9,372 bases of DNA from UHGV virus genome UHGV-1330501. The stretch is one strand, 5' to 3'. The notes beneath the pieces were generated by a model. It searched no databases. It was not told the origin of the DNA and saw nothing but the letters and a program-made list of their open reading frames with translations. Numbering within the stretch: the stretch's first letter is position 1; every line of letters starts with the position of its first letter. The translations under genes were made by a program, and so were the position numbers. Below, piece after piece: positions 1-9,372 of the stretch. Origin of the DNA: a virus.

Positions 1-55
1 TTCGATTTTCGCAGCGGCCTTTTCAACATAACGAGTCGTACATTATGCGCACCAA
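1..55. repeat. Left copy of a perfect 55-bp direct repeat (identical to 8400..8454); contains a dif-like XerD-arm/central/XerC-arm element (21..53) and the right half of a terminator stem (10..20). Probably truncated by the window start.
   Basis: Exact identity of 1..55 with 8400..8454; sequence diverges at 56 versus 8455. Plus-strand TTATGCGCACC (43..53) is the reverse complement of the E. coli dif XerC arm GGTGCGCATAA. Confidence 0.85.
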
Positions 56-91
56 TGGTAAGGATGGCGGGAACTGGCGTTACCGGTGCCG

Positions 92-325
92 TCATTGGTC
101 ACAGACCGTAATCCACTGGCCCAGGACGTCTTTCAGGCAATGTTGGCATAAATCCAGTTTTAAGCGATTACTGTCACCAAAAATTGAACCGTATCCAGCT
201 AAGTGATTAACAGACAGAAACTCATTGAACTCAATGTCATCTACCACCGTCTTCGCATGGCGACCACAGCGATCGCAGGTCTTCGCACATAACATTACAG
301 TATCGCTGGATGTGAAAAATTGCAT
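92..325 (-). CDS. Hypothetical small Cys-rich protein (77 aa), possible zinc-ribbon fold (C-x3-C-x2-C ... C-x2-C); accessory gene with no Ff counterpart.
   Basis: ATG at 325 preceded by strong SD (GAGGAG about 7 nt upstream on minus strand); Cys cluster CAKTCDRC ... CQHC in translation. Confidence 0.55.
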   Translation of the reverse strand: MQFFTSSDTVMLCAKTCDRCGRHAKTVVDDIEFNEFLSVNHLAGYGSIFGDSNRLKLDLCQHCLKDVLGQWITVCDQ

Positions 326-397
326 TTTATCTCCTCGTAATGCTGCCGCGCCGAATCAGCAATAACGCTAAAAAAACAGAATTGTTCGGCTTGGCCA

Positions 398-438
398 ACC
401 CCTGACACTAACAAAAGCAAGTTTTGTCATTGTCCGGG
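398..438 (-). promoter_or_regulatory. Long imperfect hairpin (about 19-bp stem, two mismatches, short loop) directly downstream of the 102-aa ORF; candidate terminator or minus-strand-origin-like structure. A run of seven T on the minus strand lies about 20 nt further on (plus 370..376).
   Basis: Plus-strand aacccctgacactaacaaaagcaagttttgtcattgtccggggtt is self-complementary (CCCCTGACA / TGTCCGGGG outer arms, ACAAAAG / GTTTTGT inner arms). Confidence 0.35.
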
Positions 439-442
439 GTTA

Positions 443-751
443 TCATATAAACCAATAGACCGTCCTTACGCCATTCTGGTTATCAATAACATAGCCGCAT
501 TGTTTCCTTAAAAATTCTTCTGCTAAATCAATGGCTTTTACAGAAATCTCATAAGAAGGAAGTAAAGTGTATCCTTTCCCTTCACTGGCAGCTGCTTTGA
601 TCGCATCCAGAGTATTATCAATCAGTAACAGAGCAAGTGATGCTTCATTTACCTGAGCCGAAGAACTTCTGGCTGCAAGTGTCATTGTTTTTGCTTCTTC
701 CGCTGTAATCGTTCGTTCTGCCAGAGCAGATAAAATCCCATAAGAATCCAT
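443..751 (-). CDS. Hypothetical protein (102 aa), Ala/Leu-rich and probably helical; accessory gene in the position of the Ff noncoding intergenic region.
   Basis: ATG at 751 with GGGG about 7 nt upstream; same strand as phage genes, immediately after the gene IV terminal hairpin. No recognisable family. Confidence 0.5.
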   Translation of the reverse strand: MDSYGILSALAERTITAEEAKTMTLAARSSSAQVNEASLALLLIDNTLDAIKAAASEGKGYTLLPSYEISVKAIDLAEEFLRKQCGYVIDNQNGVRTVYWFI

Positions 752-772
752 TAGTTACCCCAATCAATAATG

Positions 773-830
773 TCCATTTGATGGATAGCGAGCAGGGCTC
801 ACGCACCTACCCGCTATCCATCAAAGTGGA
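773..830 (-). promoter_or_regulatory. Large hairpin (about 18-bp stem with one bulge, 21-nt loop) overlapping the gene IV stop codon; candidate packaging signal and/or gene IV terminator, as in Ff phages.
   Basis: tccatttgatggatagcg (773..790) pairs with cgctatccatcaaagtgga (812..830); position directly after gene IV matches where the Ff packaging-signal hairpin lies. Confidence 0.45.
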
Positions 831-2086
831 CGAATGATATGTGCTGTAAGCAAAATATACATAATACGCTGTTCATTGCTGTCTGCCTTGCTACTGAAAA
901 TCCAGCCTATAAGAGGAATTTTACTTATAACTGGAACTGAACGCTCGGCATTGCTGAACGATGAATCGATAAGCCCTCCCAATAACAACGTCTGACCATC
1001 CTTAATCTGGACTGTCGTCTGAATCTGGCGCTGATTAGTAATAATATCGGATGCCTGATCATCATTGCTGATTGAATCAGCGCGAGTGTCGATAGTCAGA
1101 ACTAGTTGCCCGTTACCCATGACAACAGGCGTTACCTTGAGAGAAACGCCAACATCATGACGCTCGATAGTCTGAAACGGATTATTTACCCCGGCAGATT
1201 CGCCCGTTACCTTTCCGGTGATAAACGGCACATTCTTACCTACGGAAATGTAACCAGTCTGACCAGACTGAGTAAGAATACGCGGCGTTGAAATCACCTT
1301 AGAGCGTGAATTACTCTGGACAGCACGCAGAGACAGCGCCAACACGTTACCATCAAAAATACCAAAAGAACCGCCCGCCGTAGAAAGAGCGCTACCCAGT
1401 GCAGAAGTATTAAAGCCCCCCGCAACCTTATGACCGGATGCAGAACCTGCCGCAAACGATAAATCAACGCCATCAGACAAGCTGGTTTCAAACATCAGCG
1501 ACTGAATGAGAACCTGATCGCGGGCAACATCCACAGAATTGATAAAATCGGACAGAACCGGCAGCAGCTCGTCAGGCGCAGAAACAATCAGCGAGTTATT
1601 GCCTGGATAATCCACGACATTACCACCACCATTAGAATCAAGATAAATTTTAATCAGTTGCTGAACATCGGACGATCTAACTTTTGTCAGCTTAAAATTT
1701 CTGACCGTAAGCGCCACAGGTACTGGCTGGTAAGATGGCTCAGAAGGAAAAGTATCATAAGACTGGTTATCAGAATCATCGGAATCCGAAACCATCTGTG
1801 AAGGTAATTTAGACGGCAAAGAGACTACCGCAGGATTGCCAGAAAGCATGACAAAACCGTTAGCATTCAGAACAGACTTAAAGAAATCATCAATATTTGT
1901 TGGATTAACATCAGCATTAAATACGGTTACGTTTCCTTTAATATCAGGATTAACAATAACAGGCTTGCCAGTTTTTGAAGAATACCACTGAACAAATGAG
2001 CGAACAGATGAATTATTTAAATTAACAGTTTCAGCAGAAACGCAGAATGAACAGGCAAATAAAAAAGCAACAATAACAGAGCGCAT
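821..2086 (-). CDS. IV: Filamentous phage gene IV protein (pIV), outer-membrane secretin for virion export.
   Basis: Translation aligns along its length with M13 pIV as I recall it (e.g. GSFGIFxGxVLxLSxRA, NVPFITGxVTGESAxVNNPFQTIER, ILVPxLSKIPLIG). Start chosen at the internal Met (MRSVIVAFLFACSFCVSA, signal-peptide-like) with GGAG SD; the longer ORF to 2179 would overlap gene I. Confidence 0.9.
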   Translation of the reverse strand: MRSVIVAFLFACSFCVSAETVNLNNSSVRSFVQWYSSKTGKPVIVNPDIKGNVTVFNADVNPTNIDDFFKSVLNANGFVMLSGNPAVVSLPSKLPSQMVSDSDDSDNQSYDTFPSEPSYQPVPVALTVRNFKLTKVRSSDVQQLIKIYLDSNGGGNVVDYPGNNSLIVSAPDELLPVLSDFINSVDVARDQVLIQSLMFETSLSDGVDLSFAAGSASGHKVAGGFNTSALGSALSTAGGSFGIFDGNVLALSLRAVQSNSRSKVISTPRILTQSGQTGYISVGKNVPFITGKVTGESAGVNNPFQTIERHDVGVSLKVTPVVMGNGQLVLTIDTRADSISNDDQASDIITNQRQIQTTVQIKDGQTLLLGGLIDSSFSNAERSVPVISKIPLIGWIFSSKADSNEQRIMYILLTAHIIRPL

Positions 2087-2093
2087 AATAATA

Positions 2094-2468
2094 TTACTCC
2101 TGACAGGTAACAGTCTGTAAATAACGGCCTTTTCTAATAACAACACGACAGGCATCTTTAATATCAACGGAATAACCATCTTTAATCAAATCAAAATACT
2201 GATATTTCATACCTTTTGCATCAACAAACGTAACGGAAACGTCAAAGCCAAGTTGTGAAAAAGAATTAATAGAAAGTCGGGGTAAGTCACTGGACGAATC
2301 AGGCGTTACCGCCCTCGCCTGTTCAGCATAAGCAGATTTAATAGCTGAGATTTCATCAACATTCTTTCCAGACTGGAGCCAGAAACCAAACGCAAGCCCC
2401 AGCGCCAAAAAAGAAAGCATTAATATAAGACGGTTCGATTTGCGAAAATAAATTTTAGTGAGGCGCAT
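2094..2468 (-). CDS. XI: Putative gene XI protein (pXI), in-frame internal start within gene I at Met241 (MRLTKIYFRK...), as in Ff phages.
   Basis: Internal ATG at the position corresponding to M13 pXI start (MKLTKIYLKK), followed by a hydrophobic membrane segment. Confidence 0.5.
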   Translation of the reverse strand: MRLTKIYFRKSNRLILMLSFLALGLAFGFWLQSGKNVDEISAIKSAYAEQARAVTPDSSSDLPRLSINSFSQLGFDVSVTFVDAKGMKYQYFDLIKDGYSVDIKDACRVVIRKGRYLQTVTCQE

Positions 2469-3188
2469 ATAATAATTAAATCCTCTGTGAACAGAAAATT
2501 GACCGTGCGTGATAAATGGTGGCAAAAGCGAAAATGCGCCATGAGGATAATTATCTGTGAACGCTTGTTTGGTATTGTAAGCAGAATAAAGAGATTTTCC
2601 TGTATATATCCATTTATCAACAGTGATTGAATTAACATTATCACCATATTTGACAATGCCAAAGTGTACCTTTGGTAAAGAAAATCTCGCCCCTGAAACC
2701 AAATTCATAATGGAGCCAACAAAAGGAATGTTTAATTTATCTGAACGGCGACAATAAACAACATGCTCAGCAAGCGCCAGACGAGCTTGCTTATCCATTA
2801 TCGAAATATCCTGAATCAAAAATATAATATCCCAGCCTAATTTTCTGGCATGTAAAAACCAGTCAATAACAGGTTGTCTGTCTTTATCACCCCATGAGCG
2901 GGAATTAAACCAAGTACCACATTCATCAAGTACAAGGAGGCCATTACGGGATTCATCGTAAGATGTATTCCCAATACCAATAGCAAGTAAATCATTTAAT
3001 GAAGGCTTGTCAGGAATGCGAATAACGCGCGTTTTTTTCGCATAACGCCCAACCATAGGCATATTATGCAATTTAAGATCAAGATTAGTGGCAACAGGAC
3101 AACCCTTAGCAAGTCTTTCCTGTATTCTGGAAACACTAACAAGTGTCTTGCCTGAGCCTAATTTGCCTGTTACTACATAAACCGCCAT
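2094..3188 (-). CDS. I: Filamentous phage gene I protein (pI), Zot-like assembly ATPase with Walker A motif GKLGSGKT.
   Basis: N-terminus MAVYVVTGKLGSGKTLVSV closely matches M13 pI (MAVYFVTGKLGSGKTLVSV); conserved LLVLDECGTWFN and ARKLGWDIIFL; start directly follows the gene VI stop. Confidence 0.92.
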   Translation of the reverse strand: MAVYVVTGKLGSGKTLVSVSRIQERLAKGCPVATNLDLKLHNMPMVGRYAKKTRVIRIPDKPSLNDLLAIGIGNTSYDESRNGLLVLDECGTWFNSRSWGDKDRQPVIDWFLHARKLGWDIIFLIQDISIMDKQARLALAEHVVYCRRSDKLNIPFVGSIMNLVSGARFSLPKVHFGIVKYGDNVNSITVDKWIYTGKSLYSAYNTKQAFTDNYPHGAFSLLPPFITHGQFSVHRGFNYYMRLTKIYFRKSNRLILMLSFLALGLAFGFWLQSGKNVDEISAIKSAYAEQARAVTPDSSSDLPRLSINSFSQLGFDVSVTFVDAKGMKYQYFDLIKDGYSVDIKDACRVVIRKGRYLQTVTCQE

Positions 3189-3533
3189 TTAAATCACCCT
3201 GTTTGCATAATCAAGAAATTTTTGTTTTAAATCGAAAACAAAAACACTGATACGAGTAACCATAATAACGTTAACACACGCCTGAAAATGGTCAGGCAAT
3301 ACAGACGCCATTAAATGGGAGAAATCAGCAGGTAAACCGTTATACATGACCTCAGCAAGGTACTGCATTAAAAGCGTAACAGTTGTTGTAATTAATGCGA
3401 CCAATGCAAAGGCGATTAATCCTGTTCTGGTAGCAAGTCGAGCTAAAAAACTCGCCACATAGCCAATAAACAAAGGAACAAGACCAATAAGAAAACGCAA
3501 CAATGCAGGAATACCTAATAATAAAGGCATCAC
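3189..3533 (-). CDS. VI: Filamentous phage gene VI protein (pVI), minor coat protein.
   Basis: N-terminus [15 protein letters not shown] and C-terminal FVFDLKQKF resemble M13 pVI (MPVLLGIPLLLRFL ... FIFDVKQKI); start overlaps the gene III stop (ATGA). Confidence 0.85.
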
Positions 3534-4825
3534 TCACCCCCTTTGCGAAGCAATGAAGTTAAAGAAGTAAAGACATACCAGAACGTAAGGCAATAAAAAA
3601 CCCATGAAAGAACATCTTTAATAGTCAGTAATTTATCGCAACCAATATCAATCTGATAAACCTCTCCGGGAAAAATAATAAAATCAGAGCAGCCGTTACC
3701 ATTGGGTAAATTAGGCAGCATAGCACCTTTATTTAAAAATGCTTCCCATAAAGCACCGTGAGAATCCTTTTCAATTCCCAATTCAGAATCAGCTAAAGTA
3801 GAAGCGCCATCTAATTCAGAGTCGCCCTTTCCATAACGAGAATCACCACCTGAAGGGTCAGCAAAACGGCCAGCCCCCCGCGTAAGATTGTTAATGGAAT
3901 CGTCAAGACGATTTATATTATTCCTGGTTTGTTCATCGGCATTTTTTTTATCATCTGATGAAGTGTCTTTCTCCGTTAATTTATCATGAATATCGCTGGC
4001 TATTTTGGGTGAAGCACCTTCGATCGCAGACTGAATATCACCTTTAGAAAGACTGGAACCACTAGAGCCACCGCCAGAACTACCGCCACCGGACTCACCA
4101 CCGCCAGACTCACCACCACCGGACTCACCACCACCGGACTCACCACCACCGGACTCACCACCGCCGGACTCACCACCGCCGGACTCACCACCGCCAGACT
4201 CACCACCACCATTTTGGGGGGTTGAGGGTTTATCAGAGGGGTCAGCTACAGCACCTGTAGGCTTCCATGTTGCAGCGCAAACAGTACCATCACCCTGACA
4301 AACAATGACACCAGTAGCCTCATATTCACAGCCGTTATAGTAGATATAGCGACCACCATCATATGAATCAACATTATTAAATACACCTTCTTCTGGCGGC
4401 TTCGCTTCACAAATTTCTTCTGGTGTCGGGTCAGTAGGTTTTTCATCAGGAACAGAACGCTGAATATTACCAACAATATAAGCCGTTAAAGACCAATATT
4501 TATCCTTCTGCCCTGGTGAATCGCTGTAAGTACAATCGCCAGTAAAAACAAGACGGAATTCAGAATCAGGCCAGATACCCTCATAAGTTGGTTTAATCCG
4601 AGTAAATACACTCTGAGCACTGGATTTAGCACCCTGACAAGCGGAGGCCTGCATAGCAGCATCAATATAGTAAACCGTTATCTTAGAGCCATCCTGATTG
4701 GTTATTTGCTTACTTTCAGCATAGGCAGAACTTTGATAAGTGGATTTAGTAATGCTTTCCCATGACTCAGCATGTGAAAAAGGAGAAATGAGGACAGCGG
4801 AAAGAATTAATATTTTCCTTCTCAT
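3530..4825 (-). CDS. III: Filamentous phage gene III protein (pIII), minor coat / adsorption protein with Cys-containing N-terminal domains, Gly-rich (GGGES)n linker and C-terminal membrane anchor.
   Basis: Position after gene VIII and its terminator; signal-peptide-like start [19 protein letters not shown] chosen over the longer ORF to 4969, which would overlap gene VIII; Gly-rich linker repeats. Confidence 0.8.
4091..4210 (-). repeat. Tandem array of eight 15-bp units (minus-strand sense CGGTGGTGGTGAGTC and variants) encoding (GGGES)n in the pIII linker, with degenerate copies extending to about 4063.
   Basis: Direct reading of the repeated gactcaccacc(a/g)cc(g/a) units in the plus strand. 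Confidence 0.9.
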
Positions 4826-4843
4826 AGTAACCCGCTTTAATAA

Positions 4844-4862
4844 AGGGGCAACGAGTGCCCCT
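4844..4862 (-). terminator. Stem-loop (AGGGGCA, 5-nt loop, TGCCCCT) between gene VIII and gene III, followed on the minus strand by TTATTAAAG; candidate intrinsic terminator, as after gene VIII in Ff phages.
   Basis: 7-bp GC-rich inverted repeat in the sequence; position matches the Ff gene VIII terminator. The T-tract is weak. Confidence 0.45.
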
Positions 4863-4871
4863 GAGTGAAAT

Positions 4872-5114
4872 TCAAACCGCTTTTGAAGAGAATTTTTTGA
4901 AAATACGAATGGCAAGCCCAGCGCCAACCACAGCAACAACAACAGGCCATACTTTACCAATGAGATCATTTGCCTGAGTCAACAAAGCATCCATTGCCTG
5001 ACCTGCATAATCAGTACCACCTGTAGCGCCTTCAGCCGCAAAAGAACTTGCAGAAATAAAAAGCGCAGTTGAAGCCAAAGCAATTTTATATTTAACAGTA
5101 GACAGAATTTTCAT
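4872..5114 (-). CDS. VIII: Filamentous phage gene VIII protein (pVIII), major coat protein precursor.
   Basis: Signal peptide ending SFA followed by AEG; acidic N-terminus, hydrophobic core and basic C-terminus (KKFSSKAV) parallel M13 pVIII (SFA-AEGDD ... KKFTSKAS); GGAG SD upstream. Confidence 0.88.
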
Positions 5115-5133
5115 AGGAATAACTCCATTAAGG

Positions 5134-5229
5134 TTACATTAATCGGTCAGAAAATGATTTAAATGAACCGACCGCATAGAAAAGGGCAAAACCAAAGGTA
5201 TAAGCCCCGAAGAAATAAACGATATACAT
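5134..5229 (-). CDS. IX: Putative gene IX protein (pIX), 31-aa hydrophobic minor coat protein (MYIVYFFGAYTFGFALFYAVGSFKSFSDRLM).
   Basis: Small ORF whose ATG overlaps the gene VII stop (TAATG); size, hydrophobicity and position match Ff gene IX. Confidence 0.6.
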   Translation of the reverse strand: MYIVYFFGAYTFGFALFYAVGSFKSFSDRLM

Positions 5230-5315
5230 TAACGAAAGACCCCCGCAGTAATCGCGCCGAGGCCAAAAGAAATAACGATGCCAGACGCTATCAAAATTTG
5301 AATAACATCGTCCAT
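5229..5315 (-). CDS. VII: Putative gene VII protein (pVII), 28-aa hydrophobic minor coat protein (MDDVIQILIASGIVISFGLGAITAGVFR).
   Basis: ATG two nt after the gene V-position stop; composition resembles M13 pVII (MEQVADFDTIYQAMIQISVVLCFALGIIAGGQR). Not in the ORF track because of its size. Confidence 0.6.
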   Translation of the reverse strand: MDDVIQILIASGIVISFGLGAITAGVFR

Positions 5316-5317
5316 AT

Positions 5318-5635
5318 TTAACCTTTGATCTCTGCGATGCCACCATCGGAAGCAACATTATAAGTTACACCTTCCCTACCCTCCATTGACCACGCACGGA
5401 CATAGACAGGAATTTGAACTAATTTCCCAATGAAAGCATTCGCCTGGTTCATTAGACCTGCGTTAACGAGAGCCTGAGAAACTCGAATAATAATTTGATC
5501 CTGCTTTGTACCACCAAAACCATCAGGTATTTCAAGGCCAATACCAATTTCATTATAATAGCCCTGACCATTAACTTTATTACGTTGGCGGGCTCCCAAC
5601 ATTTTACCCTTAACGAAAAGACCATAATTAGACAT
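5318..5635 (-). CDS. Protein in the gene V position (105 aa); putative ssDNA-binding protein by synteny only.
   Basis: ATG at 5635 with AAGGAAAG SD, 11 nt after the gene II stop. The sequence does not obviously resemble M13 gVp as I recall it. Confidence 0.5.
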   Translation of the reverse strand: MSNYGLFVKGKMLGARQRNKVNGQGYYNEIGIGLEIPDGFGGTKQDQIIIRVSQALVNAGLMNQANAFIGKLVQIPVYVRAWSMEGREGVTYNVASDGGIAEIKG

Positions 5636-5646
5636 ATTACTTTCCT

Positions 5647-5961
5647 TTAATGCCAGCTACTGGCGTGCGAAATACGGTTGTAATCGAAAATAAAACCTTT
5701 CTCATAAATCCATAAGGGGATTTCCGCTGGCTTGGCTTCCAGCGTTCTTATTAGCGGAACAACGTTATTAGAGTCTGGTGAATCACAATAGAAATTAATA
5801 TCGATACCGAACGAAAGCAATTCTCTTCTATGGCGATAAAAAGTGTTATGAGGTAACATTTCTTTCATGTTAGCCCCTTGTTTCCAAAGTAAATAAGTTG
5901 ACTGTATTTTTCTTGGCAGTTTCGTTATTTTTTCATCACTTAAAATAGCATTCTGATTCAT
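5647..5961 (-). CDS. X: Putative gene X protein (pX): in-frame internal start within gene II (MNQNAILSDE..., about 104 aa).
   Basis: Internal ATG at 5961 preceded by GGGAG SD about 8 nt upstream; analogous to Ff pX, the C-terminal third of pII. An alternative internal ATG at 6009 lacks a clear SD. Confidence 0.4.
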   Translation of the reverse strand: MNQNAILSDEKITKLPRKIQSTYLLWKQGANMKEMLPHNTFYRHRRELLSFGIDINFYCDSPDSNNVVPLIRTLEAKPAEIPLWIYEKGFIFDYNRISHASSWH

Positions 5962-6699
5962 TTCTATTCTCCCTACATATTCAGAGAATAATTGACGTGG
6001 TGTTTTCATATTCCAGTTAGCGCCAAGCGTTAAATTTAAATCAATAAGCTCAGTTGTTCTTAATGTTAATTCAATACGTAATTTATCTTTCGTCCAGTCC
6101 AGTAACCCGGCTCGTACAAACTCTTCGGCTATCTGGTGCCCTTTTTTACCAGAAACGTGTTCATCATATTTTGAATAAAATTTCAGACTCCATCGACGGG
6201 AGTTTTTACCTAAATAAACTGTACCGCCTTTCCCACATGCGCGACCATGGCGTGTTTTAGCTTTAAATTCGGCGGCATAAAGCCATGATCTGACATTTTC
6301 CAGCGTAGATAATGAATACATGTAATTAATGTCAATACGTGAAATTTTATACTGACCTGCCATAACGGCTTTATAAGACGCTAAATCATGAGGAATATTC
6401 AATAAGGATAAAATCCTGGCATAGACCGTCAACATGAGCCCTTGTATATCATCCGACCCAACAACAGAATGCCCCTGCAGAAACTTGGAAGGATTACCAT
6501 CAATGTACAAATGTGTCGCTTTACCTTCGCCATTAGATCCTATCGATCGTACTTTCATCGTTGCTTCATGCGAGCCGCGAACAGTCAGTCGCTTAACGGT
6601 TTCCCACTCAATTGCACCGTCAGCATCAACGCTGACAACACTCCCCGCCGGAAGCGGTTTGTGTGTGCAAGGGAAAATCCCGGTAAGCCAATCGATCAC
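5647..6699 (-). CDS. II: Filamentous phage gene II protein (pII), rolling-circle replication initiator. Start placed at GTG 6699 (protein would begin MIDWLTG...); the ORF is open upstream to GTG 6741.
   Basis: Large ORF at the head of the minus-strand gene order; GAGGA SD 8 nt upstream of GTG 6699 and resemblance of MIDW... to the M13 pII N-terminus MIDMLVL. Confidence 0.8.
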   Translation of the reverse strand: MIDWLTGIFPCTHKPLPAGSVVSVDADGAIEWETVKRLTVRGSHEATMKVRSIGSNGEGKATHLYIDGNPSKFLQGHSVVGSDDIQGLMLTVYARILSLLNIPHDLASYKAVMAGQYKISRIDINYMYSLSTLENVRSWLYAAEFKAKTRHGRACGKGGTVYLGKNSRRWSLKFYSKYDEHVSGKKGHQIAEEFVRAGLLDWTKDKLRIELTLRTTELIDLNLTLGANWNMKTPRQLFSEYVGRIEMNQNAILSDEKITKLPRKIQSTYLLWKQGANMKEMLPHNTFYRHRRELLSFGIDINFYCDSPDSNNVVPLIRTLEAKPAEIPLWIYEKGFIFDYNRISHASSWH

Positions 6700-6868
6700 G
6701 AATAAATCCTCAAAATTGCAAAAATGACGACTTACTAACACATGAGTTCAGTAGTTCATTAGTGTTTAAACATTACACCAGTGAGCTAGTGAGTTCAAGA
6801 GGCTTGGATGATATGAGTTCATGAGCATGTATACTCACTTCAAATATTGCATTGAACGAGCGTAAAAA
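6700..6868. promoter_or_regulatory. Divergent intergenic control region between gene II (minus) and the plus-strand accessory operon, with three direct copies of TGAGTTCA (6743..6750, 6790..6797, 6814..6821); candidate operators, promoters and/or plus-strand origin.
   Basis: Direct repeats read from the sequence; location between divergently oriented genes. The first copy lies upstream of the preferred gene II start at 6699. Confidence 0.45.
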
Positions 6869-7051
6869 ATGGCAAAGCGCACGACTTATAACGTGACGGA
6901 AGAAAGAAAAATGAAACTAGAACGACTGGCTATAAATGCCAGTGTAAAACTAGGAAAAACAATTACATGGACAGAGATTTTAGGTTATCTGATTGATAAC
7001 TACTCTAAAGATGCAGCAGAAGATCTCATGTCTGCCAAACAAAAGGATTAA
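6869..7051 (+). CDS. Small basic protein (60 aa), candidate transcriptional regulator (possibly ribbon-helix-helix-like) read divergently from gene II.
   Basis: ATG at 6869 and stop TAA at 7049..7051; a short N-terminal stretch (TTYNVT) followed by charged helical sequence. Function inferred from position and size only. Confidence 0.5.
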   Translation: MAKRTTYNVTEERKMKLERLAINASVKLGKTITWTEILGYLIDNYSKDAAEDLMSAKQKD

Positions 7052-7068
7052 GTACCACGAATGGTACA

Positions 7069-7107
7069 AACGTGCAGTATTACCTACACTGCACGTTCTT
7101 TATTGTG
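7069..7107 (+). terminator. Hairpin (10-bp stem AACGTGCAGT / ACTGCACGTT, 9-nt loop) followed by CTTTATTGTG; candidate intrinsic terminator or attenuator between the regulator and the membrane-protein gene.
   Basis: Perfect inverted repeat plus T-rich tail read directly from the sequence. Confidence 0.45.
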
Positions 7108-7139
7108 CGGATTTTGAACAGCAACAAAGGATCAAAAGG

Positions 7140-7562
7140 ATGAGTAGAAATAACGAAACAAGCGGCGTTGAACTGGTTGTTGTAGGCGTATTTGCTTTCT
7201 GTCTGGCAGTTGTTGCCTGGCTAATGAAAACTTTCGATGTTGAATGGCAAACAGCACTGGAAACTGCGCCTGGCCTGATAGTCTGGCTGCTTGTTGTCGG
7301 TGCGGGGATCTTTTTCGGGATCAAAATGGAAACTGGCCTTATTCGCTGGGGTGCTCCACTGGCGATCGCCCTTCTGATTCCGGTATTCAAGCCAATTCTT
7401 AAGGAAGCTGCCGGAGTTCGTGAAACGGGTGGGCTGGTTTTCGATGATATGGTTTCGTGGTATGGAACTGGCTGGGGAATGTCTCTGATGTTCTTCGGGA
7501 TTCTTATTGTCGGATATGGCCTGCTTTATTGGTGGCACAGAAGAAATTCATATTACTGGTAA
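7140..7562 (+). CDS. Hypothetical integral membrane protein (140 aa, about four hydrophobic segments).
   Basis: Internal ATG at 7140 with AAGGA upstream; four hydrophobic stretches. The longer ORF from 6993 overlaps the regulator gene and the hairpin and is judged an artefact. Confidence 0.6.
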   Translation: MSRNNETSGVELVVVGVFAFCLAVVAWLMKTFDVEWQTALETAPGLIVWLLVVGAGIFFGIKMETGLIRWGAPLAIALLIPVFKPILKEAAGVRETGGLVFDDMVSWYGTGWGMSLMFFGILIVGYGLLYWWHRRNSYYW

Positions 7563-7590
7563 TCAATAAAACGTAGAAGAGAGGAAACAT

Positions 7591-7866
7591 ATGAAACTGA
7601 ATCCTGAGAAATACAATAGAAACATTACCCTGCTATGTCCTGTGTGCGGAAATACAGAGATGGAACACGAGGAAGAGTCTGAAGTCGTTAGATGTGTAGG
7701 CTGCGGGAAAGAATTTACTAATGATGAGTTAATCCAAGAAAACGGGGTGAGTATTGACGCTCATGTAGATGAAATAAAAGAAGAGTTAACAAAAGACATT
7801 CAAAAACAGTTTAACGACATGCTCAAAAAGGCATTTAAGGGAAGTAAGAATATAAGGATCAAATAA
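7591..7866 (+). CDS. Hypothetical zinc-ribbon protein (91 aa; CPVC-x14-CVGC followed by an acidic/basic helical tail).
   Basis: ATG at 7591 with GAGGAAA SD; two CxxC pairs; AT-rich composition distinct from the phage core; stop overlaps the next start (TAATG). Confidence 0.65.
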   Translation: MKLNPEKYNRNITLLCPVCGNTEMEHEEESEVVRCVGCGKEFTNDELIQENGVSIDAHVDEIKEELTKDIQKQFNDMLKKAFKGSKNIRIK

Positions 7867-8345
7867 TGACAACAAGTGATGCCATCGCTTTAGCTGCGCT
7901 TGTAGTATCGATTTACACTATCATATCGTCAGAAATGAAATCGAGAAAAAGCGATAGAGAACAAAAGGTTATAAAGGATGAGCAAGACAGGTTACGTAAG
8001 TTGCTTCTGGAAAAAGAAACAAAGTCAGCAATTAATGAGATGAAAGCTGAGCTTGGTGCTCGCCTCGTAAAAATAGCCAAAAACAACTATAGGCTCAAGA
8101 TATTTAATAGAGGGAGAGTTGAGGCTAAAAATATAGAGATTCATTTCCCTGATAACGATGGAAATGAATATCTTTCAATGCATGATGTAGAAGATAAATT
8201 TCCATATGAGGTATTACACCCGCAACATGGAATTGAAATTTTAGCGGGAATAAGCTTTGGAAGTAAAACTAAATACCGAATAAAACTCATATGGGATGAC
8301 AATTATAAAAGAAGAAATGAAGAGGAGTTTTTCATTTCTATATAA
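7866..8345 (+). CDS. Hypothetical membrane-anchored protein (159 aa): N-terminal hydrophobic helix, charged coiled-coil-like segment, C-terminal globular domain.
   Basis: ATG overlapping the upstream stop; N-terminal AIALAALVVSIYTIISS; AT-rich; followed by a strong terminator. Confidence 0.65.
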   Translation: MTTSDAIALAALVVSIYTIISSEMKSRKSDREQKVIKDEQDRLRKLLLEKETKSAINEMKAELGARLVKIAKNNYRLKIFNRGRVEAKNIEIHFPDNDGNEYLSMHDVEDKFPYEVLHPQHGIEILAGISFGSKTKYRIKLIWDDNYKRRNEEEFFISI

Positions 8346-8385
8346 ATTGGTTCGCACAATGACGTTATGCTAAAGAGGCCGCTGC

Positions 8386-8422
8386 GGGATTCGATTTTCG
8401 CAGCGGCCTTTTCAACATAACG
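8386..8422 (+). terminator. Intrinsic terminator: 11-bp GC-rich stem (AGGCCGCTGCG / CGCAGCGGCCT), 12-nt loop, then TTTT.
   Basis: Perfect inverted repeat 8386..8396 / 8409..8419 followed by a T-tract, 40 nt after the 159-aa gene stop. Confidence 0.75.
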
Positions 8423-8454
8423 AGTCGTACATTATGCGCACCAAAATTATAGAG
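8400..8454. repeat. Right copy of the 55-bp direct repeat, carrying the dif-like element (XerC arm TTATGCGCACC at 8442..8452); putative right attachment site of the prophage.
   Basis: Exact identity with 1..55; overlaps the loop and 3-prime half of the terminator. Confidence 0.85.
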
Positions 8455-8484
8455 GCTCAATGCTAATGTTCTATTTGTGGCTCA

Positions 8485-9372
8485 TTGGAGGCACTCAGTA
8501 TAATCCGGGAGCACTACCGTGATTTTGGCCCCACGCTGGCGCGGGAAAAGCTGGAGGAAGTTCACGGTCTGGTCCTTGGAAAGGAAACCATCCGACGTCT
8601 CATGATAAACGCGGGACTCTGGATCCCCCGCAGACAACGCGCACCGAAAATTCATCAGCCTCGTTACCGGCGTCCTTGTACTGGCGAGCTGATACAAATT
8701 GATGGCTGCGACCACCACTGAATACGGTAAACCGATGATCCTCTACAGCGATAAAGCCAGCGTATTCAGAGTCAATAATAAGCACGCCACCACCGGTCTC
8801 GGCGATACCCAGTTTGCCAGGGCCATGCGCTGCCTTAATATTACTCCTTTGTGTGCTGAAACCAGCCAGGCAAAAGGCCGCGTTGAACGTGCTCATTTGA
8901 CACTTCAGGACCGACTCGTTAAGGAGCTCAGGCTTAAGGGGATCTGTACAATAGAAGCGGCCAATGCATTTGCAGAAGAATACATGGCGGATTATAACCG
9001 GCGCTTTGCCAAAGAACCCTTGCATGATTTTAACGCGTACCGGCCGCTGGCATTAGACGATGACCTTGATGCAGAATTTACCTGGCGAGAGCCTCGCCGG
9101 GTATCAAAAAATCTGACTGTACAATACGATAAAATGCTCTATCTGATTGAGGACAACGAGTACAGTCGAAGAGCCATCGGCAAGTATATTGATGTCTGGC
9201 ATTATCCTGACGGACATAAGGAGCTGCGACTAAATGGCGTGCTGCTACCCTACTCCACCTATGACCGGCTTTCTGAGGTTGAGCCCGTCGCCATTGTAGA
9301 TAACAAGAGACTTGGCCATGTGTTGGATGTTGCCCGTCAGGTCCAGAGAAAACGGGACAATAATCGCTCACT
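8485..9372 (+). pseudogene. DDE-type transposase of an insertion sequence (retroviral-integrase-like catalytic core), interrupted by a frameshift near 8719 and running off the window end; family not determined.
   Basis: Frame 1 (TTG start 8485) ends ...IQIDGCDHH at TGA 8719..8721; frame 2 continues from 8720 with EYGKPMILYSDKASVF ... AKGRVERAHLTLQDRL (DDE-like D, D, E motifs), open to 9372. Confidence 0.7.

Follow-up and report, generated by a model that had tools for sequence, protein, structure and literature searches.

The DNA analysed here (the window) is the 9,372-nucleotide UHGV virus genome UHGV-1330501, read on one strand. It carries an E. coli dif prophage of the UPΦ type, a filamentous phage (Inoviridae), with chromosomal flank to its right. 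The prophage unit measures 8389 bp (56-8389 plus 8390-8444), and is preceded at 1-55 by a second copy of its last 55 nucleotides. The core genes II, V, VII, VIII, III, VI, I and IV lie on the − strand in IKe order, as assigned with Pfam and PHROGs, together with the UM146 annotation for gene VII (G7P-2). Accessory and regulatory genes are on the + strand, and small accessory genes are present at both ends. The main features are listed below.

92..751, − strand: two small accessory reading frames at the phage left end, of 77 aa (92-325) and 102 aa (443-751), belonging to phrog_5435 and phrog_4115, both of unknown function, and hypothetical in UM146
821..2179, − strand: gene IV, secretin (Pfam Secretin, Secretin_N and GspD N0), about 80% identical in nucleotide sequence to IKe gene IV; the start annotated in relatives gives 421 aa
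2094..3188, − strand: gene I, Zot-like assembly ATPase (Pfam Zot, E = 6e-41)
3189..3533, − strand: gene VI-like (Pfam DUF5455)
3530..4969, − strand: gene III, attachment protein (Pfam G3P_pilus-bind and Phage_Coat_A)
4872..5114, − strand: gene VIII, major coat protein (phrog_1646)
5318..5635, − strand: gene V, single-stranded DNA-binding protein (Pfam Putative_G5P, E = 8e-51)
5647..6741, − strand: gene II, rolling-circle replication initiator (Pfam Phage_CRI and G2P_X_C)
6869..8345, + strand: divergent accessory and regulatory genes, encoding 60 aa, 140 aa (7140-7562), a 91-aa ECs_2282 zinc ribbon (7591-7866) and a 159-aa cargo protein (7866-8345)
8347..8444, − strand: complete attP, a predicted 98-nt hairpin on the phage (+) strand (inverted repeat, DNA fold and conservation)
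8390..8444, no strand assigned: right repeat copy, the prophage-host junction (attR), where attP meets the sequence found after dif in E. coli strains without the phage
8445..9372, + strand: host flank (E. coli chromosome to the right of dif), made up of an ISNCY transposase remnant that is truncated and frameshifted (NCBIfam transpos_ISNCY_2)

Over 1-8444 the window is 98-99.7% identical to E. coli chromosomal prophages. The phage shows 99.7% nucleotide identity to the UM146 prophage and, over window positions 3-8444, 98.3% identity to ECONIH2 (CP014667). Primers specific for UPΦ901 fit gene III at 4226-4245 without mismatches and at 4676-4695 with two. The ECONIH2 identity and the primer matches, taken with the repeats coding for GGGES in gene III, identify the element by sequence as a UPΦ virus. 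When the phage GenBank collection was searched, no match to attP was found, and the only matching gene was gene IV, at 80% identity to the IKe and PEar phages.

Variation of the GGGES repeats in gene III has been described for UPΦ (PMC7307601). In the window, nine overlapping 15-nt tandem units at 4038-4225 code for a GGGES-type linker, and gene III is 1221, 1287, 1293 or 1440 nt long among close relatives. An exact-protein look-up found a residue-identical gene III protein in four draft genomes (GCA_009225925.1, GCA_010682525.1, GCA_010745035.1 and GCA_010394485.1; L022-L025). The neighbours of the phage in these drafts are genes for an MFS transporter, MarR, a ParE toxin, LacI and an amylase, unlike those of the E. 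coli dif region. An identical protein in a different neighbourhood suggests that the phage spread across hosts recently.

The accessory genes on the + strand belong to PHROGs families of unknown function, and the zinc ribbon is the NCBIfam family ECs_2282_CxxC. For the cargo genes at 7591-8345, PADLOC and NCBIfam gave no firm hit and no defence-system match of note. No integrase or recombinase domain was detected with Pfam, PHROGs or NCBIfam in the 14 phage reading frames scanned, which are the longer ones of the unit. The gene slot before attP is variable. In the window it holds the zinc ribbon and the 159-aa protein; in relatives it holds an STM4504/CBY_0614 protein, a PD-(D/E)XK nuclease, a CxxCx(11)CxxC mobilome protein, or a pair of proteins of 155 aa and 123 aa.

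The other end of the phage was also considered as a possible captured fragment of the 3′ part of hipA (56-330), an idea prompted by a look-alike sequence right of attR in UM146. It was dropped, as the similarity of host DNA next to dif in K-12 to the phage is weak and extends over only the first 40 or so bases. The look-alike in UM146 (L001, 12403-12620) is rich in N, resembles a consensus of the phage left end and the hipA 3′ flank, and has caused hipA to be called a pseudogene in that genome. A repeat collapsed in an old assembly is the probable cause.

The attP of the window is composed of two dif-like sites in inverted orientation, 34 nt apart, with a GC stem and loop between them.

8349-8375: site A, with an XerC-like arm GGTTCGCACAA (8349-8359), a spacer TGACG (8360-8364) and an XerD-like arm TTATGCTAAAG (8365-8375)
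8376-8386 with 8399-8409: apical GC stem, enclosing a 12-nt loop (8387-8398)
8410-8442: site B, inverted relative to site A

The phage (+) strand corresponds to the − strand of the window. When the 106-nt stretch 8343-8448, which contains the 98-nt hairpin, was folded as DNA, the predicted free energy was -30.4 kcal/mol, with z = -7.1. In the fold the XerC arms are paired with one mismatch, the spacers form an asymmetric internal bulge, the XerD-like arms are paired, and the GC stem lies on top. All 98 nucleotides are identical in the window, in a relative whose phage body is 84% identical (L003) and in YpfΦ of Y. pestis (L009), and the attP of GON1437, a phage with a different body and cargo, is also 100% identical over this length. 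Nine attP variants showed no compensatory changes: the differences are mostly loop changes, and the others disrupt pairing, which leaves fold energy and conservation as the support for the structure. On these two grounds the hairpin is judged to be real, and it is predicted to mimic duplex dif when folded on the phage (+) strand. The fold model places the site among attP sites of the CTX type, in which two inverted dif-like sites are able to pair on the (+) strand. No Rfam family matches the hairpin.

A stretch of about 72 nt of attP (window 8348-8419, comprising site A, the stem-loop and the start of site B) was also found at about 93% identity at about 477 places on E. coli plasmids of IncF/ColV type. 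On pECOS88 (NC_011747.1, L021) it occupies 3001-3071, directly after a gene for an 'abortive infection family protein' and an ISNCY pseudogene, and is cut inside site B, where IS200 follows. From its sequence, the plasmid stretch looks like a relic of the right end of a phage with its cargo gene.

At the right end of the prophage, the window matches many phage-free E. coli strains at 100% from 8428 onward. This match places the prophage, by sequence, at the chromosomal dif, with the crossover somewhere in TACATTATGCGCACCAA (8428-8444). The host flank beyond attR is ISNCY sequence, of which further copies occur on chromosomes and plasmids; GON1437 carries attP, the ISNCY remnant, SIR2, hipA and hipB in that order. 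A search of viral contigs for the right-junction pattern returned a single match, the IMG/VR contig IMGVR_UViG_3300045988_181437 (L002), and none of the finished E. coli genomes searched pairs this phage variant with an ISNCY-flanked dif. The IMG/VR contig carries other cargo at 1064-2150 (reading frames of 262 aa and 98 aa) where the window has 7563-8341, and its ISNCY flank departs from that of the window after 9158.

Self-alignment of the window showed a perfect match of 1-55 to 8390-8444 over all 55 positions, with an offset of 8389. The first mismatch beyond the repeat is T at 56 against A at 8445. No other non-tandem direct repeat longer than 35 nt was found in the window at 80% identity or above, and a perfect 55-nt repeat within 9.4 kb far exceeds what chance would produce. 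The left copy opens at base 1 of the window, and any further identity to the left lies past the window edge. Its parts are as follows; K-12 dif was used as the reference for the arms.

1-9, no strand assigned: part of the loop
10-19, no strand assigned: 3′ half of the GC stem, CGCAGCGGCC, which at the right end pairs with 8377-8386
21-31, no strand assigned: XerD-like arm TTTCAACATAA, matching E. coli dif at 9 of 11 positions
32-42, no strand assigned: spacer CGAGTCGTACA, of 11 nt (6 in dif)
43-53, no strand assigned: XerC arm TTATGCGCACC, matching dif at all 11 positions
54-55, no strand assigned: the shared bases AA, which end the left copy

T20, opposite A8376, is a possible eleventh pair of the GC stem. 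The original prediction had described the two copies as identical over the dif-like element and half of an adjoining stem, and this identity was recovered in full. Its statement that 10..20 equals 8409..8419 was in error, since the offset of 8389 gives 8399..8409. It had also taken the stem for the terminator of the phage operon. A consensus scan for Rho-independent terminators, using as criteria a GC stem, a loop of 3-8 nt and a T tract of at least five in eight, reported no such site in 7500-8700. The stem itself is good, and it is left uncalled because the loop has 12 nt and only four T residues follow (tail TTTTCAAC). The tip of the attP hairpin is the better reading of this stem.

To interpret the left copy, we compared it with the ends of prophages in relatives. 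In UM146 the left end reads ATTTAACATAATATACATTATGCGCACC and then AATGGTAAGG, which is a perfect host dif followed by the first bases of the phage, and the right end is a phage-type site. A perfect host dif is also present at the left end in the IMG/VR contig, whose right flank is that of the window, and in L007, L014 and L016. Thus the expectation that a single integration leaves a hybrid site at the left was borne out in all five of these relatives. In UM146, the IMG/VR contig and L007 the prophage has an intact dif at one end and a whole attP at the other; of these two ends, the window shows only the one with attP. Host dif and attP have only the 17 nt of TACATTATGCGCACCAA in common. As the left end of a single copy is a perfect dif, and that of the window carries the spacer, arm and stem found only in the phage, the left copy reads as a joint between a phage end and a phage start, and not as the left prophage-host junction. 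The complete joint would run through 8389|8390...8444 and then into TGGTAAGG; the window shows its last 55 nt and the first base of the phage.

Joints of this kind were sought in other genomes with a query composed of window 7945-8444 joined to 56-555. Among 5,426 finished E. coli genomes, seven contained the contiguous joint at 98-99.9% identity, and 27 more had the complete attP and phage start with a cargo gene of their own before attP. The joint is thus present in 34 finished genomes, compared with 49 that contain the left-end module of the phage, with a median of two places per genome. For the region upstream of the window, the left stem (AGGCCGCTGCG) and a homologue of the 159-aa gene had been predicted; both were found upstream of the same joint in the seven finished genomes. 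In 20Y000092, two full head-to-tail units lie between one perfect dif and hipA, and HUM3355 has at least three units. The units were mostly alike in the finished-genome arrays examined. In viral, genome and metagenome collections the pattern was found in L003, in Y. pestis (L009) and in 11 metagenome contigs, none of which is the window itself, and it is internal in long metagenome contigs. One of 125 kb (L011) has two gene III markers 8344 nt apart around the joint, and its two units carry different cargo beside attP. The 98-nt site also separates two YpfΦ units in Y. pestis NCTC5923, with the secretin gene of one unit on one side and the regulator and gene II of the following unit on the other.

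An extreme case was seen in E. coli EC5502 (L026, NZ_CP092647.1, 1-48000 and the record end), where 16-17 phage copies form one array that spans the record start. Most of the genes in this array are frameshifted, which suggests an unpolished long-read assembly. Either the array is truly very large, or reads from the replicative form were merged into the chromosome by the assembly.

We next consider the length of the left copy. It measures 55 nt exactly, and the base at which it stops is the last that the two paths, from attP to phage start and from attP to host flank, have in common. Were the cut arbitrary, the chance of its falling on that base would be about one in 8,400. By default, metaSPAdes and SPAdes for short reads both use 55 as their largest k. 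A contig named as a SPAdes NODE (L019) has the same architecture as the window, with a 55-mer, phage, full attP and host flank; its 55-mer starts one base later because its flank, beginning AATATAAACC, shares one more base with the phage start. Judging from the exact length and from this one parallel contig, the window probably starts at a branching node of a k=55 de Bruijn graph. In such a graph, a loop through the phage would meet an exit into the host flank at the contig start. The node 1-55 would be expected to have two exits, T to the phage and A to the flank, and a second entry would be expected at 39-93 from host DNA ending ATTTAACATAATA.

If the left copy is a product of k-mer assembly, its extent carries no biology, and the number of prophage copies is unreadable from the window. 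Both junctions are nevertheless real, since the 17-nt overlap of dif and attP is too short for joining at k=55 unless real reads span it. The DNA of the sample contained at least one integrated copy, represented by the right junction, and in addition an end-to-start joint. A contig break would be in keeping with the right end of the window, which falls in repeated ISNCY DNA. The last base, 9372, is T, as in the chromosomal ISNCY remnant of GON1437, compared with A in the plasmid copy of pECOS88; the simple node model does not account for the position of this last base at a difference between chromosomal and plasmid ISNCY, which may be chance or may be linked to the contig break.

The window resembles the contigs with terminal k-mer overlap that SPAdes and metaSPAdes produce at a top k of 55, in having an exact 55-nt repeat that ends at a branching base. 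It differs from them in that the second copy is internal and not at the other contig end, the path having left the loop into host flank. Where a contig carries a terminal repeat of exactly k bases ending at a branching base, a loop has been collapsed in short-read assembly. The number of prophage copies, and with it the ability to produce virions under the CTX-type model, is unreadable from a contig of this kind.

Taken together, the results make it highly probable that 1-55 is the end-to-start joint of a dif-integrated UPΦ-type prophage, cut to 55 bases by the assembler and derived from head-to-tail copies or from a circular form. As the source of the joint, a tandem array of at least two copies is probable, though with less assurance than the joint itself. 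This weighting follows from the 34 of 49 finished genomes with the left end that have a joint, and from the inability of a lone CTX-type prophage to make circles. One integrated prophage together with a free circular replicative form, or virion DNA, could also account for the window with no second chromosomal copy, as the joint between attP and first base in the circle would make the graph loop. The circular and tandem junctions are identical in sequence, so the window is equally compatible with either. Lysogens shed UPΦ virions (PMC7307601), and YpfΦ is an episome in many Y. pestis lineages (PMC4266046). However, a single CTX-type prophage cannot excise and requires a tandem partner for circles (PMC4246890), so that finding a replicative form together with an integrated copy usually means that an array is present or that superinfection was recent. 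As chromosomal arrays are also present in 34 of the 49 finished genomes that have this left end, we consider a circle beside a lone prophage rather unlikely. By contrast, almost no weight attaches to a single integration with an attP-like left junction, a chance repeat or a chimeric assembly. Nothing speaks positively for these; they draw only on the fact that the window opens at base 1 and shows nothing to its left. All the left junctions of single copies that were examined were hybrids with host dif sharing only 17 nt (TACATTATGCGCACCAA) with attP, far below 55; a k=55 graph needs real spanning reads; and a 55/55 repeat in 9.4 kb is far beyond chance.

The identity of the left neighbour is a separate matter. 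It had been proposed that this is another copy of the same or a related element. The logic of the joint and the arrays of relatives fit that proposal; against it, a second copy is not visible in the window, and a circular form gives the same sequence. A neighbour of a different kind would be a related element that integrates at dif and has the attP module in common: a phage of the YpfΦ/CUS-1 type, for example, a UPΦ variant differing in cargo, a remnant or a satellite. The visible 55 bases lie wholly within the shared module, which is invariant over 98 nt across differing bodies and cargo (the window, L003, L009 of Y. pestis and GON1437), and mixed arrays exist, as in the metagenome contig L011 with its differing cargo and in the heterogeneous triple of ECONIH2 (PMC7307601). 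Such a neighbour is nevertheless improbable, because array units in the finished genomes examined are mostly alike and heterologous sequence would often let the assembler extend to the left, as it did in L011 and L016. The satellite version of the proposal found no support: no shorter element sharing attP and lacking morphogenesis genes was present beside the phage in the arrays examined, and no satellite of this phage group, of the RS1 or TLC kind, was met in any search. That the window samples a mixed array, with a different element sharing the invariant 98-nt attP as its left neighbour, is a slightly more doubtful conjecture still. If it were true, rolling-circle replication across the joint could build hybrid phages and swap the cargo slot beside attP, and the Abi-linked attP remnants, which occur on ColV/IncF plasmids in their hundreds, could be a sign that filamentous phages carry cargo between chromosomes and plasmids.

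The favoured reading, a joint within a tandem array, can be set out as a pathway on the model of CTXΦ. In elements of the CTX type, XerC swaps one strand between folded single-stranded DNA and dif, replication finishes the reaction, and integration is irreversible (PMC4246890). For the phage of the window we infer Xer dependence, strand choice and irreversibility from work on CTXΦ and YpfΦ. By analogy, host XerC would exchange one strand at the XerC arm between the folded phage (+) strand and dif, and replication would then complete integration. The product would have a perfect dif at its left end and the whole hairpin joined to host DNA at its right end. Further integrations or recombination would give head-to-tail arrays, in which every joint but the leftmost would be a complete phage attP followed by the first base of the phage. 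A crossover at the XerC arm would thus leave the whole hairpin at the right end of each unit and rebuild a perfect dif at the far left, and the inner joints would have the attP of the free phage. A left copy that is a phage-to-phage joint would explain its stem sequence and its phage-type arm and spacer. For annotation, the rule that results is that a perfect dif marks the outer left end, and the 98-nt hairpin every inner joint and the right end.

UPΦ, the UPΦ901 group (PMC7307601), is among the closest known systems. The window shares with it the IKe-like order of core genes, the GGGES repeats of gene III, integration at dif, the primer sites and 98.3% identity to ECONIH2, in which a tandem, heterogeneous triple of UPΦ prophages has been described (Shapiro & Putonti 2020, Virus Evol 6:veaa030, PMC7307601). 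UPΦ is reported to integrate as tandem repeats that are unresolved by short reads, and no more than about 15 bases of dif recur from one unit to the next (PMC7307601). The cargo beside attP in the window, the 91-aa zinc ribbon and the 159-aa gene, is one of several variants.

YpfΦ of Y. pestis and CUS-1Φ of E. coli O18:K1:H7, both classed as CTX-type (PMC4246890), have in common with the window the identical 98-nt attP, the dif target and related genes II and V. They differ in their morphogenesis genes, which are of another lineage, with less than 30% amino-acid identity overall according to the UPΦ paper (PMC7307601). The Zot-like protein and the secretin of GON1437 and the Y. pestis phages have 341 aa and 414 aa, compared with 364 aa and 421 aa in the window. 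As in CTXΦ, YpfΦ has a pair of inverted XerC/XerD sites; it is present in 2-4 tandem copies with an imperfect dif between them, and new copies are reported to enter between resident copies and not at the array end (PMC4266046).

CTXΦ of Vibrio cholerae (Val et al. 2005; Das 2014, PMC4246890) resembles the phage of the window in having inverted dif-like sites that fold on the (+) strand and no phage integrase. Its integrated state likewise retains a usable dif, and tandem arrays are required for rolling-circle production of phage DNA; for CTX-type phages in general, it is the array that enables virion DNA to be made in this way (PMC4246890). CTXΦ differs in its host, in its cargo, which is unrelated, and in the spacing of the two sites, 34 nt in the phage of the window, and the biochemistry is that of CTXΦ, the likeness of UPΦ to it being known from sequence. 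Tandem arrays at dif and an attP of inverted sites have thus already been described for CTXΦ, YpfΦ/CUS-1 and UPΦ, and the window, which adds little that is new to them, takes its place in the same series.

Follow-up and report, generated by a model that had tools for sequence, protein, structure and literature searches.

The end of a filamentous prophage of the CUS-1/YpfPhi type, between its secretin gene and its Xer attachment site, is divided by hairpins into two slots that each hold one small gene: the layout after the secretin gene gIV is gIV, hairpin HP1, slot A (orf102), hairpin HP2, slot B (orf77) and attP/dif. The two genes are separable cassettes, and inoviruses carry both of them, either one, or neither. 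On balance, and with some reserve, we favour the reading that orf102 and orf77 are two independent accessory ('moron') cassettes in hairpin-bounded slots. The analysis covered the whole of a 9,372-nt stretch of viral DNA (UHGV virus genome UHGV-1330501), referred to below as the window. That two ORFs without an assigned function stand at this site was already known; new here are that the genes can be separated, that hairpins bound the slots, and that the orf77 family, so far unannotated, is very large and includes antitoxin fusions.

A CUS-1-type prophage and its two terminal genes

The window contains one copy (8389 bp) of a filamentous prophage of the CUS-1/YpfPhi type, which was inserted at dif by XerCD, and also the junction to a second tandem copy (Table 1). 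Two copies of the 15-nt XerC arm of E. coli dif (GGTGCGCATAATGTA), against none expected by chance, are present in the window and define the 8389-bp phage unit. Since positions 1-53 repeat positions 8390-8442, the window starts inside the junction to the second tandem copy. The minus strand holds a complete Ff/IKe-like gene set in the operon order gII-gV-gVIII-gIII-gVI-gI-gIV, followed by orf102 and orf77.

This prophage is an ordinary copy of the CUS-1 type. A contig from a single-copy lysogen has a perfect E. coli dif (GGTGCGCATAATGTATATTATGTTAAAT) 39 bp past the orf77 stop codon. Extraintestinal pathogenic (ExPEC) strain UM146 likewise has a single copy, identical in gene content to the window and located between hipA and the ydeQ/fim cluster, while E. 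coli KFu015 has at least three tandem copies adjoining hipBA. In Salmonella the phage is represented by a 7938-bp circular record, evidently the replicative form. In KFu015 and in the Salmonella episome, a Doc-family toxin is carried at the other end of the phage.

Table 1. Positions of phage genes, hairpins and attachment sequences in the window
Feature	Position	Strand	Basis or remark
Tandem-copy junction	1..53	minus	dif-like XerC arm at 39-53, then attP-type sequence; repeats 8390-8442
orf77, 77 aa, acidic, CxxC...CxxC zinc finger (predicted), last gene before attP/dif, slot B	92..325	minus	phrog_5435, E 4.5e-46
orf77 Shine-Dalgarno sequence, GAGGAG, 5 nt before ATG	331..336	minus	read from sequence
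HP2, 47-nt hairpin with 19-bp stem, directly after orf102 stop	396..442	minus	candidate packaging signal, minus-strand origin or terminator
orf102, 102 aa, acidic, soluble, slot A	443..751	minus	
HP1, hairpin with 20-bp stem, overlapping gIV stop codon	777..825	minus	inverted repeat 777-796/806-825; -36 kcal/mol
gIV, secretin, last morphogenesis gene	821..2179	minus	Pfam Secretin (E 6.6e-43), Secretin_N, GspD N0; phrog_1012
gI/Zot	2094-3188	minus	Pfam/PHROG assignment
gVI	3189-3533	minus	Ff/IKe-like gene set
gIII	3530-4969	minus	Ff/IKe-like gene set
gVIII	4872-5114	minus	Ff/IKe-like gene set
gV	5318-5635	minus	Ff/IKe-like gene set
gII	5647-6741	minus	Pfam/PHROG assignment
Small accessory module, beyond gII	6869-8345	plus	
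attP-type region, other prophage end	8363..8442	minus	24-nt inverted repeat 8363-8386/8399-8422 and XerC arm 8428-8442

YpfPhi of Y. pestis and CUS-1 of E. coli O18:K1:H7 have been described as dif-integrated and tandemly repeated phages whose attP is an inverted pair of Xer sites, and as 99% identical to each other over 7.1 kb (PMC4266046). Between the secretin gene and attR of YpfPhi lie YPO2280a and YPO2281, two ORFs with 'no predictable functions' that are conserved in CUS-1 and stand where CTXphi has ctxAB; the authors of this review single out the terminal function-unknown ORFs as the open question (PMC4266046). A modest gain in fitness during infection is reported to come to E. coli K1 and Yersinia pestis from CUS-1 and YpfPhi. 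The window has the same arrangement, from which no difference is known: its Ff-like prophage is integrated at dif and has two ORFs that separate the secretin gene from attR/dif. By their position, and by the statement of 99% identity in PMC4266046, we equate orf102 and orf77 with YPO2280a/YPO2281, so the feature itself was already known. Exactly the same two proteins are encoded in E. coli UM146, F11 and 47 further genomes, and UniRef assigns the exact proteins to the taxon level Enterobacterales. The literature on these accessory ORFs of YpfPhi and CUS-1 comprises Gonzalez 2002, Derbise 2007 and Derbise & Carniel 2014 (PMC4266046), and the ORFs have had no assigned function since 2002.

The coordinates that the first-pass annotation, made from the sequence alone, had given for the two ORFs are correct; both are encoded by the minus strand, and both are real genes. 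Short ORFs do arise frequently by chance in this DNA, the window having 72 of at least 30 aa, and a scan of positions 1-1000 for consensus sigma-70 promoters and intrinsic terminators called nothing; both observations would suit chance ORFs in non-coding intergenic DNA. The pattern of substitutions and the conservation of the families refute this reading, which we give next to no chance. Values of dN/dS across both genes are 0.06-0.18, that is, they show purifying selection: orf102 gave 0.14 when compared with a Salmonella homologue of 60% identity, and orf77 gave 0.11 and 0.06 when compared with homologues of 79% and 71% identity, respectively. For each protein, identical copies are encoded on over 1000 public contigs, both have PGAP entries (WP_001159442.1 and WP_000378924.1, as hypothetical proteins), and homologues down to 35-60% identity keep the invariant Cys and Asp residues. 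A confident AF2 model also argues against chance ORFs, as does the Shine-Dalgarno sequence of orf77, which proved as strong as first described and is kept as GAGGGA/GAGGGG in a Phytobacter and a Klebsiella inovirus (L003 and L007).

The products are small, soluble, acidic, cytoplasmic proteins, with a pI of 5.4 for orf77 and 4.7 for orf102 and no hydrophobic segment in either. With 15 Ala and 12 Leu among its 102 residues, the orf102 protein is indeed rich in these two amino acids, as had been noted. The first-pass annotation could name no family for either protein. This holds for curated collections, since Pfam, NCBIfam and PADLOC gave no significant match for orf102 or orf77, but the two ORFs already match PHROGs 5435 and 4115, both families of 'unknown function', and correspond by position to YPO2280a/YPO2281.

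Conserved hairpins and separable genes

In Ff phages the interval after gene IV is non-coding and holds the packaging signal and the origins. The first-pass annotation saw the two ORFs as taking the place of this region. They do follow gIV, and the interval, rather than being non-coding, encodes two proteins under selection; yet the structured elements have not been displaced, as two hairpins and a folded attP remain and the ORFs are interleaved with them.

HP2 lies within the 117-bp gap between orf102 and orf77. The structured character ascribed earlier to this spacer was borne out both by the 47-nt hairpin and by the folding of a 131-nt spacer region at -43.3 kcal/mol (z = -4.1 versus shuffles). 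HP2 is kept in five inovirus variants, with five compensatory pairs; it is preceded by orf102, by an unrelated 82-aa ORF or by gIV itself, and is kept with or without orf77 downstream. HP1 shows seven compensatory pairs among three variants. By analogy with Ff phages, both hairpins are candidates for a packaging signal, a minus-strand origin or a terminator. A search for the Ff nick-site motif gave a chance-level match only, and Rfam returned nothing at the gathering threshold, with only spurious miRNA-like matches on HP1.

The CUS-1 segment was found in 49 of 5426 complete E. coli genomes, in every case with at least 99% identity and 100% coverage, and gI-gIV at 95% identity or more was found in 49 E. 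coli genomes. Phages of the CUS-1 type, with gI at least 96% identical to that of the window, have both orf102 and orf77. Complete co-conservation in this lineage could also be expected of a functional pair; the lineage is near-clonal, with at least 99% identity.

Outside the CUS-1 lineage the two genes part, each having been gained and lost independently of the other. Salmonella prophages (five loci, gI/gIV 92-96% identical) have a 60%-identical homologue of orf102 and, in place of orf77, some 330 bp of unrelated sequence ahead of dif. An 88%-identical relative in E. coli APEC E19057 (gI/gIV 92-95%) has no orf77 and, instead of orf102, an unrelated basic 82-aa ORF. Both of these types keep HP1, HP2 and dif all the same. 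Inoviruses of Phytobacter, Klebsiella and the IMG/VR collection (five loci) have no orf102 and carry an orf77 homologue of 56-79% identity directly before dif. The arrangement HP2-orf77-attP recurs in these inoviruses, whose gIV is only 23-29% identical to that of the window, which could mean that the role of orf77 is tied to the attP/origin end of the genome. Homologues also occur on plasmids: one of 71% identity on a plasmid with ParM, ParB, UmuDC, YubE and methylase genes, and others of 50-55% identity on 7-kb Proteus/Providencia plasmids, where the copy on pZF2-7kb is divergent from a SIR2-STAND gene.

Fold and distribution of the two protein families

The profile and structure-prediction searches proposed at first pass yielded a confident zinc-finger model for orf77 (AF2, pLDDT 91.3) and no curated family for either ORF. 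For the orf77 protein the high-confidence prediction is a zinc finger with four Cys, closer to a treble clef than to a classical ribbon; the AF2 model has a beta-hairpin knuckle and a CxxC at the N-terminus of a helix, and the four putative metal ligands are in two CxxC knuckles. The original suggestion of a zinc ribbon was therefore right as to the four-Cys finger and less so as to its type. The Cys pattern on which it was based (C-x3-C-x2-C, then C-x2-C 40 residues on) is as described, with Cys at 13, 17, 20, 60, 63 and 75. Of these six residues of the E. coli protein, the family conserves only C17, C20, C60 and C63, and not C13 or C75.

In the alignment of the family, D51, C60 and C63 are invariant, C20 is present in all 115 sequences with a residue at this position (one row is gapped), and C17 in 111 of 115. 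C17 is one of the near-invariant positions, the others being D18, E32, E35, G44, S47, G50, D58 and Q61. The family has a loop of the form GYGS[VI]FGDG and a mean net charge of -4.2. Its conserved acidic and polar residues could belong to a small enzyme or to a second metal site instead of a binding surface. Two specific assignments were considered and dropped: an HNH/beta-beta-alpha-Me nuclease (no catalytic His, no structural match) and an MqsA-like protein (no structural match). A profile search against PDB sequences gave no match below E 0.07 for either ORF, and Foldseek against BFVD found only uncharacterised small phage proteins at E>=2e-3.

With a profile made from six sequences, an exhaustive HMMER search identified 1236 representatives of 50%-identity clusters at E<=1e-3, and 613 at E<=1e-10; a word-indexed homology search had under-reported the family, with 14 matches. 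Homologues were located at 60 loci in GTDB species genomes, mostly of Betaproteobacteria, on 51 IMG/VR contigs, among them inoviruses as well as tailed phages, and on 30 plasmids. The acidic family to which orf77 belongs is very large, has no Pfam/NCBIfam entry, and extends over inoviruses, tailed phages, plasmids and TniQ-type transposons. The neighbours of these homologues are mixed and include TniQ, integrases, methylases, terminases, and toxin-antitoxin and defence genes. Clustering of neighbours at 58 genome loci revealed no recurrent partner, and the Pfam counts of the neighbours were heterogeneous.

We also looked at domain fusions in 146 new representatives among the 150 matches listed. 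Since 110 of the 146 are no longer than 140 aa, homologues of orf77 are mostly stand-alone proteins. Of the 36 longer ones, seven end in an Xre_MbcA_ParS_C antitoxin domain (best E 3e-18), two have DUF4926 and one has TacA1; some proteins of the family contain two copies of the finger. No RES toxin gene adjoins the zinc-finger/MbcA_C fusions at the five loci examined, and at two Hydrogenophaga loci the finger gene is located downstream of a canonical Xre-HTH/MbcA_C antitoxin, in the usual position of the toxin. Because the fusions have no adjacent RES toxin and the Hydrogenophaga finger genes stand in the toxin position, the antitoxin link can be read in more than one way; the link is real, and it exists at the level of the family only, through domain fusions.

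The orf102 family is confined to enterobacterial inoviruses, and a profile search added no relatives. A moderately confident model built from three sequences (pLDDT 72) is weakly winged-helix-like, and we take orf102 to be a lineage-restricted protein that is probably helical or alpha-beta. A profile match of orf102 to the PDB sequence of the Tre1 ADP-ribosyltransferase (E 0.39) was judged to be noise.

Accessory cargo, alternative roles and known systems

If the two genes are accessory cargo, each would be dispensable for replication, assembly and integration of the phage, as suggested by the near-identical backbones that lack them. Each protein alone would bind a protein of the host or of a competing element (orf77 might instead bind a nucleic-acid structure) and would thereby serve as a regulatory or adaptor factor that benefits the lysogen or the phage, with no poison-and-rescue pairing. 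That each acts by itself and by binding is suggested by the small size and acidity of the proteins, neither of which matched an enzymatic signature. Any specific molecular target named for orf102 or orf77 would at this point be doubtful.

The first-pass annotation had proposed that the two genes form a regulatory or toxin-antitoxin-like pair; a toxin-antitoxin or regulator/target couple of this kind would stabilise the prophage or episome. The CUS-1 lineage always has both genes, side by side and in one orientation; fusions of orf77-like domains to antitoxin domains exist in other proteins; and cargo of toxin-antitoxin type is present in this phage family (the Doc-family toxin of KFu015 and the Salmonella episome). 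However, the check named for this proposal, conservation of the pair in related prophages, went against it: the pair is fixed in the CUS-1 lineage, but outside it there are orf77-only, orf102-only and neither-gene inoviruses, and orf77 homologues occur solo on plasmids. Toxin-antitoxin operons are tightly coupled, with genes that overlap or lie a few nucleotides apart, whereas orf102 and orf77 are 117 bp apart, and the hairpin in this spacer is conserved independently of them and kept even where both ORFs are missing. No model of a toxin or of an antitoxin from Pfam, NCBIfam or PADLOC matches either protein. In addition, the orf102 family is tiny and the orf77 family huge, so the two have not evolved together. 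Taken together, these observations make a functional pair very improbable.

XafT is a cofactor of Xer recombination at the attP of TLCphi. The location of orf102 and orf77 among HP1, HP2 and attP would suit a core phage function at these cis elements, either as a binder of the packaging or origin hairpin (as PSB15) or as a Xer cofactor at attP (as XafT), and inoviruses whose morphogenesis modules are unrelated share the block HP2-orf77-attP. Small non-structural proteins that act in assembly are also already known from integrative inoviruses, PSB15 (DUF3653) being the packaging-signal binder of such phages in Xanthomonas (bioRxiv 10.1101/2024.03.19.585677). We nevertheless consider a core function distinctly unlikely. 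Relatives with 92-96% identical gI/gIV do without orf77 (Salmonella) or without both genes (APEC E19057), yet retain HP1, HP2 and dif, and neither these hairpins nor dif exist in the tailed phages, plasmids and transposons where most orf77 homologues reside. Both proteins are acidic, which is unusual among DNA binders, and Pfam detected no HTH signature and no DUF3653 match at E<=1 in either ORF. A third possibility, unlikely in our estimate, is that orf77, and perhaps orf102, is counter-defence cargo that inhibits an immunity or toxin system of the host or of a rival element. As a small, acidic protein that many kinds of mobile elements carry as stand-alone cargo, orf77 would have its counterparts in the small acidic proteins with which phages and plasmid leading regions oppose restriction and toxins; its homologues adjoin SIR2-STAND (on the 7-kb Proteus plasmids), AbiEi, GmrSD, HigB, HicA and BrnT genes, the 71%-identical plasmid copy lies near YubE and methylase genes, and the fusions involve toxin-binding antitoxin domains. 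The basis of this proposal is gene context, however, and such neighbourhoods are typical of any accessory region; neither PADLOC nor Pfam returned a known anti-defence family, and the clustered loci show no conserved association with a target gene.

Independent accessory cargo therefore remains the reading we prefer, and it suggests that the ORFs on the attR side should be studied singly rather than as a pair, and that the spacer hairpins should be treated as cis elements of the phage. A bolder version sees in the orf77-type domain (CDRCG...E..E...GYGS[VI]FGDG...DLCQxC) a group of unnamed zinc-finger effectors of mobile elements that take part in toxin-antitoxin or anti-defence conflicts, for example as an antitoxin/sensor module or as an inhibitor of immunity proteins, and that in CUS-1/YpfPhi would account for the advantage in fitness and virulence that ExPEC and Y. 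pestis gain from these prophages; we see a rather slim chance of this. More generally, orf77 offers an entry to a family of more than 1,200 clusters that has no Pfam/NCBIfam annotation and whose domain is sometimes built into antitoxin-type proteins. Should the family share one biochemical activity, characterisation of the tractable E. coli orf77 would annotate thousands of genes.

Several known systems resemble parts of this arrangement. Like orf102 and orf77, PSB15 is a small non-structural protein of a dif-integrating inovirus that falls outside the Ff gene set; unlike them, it is basic and membrane-binding and has a DUF3653 domain with a WAGFXF motif. In MqsA, an N-domain that binds zinc through CxxC...CxxC is part of an antitoxin. 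Compared with type II antitoxins (the Xre/MbcA/ParS proteins of RES-Xre systems, TacA, MqsA), the orf77-like domain takes the N-terminal accessory position in the fusions. The ctxAB genes of CTXphi are likewise accessory genes that end the morphogenesis operon beside the folded attP of a XerCD/dif inovirus, and the phage can do without them, as it probably can without orf102 and orf77; the products of the latter two are unrelated to those of ctxAB and have no signal peptide, toxin domain or evidence of secretion. The intergenic region of Ff phages (f1/M13/IKe) also follows gene IV and contains strong conserved hairpins; here, in contrast, the hairpins alternate with protein-coding cassettes, the search for an Ff-type gpII nick site came up with a chance-level match only, and the interval closes with an attP that serves Xer recombination, a feature missing from Ff phages. 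The closest likeness is to YpfPhi/CUS-1 themselves, prophages that form tandem arrays and, as in the window, have two small ORFs right after the secretin gene, adjoining attR/dif.

Prophage ends and tandem copies

The phage unit in the window measures 8389 bp. The 53 bases repeated at both prophage ends contain an imperfect dif together with attP-type inverted Xer sites. Beyond the prophage end, at 8485-9372, both strands carry overlapping ORFs and GC rises to ~0.51; these ORFs look like an insertion-sequence remnant. The orf77-orf102 segment is present in 16 copies in the chromosome of E. coli EC5502 (NZ_CP092647.1), a number that points to a tandem array of unusual length or to several insertions. 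This E. coli prophage, along with a perfect E. coli dif, was also found in a contig (JARKOR010000214.1) binned in a 'Candidatus Nanosynbacter' MAG; the contig was almost certainly assigned to that bin through contamination.

Features of the window and compared loci
Feature	Position	Strand	Remarks
Tandem prophage junction	1-53		repeat of 8390-8442; window start falls inside the junction
HP2, after the orf102 stop	396-442		strong hairpin 3′ of gene IV
HP1, at the gene IV stop	777-825		strong hairpin 3′ of gene IV
Repeat run (10 protein letters)	4000-4212		within gIII
attL-side accessory module	6869-8345	+	compared with loci L001 and L069
ECs_2282-family zinc-binding protein	7591-7866		PADLOC candidate PDC-S64, E 4e-7
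attP inverted repeat	8363-8422		other prophage end
Non-coding element	L062 10400-10730; L087 5300-5610		
orf77-like gene beside antitoxin gene	L022 655-1720; L023 9291-10327		

Hairpins and the element next to dif

Both hairpins are kept among inovirus variants with compensatory base changes (window, L062, L072, Phytobacter L003 and Klebsiella L007), and they are candidates for a packaging signal, a minus-strand origin or a terminator. Between the orf77 slot and dif, the Salmonella prophage (L062) and an IMG/VR inovirus (L087) share a conserved element of ~250-330 nt that is apparently non-coding; it is absent from the window and gave no Rfam match.

Variable genes and gII chimeras

The attL-side module is exchanged between phages that are otherwise identical, as seen when the window is compared with L001 and L069. 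In the window and in strain UM146 it consists of a 140-aa ORF, the ECs_2282-family protein and a 159-aa ORF; its place is taken by a Doc-family toxin in E. coli KFu015 and in a Salmonella episome. Length also varies by strain in gIII (1245-1293 nt in annotated copies), whose repeat run makes up the attachment protein's glycine-rich linker.

In the public orf77 and orf102 clusters, many assemblies contain chimeras (P0014, P0019, P0217-P0229) in which the gII N-terminus is joined in frame to the C-terminal part of either protein. These products, 86-250 aa long and annotated as 'G2P, partial', are recurrent deletion derivatives from which all morphogenesis genes have been removed, possibly miniphage-like or decayed prophages.

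orf77-like genes beside antitoxins

At two Hydrogenophaga loci, L022 and L023, a canonical Xre-HTH/MbcA_C antitoxin gene is followed immediately downstream by an orf77-like gene. No RES gene was found near the orf77-like genes of these loci, and the orf77-like gene occupies the usual position of the RES toxin.

Follow-up and report, generated by a model that had tools for sequence, protein, structure and literature searches.

Packaging Signals of Related Filamentous Phages

Hairpins that serve as packaging signals have been known since the 1980s for the Ff phages and for IKe. IKe and I2-2 are members of the genus Lineavirus. In the GenBank record of IKe (NC_002014), a morphogenetic signal is marked at 6141-6196, and the record of I2-2 (NC_001332) gives a "morphogenetic signal" at 2260-2330. 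Both overlap the stop codon of gene IV, and the status of both as signals is that of the GenBank annotation. According to the passages on Ff phages in bioRxiv 10.1101/2023.12.30.573655, the ascending limb of the Ff signal carries CGGGT closely followed by GGTG (Russel & Model 1989, cited there), and changes in its loop were reported to be without effect.

The UPφ phages are a dif-integrating, Lineavirus-like group (Shapiro & Putonti 2020, PMC7307601). Their structural genes are IKe/I2-2-like, only genes II and V are Ypfφ-like, and two genes of unknown function lie where I2-2, IKe and M13 have an intergenic region. Neither a hairpin nor a morphogenetic signal nor a terminator is mentioned in the UPφ paper, and a literature search yielded no description of a packaging signal for this group.

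Identity and Gene Map of the Prophage

The analysed DNA (virus genome UHGV-1330501, 9,372 nucleotides, further referred to as the window) represents a filamentous prophage of the UPφ type, integrated at dif in E. coli. Positions 1-8444 were 99.7% identical to the prophage of E. coli UM146, whose copy is located at dif and adjoins hipBA, and strain ECONIH2, the case study of the UPφ paper, was among the near-identical matches. The UPφ primer IntCheck_RV matched exactly at 705-724, inside the first accessory ORF. The window possessed IKe/I2-2-like structural genes (with pIV 69-73% identical to that of IKe and I2-2), a dif-type site, two accessory ORFs after gene IV and reverse-strand ORFs beside dif. 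A CUS-1/Ypfφ identity, suggested by the dif location and the gene order, was ruled out by the UPφ description (PMC7307601) and the exact IntCheck_RV match. All core genes were located on the minus strand, and the following features were assigned:

6741-5647, minus strand: gene II (Phage_CRI/G2P)
5635-5318, minus strand: gene V
5229-5315, minus strand: gene VII, 28 aa, product MDDVIQILIASGIVISFGLGAITAGVFR (RefSeq 'tail virion protein G7P-2')
5134-5229, minus strand: gene IX, 31 aa, similar to IKe pIX
5114-4872, minus strand: gene VIII
ending at 3530, minus strand: gene III
3533-3189, minus strand: gene VI
2094-3188, minus strand: gene I, Zot-type assembly ATPase pI (Pfam Zot, 6.2e-41)
821-2086, minus strand: gene IV, pIV secretin, 421 aa per RefSeq for UM146 (Pfam Secretin, 6.6e-43; GspD N0; Secretin_N)
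443-751, minus strand: first accessory ORF (ORF102), 102 aa, phrog_4115, function unknown
92-325, minus strand: second accessory ORF (ORF77), 77 aa, phrog_5435, function unknown, with CxxC pairs

The glycine-rich linker of pIII (window ~4000-4215, minus strand) contained nine tandem GGGES repeats. Differences in core-gene length relative to UM146 were confined to this linker region.

Structure of the Hairpin at the End of Gene IV

In filamentous phages, the packaged strand and the genes share one polarity, which corresponds here to the minus strand of the window. On this gene-sense strand, a hairpin with 27 bp in total spanned 772-831. It was composed, in the order of the packaged strand, of 5 bp, a bulged C, 20 bp including two G·T pairs, a bulged T, 2 bp and a GTGA tetraloop. 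Its parts are as follows:

772-831, minus strand: whole hairpin, candidate packaging (morphogenetic) signal (fold, z-scores, covariance model)
821-823, minus strand: stop codon TGA of gene IV, within the ascending limb
790-812, minus strand: conserved apical block GGGTAGGTGCGTGAGCCCTGCTC (identity to the I2-2 and IKe signals)
804-813, minus strand: CGGGT-A-GGTG motif, CGGGTAGGTG, on the ascending limb (motif reported for the Ff signal)
809/793, minus strand: conserved T·G wobble in the apex
811/791, minus strand: second G·T pair in the apex
802-799, minus strand: GTGA loop

A large hairpin at 773-830, overlapping the stop codon of gene IV and built of an 18-bp stem with a 21-nt loop, had been proposed in a sequence-only reading of the window. 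A repeat search recovered the inverted repeat at this place (arms 777-796 and 806-825, 20 nt, 90% complementary), and the TGA at 823-821 indeed lies within the ascending limb. The proposed stem and loop sizes fit the given (+) strand, which had been the one read and on which both G·T positions become A·C mismatches; they do not describe the packaged strand, with its 27 bp and GTGA loop.

When folded as DNA, a 74-nt slice gave -24.5 kcal/mol versus -7.1 ± 1.8 kcal/mol for dinucleotide shuffles (z -9.7), with 0 of 200 shuffles as good, and the z-score for a 96-nt slice was -7.0. The fold of the complementary strand was weaker (-21.4 kcal/mol). Only two large hairpins were present in the 9.4-kb window, at 772-831 and at 8363-8422.

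Comparison with the IKe and I2-2 Signals

Like the annotated signals of IKe and I2-2, the hairpin starts on the stop codon of gene IV and is long, imperfect and formed by the viral strand. It shares with them an apical block, GGGTAGG-T-GC-GNNA-GC-CCTGCYC, with the same T·G wobble. The window apex GGGTAGGTGCGTGAGCCCTGCTC was identical to the I2-2 apex GGGTAGGTGCGTTAGCCCTGCCC at 21 of 23 positions and to the IKe apex GGGTAGGTGCGCTAGCCCTGCCC at 20 of 23. The last 30 nt of gene IV were ~67% identical to I2-2, as counted on the alignment, and nothing aligned downstream.

The differences concern the lower stem, which is TTTGATGGATAGC/GCTATCCATCAAA in the window and GAGGCTGCC... in IKe, and the regularity of the structure, as the window stem is nearly uninterrupted over its 27 bp whereas the IKe stem contains internal loops. 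Moreover, the minus and plus origins come after the signals in IKe and I2-2, whereas in the window two accessory ORFs, a dif-type att site and reverse-strand ORFs are located between the signal and gene II.

Conservation and Covariation in Relatives

Relatives were gathered in three independent ways, by pIV homology in species-representative genomes, by the apex pattern in viral contigs and by pIV homology in viral contigs. The apex-pattern search is biased towards the apex by construction; six contigs found in this way were found again by pIV homology (L091=L116, L099=L115, L093=L129, L100=L153, L101=L127 and L102=L124). Three of the 18 pattern matches in viral contigs (L096, L103 and L105) were excluded as G+C-rich chance matches that lacked a gene IV context. 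In the homology-only sample, restricted to loci with sequence present beyond the stop codon, the hairpin was located on the stop codon at all 19 loci from viral contigs whose pIV was 70% or more identical. Relatives with pIV of ~50% identity (f1 and the If1 group) carried a hairpin at the same place belonging to other sequence families, and no hairpin after gene IV was found in the Halomonadaceae-type prophages with pIV of 41-43% identity.

UPφ-/If1-like gene IV sequences (49-100% identical) were also detected in L002, L008, L011 and L021, labelled Candidatus Nanosynbacter, SAR11, Actinomadura and Paenibacillus. These contigs are short or of low coverage, and so the matches very probably represent contamination or mis-binning and not host range.

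The lower stems varied and compensated among the relatives, with GGATAGC/GCTATCC in the window, GGCTGGC/GCCAGCC in L091, TATCAGG/CCTGATA in L101 and GGGGCC/GGCCCC in the APEC E19057 prophage. Covariation of the stem in relatives, named in the sequence-only reading as a check on a packaging signal, was found in the RNAalifold analysis of 11 distinct sequences (alignment A2), which gave 16 consensus pairs, 8 of them changed on both sides. In these 11 sequences, 90.3% of the cells were paired, in comparison with 34-53% when the 3' partners were slid by 1-3 columns, and double-change cells numbered 17 versus 4.8 ± 2.0 in shuffles. In none of the 500 shuffles did the paired fraction, the double-change counts or the covariation score reach the observed value. 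Folded singly, all 11 sequences gave a long hairpin (z from -3.9 to -9.7), and the T·G wobble (window 809/793) was retained in 10 of them. The MAFFT alignment of a larger, unbiased set (A4) misaligned the APEC-type arms and degraded the consensus, so alignment A2, the single folds and the covariance model described below were used instead.

The covariance model (R1) was built from the same eleven sequences, the window included. Its first 19 columns are gene IV coding sequence, which adds to the scores. The window gave a single strong match, 764-838 on the minus strand with 76.4 bits (18.7 bits on the other strand). Exactly one strong sense-strand match per phage was obtained, at the stop codon of gene IV, and loci outside the training set (L114, L117, L120, L121, L122 and L125) scored 45.8-68.1 bits, these columns again contributing.

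Comparison with the Ff, If1 and Other Hairpins

Hairpin A of the Ff phages (f1/M13/fd) resembles the window hairpin in its location directly after gene IV, its imperfect stem and its G·T pairs. The viral strand of f1 is likewise the more stable one (-29.6 versus -24.4 kcal/mol). The ascending limb of the Ff signal, which is recognised at the pVII/pIX end, carries CGGGT...GGTG; the corresponding sequence is CGGGTAGGTG in the window (813-804, minus strand), the same in IKe, and CGGGTGTGGTG in f1. The two elements differ in that f1 pIV is only 50% identical to window pIV and in that the f1 hairpin is longer, begins after the stop codon and is followed by a T-rich tract; f1 was missed by model R1. 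The strong conservation of the apex sequence is not predicted by the Ff model and may indicate an additional constraint.

If1-type phages (NC_001954 and IMG/VR relatives, pIV 48-50% identical) also possess a large hairpin with a viral-strand bias at or just after the gene IV stop codon, but it represents another sequence family (containing CTCCCTGCGCAGCGGGGGG), gave no match to model R1 and had no functional annotation in the record examined. In the If1 group (L131-L138 and L087), this conserved core, CTCCCTGCGCAGCGGGGGG, was found right after gene IV, with the viral strand more stable, and the hairpin is presumably the If1 packaging signal. The central GCGCAGCG of this core is shared by the f1 signal, where it lies at the apex. 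PEar1, in contrast, has the arrangement of the window, IKe and I2-2, with the gene IV stop codon in the ascending limb.

For an inovirus that is integrative, as in the present case, a packaging hairpin has been described in bioRxiv 10.1101/2023.12.30.573655. That signal comprises 20-26 nt with a stem of 7-8 bp, lies mostly inside the replication gene, is active in either orientation and depends on loop bases. The window element, in contrast, is of the long, strand-asymmetric Ff/IKe type and follows gene IV.

Strand Preference

The viral strand was more stable than its complement in 12 of 12 hairpins, f1 included, by 2.6-10.1 kcal/mol, and almost all G·T pairs of the predicted folds were on the viral strand, with 1-5 per hairpin versus 0-1 on the complement. 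This asymmetry argues for a function as a single strand of that polarity and not as a duplex palindrome. Because the viral strand is at the same time the mRNA strand, the asymmetry fits a role as single-stranded DNA or as RNA alike and cannot separate the two.

The same data bear on the view that the hairpin is a duplex-DNA element, namely an operator bound by a dimeric regulator, a recombination site of the Xer/dif type or a pair of inverted ends from a small mobile element. The sequence is an inverted repeat, and the GGTGCG of its loop region equals the first six bases of the dif XerC arm. However, a duplex site would have no reason to keep the bias towards conserved G·T over A·C, and only 6 of the 11 XerC-arm bases are present, the true att sites being located at 43-53 and 8432-8442. 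Each phage had only one copy of the element, located without exception at the stop codon of gene IV; target-site duplication and repeat-family behaviour were absent, and an Rfam search gave no family at the hairpin. The probability of such a duplex role is close to negligible. A Xer site or a CTXφ-like folded attP at 772-831 was rejected on the grounds of the mere 6-nt match and of the complete XerC arms at the prophage ends.

Possible RNA-Level and Minus-Origin Functions

A hairpin at the end of the last core gene could act purely at the RNA level, as an intrinsic terminator, an attenuator or a 3'-end stabiliser of the gene IV transcript, with no role in encapsidation. Its RNA fold was very stable (-49.2 kcal/mol, z -8.1) and was favoured on the mRNA-sense strand, the IKe record also reads 'pot. 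transcription termination', and relative L122 has a T-rich tail, TTGTTTGAGGTTTTTT. The window tail, ATTATTGATT, however, contained no U-tract, a scan with the terminator consensus made no call, and the tails varied among the relatives (CCCCTGAACA, TCTCCGTGTG and ACCCGTATCA). Two ORFs follow on the same strand, the first of them (ORF102) starting at 751, 20 nt past the stem base, with no predicted promoter of its own, so that read-through is needed. Furthermore, a terminator requires neither 27 bp nor an apex conserved across phages with diverged flanks. A function restricted to RNA was thus judged improbable, and a terminator role, which the sequence-only reading had mentioned for the Ff hairpin, found no support as a conserved function, since the stem is not followed by a U-tract and its tail is not conserved. 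In addition to acting as a packaging signal, the hairpin in the gene IV transcript may slow or partly stop transcription or stabilise the RNA. It probably lets the polymerase read through, as two accessory ORFs follow without an intervening promoter.

The hairpin could also be the complementary (minus)-strand origin, primed by the host RNA polymerase or primase, instead of or besides being used in packaging. UPφ has no homologue of the IKe minus-origin hairpins, the window contains only two large hairpins, and the structure is specific to the viral strand. The sequence of the IKe minus-origin hairpin (6333-6438), CTAAATCGTGGGGGCCCC, had no match in the window at up to 3 mismatches. Against a minus origin stands the fact that in IKe and I2-2 the homologues are annotated as morphogenetic signals, with minus-origin hairpins present separately. 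The stem at 772-831 contained no -35/-10-like arrangement, and for this role the hairpin at 8363-8422 is at least as good a candidate. An origin function at 772-831 therefore appears quite improbable.

Proposed Role in Packaging

The hairpin at 772-831 is likely the packaging (morphogenetic) signal of the UPφ-type phage, orthologous to the IKe/I2-2 signal and analogous to hairpin A of Ff, with its part in encapsidation ascribed by analogy to these phages. The sequence-only reading had argued for a candidate packaging signal from position; at the level of sequence, this candidate now gains backing from the IKe/I2-2 homology, the covariation, the strand bias and the IKe-like pVII and pIX.

The genome encodes pVII, pIX and the assembly ATPase pI, the last being part of the machinery that would receive the DNA bearing the signal. 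The last 13 residues of pVII, SFGLGAITAGVFR, were identical to those of IKe pVII, and pIX was similar to IKe pIX. In f1, the C-termini of pVII and pIX contact the DNA tip (PMC10175506), and pVII is a presumed partner of the signal at the leading tip. A conserved apex together with a conserved pVII tail would be the pattern of co-evolving partners. Neither the hairpin scan nor the R1 search revealed a second packaging-type element in the window.

By analogy with Ff and IKe, the viral (+) strand, i.e. the minus strand of the window, would be coated by pV after rolling-circle synthesis, and the imperfect 27-bp hairpin would stay duplex and exposed on the pV-coated strand. At the inner membrane, the hairpin could be recognised by the pI/pXI complex and by pVII and pIX through their positively charged C-termini. 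Such recognition would set the orientation of the DNA and start the exchange of pV for pVIII and the extrusion through pIV.

A broader function, in which the hairpin also marks a fixed 3' end of the core genome, beyond which UPφ- and IKe-like phages exchange cargo, forms a leaky gate tying the cargo ORFs to gene IV transcription, perhaps serves as a priming site for the complementary strand, and has an apex read by its sequence, is rather unlikely. The gate was considered because the RNA hairpin is very stable and has no U-tract, and the priming because UPφ has no IKe-type minus-origin hairpins. If the apex were indeed read by sequence, its near-invariance and the T·G wobble would reflect a recognition unpredicted by the Ff model.

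As a packaging signal, the hairpin is a well-supported but ordinary feature, the counterpart of the IKe/I2-2 signal in an integrated E. coli phage, and the understanding of filamentous-phage assembly is unchanged by it. A probable assembly signal can now be assigned to the UPφ phages, which are widespread as dif-integrated prophages in E. coli, Salmonella, Klebsiella, Citrobacter and Yersinia. Packaging signals of the Lineavirus type can be searched for by a compact signature, a hairpin that encloses the stop codon of gene IV and has GGGTAGG-T-GC-GNNA-GC-CCTGC at its apex. The segment is also defined for UPφ-based phagemids or for cross-packaging tests among UPφ, IKe and co-resident phages.

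Region Downstream of the Hairpin

In the sequence-only reading, it was pointed out that the hairpin is followed by an ORF and not by origin hairpins, which agrees with the published description of UPφ (PMC7307601). The homology among UPφ-like relatives (L082, L003 and L091) ended at the downstream edge of the hairpin, and E. coli prophages with 81% identity aligned only to window position 818. The ORFs that come directly after the hairpin differ among UPφ, the APEC E19057 prophage, Izhakiella and plasmid pCREC572-6, which suggests cargo exchange at the downstream junction of the hairpin. The E. coli plasmid pCREC572-6 (L083, NZ_CP183160.1, 14.5 kb) is an IKe-like filamentous phage replicon. 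In this replicon, the packaging hairpin is separated from a plus origin of the IKe type, GAGTCCACTATGTTTAATAGTGGACTC, by an ORF for a 'putative zinc ribbon protein', which occupies the place taken in IKe by the minus-origin hairpins.

A search by sequence pattern for an IKe-type plus origin or minus origin gave no significant match in the window. Upstream of gene II (6740-6860, minus strand), four copies of (T/A)GAACT(C/A) were present, three as GAACTCA and one as GAACTAC. A small hairpin near 6762-6779 on the minus strand, GGTGTAATGTTTAAACAC, resembles, by eye only, the IKe nick-site hairpin CCACTATGTTTAATAGTGG. The region 6740-6860 (minus strand) folded no better than shuffles (z +0.6); it may be the plus origin.

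Attachment Sites and the Second Large Hairpin

Complete XerC arms were identified at window positions 43-53 and 8432-8442. The second large hairpin, with arms at 8363-8386 and 8399-8422, adjoins the phage att site. In the viral-strand fold of 8350-8446, the XerC arm GGTGCGCATAATG (8442-8430) paired with CATTGTGCGAAC (8361-8350), and TTATGT paired with GCATAA; as DNA, this fold had -26.5 kcal/mol and z -6.3. As a duplex, 8350-8446 contained a perfect XerC arm and, at a spacing of 11 nt and not of 6, a sequence that matched the XerD arm at 9 of 11 positions (TTATGTTGAAA). Judged by its sequence, the element resembles a single-stranded attP of the CTXφ kind in a folded, forked form, or it may instead be a bidirectional terminator or a minus origin.

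A 57-bp direct repeat, located at 1-57 and 8390-8446, ended in the XerC arm. In UM146, a true dif (ATTTAACATAATATACATTATGCGCACC) is present at the left junction and a phage-type site at the right. The window, on this account, begins within the terminal part of an adjoining upstream tandem copy or of a hybrid site, and the phage unit is ~8389 bp long.

The remaining part of the window, 8447-9372, lies outside the UM146 prophage and matched, with 100% identity, a transposase gene of the ISNCY family that occurs in 864 E. coli genomes, mainly on plasmids. This ISNCY element directly abuts the XerC arm of the phage/dif site, and the targeting of Xer sites by the ISNCY group may explain its position there.

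Follow-up and report, generated by a model that had tools for sequence, protein, structure and literature searches.

The window analysed here, a stretch of DNA 9,372 nt in length, carries in the gene V position of a filamentous phage genome an open reading frame whose 105-aa product is probably the phage's gVp-like ssDNA-coating protein, the gene V equivalent of a UPphi-type prophage; we put the probability of this reading at roughly 80%. Judged by sequence, the protein belongs to PF17426, an established and named family that was originally recognised in phage I2-2 and that does not include the gVp of the Ff phages. Ff gVp is a homodimer that coats ssDNA cooperatively and represses translation of gene II, and it is only by analogy with such a protein that we infer ssDNA binding, cooperativity, an oligomeric state or any translational-repressor role for the protein described here. 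The minus strand of the window carries a complete gene set of a filamentous phage, each gene being confirmed by Pfam and PHROG assignments; the features are collected in Table 1.

Table 1. Features of the window and the evidence for their assignment (positions are those of the whole 9,372-nt stretch).
Feature	Coordinates	Strand	Description
Gene V-slot ORF	5318-5635	minus	105 aa; ATG start; stop codon inside the coordinates; I2-2-type putative ssDNA-binding protein, PF17426
Gene II/gene V spacer	5636-5646	minus	11 nt; Shine-Dalgarno AGGA at 5643-5646, 7 nt upstream of the gene V-slot ATG
Gene II, rolling-circle initiator	5647-6699	minus	350 aa; GTG at 6699 after GAGGA; longest ORF reaches 6741; PF05144 E 9e-70, PF05155 E 2e-29, TIGR01629 rep_II_X; RefSeq CDS of 1053 nt
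Probable gene X	5647-5961	minus	104 aa; in-frame internal ATG at 5961 after GGGAGA; phrog_17464 matches pII residues 261-360; annotated likewise in the I2-2 and M13 records
Gene VII, minor coat	5229-5315	minus	28 aa; 70% identity to IKe/I2-2 pVII; RefSeq 'tail virion protein G7P-2'
Gene IX, minor coat	5134-5229	minus	31 aa, MYIVYFFGAYTFGFALFYAVGSFKSFSDRLM; aligned by eye with IKe/I2-2 pIX
Gene VIII, major coat precursor	4872-5114	minus	80 aa; PF19199 E 3e-19; 60% identity to IKe, 48% to M13
Gene III, attachment protein	3530-4825	minus	431 aa from MRRKIL; (GGGES)n linker; PF21443 and PF05357; 51% identity to IKe pIII
Gene VI, minor coat	3189-3533	minus	phrog_1944; 53% identity to I2-2, 35% to M13
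Gene I, Zot-type assembly ATPase	2094-3188	minus	PF05707 E 6e-41; 65% identity to IKe/I2-2, 54% to M13
Gene IV, secretin	821-2086	minus	421 aa from MRSVIV; PF00263 E 7e-43; 73% identity to I2-2, 50% to M13
Accessory ORFs	92-325, 443-751	minus	downstream of gene IV
Accessory ORFs	6869-7051, 6993-7562, 7591-7866, 7866-8345	plus	beyond gene II

The ORF is a genuine gene, because identical copies of it are widespread, its product shares conserved columns with 96 relatives and is predicted to fold with confidence, and its ATG is preceded by a Shine-Dalgarno sequence. The identical 105-aa protein is encoded on at least 1000 contigs and falls in a 415-member cluster, and the ORF is conserved at 99% or more in 48 of 5426 complete E. 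coli genomes, where it is usually present in two or more tandem copies and always annotated as "DNA-binding protein" (the RefSeq name in strain UM146 is likewise 'DNA-binding protein', WP_000073833.1). The missing match to Ff gVp is the one point that would favour a spurious open reading frame or the remains of a decayed gene, leaving the slot without a functional gene; set against the exact copies on that many contigs, the conservation among E. coli genomes and across 96 diverse family members, the high-confidence predicted fold and the Shine-Dalgarno sequence and ATG, the likelihood of such an origin is practically negligible. Read directly from the sequence, the ORF begins 11 nt downstream of gene II, whose stop codon is at 5647-5649, and the gene VII ATG comes 2 nt past its end. 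The spacing between genes II and V of M13 is also 11 nt (in the GenBank record, 831 is the last position of gene II and 843 the first of gene V). The product lacks a signal peptide, a linker and an acidic tail, and its C-terminus (...SDGGIAEIKG) lies directly past the last predicted strand, β5.

The match to PF17426 ("Putative Gamma DNA binding protein G5P", Putative_G5P) has an E value of 8.3e-51 and 171.1 bits, with a cutoff of 25, and aligns residues 2-104 with profile positions 1-108 of 108; I2-2 gVp itself scores 88.6 bits against the same model. The protein also matches phrog_1547 (E 4e-51), and its alignment of 102 aa with the gene V product of I2-2 (NP_039617; tblastn E 6e-21 in 2.3 Gb of phage records) shows 39% identity; the family profile aligned with this I2-2 protein at an hhalign probability of 99%. 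A profile search gathered 127 homologues at E ≤ 1e-3 from Enterobacterales, Pasteurellaceae and Pseudomonas/Stutzerimonas, many of them on contigs of 6-9 kb. In six phages (I2-2, Inovirus D_HF2_144, Dulem virus 55, Pseudomonas phages 97-1 and 42-1, and blackswan219-1) the replication gene is followed directly by the homologue and then by the small coat genes, and all six replication genes are of the G2P type (PF05144 and/or PF05155).

The I2-2 gene V product thus resembles the 105-aa protein in its full-length homology (108 versus 105 aa), in its slot between gene II/X and gene VII and in its company with a G2P-type Rep, but the two are only 39% identical, and I2-2 is a free-replicating, plasmid-pilus-specific phage (PMC7307601), whereas the window holds a dif-integrated prophage with accessory genes. 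Position and size are the basis of the designations 'gene V product' and 'DNA-binding protein', and in the literature we found neither a biochemical or genetic experiment on any PF17426 member nor a purified or solved protein. A review of Ypfphi describes disruption of the gene II homologue YPO2274; disruption of YPO2275, the gene of the PF17426-type protein of Ypfphi, is not reported in it. Repeated stretches in four large proteins of 690-4005 aa (P0147, P0153, P0159 and P0170, from a library of 1.8 billion representatives; 5-8 stretches in each) also match residues ~24-62 at E values of 1e-7 to 5e-4; these matches could be repeat-protein noise or a reused β-hairpin motif.

The protein was compared with the ssDNA-binding proteins of M13, IKe, If1, Pf3, Pf1 and VGJphi, all taken from GenBank records. 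In an unmasked BLASTP search of an 11-sequence database with word size 2, the best score was 12.7 bits to M13 gVp and 10 bits to IKe gVp. Neither PF02303 nor PF17878 matched the protein at E ≤ 1 or any of its 96 relatives at E ≤ 10, whereas the M13, IKe and Pf3 proteins match one another's Pfam models. Profile comparison by hhalign of the PF17426-type family with the Ff/IKe gVp family returned a probability of 0.2%, and hmmsearch --max with the family profile assigned negative bits to all six inovirus proteins, including VGJphi ORF112, with hhalign probabilities of 0.2% or less. When the 96-sequence family profile was searched against the PDB, no chain was found at E ≤ 0.9 and no gVp chain at E ≤ 10; the PDB contains at least 16 distinct gVp sequences, so gVp entries were present in this search. 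A single-sequence search of 1.8 billion representatives added no characterised relatives, and no NCBIfam model matched the protein. The initial annotation had stated that the protein shows no obvious similarity to M13 gVp and is longer, and on both points it was right (105 versus 87 aa). It had also named a significant alignment to Ff gVp or another characterised inovirus ssDNA-binding protein as the observation that would tell against it; we obtained a highly significant alignment with the I2-2 gene V product, which answers to that description only in part because, as far as we could find, the protein is named from its position and not from biochemistry, and none with Ff gVp.

Cellular SSBs were likewise not recognised by sequence. 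E. coli SSB (the query was verified to be identical to 1EQQ_A) scored -1.1 bits by hmmsearch --max with the family profile and 0.1% or less by hhalign; an SSB alignment of 62 distinct viral-contig sequences also gave 0.1% or less, a weak test in view of the low diversity of that alignment (86-96% identity); and PF00436 matched neither the 105-aa protein nor its 96 relatives. In a local hhalign alignment W82 was paired with W88 of E. coli SSB (P = 0.72), a pairing that serves as illustration only.

The Pf3 ssDNA-binding protein (PF17878; PDB 1PFS), the Pf1 gene 5 protein, If1 gVp and VGJphi ORF112 (DUF1293; a possible pV analogue according to its record annotation) share the slot and the presumed role with the 105-aa protein, but the PF17426-type profile recognises none of them. 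The If1 protein (96 aa; locus L010, 1-291), annotated as an ss-DNA binding protein, matched no Pfam family at E ≤ 1. Its sequence is related neither to the Ff gVp family nor to PF17426, so that yet another sequence family may occupy the gene V slot in If1. As far as sequence comparison can tell, several families without mutual similarity take up this slot among the inoviruses.

Structure prediction, which the initial annotation had suggested as a check for an OB-like fold, gave a positive answer. The AF2 model of the 105-aa protein, built with a 96-sequence family alignment, has a mean pLDDT of 92.5 and a pTM of 0.82, and consists of β1 (6-19), β2 (26-37), β3 (43-52), two helices (54-58 and 61-67), β4 (72-84) and β5 (87-94). 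The predicted order β1-β2-β3-helix-β4-β5 is the canonical order of an OB fold. Nearly all of the best 50 Foldseek matches in the PDB are bacterial-type SSBs; a single organellar SSB from Plasmodium and a single editosome OB protein are also among them. The top E value is 2e-5 with a probability of 1.00, and TM-scores are only ~0.5. The best matches in BFVD are phage SSBs, among them the SSB of Thermus phage OH3, an inovirus. Ff gVp is absent among the structural matches listed by either search. Modelled by AF2, an Ff gVp with 98% identity to that of M13 is all-beta, with no helix of four or more residues. The predicted fold looks nearer to that of a cellular SSB than to that of Ff gVp.

Conservation over the 96 family members is concentrated in residues that, in the model, would suit an ssDNA-binding face. 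W82 is present in 100% of the sequences, position 40 is aromatic in 99% and position 78 in 96%, position 51 is basic in 99%, K71 is kept in 96%, and several structural glycines are conserved; the median net charge of the family is +3. Residue 40 is placed at the tip of the β2-β3 hairpin, and residues 78 and W82 lie on β4. The predicted protein therefore invites comparison with two groups. It would share an OB fold and SSB-like topology with the homotetrameric SSBs of bacteria and mitochondria (PF00436; 1EYG/1EQQ, Rim1 6CQK, human mtSSB 8UZT), but these have a Gly/Pro-rich linker and an acidic C-terminal tip for partner recruitment that are absent here, where the protein ends ...IAEIKG, and they show no sequence or profile similarity to it and TM-scores of only ~0.5. 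With Ff/IKe gVp (PF02303; PDB 1VQB, 1GVP) it has in common the genomic slot, the operon spacing, a small cytoplasmic β-barrel predicted to be of the OB class and, by analogy, the presumed role of coating the plus strand and handing it over to the assembly machine. It differs from these proteins in length (105 versus 87-88 aa), in lacking any detectable sequence or profile similarity and, when the two AF2 models are compared, in a helical insert between β3 and β4 that the Ff gVp model does not have.

On balance, the sequence and model data lean towards an origin from a lineage other than gVp, because there is no profile signal between families where the M13, IKe and Pf3 proteins do cross-match, because the protein has a predicted helical insert and because its structural neighbours are SSBs. 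It is unlikely, in our estimation, that the protein is instead a highly diverged Ff gVp orthologue that descended vertically in a G2P-type replication module until its similarity decayed past detection. Ff gVp is classed as having an OB-like fold, and both proteins would be small OB-type barrels; the slot and operon spacing equal those of M13, and the neighbouring Rep shows profile-level homology to Ff pII (PF05144/PF05155). Moreover, pII itself is already down to 23% identity, so a faster-evolving protein of 100 aa could plausibly become unrecognisable. These points have to be set against the hhalign probability of 0.2%, the failure of any family member to match PF02303 or PF17878 at E ≤ 10 while the M13, IKe and Pf3 proteins cross-match, and the helical segment at 54-67 between β3 and β4, where the Ff gVp model is all-beta. 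We retain vertical descent from gVp among the candidates because a sequence signal to SSBs is also absent and TM-scores reach only ~0.5.

A more specific version of the non-gVp origin is possible, and we offer it tentatively: PF17426 would be an SSB-lineage OB domain without the linker and C-terminal tip, gained together with the gene II variant when an inovirus recombined with another rolling-circle replicon, and it would have displaced a gVp-type protein in I2-2, Ypfphi and UPphi, in the Pasteurellaceae inoviruses and in some Pseudomonas inoviruses. If this were so, ssDNA packaging in these phages might differ in stoichiometry or geometry from that by the gVp dimer, for example through SSB-like wrapping or tetramers, and in dif-integrating members the protein might also present folded ssDNA attP to XerCD.

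The genes around the ORF divide into two groups by their relatives. The initial annotation had described the neighbouring genes as clearly Ff-like, and for the coat and assembly genes the description stands: identity to the M13 proteins is 54% for pI, 50% for pIV, 35% for pVI and 48% for pVIII (E 1e-12 to 1e-144), and pI, pIII, pIV, pVI and pVIII are 51-73% identical to their IKe/I2-2 counterparts. It does not extend to the upstream pII, which is 56% identical to I2-2 pII versus 23% to the pII of M13 and of IKe; similarly, pV is 39% identical to I2-2 gVp and shows no match to those of M13, IKe and If1. Because gene II matches I2-2 so much better than M13, the whole replication module, and not the gene V-slot ORF alone, is of the I2-2/Ypfphi type. 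Of the options that had been raised for the slot, a divergent or replaced ssDNA-binding protein or one with a different function, replacement of the ssDNA-binding protein is favoured because the protein belongs to PF17426 rather than PF02303 and is predicted to adopt an OB fold, but the replacement would not be an isolated swap, given that gene II is also of a non-Ff type.

A parallel split separates IKe from I2-2: IKe gVp belongs to PF02303 and I2-2 gVp to PF17426, though the morphogenesis genes of the two phages are near-identical. An exchange of replication modules was reportedly proposed for I2-2 by Stassen and colleagues in 1992. For UPphi, genes II and V have been described as a separate module that is common to Ypfphi (Shapiro & Putonti 2020; PMC7307601), these genes being less than 15% similar to those of IKe and M13 and more than 85% identical to those of Ypfphi. 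We suggest that gene V came with genes II and X as a single replication module, distinct from the Ff/IKe replication module, and was joined to an IKe-like coat and assembly module.

The gene, the family name, the RefSeq annotation and the mosaicism of genes II and V are thus already on record, and the core finding is already published, because the window is a UPphi-type prophage and the II+V module split is described in PMC7307601. The window provides a clean example of an inovirus genome assembled from exchangeable replication and morphogenesis modules. What remains of interest is that the fold predicted for PF17426 is of the SSB kind and not of the gVp kind. Describing the family biochemically would close an annotation gap, and the gap is a real one because prophages of uropathogenic E. 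coli, Salmonella, Klebsiella and Y. pestis have this module.

Several features of the window indicate that it contains a dif-integrated, Lineavirus-like E. coli prophage of the UPphi type. The published UPphi901 primers anneal within gene III, the forward primer exactly at 4226-4245 and the reverse primer at 4676-4695 with 2 mismatches. UPphi is described as having core genes ~70% identical to those of IKe/I2-2, integration at dif, two extra ORFs downstream of gene IV and reverse-oriented ORFs beyond gene II on the other side of the unit (PMC7307601). E. coli UM146 carries a prophage with 99.7% identity to the element in the window; it adjoins a perfect dif beside hipBA, and this dif, at 2988-3015 of locus L002, borders the window-matching region on its left side. 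A phage unit of 8389 bp is bounded by an exact direct repeat of 55 bp (window positions 1-55 and 8390-8444), and each copy of the repeat contains on the minus strand the dif-like site GGTGCGCATAATGTAcgactcgttatgt, which agrees with E. coli dif in the first 15 of its 28 bases; no perfect E. coli dif is present within the 9,372-nt window. The repeats fit integration of the XerCD type, possibly in tandem copies, as described for UPphi (PMC7307601).

A location at dif beside hipBA in a B2 strain had suggested that the prophage is CUS-1/Ypfphi. This identity was rejected because Ypfphi/CUS resemble UPphi only in genes II and V, with under 20-30% identity elsewhere (PMC7307601), whereas the coat and assembly genes of the window are 51-73% identical to those of IKe/I2-2 and the UPphi primer sites are present.

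If the 105-aa protein is the ssDNA-coating protein of this prophage, its action could be pictured as follows. pII would nick the replicative form, and rolling-circle synthesis would displace the plus strand. As the 105-aa protein builds up, it would coat the displaced ssDNA cooperatively through its OB-fold surface, on which the aromatic residues F/Y40, F/Y78 and W82 and the basic residues K/R51 and K71 would lie, and the coat would prevent the return to double-stranded DNA. The resulting nucleoprotein rod would then pass to the pI/pIV export machine, where pVIII would take the place of the protein.

The initial annotation had also raised the prospect of a different function in the conserved slot, and we found nothing in support of it. 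The form that such a function might take is suggested by RstB of CTXphi, which has a cofactor-type role in the XerCD-mediated integration of the ssDNA genome at dif. By comparison, the main or an additional job of the 105-aa protein might be that of a XerCD cofactor for ssDNA integration at dif, or of a regulator of replication or translation, instead of bulk packaging. The location of the prophage at a dif-like site, with dif-like repeats bounding the unit, is compatible with this, as is the integration at dif of both UPphi and Ypfphi, which carry the same II+V module (PMC7307601). However, non-integrating I2-2 has a PF17426 member in the same slot (PMC7307601), the 8.4-kb unit is without any other candidate SSB gene by ORF list, Pfam and PHROG, and the family has no match to VGJphi ORF112 (DUF1293); we therefore regard a role other than coating as very unlikely, and favour the ssDNA-coating protein.

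Among the other genes of the unit, gene IX encodes a product with clear similarity to the pIX of IKe and I2-2; its ATG and the gene VII stop codon share one base (TAATG), and the UM146 RefSeq record has no CDS at gene IX. The two accessory ORFs downstream of gene IV are probably the 'h1/h2' genes of UPphi. Of the accessory ORFs on the plus strand, one encodes an ECs_2282-family CxxC zinc-binding protein (NF047912, E 4e-18), another a predicted membrane protein and a third a 159-aa protein without a family match.

The similarity to the UM146 context is lost right after the right-hand dif-like repeat. Pfam matched neither reading-frame piece of the segment that follows (8445-9372), in which the frame is broken into a 78-aa N-terminal ORF at 8485-8721 and a continuation in another frame; the segment is 100% identical to an element annotated as 'ISNCY family transposase' and is found in 864 of 5426 E. 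coli genomes, mostly on plasmids.

In the pIII linker, at 3990-4215 on the minus strand, roughly nine GGGES repeats precede GGGSS repeats. Alignments of the window to other E. coli prophages are split into two or three pieces, and the match in UM146 falls 35 bp short of the length of the window query. Both observations would fit variation in the copy number of the pIII linker repeat, and variation in g3p repeat copy number is also mentioned in PMC7307601.

Follow-up and report, generated by a model that had tools for sequence, protein, structure and literature searches.

The window, by which we mean the whole 9,372-nucleotide stretch of the viral genome UHGV-1330501 that was analysed, is a filamentous prophage of the CUS-1/YpfPhi type found at dif in E. 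coli. A complete filamentous-phage gene set lies on its minus strand. Upstream of gene II, on the opposite strand, there is a gene for a small regulator, followed directly by two hairpins. The features to which we refer below are:

5647-6699, minus strand: gene II (pII, with gene X nested in it), I2-2 type; Pfam matches to Phage_CRI (8.8e-70) and G2P_X_C (2.1e-29)
Minus strand: gene V, If1-type
Minus strand: gene III, with an If1-type pilus-binding domain
Minus strand: gene I, Zot family
Minus strand: gene IV, secretin
6869-7051, plus strand: 60-aa regulator, a YPO2273/RstR-like homologue, predicted ribbon-helix-helix (RHH) protein with the N-terminal strand KRTTYNVT
7052-7067 and 7069-7097, minus strand: two hairpins directly after the stop codon of the regulator gene

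The window gene II is 56% identical to gene II of phage I2-2. By megablast the element was found in E. coli chromosomes at 98-99.7% identity, for example in strain UM146, and the chromosomal neighbours of the prophage are hipA/hipB, tam and yneE. Of 5426 complete E. coli genomes, 48 contain the control region between gene II and the regulator gene, and tandem copies are frequent among them. When the phage collection was searched at the DNA level, the whole window retrieved only a 190-bp match in gene IV and the control region retrieved nothing.

An exact direct repeat of 55 bp (1-55, identical to 8390-8444) bounds a phage unit of 8389 bp. This repeat carries a dif-like XerC-arm sequence (reverse complement GGTGCGCATAATG), and a second dif-like stretch (8350-8375) lies about 45 bp from it and is oriented the other way. 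A search of the window for the E. coli dif site itself gave no exact or nearly exact match, and dif-like arms are all that it contains. The DNA past 8444 is outside the UM146 prophage and probably accounts for the many plasmid matches of the window. Within gene III (4090-4187, minus strand) TGAGTCCG is repeated six times, mostly at 15-bp intervals, and presumably they encode the repetitive linker of the attachment protein. The genome of E. coli EC5502 (NZ_CP092647.1) contains 15-17 copies of the element together with a regulator variant in which helix A is scrambled (P0069).

Octamer repeats and predicted promoters of the control region

The gap between gene II and the regulator gene comprises 169 bp (6700-6868). 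In the RefSeq annotation of the identical prophage in E. coli UM146 gene II starts at the position equivalent to 6699 (a GTG preceded by GAGGA) and not at 6741, so that all three copies of the octamer TGAGTTCA found here on the plus strand (6743-6750, 6790-6797 and 6814-6821) are intergenic. A preliminary description of this DNA had already reported these three repeats, their location in the gap between gene II and the 60-aa gene and the ATGAGTTCA context that surrounds the first and the third copy, and all of this was borne out. The related motifs that it mentioned, GTGAGC (6781) and ATGAGC (6821), also exist, and they correspond to degenerate units, each the partner of a perfect TGAGTTCA at a distance of exactly 8 bp.

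The octamer is a near-palindrome (TGA-GT-TCA) that appears four times in the whole window against 0.36 copies expected, a total that none of 200 dinucleotide shuffles reached. After block shuffling, three copies inside 80 bp were never obtained (0/3000) and two copies only in 3/3000. The fourth exact copy is located at 226-233 on the minus strand, inside ORF 92-325, and a further stretch containing ACTC (GAAACTCATTGAACTCAATG) lies 9 bp from it; this copy may be due to chance, given the approximately 0.36 expected per window, or may be an extra binding site. Octamer matches with up to two mismatches are not enriched in the window (90 vs 92 expected), and for this reason degenerate units have been weighed only by their 8-bp register and their conservation. 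The units and predicted promoters of the region are:

6743-6758: predicted operator site 1, tandem 8-bp units TGAGTTCA (perfect) and GTAGTTCA (6/8)
6770-6798, minus strand: predicted gene II promoter, -35 TTGAAC (6798-6793), 17-nt spacer, -10 TAATGT (6775-6770)
6782-6797: predicted operator site 2, units TGAGCTAG (5/8) and TGAGTTCA (perfect)
6798-6813: linker units AGAGGCTT and GGATGATA, in phase, tying sites 2 and 3 in 8-bp register
6814-6829: predicted operator site 3, units TGAGTTCA (perfect) and TGAGCATG (5/8)
6830-6835, plus strand: predicted -10 of the regulator promoter, TATACT, abutting site 3
6830-6837: seventh in-phase unit TATACTCA, 6/8 to the inverted box, including the -10 TATACT

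From 6782 to 6837 seven units follow each other in a single 8-bp register (TGAGCTAG TGAGTTCA AGAGGCTT GGATGATA TGAGTTCA TGAGCATG TATACTCA), although the degenerate partner units match at only 5-6 of the 8 positions and could be an over-reading. Site 2 covers the -35 hexamer and the spacer of the predicted gene II promoter, with the -35 embedded in the perfect box and the partner unit filling the spacer. The call of this promoter rests on cross-locus conservation, the geometry TTGAAC-17-TAnnnT being present in 10/10 loci with different spacer sequences; in a consensus promoter scan it fell below the threshold and was not reported. With the gene II transcript predicted to start near 6763 (minus strand), site 1 would occupy approximately +6 to +21. 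The regulator transcript would start near 6842 (plus strand). On the other side, site 3 occupies the spacer directly upstream of the -10 hexamer of the regulator gene, which reads TATACT, TATAAT, TAGAAT or TAAGAT in the different loci, and the -35 region of this promoter is a weak match. The boxes are thus placed where a repressor acting on both predicted promoters would be expected.

The search of the whole window against Rfam gave no RNA family match. There is an imperfect direct repeat of 23 nt (78% identity) between the gene II leader (6712-6734) and the start of the regulator gene (6866-6888), with ACGACTTA in both copies, that may be a product of chance or the vestige of a duplication. 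In addition, an AT-rich palindrome (TAGTGTTTAAACATTA, 6760-6775) overlaps the predicted gene II -10. It is not conserved in the other loci of the 10-locus alignment described below (A3), and a host factor, for instance SlyA/RovA, could bind there.

Conservation of the boxes in homologous loci

Homologous loci were gathered through the regulator protein, and the upstream replication gene was typed in each of them. The search with the regulator alignment A2 provided four loci in species-representative genomes and 13 in viral contigs, the latter mostly identical. The regulators of the loci compared are 59-100% identical to that of the window and share the N-terminal strand KR[T/A/M]TYNVT. Their replication genes belong to three types:

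I2-2-type pII: the window, L016-L018 and L020-L030
If1-type pII: L011-L015 and L032-L036, 61-85% identical to If1 gene II
Rep_trans (PF02486) initiator: L019 and L031

Compared by BLASTP with the pII of the window, the If1-type pII gave non-significant patches only (best E 0.009) and the Rep_trans initiator showed no significant similarity. All the loci with the strand KR[T/A/M]TYNVT have TGAGTTCA or its inverse TGAACTCA at equal offsets from the regulator ATG, and every locus with TGAGTTCA boxes comes from the Enterobacterales. In L011 and L012 the boxes are even separated by the same 47 and 24 bp as in the window. In the alignment of 10 loci (A3) it is at the boxes that invariant columns are found, the intervening DNA being variable. 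The columns of site 1 are invariant or nearly so, except that in some loci the central GT is replaced by AC; TGAGTTCAA in site 2 makes up nine consecutive invariant columns, and AAGAGG in the linker is kept in 9/10 loci. The replacement of GT by AC, found at sites 1 and 3 of several loci, amounts to an inverted box with the register unchanged. At site 3 the inverted TGAACTCA occupies the identical position in L014 and L033, and this site is degenerate in L019 and L031. The C-terminus of the regulator is frameshifted in the Providencia locus L013 (P0071 vs P0070).

The region upstream of gene II in I2-2 contains no TGAGTTCA. Therefore, the boxes do not co-vary with the initiator lineage: they are identical beside three lineages, kept together with the regulator, and missing in I2-2, which indicates that they belong to the regulator and not to pII.

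A hairpin element that follows the initiator

The two hairpins found after the regulator gene fold on the viral (minus) strand with -15.8 kcal/mol (z -5.1). The second hairpin with its flanks (7068-7098) is AAACGTGCAGTATTACCTACACTGCACGTTC, identical in L017 and L018, and differs at only about two positions from the equivalent stretch of I2-2 (L002, ~2667-2700), a phage that otherwise has no alignable DNA here. If1 and all the If1-type loci have another conserved hairpin element, AAAGTTCGGGTGTCACAGAACCCCGAACCGCTTCGCG, at that place, and the Rep_trans loci have neither of the two. The element at 7068-7098 co-varies with the pII lineage, and since it tracks the initiator while the boxes track the regulator, it is a better origin candidate than the boxes. 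We consider it a candidate for the viral-strand origin or for the region recognized or nicked by pII. The order in CTXphi is ig-1, rstR, ig-2, rstA, and the arrangement here of putative origin, regulator, control region and rep gene would run parallel to it.

The regulator protein

The 60-aa protein belongs to PHROG 2503. Searched against Pfam up to E 10, the protein and 11 homologues matched no family, including the RHH families. Its AlphaFold model shows an extended N-terminal stretch and then helices at 11-28, 34-44 and 47-55, which fits the order of the RHH fold, an N-terminal beta-strand and then two alpha-helices. A profile search against the PDB placed ParG (1p94) first, with E 0.014 (0.076 when a 50-member profile was used), and TTHA0139 second, with E 0.15. 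The hhalign comparison with ParG extended over the whole RHH domain (probability 76-77%, E 2e-5) and paired KRTTYNVT with the ParG strand KRVNVNFD. Positions 2, 4 and 6 of the RHH strand are those that touch bases (PMC3413123), and in KRTTYNVT they are R, T and N, polar as the RHH rule expects. In the alignments A1 and A4 the strand is variable and helix A (RK.KLER.AI) and helix B (WTD..NYLIDNY) are kept. We assign the regulator to the RHH-like proteins (Arc/MetJ/CopG/ParG superfamily) with moderate confidence, and the architecture of the sites appears to be of the ParG/MetJ type. Furthermore, the regulator is 40.7% identical, over 95% of the query, to the CTXphi 'environmental RstR' and 42.4% identical to the RstR-like protein of VAI1. 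Our literature search found no paper on these operators or on the fold of YPO2273.

An 8-bp periodicity in the wider family

Among 1.84 billion proteins the regulator family has 76 cluster representatives (E <=1e-3). The distant homologues (36-58% identity) come from If1, Dulem viruses 52 and 53, VAI1, the CTXphi with 'environmental RstR' (GQ466611), D_HF5_61 and Vibrio phage 10N, and all of them present the same succession of a rep gene, a gap of 130-170 bp and the regulator gene. The regulator diverges from the initiator gene in the window, UM146, Dulem 52/53, VAI1, GQ466611, D_HF5_61, 10N and L011-L036. The N-terminal strand differs among the distant homologues, and so does the short repeat found in the gap (AATGAAYA; GCATGC/ACGCAT; GTGAGCA; CATAC; CATGTAT). 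When the 4-mer autocorrelation was computed over 11 intergenic regions, a peak appeared at lag 8 (64 matches vs 11 expected, z ~12) with a harmonic at lag 16 (z ~5), and the periodicity of 8-bp units extends to Vibrio and saliva-metagenome members whose motifs are unrelated. The regulator strand of If1, KRTTMAIV, is accompanied by the repeat TAAACACTTATGC, and that of I2-2, VRTTASIT, by repeats of the ACGTGTATAC type. Both are E. coli phages that differ in strand and repeats, which indicates that the motif is tied to the strand rather than to the host.

The regulator homologues of these two phages are unannotated. In If1 (L001) the gene is found at 5310-5122 on the minus strand, its product being 58% identical. 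An IS200/IS605 element located between this gene and gene II splits the control region (locus 5119-7316, with Y1_Tnp at 5388-5831 and an OrfB_IS605/TnpB annotated as 'ORF348'). The N-terminus of If1 gene II (ATG at 7317) is in a frame different from that of the annotated ORF320. In I2-2 (L002) the homologue runs from ~2918 to 2717 on the minus strand, in what is described as 'intergenic region'. It reads MKKPVRTTASITTEKKKNLSDTAIRISTSTGVQVTWTDS and then continues as LNYVIENY... in another frame, with a one-base frameshift at an A run; either the gene is truly inactivated or the record carries a sequencing error from the 1990s.

A predicted operator array and its alternatives

We consider it probable, at roughly 80%, that an RHH repressor blocks the gene II promoter and regulates its own gene from three operator sites, in a switch like that of RstR, and that the strong units of these sites are the TGAGTTCA octamers. 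Repressor binding, its cooperativity and the direction of the regulation are deduced from the sequence, and would operate as follows. Repressor dimers would bind the 8-bp units, with the near-palindromic core TGA-GT/AC-TCA, in either orientation, and because the centre-to-centre layout is fixed at 8 bp adjacent dimers could bind cooperatively. The array at 6782-6837 would cover both back-to-back core promoters, with site 2 on the -35 and spacer of gene II and site 3 on the spacer that abuts the -10 of the repressor's own gene. A second array, at 6743-6758, would sit just downstream of the predicted start of gene II transcription. Occupancy of these positions would turn gene II off, so that rolling-circle replication and the phage operon downstream would be shut off as well, and it would also make the repressor regulate itself. 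The system would be the functional equivalent of RstR on ig-2 of CTXphi and would explain the maintenance of the prophage and a partial immunity to superinfection. A 4-bp core ACTC/GAGT, like that of ParG, seems less likely, since an inverted box would move such a core by 2 bp. Inversions keep the octamer in register, so that a centred core AGTT/AACT fits better than ACTC, and it is probably the one recognized.

The preliminary description had proposed that the repeats were either operator sites or an origin recognized by the replication initiator. The first proposal has gained strength, with boxes that are inherited together with the regulator, overlap conserved divergent promoters and are organized in 8-bp units of RHH type. 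The second has not fared well. It would make the octamers iteron-like pII recognition sites within the viral-strand origin, similar to the nick-site repeats of Ff, in whose origin pII-binding repeats adjoin the nick site. The octamers are indeed directly upstream of gene II and short repeats are often bound by rolling-circle initiators. However, the same boxes are found beside If1-type pII and Rep_trans initiators, neither with significant BLASTP similarity to the pII of the window, and I2-2, with a pII 56% identical, does not have TGAGTTCA upstream of gene II. The element that follows the initiator is instead the one at 7068-7098, common to the window, L017, L018 and I2-2 and replaced in the If1-type loci, and we find a role of the octamers as pII sites hardly credible. 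It also seems very unlikely that the boxes are sites for a host transcription factor, for example a regulator of the RovA/SlyA type. Typical RovA/SlyA sites are AT-rich and the boxes are not, and the E. coli phages If1 and I2-2 differ in strand and repeat, while the 8-bp periodicity is common to Vibrio and saliva-metagenome members with unrelated motifs. What speaks for a host factor is that all the loci with TGAGTTCA boxes are from Enterobacterales and that in Y. pestis, according to the 2014 YpfPhi review (PMC4266046), RovA binds upstream of YPO2274 and the genes YPO2274-2279 are derepressed in a rovA mutant. A host factor may well act additionally, elsewhere in the control region.

A different possibility is that the regulator does bind the boxes and is mainly an activator or a switch, turning on its own promoter when few of the sites are filled and repressing gene II only once most of them are. 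The weak -35 of the regulator promoter would suit such a role, and RHH proteins such as AmrZ are able both to activate and to repress (PMC3325190). Nevertheless, the position of site 3 within the promoter spacer, abutting the -10, and the inclusion of the -10 itself in the seventh unit are typical of repression and not of activation, and we hold an activator or a switch to be very unlikely. We therefore retain the repressor with three operator sites as the preferred reading.

Comparison with known systems

ParG (plasmid TP228, with the O_F operator and the parH centromere) is a small RHH protein like the regulator and its best sequence match among solved structures. It binds degenerate 4-bp ACTC boxes with invariable 4-bp AT-rich spacers, in direct or inverted orientation, and represses a promoter, the spacing of the boxes being set by contacts of the helical scaffold (PMC3413123). 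The targets of ParG and those predicted for the regulator are alike, i.e. arrays of short degenerate boxes spaced by 8 bp, in either orientation, over a promoter. The reverse complement of the box, TGAACTCA, includes the ACTC core of ParG, and both strands have R and N at the base-contacting positions 2 and 6. However, the regulator has no ParA/ParF partner and no partition role, lacks the long flexible N-terminal tail of ParG and has an extra C-terminal helix. The unit here is a full 8-bp near-palindrome, and the sequence similarity is marginal (E 0.014 to 0.076).

In CTXphi, likewise, a small repressor gene diverges from the initiator gene across a gap of ~130-170 bp (RstR and ig-2). Specificity is allelic, one 'environmental' RstR allele being a true homologue of the regulator, and both CTXphi and this type of prophage integrate at dif. 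RstR(ET) is a larger helix-turn-helix protein. The two systems differ in the replication protein, RstA in CTXphi and of pII type here, and in that the operators described here are predictions. RstR alleles repress specifically their cognate ig-2 promoters (PMC11509585), and a partial superinfection immunity has been reported for YpfPhi (PMC4266046). With the met-boxes of MetJ and the heptads of the omega-repressor (pSM19035) the units differ in sequence, and the proteins show no detectable sequence relationship with the regulator. MetJ also needs a corepressor. The origin of the Ff phages (f1/M13) has short repeats in the intergenic region upstream of gene II too, but in the window it is the hairpin at 7068-7098, and not the repeats, that goes with the pII lineage. 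Phage immunity modules in which an RHH repressor acts on tandem boxes are well known, and the operators predicted here would be an ordinary set of this kind, of which our literature search found no description.

Implications for filamentous phages

For CUS-1 and YpfPhi, which as prophages are associated with virulence in extraintestinal E. coli and Yersinia pestis, the present analysis provides a predicted map of operators and promoters. It shows three sites built of 8-bp units and one putative promoter each for gene II and the regulator, and a candidate for the origin is given separately. On a broader scale, the regulator and its boxes could be a portable immunity cassette belonging to a small ParG-like RHH family for which we found neither a Pfam model nor a description. 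Strand and box core would change together while the helical scaffold holds the 8-bp spacing, and the cassette would have been swapped among at least three replication modules, each with its own origin hairpin. We regard this generalization as evenly balanced between true and false. If it holds, If1 and I2-2, classical E. coli phages that do not integrate, would descend from temperate ancestors and have become derepressed, If1 by the IS200/IS605 element that parts the regulator from the control region and I2-2 by the shifted frame of its regulator. The pairing of strands and boxes across the family offers a natural set of orthogonal small repressors, and it is evidence that the immunity and replication modules of filamentous phages recombine independently.

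Follow-up and report, generated by a model that had tools for sequence, protein, structure and literature searches.

What is the function of the hairpin that lies between a small regulator gene and a membrane protein gene in a filamentous prophage of E. coli? The window, a stretch of 9,372 nucleotides, contains a CUS-1/YpfPhi-like inovirus prophage inserted at dif, where it lies in tandem (RefSeq NZ_CP138217). A sequence-only reading had proposed that a basic 60-aa protein, read divergently from gene II, may control lysogeny, and that a perfect hairpin with a T-rich tail could terminate most transcripts after this regulator and meter read-through into a four-segment membrane protein. Our analysis leads to a different assignment for the hairpin, which is most likely the phage's replication origin, not a transcription attenuator. 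We give a probability of roughly 0.6 to the whole reading, in which a ribbon-helix-helix (RHH) immunity cassette is followed by a Rep-cognate plus-strand origin and by a mobile cargo gene that is expressed by read-through.

On the minus strand, gene II (5647–6699, a 1,053-nt CDS in the RefSeq record) encodes a replication initiator, Rep, of 350 aa. This Rep belongs to clade A of the two clades compared below, matches the Pfam families PF05144 (8.8e-70) and PF05155 (2.1e-29) and shares 24–28% identity with IKe gpII in local segments. A divergent control region (6700–6868), the counterpart of CTXphi ig-2, separates it from the 60-aa ORF on the plus strand (6869–7051), which we predict to be an RHH, RstR-like repressor. 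Two hairpins come next, HP1 (7052–7067) and HP2 (7069–7097), and then a stretch (7098–7139, plus strand) that holds the T-rich tail CTTTATTG, a semi-conserved TTGTGCG-ATTTTGAAC segment and a ribosome-binding site that serves the membrane gene. The 140-aa membrane protein (7140–7562, plus strand, ATG at 7140) is read here as the product of a mobile cargo gene. Two further cargo genes on the same strand (7591–8345) encode an ECs_2282-family zinc-ribbon protein of 91 aa (7591–7866; NCBIfam NF047912 at 3.6e-18) and a protein of 159 aa whose N terminus is hydrophobic (7866–8345), and they belong to PHROGs 4852 and 6723, both of them function-unknown groups. In the attachment region (8346–8445), two inverted dif-like XerC/D sites flank a GC-rich hairpin. 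We identified these sites by eye in comparison with dif of E. coli; when the exact dif sequence was searched for with up to three mismatches, there was no match. The second dif-like site is repeated at positions 1–55 of the window and the phage unit therefore measures 8,390 bp. The arrangement of the attachment region agrees with the description of YpfPhi (PMC4266046).

The 60-aa ORF is present and divergent from gene II, as had been proposed. Its description as basic holds for the presumed DNA-binding half only: the N-terminal 35 residues have a pI of 10.3, while the C-terminal 25 residues have a pI of 4.4 and the whole protein a pI of 9.0. The gene is kept across Enterobacterales at 75–100% identity, its product is a member of PHROG 2503, and a profile search with the protein returned 65 clusters at the 50% identity level; the ORF is a real gene. 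An AF2 monomer model (pLDDT 95) consists of an extended segment (residues 1–10), a first helix (11–28), a 5-residue turn and a second helix (34–59). This is a ribbon-helix-helix, one of the two folds that the sequence-only reading had put forward, and the best structural matches of the model are mostly solved RHH proteins. The predicted topology is the same as in the RHH repressors (Arc, Mnt, CopG, omega, ParG, the N-terminal domain of TraM and RHH antitoxins), with which the 60-aa protein also shares a basic N-terminal strand and a target region with short tandem repeats. In this superfamily the strand-helix-helix unit spans about 45 residues, its N-terminal strand takes shape on dimerisation only, and the resulting two-stranded sheet enters the major groove at repeated operator subsites. 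Unlike typical RHH repressors, it has a long second helix and matched no curated RHH family at threshold in Pfam and NCBIfam. Among 60 relatives, matches were sub-threshold only (ParG in 5, with a best E of 0.055, and RHH_3 in 1), a profile search of the PDB returned TTHA0139 (E 0.036) and ParG (E 0.32), and PADLOC gave no match for the regulator.

Homology and gene position both point to a role in immunity. Across 95% of its length, the 60-aa protein shares 40.7% identity with the 'environmental RstR' of CTXphi and pre-CTX phages (E 4e-6 to 6e-6), a homologue that is annotated as the rstA repressor, and its identity with the 'RstR-like regulator' of VAI1 is also 40%. The 'environmental' allele is a true homologue, and the comparison covers this minor allele only; the classical RstR of El Tor is a larger protein with a helix-turn-helix (HTH). 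In all related phages examined except If1, which has an IS in between, the gene adjoining rep is read away from rep with the control region separating the two. In sister phages, the slot of the regulator is occupied by an XRE-type HTH repressor (HTH_3). For eight rstR alleles, allele-specific repression of their own ig-2 promoter has been shown, along with superinfection immunity (PMC11509585). In YpfPhi, the gene at this position beside rep, YPO2273, has been called RstR-homologous, with a regulatory role that was not demonstrated as of the 2014 review (PMC4266046); by position, we infer that the 60-aa gene is its counterpart. The predicted RHH fold, the homology to an RstR allele, the HTH repressor in the same slot and DNA repeats that co-vary with the beta-strand subtype all uphold the proposal of a regulator beside gene II, and the repressor of the phage is very likely the product of this small gene.

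The repeats in question lie in the control region, where TGAGTTCA occurs exactly at 6743–6750, 6790–6797 and 6814–6821, each time with a degenerate neighbouring copy (repeat family D1). The window contains four exact copies of TGAGTTCA, three of which fall within 79 bp of the control region. When the control region was shuffled, some 8-mer appeared at least three times in 95 of 20,000 shuffles. The same word also clusters in the control regions of two other phages (L012 and L029), which have a regulator of the KR[TA]TYNVTE subtype and a clade-B Rep. More broadly, all regulators of the KR[TAM]TYNVTE type have 2–3 copies upstream, in both Rep clades, while KRTTMAI-type regulators have GCATGTA/ATGCATG repeats upstream in place of TGAGTTCA. 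We read the TGAGTTCA repeats as putative operators of the 60-aa protein.

Two candidate promoters overlap these repeats. A consensus scan of 6500–8500 found a sole promoter-like site on the plus strand, ATGATA-16-TATACT (6808–6835), a consensus match only, which may serve the regulator operon and has the third repeat inside its spacer. On the minus strand, we propose by eye a gene II promoter, TTGAAC-17-TAATGT (6798–6770), which was uncalled by the scan and overlaps the second repeat. The repressor, presumably as a dimer or higher oligomer, would bind the repeats in this 169-bp region before gene II and would shut both the gene II promoter and its own, by which lysogeny and immunity would be kept.

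We then turn to the hairpin itself. The perfect 10-bp stem is present as it had been described, with arms AACGTGCAGT (7069–7078) and ACTGCACGTT (7088–7097) that are 100% complementary, are also found as repeat I5 and enclose a 9-nt loop. A second hairpin, HP1 (GTACCA-CGAA-TGGTAC), which the sequence-only reading had missed, lies between the regulator's stop codon and HP2. Folded as RNA, 7040–7145 gives z = −3.05, a level that 1 of 200 shuffles reached; folded as DNA, the opposite strand of the hairpin region gives z = −5.70, which none of 200 shuffles reached. The fold of this viral strand is a 29-nt hairpin, a 1-nt spacer and a 16-nt hairpin (ΔG −15.8, z −5.7). Rfam produced chance-level matches only on the window.

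Comparison with related phages shows that the two hairpins are conserved in different ways. Every regulator, of either type, is directly followed by a hairpin module, which is of type A, as in the window, or of type B. Across 14 distinct type A contexts, the stem and loop of HP2 are invariant save for one loop position; the viral-strand loop in the window is GTAGGTAAT. HP1 changes its sequence and keeps its pairing: in sister phages, two base pairs have changed in a compensatory manner to GTCTCA/TGAGAC, and in type B, 5 of 7 HP1 pairs are compensated; HP2 is invariant. The type A alleles of the HP1 stem are confounded with regulator type. The type B HP1 stems differ between Reps that are 95–96% identical, and Rep therefore cannot read the HP1 stem sequence; from these comparisons, we read HP1 as probably acting through its structure and not its sequence. 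As a guide to the strand on which HP1 functions, the distribution of G-T versus C-A mismatches among its variants favours the viral strand in two events and the other strand in one.

Could HP2 and its T-rich tail nonetheless act mainly as a plus-strand intrinsic terminator or attenuator that meters read-through? HP2 lies 18 nt after the regulator's stop codon, its stem has a ΔG of −10 to −13 kcal/mol as RNA, and 7 of the next 10 bases are T. The tail is moderately T-rich in most type A variants (T-scores 1.9–4.0), and with no promoter-like site between HP2 and the membrane gene, any obstacle to RNA polymerase would set the product ratio. In addition, both module types start 0–25 nt from a stop codon, a terminator's usual place, which speaks against an origin. 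However, HP2 was uncalled by a consensus terminator scan, because its loop has 9 nt and the limit of the scan is 8. Compared to the usual pattern of a G+C-rich stem, a 3–8 nt loop and a U tract, HP2 has this 9-nt loop and G-C pairs at 5 of 10 stem positions. A d'Aubenton-Carafa-type discriminant is −16 for HP2 (−37 with the 10-bp stem) and −2.6 for the phage's own coat-gene terminator, where the comparison between the two is the meaningful quantity because the energy parameters differ from those of the original calibration. The sequence of the HP2 loop is conserved, which a terminator does not need, and the tail varies in close relatives (TTCTGGATT, TTCCAGATTT, TTTTAAATT and others). On the regulator strand, a T tract is missing from the type B modules that are found in this slot.

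The module tracks the Rep clade, not the regulator. Type A is found with Rep clade A in 47 of 47 cases and type B with clade B in 30 of 30, redundant counts that derive from 24 and 26 distinct combinations, respectively. The two clades are about 26% identical, and the perfect association rests on these two Rep clades and two module types, which represent few independent lineages. Phages that share one regulator subtype carry module A after it if their Rep is of clade A and module B if it is of clade B. The hairpin pair is a self-contained module that keeps to its Rep clade where the regulator or the gene downstream has been exchanged; Rep and the hairpins flank the swapped cassette, one on each side. 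Some clade-A phages carry, in addition, a second module of type B after the membrane gene, which would not be expected of an origin; the cargo gene may have brought it along.

The same pairing with Rep extends to other replicons. Both hairpins are also present in A. baumannii plasmids of 2,024 bp, such as pC9_10, whose Rep is 40% identical at full length to that of the window; these Acinetobacter plasmids also carry a 74-aa ORF and a small unannotated CopG-like (RHH) ORF. On the strand of rep, their hairpins precede that gene by about 400 nt, compared to 353 nt in the window. In pC9_10, HP1 is TACCA-CTA-TGGTA, and the basal C-G pair of HP2 has become T-A through a compensatory change while the loop is kept as ATTACTAAC. 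This copy has no T-rich tail and no gene end upstream. Type B is kept (25 of 25 nt in HP2) in phiAFP1, an Alteromonas phage with a Rep that shares 51% identity with clade B. Type A spans E. coli phages and Acinetobacter plasmids, type B spans phages of E. coli, Alteromonas and Vibrio, and each type goes with its own Rep clade; the Acinetobacter and Alteromonas cases deepen the sampling of the two clades and bring in no new ones. With a module that follows the Rep clade, a weak terminator score and a T tail that is absent from pC9_10 and, on this strand, from type B, attenuation does not stand as the main function of the hairpin, and we consider it unlikely. Some partial termination of the regulator transcript may occur at the hairpin.

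The data show two independently reassorting modules, one for immunity (the regulator and its putative operators) and one for replication (Rep and the candidate origin), which are interleaved as in CTXphi. Such prophages are found in extra-intestinal E. coli, Salmonella, Klebsiella and the pandemic plague lineage, and a modular view helps to type heteroimmune variants and to predict which prophage arrays still yield phage. The assignments made here are a putative RHH repressor with TGAGTTCA as its operator word, a 46-bp candidate origin core and a cargo set probably expressed from the repressor promoter.

Type B matches 439 plasmid records, mostly conjugative IncF, and for this reason we also considered a signal for conjugative single-strand priming. 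We rejected this candidate since the copies examined are inovirus-derived; one of them is truncated inside HP1 at an IS end. Being such fragments, the plasmid copies of type B that were examined do not count as independent evidence.

How would Rep make use of the module? The two hairpins (7052–7097) would be the core of a plus-strand origin that works on the viral strand, the minus strand of the window, as a counterpart of Ig-1 in CTXphi and of hairpins D and E in Ff and IKe. HP2, read as the counterpart of hairpin D, would be recognised by Rep through its sequence and nicked in its loop. HP1, read as the counterpart of hairpin E, would be an adjoining structural or binding palindrome. Within the tandem prophage, rolling-circle synthesis would then start at one copy of the origin and end at the following one.

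Ff and IKe, whose Rep family is the same as here (PF05144/PF05155), have two adjacent viral-strand hairpins upstream of gene II that are similar to the window's pair in size, spacing and stability. The M13 origin consists of a 27-nt hairpin and then a 17–19-nt hairpin, 0–1 nt apart (ΔG −14.5, z −5.0), with the same dot-bracket layout as HP2 and HP1. The annotated viral-strand origin of IKe has hairpins of 27 and 18 nt that are 1 nt apart, and HP2 likewise ends 1 nt before HP1. Between M13 and IKe, hairpin D is conserved and hairpin E co-varies, just as HP2 is invariant and HP1 co-varies in the phages compared here. The viral-strand arms of HP1 are TGTACCA/TGGTACT, compared to TGTTCCA/TGGAACA in M13/f1 and TTGCA/TGCAA in IKe.

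There are also differences from these phages. In Ff, hairpin D contains the pII site GTTCTTT^AATA and hairpin E is a pII-binding palindrome, whereas the loop of HP2 is not this site; the nick position is therefore a guess, and the remainder of the window has no convincing viral-strand copy of the Ff nick sequence. The type B loop, GTTCTGTGACA, has 8 of 11 positions in common with the Ff nick motif. Where Ff has an A+T-rich enhancer region, the window has the antisense regulator gene, and Ff and IKe, unlike the window's phage, have no repressor. An Ff-like nick site on the plus strand, CACGTTCTTTATTGTG (7091–7106), has 11 consecutive bases in common with the M13 origin. We rejected it as a pII site because the structural genes are read from the other strand and because its sequence varies (GTTCTGGATT, GTTCCAGATTT and GTTTTAAATT) among phages whose Reps are 96–98% identical.

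The closest precedent for the arrangement is CTXphi, where RstA nicks Ig-1, which adjoins rstR, and where two Ig-1 copies and RstA suffice for rolling-circle replication (PMC8265649). The RS2 region of CTXphi has the same order and orientation, namely the origin, a repressor read away from rep, the control region and rep. There as here, the repressor and control region, enclosed by a conserved origin and by rep, make up the variable immunity cassette, and the prophage is in tandem at dif with an attachment region of two inverted Xer sites. Unlike in CTXphi, three cargo genes lie between the candidate origin and the attachment site, and the window's hairpins have no sequence similarity to Ig-1, which as a whole is not significantly structured (z −0.68). 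A literature search found no CTX nick site. YpfPhi of Yersinia pestis and CUS-1 of E. coli O18:K1:H7, filamentous prophages in tandem at dif, have the same gene layout; the YpfPhi review does not place the origin (PMC4266046). Our results re-annotate known biology and add no new principle, the arrangement being already known from CTXphi.

The hairpin pair could instead be a cis element for host enzymes, either a minus-strand origin or a packaging signal. No inovirus or rolling-circle plasmid can do without a minus-strand origin, and such origins are hairpins; the module is stable as single-stranded DNA, and its presence in a 2-kb plasmid fits a single-strand origin. Indeed, the plasmid match alone cannot tell a plus from a minus origin, because a small rolling-circle plasmid needs the latter as well. 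But a host-enzyme element should follow the host, and types A and B follow the Rep clade, with both types found in E. coli phages. The sizes are also in disagreement: the minus-origin hairpins of IKe have 53 and 29 nt and its morphogenetic signal has 56 nt, while the hairpins of the window fit the 27/18-nt pair. For packaging, a longer imperfect hairpin at 397–441 is a better candidate than HP1 and HP2. We regard a host-enzyme element as quite improbable.

A further explanation turns to the other strand, where the hairpins might mainly terminate viral-strand transcription and keep structural-operon transcripts out of the regulator, in antisense, and out of gene II. In most contexts, type B HP1 is followed by a T tract (for example ACCGTGG-TTTC-CCACGGT-ATTTTTC), and type B discriminants range from −22 to +8, comparable to the control value of −2.6, with L010 as an exception (−63). 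The IKe record also labels its origin hairpins as potential terminators. In the window, however, the type A HP1 is weak in this respect (ΔG −5.6, discriminant −40), and neither the invariance of HP2 nor the occurrence of the pair in pC9_10 is explained. As a main function we consider this very improbable; it is compatible with origin function and is no true alternative to it. A plus-strand origin recognised by Rep remains our preferred reading of the pair.

If the hairpins are the origin, how is the gene beyond them expressed? Of the four membrane segments that had been described for the 140-aa protein, three hydrophobic segments are clear and the fourth is borderline. The protein is kept down to 51% identity and belongs to PHROG 4174, while Pfam, NCBIfam and PADLOC gave no match for it. 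From phage to phage, the membrane gene is found after a type A or a type B module and after either type of regulator; it also stands alone in a Mixta chromosome. Between HP2 and the start of the membrane gene, the consensus scan called no promoter-like site; the gene is therefore probably expressed by read-through and co-transcribed with the regulator. Transcription from the regulator promoter would cross the origin, and the membrane protein would hence be made in the lysogen.

A more speculative extension, to which we attach little weight, is that the origin doubles as a regulatory gate and that a second module is mobilised by the Rep of a co-resident phage. Were there such a gate, cargo transcription from the repressor promoter would have to cross HP1 and HP2, and Rep binding or nicking, or hairpin extrusion in the supercoiled replicative form, would switch the cargo according to replication state. 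In the clade-A phages with a second, type B module, mobilisation by the Rep of a co-resident clade-B phage would amount to cross-parasitism between inovirus lineages.

We found that the perfect 10-bp hairpin described in the sequence-only reading is present as an inverted repeat with a 9-nt loop (HP2; 7069–7078 and 7088–7097), and that a second hairpin overlooked by that reading, GTACCA-CGAA-TGGTAC (HP1; 7052–7067), fills the gap between the regulator's stop codon and HP2. Structure is above chance on both strands (z = −3.05 for plus-strand RNA; z = −5.70 for minus-strand DNA, with 0 of 200 shuffles as good). HP2 and its T-rich tail had been proposed to act as an attenuator on the plus strand, in keeping with its position right after a stop codon, the 7 T in 10 tail bases and a scan that found no promoter-like site upstream of the membrane protein gene. 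However, a consensus terminator scan made no call, and the terminator discriminant is −16 (8-bp stem) or −37 (10-bp stem), compared to −2.6 for the terminator that follows the coat gene in this phage. The tail also differs among close relatives, and is absent both from a plasmid copy and, on the plus strand, from the second kind of hairpin module (type B). With the low discriminant, the variable tail and hairpins that track the replication protein Rep (gene II), we replaced the attenuator with a probable replication origin.

In every related phage, one of two hairpin modules lies 0–25 nt after the regulator, whichever type of regulator is present. Type A, the window's type, has either of two compensated HP1 alleles (GTACCA/TGGTAC or GTCTCA/TGAGAC), followed by an HP2 that is constant except at a single loop position. 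Three hairpins make up type B, the third being small; its HP1 has at least six different fully compensated stems (double changes at 5 of 7 pairs; 91.7% of cells paired), while its HP2, GTTCGGG-TGTCACAGAAC-CCCGAAC, is invariant. Some loci were gathered by exact HP2 patterns, and there the constancy of HP2 is by construction; loci found through protein alone show it too. Type A occurs with the window's Rep clade (clade A) in 47 of 47 cases and type B with the second clade (clade B) in 30 of 30, these being redundant counts for an association that spans two Rep clades only, about 26% identical to each other. Each regulator type, like the TGAGTTCA-type cassette, is present in both Rep backgrounds. 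Since this cassette sits between Rep and the hairpins, the outer parts remain matched while the middle swaps, much as rstA and Ig-1 of CTXphi stay paired around rstR and ig-2. In type B, HP1 and a following T tract form a reasonable-looking terminator on the viral strand (the window's minus strand) that would shield the regulator from antisense transcripts; this fits with an origin.

Distant replicons carry the same hairpins. A 2,024-bp Acinetobacter baumannii plasmid family encodes a Rep that shares 40% identity with the window's along its entire length (E = 3e-86); it also carries an ORF of 74 aa and a CopG-like one that lacks annotation. Its non-coding part holds ATACCA-CT-ATGGTAC-AA-ATGTGCAGT-ATTACTAAC-ACTGCACA, equivalent to HP1 and HP2; relative to the window, a single HP2 stem pair is replaced with pairing kept (T-A for C-G), and the loop is conserved. 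These hairpins have neither a T-rich tail nor a preceding gene end, and on the rep strand they precede rep by about 400 nt, compared to 353 nt in the window. Alteromonas phage phiAFP1, whose Rep is 51% identical to clade B, encodes a 56-aa member of the regulator family followed by a type B module with HP2 intact (25/25 nt). An element dependent on host enzymes would track the host; because the hairpins instead track Rep across bacterial orders, they belong with Rep. The plasmid match alone does not separate a plus-strand from a minus-strand origin; this distinction relies on Rep tracking and on a resemblance to hairpins D and E of the M13 origin. Within the plasmid family (pC9_10, NZ_CP113452, and eight similar records of 2,024–2,025 bp), Rep belongs to the gene II/X family. 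The CopG-like ribbon-helix-helix (RHH) ORF of pC9_10 (MPTQKPRIALTVPDEINQTLDRLYELTGTPKSKLIVEMLEQY...) spans the record start, upstream of rep on the same strand, and the HP1/HP2 junction recurs in part at 247–263 (GTGGTACAAATGTGCAG).

In a single-stranded DNA fold, 7040–7115 of the viral strand forms a 29-nt hairpin, 1 nt and a 16-nt hairpin (ΔG = −15.8); the M13 origin folds into the 27-nt hairpin D and then the 17–19-nt hairpin E, 0–1 nt apart (ΔG = −14.5), and in the IKe record a 27-nt and 18-nt hairpin pair 1 nt apart is labelled 'viral-strand origin'. Between M13 and IKe, the D stem is kept and E is altered by compensated substitutions, in parallel with a kept HP2 and an altered HP1. The f1 E arms (TGTTCCA/TGGAACA) are similar to the viral-strand arms of HP1 (TGTACCA/TGGTACT). 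The pII site, GTTCTTT^AATA (PMC11962056), is absent from the window's HP2 loop, GTAGGTAAT; the type B loop, GTTCTGTGACA, matches it at 8 of 11 positions. In CTXphi, RstA nicks Ig-1, which adjoins rstR, and Ig-1 with RstA is enough for rolling-circle replication in E. coli (PMC8265649). Based on the Rep pairing, the distant replicons and the resemblance to D and E, we read 7052–7097 as a candidate Rep-cognate plus-strand origin core, with a probability of roughly 0.6–0.7. On this reading, the window's control and origin region is of the CTXphi type, an arrangement already known. Read-through over the origin probably expresses the membrane protein gene and the two following genes in the lysogen, and the hairpins may lower it somewhat, as a side effect and not as their main role. 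As a separate candidate pII-like site, CACGTTCTTTATTGTG (7091–7106, plus strand) has an 11-base run in common with the M13 origin around the pII site; it lies on the non-viral strand, is unconserved in close relatives and was rejected, its match being put down to chance or to the T-rich tail itself.

The divergent 60-aa basic ORF is present at 6869–7051 (pI 9.0, with a basic N-terminal half). It belongs to PHROG 2503, a conserved family without annotation, and matched nothing in Pfam, NCBIfam or PADLOC. A profile search gave 65 relative clusters, 60 of which formed the alignment for an AlphaFold model (pLDDT 95) with residues 1–10 extended and helices at 11–28 and 34–59. In a translated search of phage records, the protein shares 40.7% identity with the CTXphi and pre-CTX 'environmental RstR', annotated as the rstA repressor; further matches are Vibrio phage VAI1's 'RstR-like regulator' and, in the If1 major intergenic region, an ORF lacking annotation. 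Eight rstR alleles each specifically repress their own ig-2 promoter (PMC11509585). The predicted structure and these homologies support an RHH regulator of the RstR class, so that the proposed regulator is upheld by comparative evidence and sharpened to an RstR-like RHH protein with TGAGTTCA as candidate operators.

The If1 homologue (63–67 aa, 58% identical; NC_001954 ~5101–5301, record minus strand) is followed by a type B module. If1 is a classical, supposedly non-temperate phage. Between its homologue and gene II lies an IS200/IS605 element with a Y1 transposase (PF01797, 1.2e-27) and 'ORF348', a TnpB (OrfB_IS605, 4.7e-33); in two If1-like contigs (L031 and L032), ATACATG repeats precede the regulator at the position of this insertion.

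Four exact copies of TGAGTTCA occur in the whole window, and three of them fall within 79 bp of the 169-bp interval between gene II and the regulator (6700–6868), each with a degenerate neighbour; an 8-mer occurred three times in 95 of 20,000 shuffles of this region. One copy lies in the spacer of the sole plus-strand promoter-like site found by a promoter scan, and another overlaps TTGAAC, taken by eye as the gene II −35 element. All regulators with the N-terminal strand KR[TAM]TYNVTE have two or three copies upstream, including those of two loci with a Rep of a different clade (L012, from Providencia, and L029). Regulators with KRTTMAI[TV]AE have GCATGTA/ATGCATG repeats in its place, and Vibrio RstR homologues have GCATGC repeats. 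Across these loci, the motif tracks the regulator and not the rest of the phage. In many sister phages, a 150-aa HTH_3 (XRE-type) protein occupies the regulator slot. Given the tracking and the slot swaps, the region behaves as an immunity cassette. In Klebsiella spallanzanii (L003, 5733–5804) the HTH regulator region is partly duplicated and includes a stretch of masked N, and in L073 the rep–HTH regulator junction is duplicated.

The four-segment membrane protein was likewise confirmed (140 aa, four hydrophobic segments, starting at ATG 7140). Its family, PHROG 4174, is conserved and without annotation, and it has no Pfam, NCBIfam or PADLOC match. The gene follows modules of type A or B and either type of regulator; in Yersinia enterocolitica an additional ORF precedes it, and on a Mixta chromosome it stands alone. 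It is mobile cargo. Its expression context and the partial superinfection protection reported for YpfPhi (PMC4266046) are the basis for our guess that it could act in superinfection exclusion or host fitness. Some clade A phages (IMG/VR contigs L043, L047, L066 and L068) carry type A behind the regulator and, about 518 nt beyond it, a complete type B module that immediately follows the membrane gene's stop codon, giving two origin-like modules of different specificity per genome; co-transfer with the membrane gene is the sole explanation we offer. After the membrane gene, two more cargo genes (7591–8345) encode a zinc-ribbon protein of the ECs_2282 family (NF047912, 3.6e-18; weak PADLOC match to the candidate system PDC-S64, 4.3e-7) and a 159-aa protein whose N terminus is hydrophobic and which weakly matches a holin PHROG.

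Gene II (PF05144, 8.8e-70; PF05155, 2.1e-29), gene V, the coat genes, a Zot-type gene I and a secretin gene are on the minus strand. The attachment region (8346–8445 and 1–55) has two inverted dif-like sites, GGTTCGCACAATGACGTTATGCTAAAG and AACATAACGAGTCGTACATTATGCGCACC, flanking a strong GC-rich hairpin (GGCCGCTGCG...CGCAGCGGCC, then TTTTC), an arrangement given for YpfPhi and CUS-1 and likened to CTXphi (PMC4266046). The second dif-like site is repeated at the window start, and therefore the phage unit is 8,390 bp; the window holds one complete filamentous prophage, junction to junction, and then about 930 bp of insertion sequence. The stretch with the regulator, hairpins and membrane gene is present in 150 of 5,426 complete E. 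coli genomes and is 100% identical to a tandem prophage adjoining hipA in E. coli 20Y000092, a neighbourhood that, from the K-12 map, we take to be the position of dif.

The right flank (8446–9372) does not correspond to the hipA side of dif and instead shows 97–98% identity to an IS-like element on IncF plasmids (L100, 1723–2728), whose ORFs give only weak matches to transposase HTH domains. On these plasmids the element abuts a type B module cut off inside HP1, and a link between it and inovirus ends or hairpins is possible. Type B matches 439 plasmid records in total. An imperfect 45-nt hairpin at 397–441 (5-nt loop; 20-nt arms with 85% complementarity) may be a packaging signal or a terminator; it lies downstream of the secretin gene, where it separates the 77-aa and 102-aa genes.

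What the first reader, a model, noticed from the sequence alone, without database searches (positions are those of the whole stretch)
7591..8345. AT-rich, overlapping two-gene cassette (zinc-ribbon protein plus membrane-anchored protein) inside the prophage
The genes at 7591..7866 and 7866..8345 overlap (TAATG), are visibly more AT-rich than the phage core, lie on the opposite strand from every morphogenesis gene, and end at a strong terminator next to the attachment repeat. The first is a small CPVC ... CVGC zinc-ribbon protein; the second has one N-terminal transmembrane helix, a charged coiled-coil-like segment and a C-terminal domain. I recognise neither as a known family. Foreign composition, tight coupling and position at the prophage edge fit a moron-type accessory system (superinfection exclusion, anti-phage defence or a toxin/immunity pair), but this is inference.
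Basis: partly seen in the sequence, partly recalled or inferred. Interest (0 to 1): 0.8.

Follow-up and report, generated by a model that had tools for sequence, protein, structure and literature searches.

The report
Mobile zinc-ribbon/membrane gene pair in prophage
The two overlapping genes are real and form a mobile pair of unknown function that this E. coli filamentous prophage carries as swappable cargo; the pair recurs across many bacterial phyla, often beside anti-phage defence genes, so it is a good untested candidate for a new defence or toxin-antitoxin-like system.

Summary
Gene A (7591-7866, 91 aa, CPVC...CVGC zinc ribbon) and gene B (7866-8345, 159 aa) overlap by one base (TAATG). 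B is one N-terminal membrane helix, a long stalk helix and an Ig-like beta-sandwich. Together they are the lowest-GC stretch of the window and lie at the edge of a CUS-1/YpfPhi-type inovirus prophage integrated at dif.

One correction: the "strong terminator" is the phage attachment site itself. It consists of two inverted dif-like sites around a GC-rich stem, as in CTXphi.

The moron reading is supported:
- Near-identical sibling prophages carry other genes in this slot.
- A lies directly upstream of B in every sampled locus where the flank is available, from Enterobacterales to Bacteroidota, Firmicutes, Coriobacteriia and an archaeal MAG.
- Contexts include type I R-M operons, TIR/HEPN/PIN/Avs-like islands and conjugative plasmids.
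- Both genes are under strong purifying selection (dN/dS about 0.06) and co-diverge (Mantel r 0.79).

Neither protein matches a characterised family, a known defence system or a solved structure. Best guess (inferred, about 0.5): a two-component abortive-infection/TA-like module in which the cytoplasmic zinc-ribbon protein controls the membrane-anchored partner. No experiment exists.

The parts
6808..6835 (+). Weak sigma-70-like promoter in the gene II / orf60 divergent intergenic region; candidate promoter of the + strand operon (orf60-orf140-A-B)
   Evidence: 9 of 12 consensus match, and the number of such sites is not above the shuffle expectation. It is the only + strand promoter-like site upstream of A. 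That it is functional is inferred.
6869..7051 (+). orf60, a conserved small phage gene (PHROG 2503) at the rstR-like position. It is context, not part of the mobile pair
   Evidence: Present in cassette-less sibling prophages. Replaced by an HTH regulator in strains A4 and APEC E19057.
7140..7562 (+). orf140, a multi-pass membrane protein (PHROG 4174) that accompanies the pair only in inoviruses. It is context, not part of the universal module
   Evidence: DNA homology of the non-phage copies starts only at 7574.
7574..7590 (+). 5' boundary of the mobile module, with the Shine-Dalgarno sequence of A (AGAGGA, 7580-7585)
   Evidence: homology with the Serratia plasmid and Trabulsiella copies begins at 7574.
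7591..7866 (+). Gene A: 91-aa cytoplasmic protein with a CPxCG...CxxC zinc ribbon (about residues 12-45), a long helix (52-83) and a highly conserved basic tail KKAFKGSKNIRIK
   Evidence: (NF047912, 65 bits).
7866..8345 (+). Gene B: 159-aa bitopic inner-membrane protein (membrane helix 6-22, N-out/C-in) with a stalk helix carrying an invariant LLLEKE motif and a cytoplasmic Ig-like beta-sandwich (63-158)
   Evidence: (PHROG 6723, E 1e-96).
8349..8375 (+). attP dif-like site 1: GGTTCGCACAA / TGACG / TTATGCTAAAG
   Evidence: Retained after different cargos in sibling prophages and on Klebsiella/ColV plasmids.
8373..8412 (.). GC-rich 17-bp stem-loop followed by TTTT. It is the central stem of the attP hairpin and, as RNA, a plausible intrinsic terminator of the A-B transcript
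   Evidence: I2; -39.8 kcal/mol, z -6.3.
8410..8442 (-). attP dif-like site 2: GGTGCGCATAA / TGTACGACTCG / TTATGTTGAAA (perfect XerC arm, 11-nt central region)
   Evidence: The same site lies at window 21-53.
8390..8444 (+). 55-nt perfect direct repeat of window 1-55 (unit length 8,389 nt)
   Evidence: D3.

Best explanation
A and B form an autonomous, horizontally mobile two-gene accessory module. This CUS-1/YpfPhi-type inovirus carries it as cargo in the variable slot next to its attP, and it is probably expressed from the prophage's + strand (lysogeny-side) operon.

Proposed mechanism (inferred): it is a two-component abortive-infection/toxin-antitoxin-like system of the 'cytoplasmic partner plus membrane partner' kind.
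- B is anchored in the inner membrane by a conserved N-terminal helix and presents a coiled stalk and an Ig-like domain to the cytoplasm.
- A is made in fixed stoichiometry through translational coupling and docks on B, most plausibly through its invariant C-terminal tail.
- A's zinc ribbon acts as the sensor or regulator.
- On a trigger such as phage infection, the complex changes state and B's membrane helices assemble and compromise the membrane. This stops the infected cell and protects the lysogen population.

Shown: the gene pair, its architecture, its mobility, strict co-inheritance, purifying selection and defence-island/mobile-element context.
Inferred: expression, A-B binding, the trigger, membrane damage and any phage-resistance phenotype.
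For: Cargo status: the cassette is in 28 of 5,426 E. coli genomes, whereas the phage core is in 54. Sibling prophages at the same dif site carry unrelated genes in the slot.

Strict pairing: A lies directly upstream of B on the same strand, 0-56 nt apart, in 56 of 57 loci seeded by either protein; the exception is a contig end. The same holds in 9 further loci.

Co-divergence and selection: Mantel r is 0.79, reached by 0 of 2,000 permutations. dN/dS is about 0.06 for B, and A has dN 0 against dS 0.20.

Breadth: B has 1,283 clusters at 50% identity, nearly all 150-160 aa. A has 1,135 hits, with the listed top 120 nearly all about 90 aa.

Context:
- inside type I R-M operons in Bacteroidales;
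- next to SIR2-nSTAND plus type I R-M;
- BrxR, type I R-M and Mrr;
- TIR, HEPN and PIN;
- a SNIPE nuclease;
- TA modules and NACHT on Klebsiella contigs;
- 93 plasmids, 85 of them conjugative.
Among 280 neighbour ORFs there were 9 type I S subunits, 7 integrases, and ThsB-TIR, Schlafen/AlbA_2 and AAA_21 proteins.

Architecture: the models are confident and contain no enzymatic fold. The membrane helix is more conserved than a mere anchor needs (A11 and L12 invariant; D5, I7 and A8 at least 90%). A's tail is nearly invariant yet predicted with low confidence, as expected for a segment that folds on a partner. A-type ribbons also give a weak match (E 3e-4) to the C-terminus of HEC-08, an experimentally validated HEPN defence protein.
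Against: - There is no experimental data of any kind, and no paper mentions these proteins.
- B has no PADLOC hit, and A has only weak partial zinc-ribbon hits.
- Some loci lie among housekeeping genes (Acinetobacter, Sulfuricurvum).
- The context enrichment was not tested against a genome-wide background.
- A-B binding could not be modelled because no multimer prediction was available.
- A single membrane helix is a weak basis for a pore.
- The promoter assignment rests on a consensus match that is no better than chance.
Confidence: 0.5

Rival explanations
1. Pure addiction (toxin-antitoxin) module. B is a membrane toxin and A is its labile antitoxin. The pair stabilises the prophage, plasmid or island that carries it and has no dedicated anti-phage role.
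For: The organisation is the classic one: a small upstream gene overlapping the downstream gene. The pair lies on conjugative plasmids, prophages and islands, next to other TA modules. There is a weak zinc-ribbon similarity to MqsA-type antitoxins (E 1e-3) and a weak holin-like hit for B residues 1-63 (E 3e-3). YpfPhi-type phages are unstable as episomes (PMC4266046), so a stabiliser would be useful.
Against: A lacks any HTH or other DNA-binding domain beyond the ribbon and fails the MqsA cut-off (18.9 against 61.8 bits). B matches no known toxin family. Embedding inside type I R-M operons is more typical of defence genes. This explanation and defence are not mutually exclusive.
Confidence: 0.2
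2. Membrane-tethered regulator. B holds A at the membrane, and a signal releases A. A's TFIIB/eS27-like zinc ribbon then binds RNA polymerase, the ribosome or nucleic acid. The output is a block of gene expression rather than membrane damage.
Against: All ribbon matches are below family cut-offs and not significant structurally (best Foldseek E 0.33). The conserved membrane-helix face is not needed for a simple tether.
Confidence: 0.15
3. Modulator of type I restriction-modification (Lar-like restriction alleviation or anti-restriction). It would protect the incoming element's DNA or tune a resident R-M system.
For: The best Pfam hit of A is Lar_restr_allev (E 9e-4). The pair lies within or next to type I R-M operons in several lineages.
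Against: The Lar hit is below the cut-off (19.9 against 28.6 bits) and covers only a generic CxxC ribbon. Most loci have no type I R-M within 6 kb. This reading does not explain membrane-anchored B.
Confidence: 0.06
4. Inovirus-specific function: superinfection exclusion against related filamentous phages, or a role in the phage's own lysogeny or Xer integration.
For: The position is next to attP in the lysogeny-side operon. Prophages often exclude their relatives.
Against: The pair is absent from at least 99%-identical sibling prophages that are integrated at the same site, so it is dispensable for the phage. It is present in Bacteroidota, Firmicutes, Coriobacteriia and a Methanoculleus MAG with no inovirus genes or attP-like element nearby.
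Confidence: 0.05

Closest known systems
CUS-1 (E. coli O18:K1:H7) and YpfPhi (Yersinia pestis) dif-integrated filamentous prophages, specifically the unexplained attL-side ORFs ('orf1/orf1a' in CUS-1, YPO2271/2272 in YpfPhi)
   Same: The phage type, the integration at dif beside hipBA, and the position of two function-unknown ORFs that differ between otherwise near-identical phages are all the same (PMC4266046). Strain UM146 carries the cassette at 99.7% identity.
   Different: Identity of A/B with CUS-1 orf1/orf1a could not be verified because the original paper is not held. The review treats these ORFs as having no homologues. Here they have more than 1,000 relatives across phyla.
Lambda RexAB: a prophage lysogeny-operon pair of a cytoplasmic sensor and a membrane effector (from own knowledge)
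   Same: Two adjacent genes are expressed with the prophage's regulatory operon. One product is cytoplasmic and one is an inner-membrane protein. Neither has an enzymatic domain. Both are accessory to the phage.
   Different: No sequence or fold similarity was found. B has one membrane helix plus an Ig-like domain, whereas RexB is a multi-pass channel. A is a 91-aa zinc-ribbon protein. The resemblance is one of logic only, and no phenotype is known here.
HEC-08 and PDC-S64 (PADLOC; Payne et al., bioRxiv 10.1101/2024.01.29.577857)
   Same: They contain A-like zinc-ribbon segments (E 3e-4 and 4e-7). HEC-08 is a validated defence protein found embedded in other defence systems, as the A-B pair is in type I R-M operons.
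   Different: HEC-08 is a single protein with an N-terminal HEPN RNase. A has no such domain and always pairs with B. The matches cover only about 55 residues.
Accessory modules of Pf inoviruses: the KKP kinase-phosphatase defence module (PMC11341870) and the PfiT/PfiA toxin-antitoxin (PMC12328805)
   Same: These are precedents that inovirus prophages carry defence or TA cargo outside the core genes.
   Different: The proteins, host and mechanisms are unrelated.
CTXphi attP (forked hairpin of two inverted dif-like sites; Xer-mediated integration)
   Same: The element at 8349-8442 has two inverted dif-like sites around a stem, there is no integrase, and a perfect dif lies at the other prophage end (PMC4246890 was listed but not read).
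   Different: The spacer here is a short GC-rich stem that also looks like a terminator. The central regions are 5 and 11 nt. Function was not tested.

Membership tests
NCBIfam NF047912 (ECs_2282 family putative zinc-binding protein), for protein A | HMM score at or above the curated cut-off of 37 bits | tested here: met
   65.2 bits, E 3.6e-18, residues 12-65. The family name carries no known function.
PHROG 6723, for protein B | Full-length profile match | tested here: met
   E 9.6e-97, positions 1-159 of 159. Function unknown.
Known anti-phage defence systems (PADLOC-DB v2.0.0) | Significant match of the system's proteins to a PADLOC model | tested here: not met
   B has no hit at E up to 1. 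A has only partial zinc-ribbon hits: PDC-S64 4e-7, HEC-08 3e-4, PDC-M14A 2e-3. Systems described after 2023 were not covered.
Anti-phage defence systems in general | Genomic association with known defence genes or defence islands | tested here: inconclusive
   Many loci lie beside R-M, TIR, HEPN, PIN, Avs-like, BrxR or SNIPE genes. Some do not. No genome-wide background was computed.
Anti-phage defence systems in general | Reduced phage plating or burst when the system is expressed | not testable with these tools
   Requires wet-lab work.
Type II toxin-antitoxin systems | Two small adjacent co-transcribed genes, with the antitoxin usually first | tested here: met
   There is a one-base overlap here, and gaps of 0-56 nt in all sampled loci.
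Type II toxin-antitoxin systems | Toxin or antitoxin belongs to a recognised toxin/antitoxin superfamily | tested here: not met
   MqsA family scores 18.9 bits against a cut-off of 61.8. B has no Pfam, NCBIfam or PDB relative.
Type II toxin-antitoxin systems | Toxicity of one partner, neutralised by the other | not testable with these tools
   Requires expression experiments.
Holins | Small membrane protein encoded with an endolysin in a lysis cassette | tested here: not met
   There is only a weak hit of residues 1-63 to PHROG 1350 (E 3e-3). No endolysin is nearby. B also has a 95-residue cytoplasmic beta-sandwich.
Lar restriction-alleviation proteins (PF14354) | Score above the Pfam gathering threshold | tested here: not met
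   19.9 bits against 28.6.
Inovirus core or conserved genes | Present in all close relatives of the phage; homology to characterised inovirus proteins | tested here: not met
   Absent from at least 99%-identical siblings. No Pfam or PHROG match to any characterised inovirus protein.
CTXphi-type Xer-dependent attP (for the hairpin at 8349-8442) | Two inverted dif-like sites able to pair in a hairpin; integration at host dif; no integrase | tested here: met
   A perfect dif lies at the other end in L001 and L010. No integrase ORF is present in the window.

The most novel reading that the evidence does not exclude
A-B is a previously unrecognised, very widespread family of minimal immune systems with no enzyme. 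A zinc-ribbon sensor is docked through its invariant C-terminal tail on the Ig-like domain of a single-pass membrane protein, and the complex converts detection of infection into membrane failure or a block of gene expression. In Enterobacterales the module is spread by dif-integrating filamentous phages. The Xer-recombination scars of such phages deposit it on ColV and Klebsiella conjugative plasmids.
Probability: 0.3. Interest if true: 0.75.

Novelty: new member of a known kind. Interest (0 to 1): 0.55.

Why it matters
- It would give a function to the long-unexplained variable ORFs of the CUS-1 prophage, which is found in extraintestinal pathogenic E. coli.
- It would add a very compact, enzyme-free two-gene system to the defence/TA repertoire. 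The system reaches from E. coli to Bacteroidota and archaea (more than 1,000 sequence clusters).
- It would show that dif-integrating filamentous phages have a cargo hot spot next to attP that shuttles such modules, including onto virulence (ColV) plasmids.
- For phage therapy, carriage of the pair could affect the susceptibility of clinical E. coli and Klebsiella.

Tried and rejected
- **Deposited phage genomes:** DNA and protein searches found nothing.
- **Literature:** searches by accessions, family names and keywords found no description of the pair. The original CUS-1 paper (PMC135385) is not held.
- **puvA:** I considered that this CUS-1 virulence gene might be in the cassette. I rejected this because the review assigns puvA to the receptor-binding virion protein.
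- **orf140:** I considered it as a third component and rejected it. It accompanies the pair only in inoviruses, and the homology of non-phage copies starts after it.
- **The 123-127-aa gene that follows the pair on Klebsiella/ColV plasmids:** it is not universal and has no annotation.
- **Alternative cargos of sibling prophages:** they gave no informative family hits.
- **The hairpin as a simple terminator:** I replaced this reading with attP, although a terminator role is not excluded.

Full report
**What the window is.** The window is one 8,389-nt unit of a filamentous (inovirus) prophage. It is bounded by a perfect 55-nt direct repeat (1-55 and 8390-8444) and followed by a degenerate IS. 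On the minus strand lie gene II (Pfam Phage_CRI and G2P_X_C) and, by RefSeq annotation of near-identical copies, the ssDNA-binding protein, major coat, attachment protein, DUF5455, Zot-like and secretin genes. In complete E. coli genomes the same element lies beside hipBA at the dif locus. The genome plan, the integration at dif and the two small ORFs at the far end match the CUS-1/YpfPhi family described in PMC4266046.

**Check of the observation.**
- Both ORFs exist as stated. A's stop (7864-7866) and B's start (7866-7868) share one base, and each start is preceded by a Shine-Dalgarno sequence.
- The cassette has 35.4% GC against 41.2% for the core. It is the lowest-GC 755-nt stretch in the window, but the gap is modest.
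- It lies opposite all morphogenesis genes but on the same strand as orf60 and the membrane protein orf140. No promoter-like site separates these from A, so A-B look like the distal genes of the operon that diverges from gene II. That promoter match is itself weak.
- A's four cysteines are invariant.
- B's AlphaFold model (pLDDT 83.5) shows a single helix at residues 3-59 and a beta-sandwich at 63-158. The hydrophobic segment at 6-22 is followed by a K/R-rich stretch in all homologues, so the topology is N-out/C-in.

**Correction: the "terminator" is the attachment site.** The hairpin at 8359-8428 is very stable (-39.8 kcal/mol, z -6.3). Around its GC-rich stem lie two inverted dif-like sites:
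- GGTTCGCACAA-TGACG-TTATGCTAAAG (8349-8375, + strand);
- GGTGCGCATAA-TGTACGACTCG-TTATGTTGAAA (8410-8442, - strand).

A perfect E. coli dif lies at the opposite prophage end in two other genomes. This is the CTXphi-style forked-hairpin attP. The stem followed by TTTT may also terminate the A-B transcript, but that is inference. The window's own left end carries site 2 rather than dif, which suggests the window begins inside a tandem array. Tandem copies are seen in strain A4.

**The pair is cargo, not phage machinery.**
- The pII-pV core occurs in 54 of 5,426 complete E. coli genomes (48 of them at 99% identity or more). The cassette occurs in 28.
- Sibling prophages at the same site carry other genes between orf140 or orf60 and attP: a 250-aa ORF in VL46, a 46+91+230-aa set in F11, and a 110-aa ORF in APEC E19057. 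None is annotated.
- Conversely, strain A4 has orf140-A-B at 96% identity in a different inovirus backbone, whose secretin is only 27% identical and which has an HTH regulator instead of orf60.
- This fits the review's statement that CUS-1 and YpfPhi differ in two unexplained attL-side ORFs. I could not verify that these are A and B.

**The pair is an autonomous module found far beyond inoviruses.**
- B has 72 close homologues and 1,283 clusters at 50% identity, almost all 150-160 aa.
- A has 1,135 profile hits; the listed top 120 are nearly all about 90 aa.
- I scanned 100,044 species genomes with a B profile and IMG/VR with an A profile. HMM checks then showed A immediately upstream of B, on the same strand and 0-56 nt apart, in 56 of 57 loci. 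The exception ends at a contig edge. Nine further loci from plasmids and diverse genomes showed the same arrangement.
- Hosts include Enterobacterales, Proteus, Vibrio, Acinetobacter, Alcanivorax, beta- and alphaproteobacteria, Desulfobulbus, Sulfuricurvum, Bacteroidales, Flavobacteriales, Coriobacteriia, Peptococcaceae and a Methanoculleus MAG.
- Only 8 loci contain recognisable relatives of this phage's core genes. The attP-like element is confined to enterobacterial loci.
- Pairwise distances of A and B correlate (Mantel r 0.79; 0 of 2,000 permutations reach it).
- Both genes are under strong purifying selection. B has dN/dS of about 0.06 in four comparisons. A has dN 0 against dS 0.20 versus strain A4.

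**Context.**
- In Bacteroidales the pair is embedded in type I R-M operons: hsdM, a Schlafen/AlbA_2 gene, A-B, hsdS, an unknown gene, hsdR.
- Elsewhere it lies beside SIR2-nSTAND plus type I R-M; BrxR, type I R-M and Mrr; TIR, HEPN_Swt1, PIN and SymE; a SNIPE/T5orf172 nuclease; IS110 and Mrr fragments; and TacAT, ParDE and NACHT on Klebsiella contigs.
- Bulk annotation of 280 neighbour ORFs found 9 type I specificity subunits, 7 integrases, and ThsB-TIR, AAA_21 and SMC-type ATPases.
- A version about 38% identical is on 93 plasmids, 85 of them conjugative and 52 from E. coli, including an APEC ColV plasmid.
- Two lineages (Acinetobacter, Sulfuricurvum) have it among housekeeping genes.
- I did not compute a genome-wide background, so the enrichment is qualitative.

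**What the proteins look like.**
- A is a zinc ribbon of the eS27/TFIIB type, then a 30-residue helix, then the near-invariant tail KKAFKGSKNIRIK, which is modelled with low confidence. No structural or PDB sequence match is significant beyond the generic ribbon.
- Weak PADLOC hits place similar ribbons in PDC-S64 and in HEC-08. HEC-08 is a validated HEPN defence protein with C-terminal zinc ribbons.
- There is no enzymatic domain in either protein.
- Conserved positions in B cluster in three places: the membrane helix (D5, I7, A8, A11, L12), the stalk (LLLEKE) and three sandwich motifs (K78-x-x-N81-x-G83, K111-x-P113, W143-x-D145).

**Most likely mechanism.** I commit to a two-component abortive-infection/TA-like module. 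A is cytoplasmic and is produced in fixed ratio through translational coupling. It docks on the cytoplasmic Ig-like domain of membrane-anchored B, most plausibly through its tail, and acts as sensor or regulator. Activation lets B's membrane helices assemble and damage the membrane. This has the logic of lambda RexAB (my own knowledge) without any homology. The steps from expression onwards are all inferred. My confidence is about 0.5 for this class of function and about 0.95 that the pair is a mobile accessory module.

Rivals:
- a pure addiction module (0.2);
- B as a tether that releases A to act on transcription or translation (0.15);
- a Lar-like modulator of type I R-M (0.06; the Lar hit is below the cut-off);
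- an inovirus-specific exclusion or life-cycle role (0.05; contradicted by its dispensability and its phylogenetic spread).

**How the module moves.**
- In a Serratia conjugative plasmid and in Trabulsiella and Lonsdalea chromosomes, DNA homology to the window runs from 7574 (just before A's ribosome-binding site) to 8416-8418 (the end of the stem and T-run). It stops at the central region of dif-like site 2.
- On Klebsiella and ColV plasmids the coding DNA is only about 67% identical. Even so, the 75-nt piece comprising site 1, the stem and the XerD arm of site 2 is 89-95% identical. It sits after an extra third gene and again breaks at the central region.
- That is what a Xer-mediated integration scar of an inovirus would look like. 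In Enterobacterales the module therefore seems to have reached plasmids as inovirus cargo. This is inference.

**Novelty and verdict.** No paper or database assigns a function to either protein. PADLOC 2023 does not contain the pair. If it is a defence system, it is a new family of a known kind. Defence candidates are now common, and nothing here is experimental. On the other hand, the pair is unusually compact, very widespread, strictly conserved, and sits in a clinically relevant prophage family. It also offers a tidy explanation for the long-standing unknown ORFs. Interest: 0.55.

Noticed in passing
window 8349-8442 (also 21-53): The hairpin called a terminator is a CTXphi-like attP. Two inverted dif-like sites flank a GC-rich stem, and a perfect dif lies at the other prophage end in other genomes (L001 6619-6646, L010 2239-2266). 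The window's left end carries site 2 rather than dif, which suggests the window starts inside a tandem prophage array.
   Followed up: yes
L004 8903-8972; L060 9885-9954; L061 about 9480-9550; L012 about 10480-10550: Plasmid and chromosomal copies of the module outside prophages keep attP site 1, the stem and the XerD arm of site 2, then diverge in the central region. On Klebsiella/ColV plasmids this 75-nt piece is 89-95% identical, whereas the genes are about 67% identical. It looks like a Xer-recombination scar of an inovirus on plasmids.
   Followed up: partly
window about 8455-9372 (runs off the end): This is a degenerate ISNCY-family IS copy with two internal deletions relative to the intact copy in L003, starting about 12 nt from the XerC arm of the dif-like site. 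Intact ISNCY transposase genes also sit directly upstream of the pair on the Serratia plasmid (L061 7215-8612) and on Klebsiella contigs (L003/L006 6203-7603). I recall, but did not test, that IS1202-group elements target Xer sites.
   Followed up: partly
window 7140-7562 (+): orf140 is a multi-pass membrane protein (PHROG 4174) of unknown function. It is conserved in the + strand operon of this inovirus family, including most cassette-less siblings, and it travels with A-B between different inovirus backbones.
   Followed up: partly
L062 6849-7601; L063 6350-7471; L064 7070-7402: Sibling prophages carry alternative cargo in the same slot: a 250-aa ORF, a 46+91+230-aa set and a 110-aa ORF. None has an informative family hit. 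This makes the slot a hot spot of unknown genes worth screening as a whole.
   Followed up: partly
L003-L006 8517-8900; L060 9511-9882: A third small gene (123-127 aa, no family hit) follows the pair in the plasmid-borne variant, between B and the attP remnant. It is absent from the prophage version.
   Followed up: partly
L018-L027, L048: Identical copies of the pair (43% identical to the window's B), with the same downstream genes, occur in Variovorax, Xenophilus, Hydrogenophaga, Stutzerimonas, a Rhizobiaceae MAG, a Lysobacterales MAG and a 'Bacteroidetes' MAG. This points to very recent spread on a shared mobile element, or to mis-binned contigs.
   Followed up: no
L010 (JARKOR010000214.1): A contig labelled as a Candidatus Nanosynbacter MAG carries this E. 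coli prophage with near-identical proteins (B 100%, core proteins 93-100%). This is almost certainly a binning contaminant.
   Followed up: no
window 4038-4225 (-): Nine 15-nt tandem repeats encode a (GGGES)n linker in the attachment protein pIII. The repeat number and pIII identity vary between otherwise identical prophages (about 92% in L001 and L010).
   Followed up: no
window 92-325 and 443-751 (-): The two small ORFs at the other prophage end (PHROGs 5435 and 4115) appear to correspond to YPO2281 and YPO2280a, judging by position. They have no known function. The 77-aa protein also has a CxxC motif.
   Followed up: no
E. coli EC5502 (NZ_CP092647.1), strain A4 (L002): The prophage and cassette occur in many copies in some genomes: 16 matching places in EC5502, and a tandem duplication in A4.
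   Followed up: no

What the first reader, a model, noticed from the sequence alone, without database searches (positions are those of the whole stretch)
8386..8454. Attachment repeats carry a dif-like site with an exact E. coli XerC arm but atypical spacing, fused to a terminator
Read on the minus strand the repeat is GGTGCGCATAA-TGTACGACTCG-TTATGTTGAAA. The first block is identical to the E. coli dif XerC arm and the last matches the dif XerD arm (TTATGTTAAAT) at 9 of 11, but they are separated by 11 bp rather than the canonical 6-bp TGTATA. An alternative reading is a 6-bp centre TGTACG with a degenerate XerD arm. No integrase gene is visible in the phage, so host XerCD-mediated integration is the natural inference. 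Copy identity ends 2 bp past the XerC arm, where the two flanks diverge. The site also sits in the 3-prime flank of the terminator hairpin.
Basis: partly seen in the sequence, partly recalled or inferred. Interest (0 to 1): 0.7.

Follow-up and report, generated by a model that had tools for sequence, protein, structure and literature searches.

The report
Known single-strand phage attachment hairpin
The repeat is the attachment site of a filamentous prophage that borrows the host XerC/XerD enzymes to insert at the chromosome's dif site, and its odd 11-base spacing is one half of a folded single-strand hairpin site already described for cholera phage CTXphi and proposed in print for YpfPhi and CUS-1Phi, so it is real but not new.

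Summary
The sequence is as described. An exact 55-nt direct repeat (1-55 = 8390-8444) carries GGTGCGCATAA-11 nt-TTATGTTGAAA on the minus strand.

On the strand inferred to be packaged, the two sites fold into a 98-nt bulged hairpin (8347-8444). The supposed terminator is the tip of that hairpin.

This matches the CTXphi attP1/attP2 architecture. The 98 nt are identical to the site of Yersinia pestis YpfPhi, which the literature lists with CUS-1Phi as CTX-type.

- **Empty sites:** E. coli strain 7/2 chromosome and plasmid pRHB38-C24_4 carry canonical dif with the window's right flank.
- **Single prophages:** these regenerate canonical dif at the far end.
- **Closed junction:** tandem arrays and a circular Salmonella episome carry the 8444|56 junction.

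The left copy is therefore a phage-phage junction cut by the window start, not attR. XerCD integration is strongly supported, but use of single-stranded DNA is inferred, not shown. The right flank is a remnant of an IS1202-family "dif hunter" insertion sequence. Verdict: already known, low interest.

The parts
8432..8442 (-). XerC-binding arm of attL/attP1 (GGTGCGCATAA), identical to the E. coli dif XerC arm. In the integrated state this arm comes from the target dif.
   Evidence: Exact match. In relatives this arm varies with the host context (GGTGCACATAA, AGTGCGCATAA, GATGCGCATAA, AGTACGCATAA) while the rest of the site stays constant.
8421..8431 (-). 11-nt 'central region' of attP1 (TGTACGACTCG). 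Only TGTA next to the XerC arm matches the dif centre TGTATA. Most of it is bulged in the hairpin.
   Evidence: In relatives the centre is 10-11 nt and varies in sequence, with TGT invariant.
8410..8420 (-). XerD-like arm of attP1 (TTATGTTGAAA, 9/11 to dif).
   Evidence: The block is conserved at 8-9 of 11 in all 13 variants.
8376..8409 (.). Tip of the hairpin: an 11-bp GC-rich stem (8376-8386 with 8399-8409) and a 12-nt loop (8387-8398).
   Evidence: (I2). Not called by the terminator scan. Three stem pairs show compensatory changes in the Brenneria relative.
8349..8375 (+). Second, inverted dif-like site (attP2-like): GGTTCGCACAA (8349-8359), TGACG (8360-8364), TTATGCTAAAG (8365-8375). It forms the 3' arm of the hairpin on the minus strand, the strand inferred to be packaged.
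   Evidence: 2 mismatches in each arm; fold; pair counts.
8347..8444 (-). Complete 98-nt folded attachment hairpin (attP(+)-type), present here at the left prophage end as attL.
   Evidence: DNA fold -31.6 kcal/mol, z = -7.3, 0 of 200 shuffles as stable. The same fold appears in all 13 variants. Conservation stops 1-2 nt beyond its base, next to 16 different flanks. It is 98/98 identical in Y. pestis.
1..55 (-). Second copy of the attP1 half (XerC arm 43-53, centre 32-42, XerD-like arm 21-31, half stem 10-20, part of the loop 1-9), joined at 55|56 to the phage end. It is a phage-phage (closed attP) junction and is cut by the window start.
   Evidence: D3. The identical junction occurs in the tandem array of E. 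coli AF22, in Y. pestis and in the circular Salmonella episome.
56..8346 (-). Filamentous phage genome; one unit including the hairpin is 8389 nt. Genes on the minus strand: pII 5647-6741, pV 5318-5635, pVIII 4872-5114, pIII 3530-4969, DUF5455 protein 3189-3533, pI/Zot 2094-3188, pIV secretin 821-2179, and two small ORFs 443-751 and 92-325. Plus-strand regulatory and cargo ORFs lie at 6869-8345.
   Evidence: It is 99.7% identical to the prophage next to hipA/dif in E. coli UM146.
8443..8447 (.). 5-bp spacer (AAAAT) between the XerC arm and the IS end.
   Evidence: ISKpn21 also lies 5 bp (AACAT) from dif in plasmid pECO-cbb3. The literature gives 5 bp for this IS family.
8448..9372 (+). Remnant of an ISNCY/IS1202-family insertion sequence (left end TATAGAGGCTCAATG...; transposase gene truncated and frameshifted). 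It forms the host-side flank of attL.
   Evidence: The same remnant next to an empty canonical dif occurs in the E. coli 7/2 chromosome (1 mismatch in 945 nt) and in pRHB38-C24_4.

Best explanation
The element is the attachment region of an integrase-less filamentous (inovirus) prophage that uses the host XerC/XerD recombinases and dif. It is of the CTXphi type.

The phage carries two dif-like sites in inverted orientation:
- attP1 on the minus strand: GGTGCGCATAA-11 nt-TTATGTTGAAA.
- attP2 on the plus strand: GGTTCGCACAA-5 nt-TTATGCTAAAG.

They are separated by a 34-nt GC-rich stem-loop.

Inferred steps:
1. In the packaged (+) single strand (taken to be the window minus strand, the sense strand of pII to pIV), the two sites anneal into a 98-nt hairpin.
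2. The stem presents a XerC-arm duplex and a XerD-arm duplex around a bulged, asymmetric centre (11 nt over 5 nt).
3. XerC cuts after GGTGCGCATAA on the 5' arm and on dif. The exchanged strand is held by the TGT(A) shared with the dif centre TGTATA.
4. Replication converts the pseudo-Holliday junction into a prophage.

Shown products:
- attL is the host XerC arm followed by the whole phage hairpin sequence (8347-8444).
- The far end is the phage XerC arm followed by the dif centre and XerD arm, which regenerates canonical dif.
- Tandem copies and other elements occur at these dif loci, and the window's left copy (1-55) is such a phage-phage junction. That the regenerated dif is what accepts them is inferred.

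In duplex form, neither the 11-bp-spaced nor the 5-bp-spaced site should be a normal Xer substrate (by analogy with CTXphi). The prophage would then be stable, and virions would come from rolling-circle replication across tandem copies.
For: **Anatomy**
- The inverted second site is present (I2).
- The minus strand folds to -31.6 kcal/mol, z = -7.3.
- All 13 distinct variants from relatives fold the same way.
- 93.5% of cells are paired, against 30-50% when the partners are slid. Five pairs change on both sides, including one in the XerD arm and one in the XerC arm; 0 of 500 shuffles reach this.
- The conserved block ends 1-2 nt past the hairpin base, next to 16 different flanks.

**Products**
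- Empty sites with the window's own right flank are canonical dif: E. coli 7/2 chromosome and pRHB38-C24_4.
- Single prophages have canonical dif at the far end: UM146; L006, L009, L011; L013.
- In attL copies the variation lies in the XerC arm and the sequence upstream of it, as expected if the crossover is at the border between the arm and the centre.
- The closed junction 8444|56 occurs in a circular 7938-bp Salmonella episome and in tandem arrays.
- No recombinase is encoded in the phage.

**Register test**
- An 'arm' at 6-bp spacing matches dif at only 2-6 of 11 and shifts register in the variant with a 10-nt centre. The TTATGT[T/A]GAAA block stays at 8-9 of 11.

**Literature**
- CTXphi attP1 has a 12-nt centre (TGTGGCGCGGCA) and XerD arm TTATGTTGAGG. 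attP2 has a 7-nt centre, given as 5-7 bp elsewhere, and the two sites are 90 bp apart.
- YpfPhi and CUS-1Phi are listed as CTX-type members and as having attP features 'for direct ssDNA integration'.
- The YpfPhi review describes paired inverted XerC/XerD sites, regeneration of dif, and tandem arrays of 2-4 copies.
- The window's 98 nt are identical to the Y. pestis site.
Against: - No experiment on this phage, and none I could find for YpfPhi or CUS-1Phi, shows single-strand integration or dependence on XerC. The papers say 'may' and 'proposed'.
- The prophage junctions would look the same after a duplex XerC-first reaction.
- Covariation rests on few independent events, mostly from two divergent lineages (L007 and L043).
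- The folded arms contain non-Watson-Crick positions: a G.A and a T.G in the XerC arm, and two G.T plus an A.C in the XerD arm.
- YpfPhi is reported to excise frequently in some lineages and to insert between resident copies. The simple irreversible CTX model does not predict either.
- The identity of the packaged strand is inferred from gene orientation by analogy with Ff phages. It was not observed.
Confidence: 0.8

Rival explanations
1. Duplex attachment site with a normal 6-bp centre (TGTACG) and a degenerate XerD arm (ACTCGTTATGT). It would recombine with dif as double-stranded DNA, as in TLCphi (XerD-first) or VGJphi (XerC-first).
For: The centre shares 4 of 6 bases with dif on the XerC side. 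This is the VGJ-type rule for XerC-only exchange. The prophage junctions are equally compatible.
Against: - The arm at 6-bp spacing matches dif at 5 of 11 here and 2-6 of 11 in relatives. Its register slips by one in the variant with a 10-nt centre.
- TLC-type sites need a centre almost identical to dif and a Xer activator. The centre here differs at positions 5-6, and Pfam gave no significant match for any phage ORF of unknown function.
- It does not explain why the inverted partner site and the hairpin boundaries are conserved.
Confidence: 0.1
2. The 11-bp-spaced duplex site is itself bound and recombined by XerCD, giving a truly atypical spacing.
For: Both arms are good matches (11/11 and 9/11). 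YpfPhi is reported to insert at the 'imperfect dif' between resident copies.
Against: For CTXphi, the 12-bp-spaced attP1 duplex is stated to be unsuitable for Xer recombination because of its extended centre. From my own knowledge, known Xer sites have 6-8 bp centres. Insertion between copies is also explained by homologous recombination. The conserved inverted partner is left unexplained.
Confidence: 0.04
3. The hairpin is simply a transcription terminator for the convergent cargo genes, and the flanking inverted dif-like half-sites are coincidental extensions.
For: There is a GC-rich 11-bp stem followed by TTTTC on the plus strand, directly after the ORF ending at 8345.
Against: - It is not called by the terminator scan, having a 12-nt loop and only 4 T.
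- Pairing continues 26 bp beyond the GC stem through both Xer-like arms, with compensatory changes there.
- The block is conserved as a unit next to 16 unrelated cargo flanks.
- A terminator role for the tip is not excluded as a second function.
Confidence: 0.05
4. The two 55-nt copies are attL and attR made by one integration event, which is the first reader's 'attachment repeats'.
For: They are direct repeats bracketing one phage unit of 8389 nt.
Against: Single-copy prophages of this phage end in canonical dif, not in a copy of the attP1 sequence. The left copy continues into phage hairpin sequence as far as the window allows, as at phage-phage junctions in AF22 and Y. pestis. It reflects either a tandem second copy or an assembly path through a circular replicative form. 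The window cannot tell these apart.
Confidence: 0.03

Closest known systems
YpfPhi (Yersinia pestis filamentous phage) attachment region
   Same: The 98-nt hairpin is 98/98 identical at the Y. pestis phage-phage junction. About 125 nt around attP are 96-100% identical. The phage forms tandem arrays and integrates at dif, and paired inverted XerC/XerD sites are described in the literature.
   Different: The rest of the genome is mosaic. The pII/pV region is about 80% identical in DNA (pII 86% in protein), and the morphogenesis genes show no blastn match. The cargo next to attP2 differs.
CUS-1Phi (E. coli O18:K1:H7 filamentous prophage)
   Same: An E. coli prophage at dif, listed with YpfPhi as a CTX-type element.
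   Different: CUS-1 is reported as 99% identical to YpfPhi over 7.1 kb. The window phage is not, so it is a relative that shares the att module rather than CUS-1 itself. I had no CUS-1 sequence to compare directly.
CTXphi attP(+) of Vibrio cholerae
   Same: - It has no integrase.
- Two inverted dif-like sites have a long (12 nt) and a short (5-7 nt) centre.
- TGT lies next to the XerC arm of attP1.
- The XerD arm TTATGTTGA.. carries the same A-to-G deviation.
- dif is regenerated and tandem prophages form.
   Different: - The centres here are 11 nt and 5 nt.
- The sites are 34 nt apart instead of 90 bp, giving a compact 98-nt hairpin.
- The arm sequences follow enterobacterial dif.
- There is no experimental proof for this phage.
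VGJphi-type and TLCphi-type elements that exploit Xer
   Same: They use host XerCD at dif and carry no integrase.
   Different: VGJ-type has a single fully paired 29-bp duplex site. TLC-type has a dif-identical centre, a degenerate XerD arm and an activator, XafT. Neither pattern fits here.
IS1202-family 'dif hunter' insertion sequences (ISKpn21, ISSen13, ISAjo2 group)
   Same: The flank at 8448-9372 is an ISNCY-annotated element whose end lies 5 bp from the XerC arm, as published for this family.
   Different: Here it is a truncated, frameshifted remnant. It is host context and not part of the phage site.

Membership tests
CTX-type element exploiting Xer (folded single-strand attP) | No phage-encoded integrase or recombinase | tested here: met
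   Pfam on all phage ORFs gave only inovirus replication and morphogenesis families. The annotation of the 99.7% identical prophage lists none.
CTX-type element exploiting Xer (folded single-strand attP) | Two dif-like sites (XerC arm, centre, XerD arm) in inverted orientation | tested here: met
   attP1 lies at 8410-8442 (-) and attP2 at 8349-8375 (+) (I2).
CTX-type element exploiting Xer (folded single-strand attP) | One site has an over-long centre and the other a short, non-homologous centre, so neither duplex is a normal Xer site | tested here: met
   The centres are 11 nt and 5 nt here, against 12 nt and 5-7 nt in CTXphi. That the duplex sites are not normal substrates is inferred by analogy.
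CTX-type element exploiting Xer (folded single-strand attP) | The two sites anneal in the packaged strand into a stable hairpin that presents both arm duplexes | tested here: met
   z = -7.3. All variants fold alike. 93.5% of cells are paired, with 5 compensatory pairs. Which strand is packaged is inferred, not observed.
CTX-type element exploiting Xer (folded single-strand attP) | Homology to dif is limited to the bases next to the XerC cleavage point | tested here: met
   TGTA is shared with TGTATA, and TGT is invariant in 13 variants while the rest of the centre varies.
CTX-type element exploiting Xer (folded single-strand attP) | Integration regenerates dif at one end, and tandem arrays form | tested here: met
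   Canonical dif at the far end. Tandem junctions. Empty sites.
CTX-type element exploiting Xer (folded single-strand attP) | Integration of single-stranded DNA needs XerC catalysis only, and the pseudo-Holliday junction is resolved by replication | not testable with these tools
   This needs genetics or in vitro recombination. It has been shown only for CTXphi.
VGJ-type element exploiting Xer | A single duplex dif-like site with a 6-7 bp centre and a bona fide XerD arm | tested here: not met
   The arm at 6-bp spacing matches 2-6 of 11, and two inverted sites are present.
TLC-type element exploiting Xer | Centre almost identical to dif, a degenerate XerD arm, and a Xer activation factor next to attP | tested here: not met
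   The centre TGTACG differs from TGTATA on the XerD side. Pfam gave no significant match for the ORFs next to attP, and the structural search of ORF 443-751 was uninformative.
YpfPhi/CUS-1Phi phage group | Shared att module and replication module | tested here: met
   The att hairpin is 100% identical, the pII/pV DNA is about 80% identical, and pII protein is 86% identical.
YpfPhi/CUS-1Phi phage group | Near-identity across the morphogenesis genes (CUS-1 is 99% identical to YpfPhi over 7.1 kb) | tested here: not met
   There is no blastn match between the window and the Y. pestis copy over pVIII to pIV. The genome is mosaic.
Rho-independent terminator | Short GC stem, a loop of 3-8 nt, and a following run of T | tested here: not met
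   The consensus scan does not call it, because the loop is 12 nt and the tail is TTTTCAAC. There is no Rfam match.
IS1202-family dif-targeting insertion sequence (right flank) | IS end 3-5 bp from the XerC side of a dif or dif-like site, in a fixed orientation | tested here: met
   There is a 5-bp spacer here and next to ISKpn21 in pECO-cbb3.

The most novel reading that the evidence does not exclude
The duplex phage-phage junction seen at 1-55|56 has a perfect XerC arm, an 11-bp centre and a 9/11 XerD arm. It might itself be a working Xer target for an incoming folded single strand. That would explain the published oddity that YpfPhi inserts between resident copies rather than at the regenerated dif. 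It would also mean that XerCD can use a partner site with an 11-bp centre. A related possibility is that the compact 98-nt hairpin also serves as a packaging or complementary-strand signal.
Probability: 0.07. Interest if true: 0.5.

Novelty: already known. Interest (0 to 1): 0.15.

Why it matters
The site explains how an integrase-less filamentous phage becomes a stable prophage at the replication terminus of E. coli and relatives, and why it forms tandem arrays. Its unusual spacing is a diagnostic signature of CTX-type (single-strand) attachment sites and can be used to annotate such prophages. The mechanism class and this exact sequence, in YpfPhi, are already described, so the finding adds no new biology. 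The practical gains are correct prophage boundaries (8347-8444 is attL, and canonical dif is expected at the far end of the array) and a warning that the 55-nt repeat length is set by the window edge.

Tried and rejected
- **Plasmid-only context:** The right flank first matched IncFIB plasmid pRHB38-C24_4 with an empty canonical dif, which suggested integration into a plasmid dif. The same dif plus IS remnant module is common in E. coli chromosomes, with about 1600 chromosomal places. Strain 7/2 has 1 mismatch in 945 nt and no indel, whereas the plasmid copy has an extra C. The replicon of origin is therefore open, and a chromosome is at least as likely.\n- **Naming it CUS-1:** I rejected this after the comparison with the Y. 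pestis copy showed a mosaic genome.\n- **Xer activation factor next to attP (XafT/XafV-like):**\n - Pfam and PHROGs gave only families of unknown function for ORFs 92-325 and 443-751.\n - A single-sequence AlphaFold model of the 102-aa ORF had pLDDT 70.\n - Foldseek against viral structures found nothing at E <= 0.001.\n - The afdb50 library was unavailable.\n - The question was left unresolved.\n- **Terminator and RNA-family readings:** The scan and Rfam found nothing at the hairpin.\n- **Phage collection:** It holds no close relative. Only about 190 nt of the pIV gene matched IKe and Erwinia PEar phages at about 80%.\n- **Gonzalez et al. 2002 (PMC135385):** This paper could not be read.

Full report
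**1. Observation**

The reported sequence is correct. On the minus strand, 8442->8410 reads GGTGCGCATAA TGTACGACTCG TTATGTTGAAA.
- The first block is an exact E. coli dif XerC arm.
- The last block matches the dif XerD arm at 9 of 11.
- The two blocks are 11 nt apart.

The site lies in an exact 55-nt direct repeat, 1-55 = 8390-8444. The flanks diverge 2 nt beyond the XerC arm. An exact 11-mer is expected about 0.0045 times in this window (my arithmetic) and occurs only in the two repeat copies. The left copy starts at window position 1, so the length of 55 nt is set by the window edge.

**2. What the window is**

The minus strand carries a complete inovirus gene set, and no recombinase is present:
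- pII
- pV
- major coat protein
- pIII with a Gly-rich linker
- DUF5455 protein
- Zot-like pI
- secretin pIV

The phage unit is 8389 nt. It is 99.7% identical to a prophage lying next to hipA in E. coli UM146, and 26 complete E. coli genomes hold at least 80% of the window. The phage collection has no close relative.

**3. The missed half of the site**

A second dif-like site lies on the plus strand at 8349-8375: GGTTCGCACAA TGACG TTATGCTAAAG. It is inverted relative to the reported site.

On the minus strand, 8444->8347 reads:

TT | GGTGCGCATAA | TGTACGACTCG | TTATGTTGAAA | AGGCCGCTGCG | AAAATCGAATCC | CGCAGCGGCCT | CTTTAGCATAA | CGTCA | TTGTGCGAACC | AA

As single-stranded DNA this folds into one long hairpin. 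Both arm pairs are annealed and the centre is bulged.
- Energy is -31.6 kcal/mol, z = -7.3, and none of 200 shuffles is as stable.
- The 'terminator' of the finding is the tip of this hairpin.
- A terminator consensus scan does not call it, because it has a 12-nt loop and only four T.
- Rfam has no match.

**4. Comparative tests**

*Empty sites.* The window's right flank (8428-9372) matches the E. coli strain 7/2 chromosome with 1 mismatch in 945 nt. There the site is canonical dif, ATTTAACATAATATACATTATGCGCACC. The same module occurs in plasmid pRHB38-C24_4. Occupied and empty sites are identical from the flank through the XerC arm plus TGTA and then diverge. This places the crossover where XerC cuts.

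*Far end.* Single-copy prophages end in phage DNA followed by canonical dif. Examples are UM146, L006, L009 and L011, and L013, which has the window's own IS flank at attL.

*Closed junction.* The junction 8444|56 exists in a circular 7938-bp Salmonella episome. It also exists between tandem copies in E. coli AF22 and Y. pestis. The window's left copy is therefore a phage-phage junction, not attR.

*Host-derived arm.* In attL copies, the variation lies in the XerC arm and the upstream flank. The arm reads GGTGCACATAA in Y. pestis, and AGTGCGCATAA, GATGCGCATAA and AGTACGCATAA elsewhere. Phage-phage junctions keep GGTGCGCATAA.

*Structure conservation.* I compared 13 distinct hairpin variants from 30 instances.
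- All fold alike.
- 93.5% of pair cells are standard pairs, against 30-50% when the partners are slid.
- Five pairs change on both sides, including one in each Xer arm; 0 of 500 shuffles reach this.
- These changes come from few lineages, so the support is moderate.
- The conserved block ends 1-2 nt beyond the hairpin base, next to 16 different downstream flanks. This marks the whole hairpin as the functional unit.

*Register test.* With a 6-bp centre, the putative XerD arm matches dif at only 2-6 of 11, and it slips register in a variant whose centre is 10 nt. The TTATGT[T/A]GAAA block stays at 8-9 of 11, and TGT next to the XerC arm is invariant.

**5. Mechanism**

*Shown:*
- the anatomy of the site;
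- the empty, occupied, tandem and circular junctions;
- the absence of an integrase.

*Inferred:*
- The packaged (+) strand is the sense strand of pII to pIV, by analogy with Ff phages (established knowledge).
- It folds into the hairpin, and XerC and XerD bind the two arm duplexes.
- XerC exchanges one strand pair with dif, stabilised by the shared TGT(A).
- Replication resolves the intermediate.

The regenerated dif would allow further insertions. In duplex form, the 11-bp and 5-bp centres should not be normal Xer substrates (by analogy with CTXphi). That would make the prophage stable and make virion production depend on tandem copies.

**6. What is known**

This is the CTXphi architecture.

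| Feature | CTXphi | This phage |
|---|---|---|
| attP1 | AGTGCGTATTA-TGTGGCGCGGCA-TTATGTTGAGG (12-nt centre) | GGTGCGCATAA-TGTACGACTCG-TTATGTTGAAA (11-nt centre) |
| attP2 centre | 5-7 nt | 5 nt |
| Separation of the two sites | 90 bp | 34 nt |

- Das et al. state that the attP sites of CUS-1Phi and YpfPhi have features for direct single-strand integration.
- They list both phages as CTX-type.
- Bischerour et al. call them enterobacterial relatives of CTXphi.
- Derbise and Carniel describe the inverted XerC/XerD sites, the regenerated dif, the tandem arrays and the 'imperfect dif' between copies for YpfPhi.

The window's 98 nt are identical to the Y. pestis site. The phage itself is mosaic. 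The pII/pV region is about 80% identical in DNA, and the morphogenesis genes are unrelated at the DNA level. It is therefore a relative that shares the att cassette, and it is not CUS-1 or YpfPhi itself.

**7. Flank**

Positions 8448-9372 are a truncated ISNCY/IS1202-family element. Its end lies 5 bp from the XerC arm. This is the published behaviour of these 'dif hunter' insertion sequences.

**8. Verdict**

The XerCD inference is supported. The explanation of the spacing, the terminator reading and the attL/attR reading are not supported. The feature is already known, and interest is low.

Noticed in passing
window 8443-9372: A truncated, frameshifted ISNCY/IS1202-family insertion sequence ends 5 bp from the XerC arm of the site. 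The same dif plus IS remnant module, unoccupied, is present at about 1600 chromosomal places in complete E. coli genomes and on IncFIB plasmids such as pRHB38-C24_4. The phage therefore most likely inserted into a dif already flanked by a 'dif hunter' IS.
   Followed up: yes
window 8345-8444 plus 56-79, against L008 (Y. pestis) 8757-8880: A cassette of about 125 nt around attP is 96-100% identical to YpfPhi. The sequence on both sides is unrelated or only about 80% identical. The att module looks exchanged between otherwise different inoviruses, as hybrid rolling-circle products from mixed arrays at dif would give.
   Followed up: partly
window 7591-8345 (+), and the equivalent position in L002, L004, L005 and hits H18, H26: The genes directly next to the attP2 arm are a variable cargo slot. 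Here they are a zinc-ribbon ECs_2282-family ORF and a 159-aa ORF of unknown function. In relatives the slot holds an STM4504/CBY_0614 family protein, a PD-(D/E)XK nuclease domain protein, or a Doc-family toxin. I counted 16 different flanks.
   Followed up: partly
L004 (plasmid pECO-cbb3) 5343-5413 and 353-380: Many conjugative enterobacterial plasmids carry a relic of the same hairpin. It has the attP2 arm, the tip and the XerD-like arm but no XerC top arm, and it sits beside an STM4504-family gene. A canonical 28-bp dif lies about 5 kb away, abutted by ISKpn21. This looks like a decayed Xer-dependent element on plasmids.
   Followed up: partly
window 4038-4225 (-): About nine tandem 15-nt units encode a (GGGES)n linker in the pIII attachment protein. 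The annotated pIII length differs among near-identical prophages (1293 nt in UM146, 1245 nt in the Salmonella episome).
   Followed up: no
L006 3853-3890 and L035 664-761 / 5610-5707: Other dif-like sites lie upstream of the prophage in related loci. One example is AGTGCGCATAA-TGTGTTGA-ACATGTTAAAT next to hipA in L006. L035 has two different hairpin-bearing elements 4.9 kb apart. This suggests arrays of several Xer-dependent elements at enterobacterial dif.
   Followed up: no
L001 (E. coli UM146) 11404-11640: The RefSeq record has a run of ambiguous bases immediately after attL. The run resembles the phage end (CCAATGGNAANNANGG...) and overlaps a hipA pseudogene. It may be a collapsed second copy or a remnant.
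   Followed up: no
window 92-325 and 443-751 (-): Two small ORFs of unknown function (phrog_5435 and phrog_4115) sit between pIV and the XerC side of attP. Xer activation factors sit next to attP in TLCphi and VGJphi. No family or structural match was found for these ORFs.
   Followed up: partly
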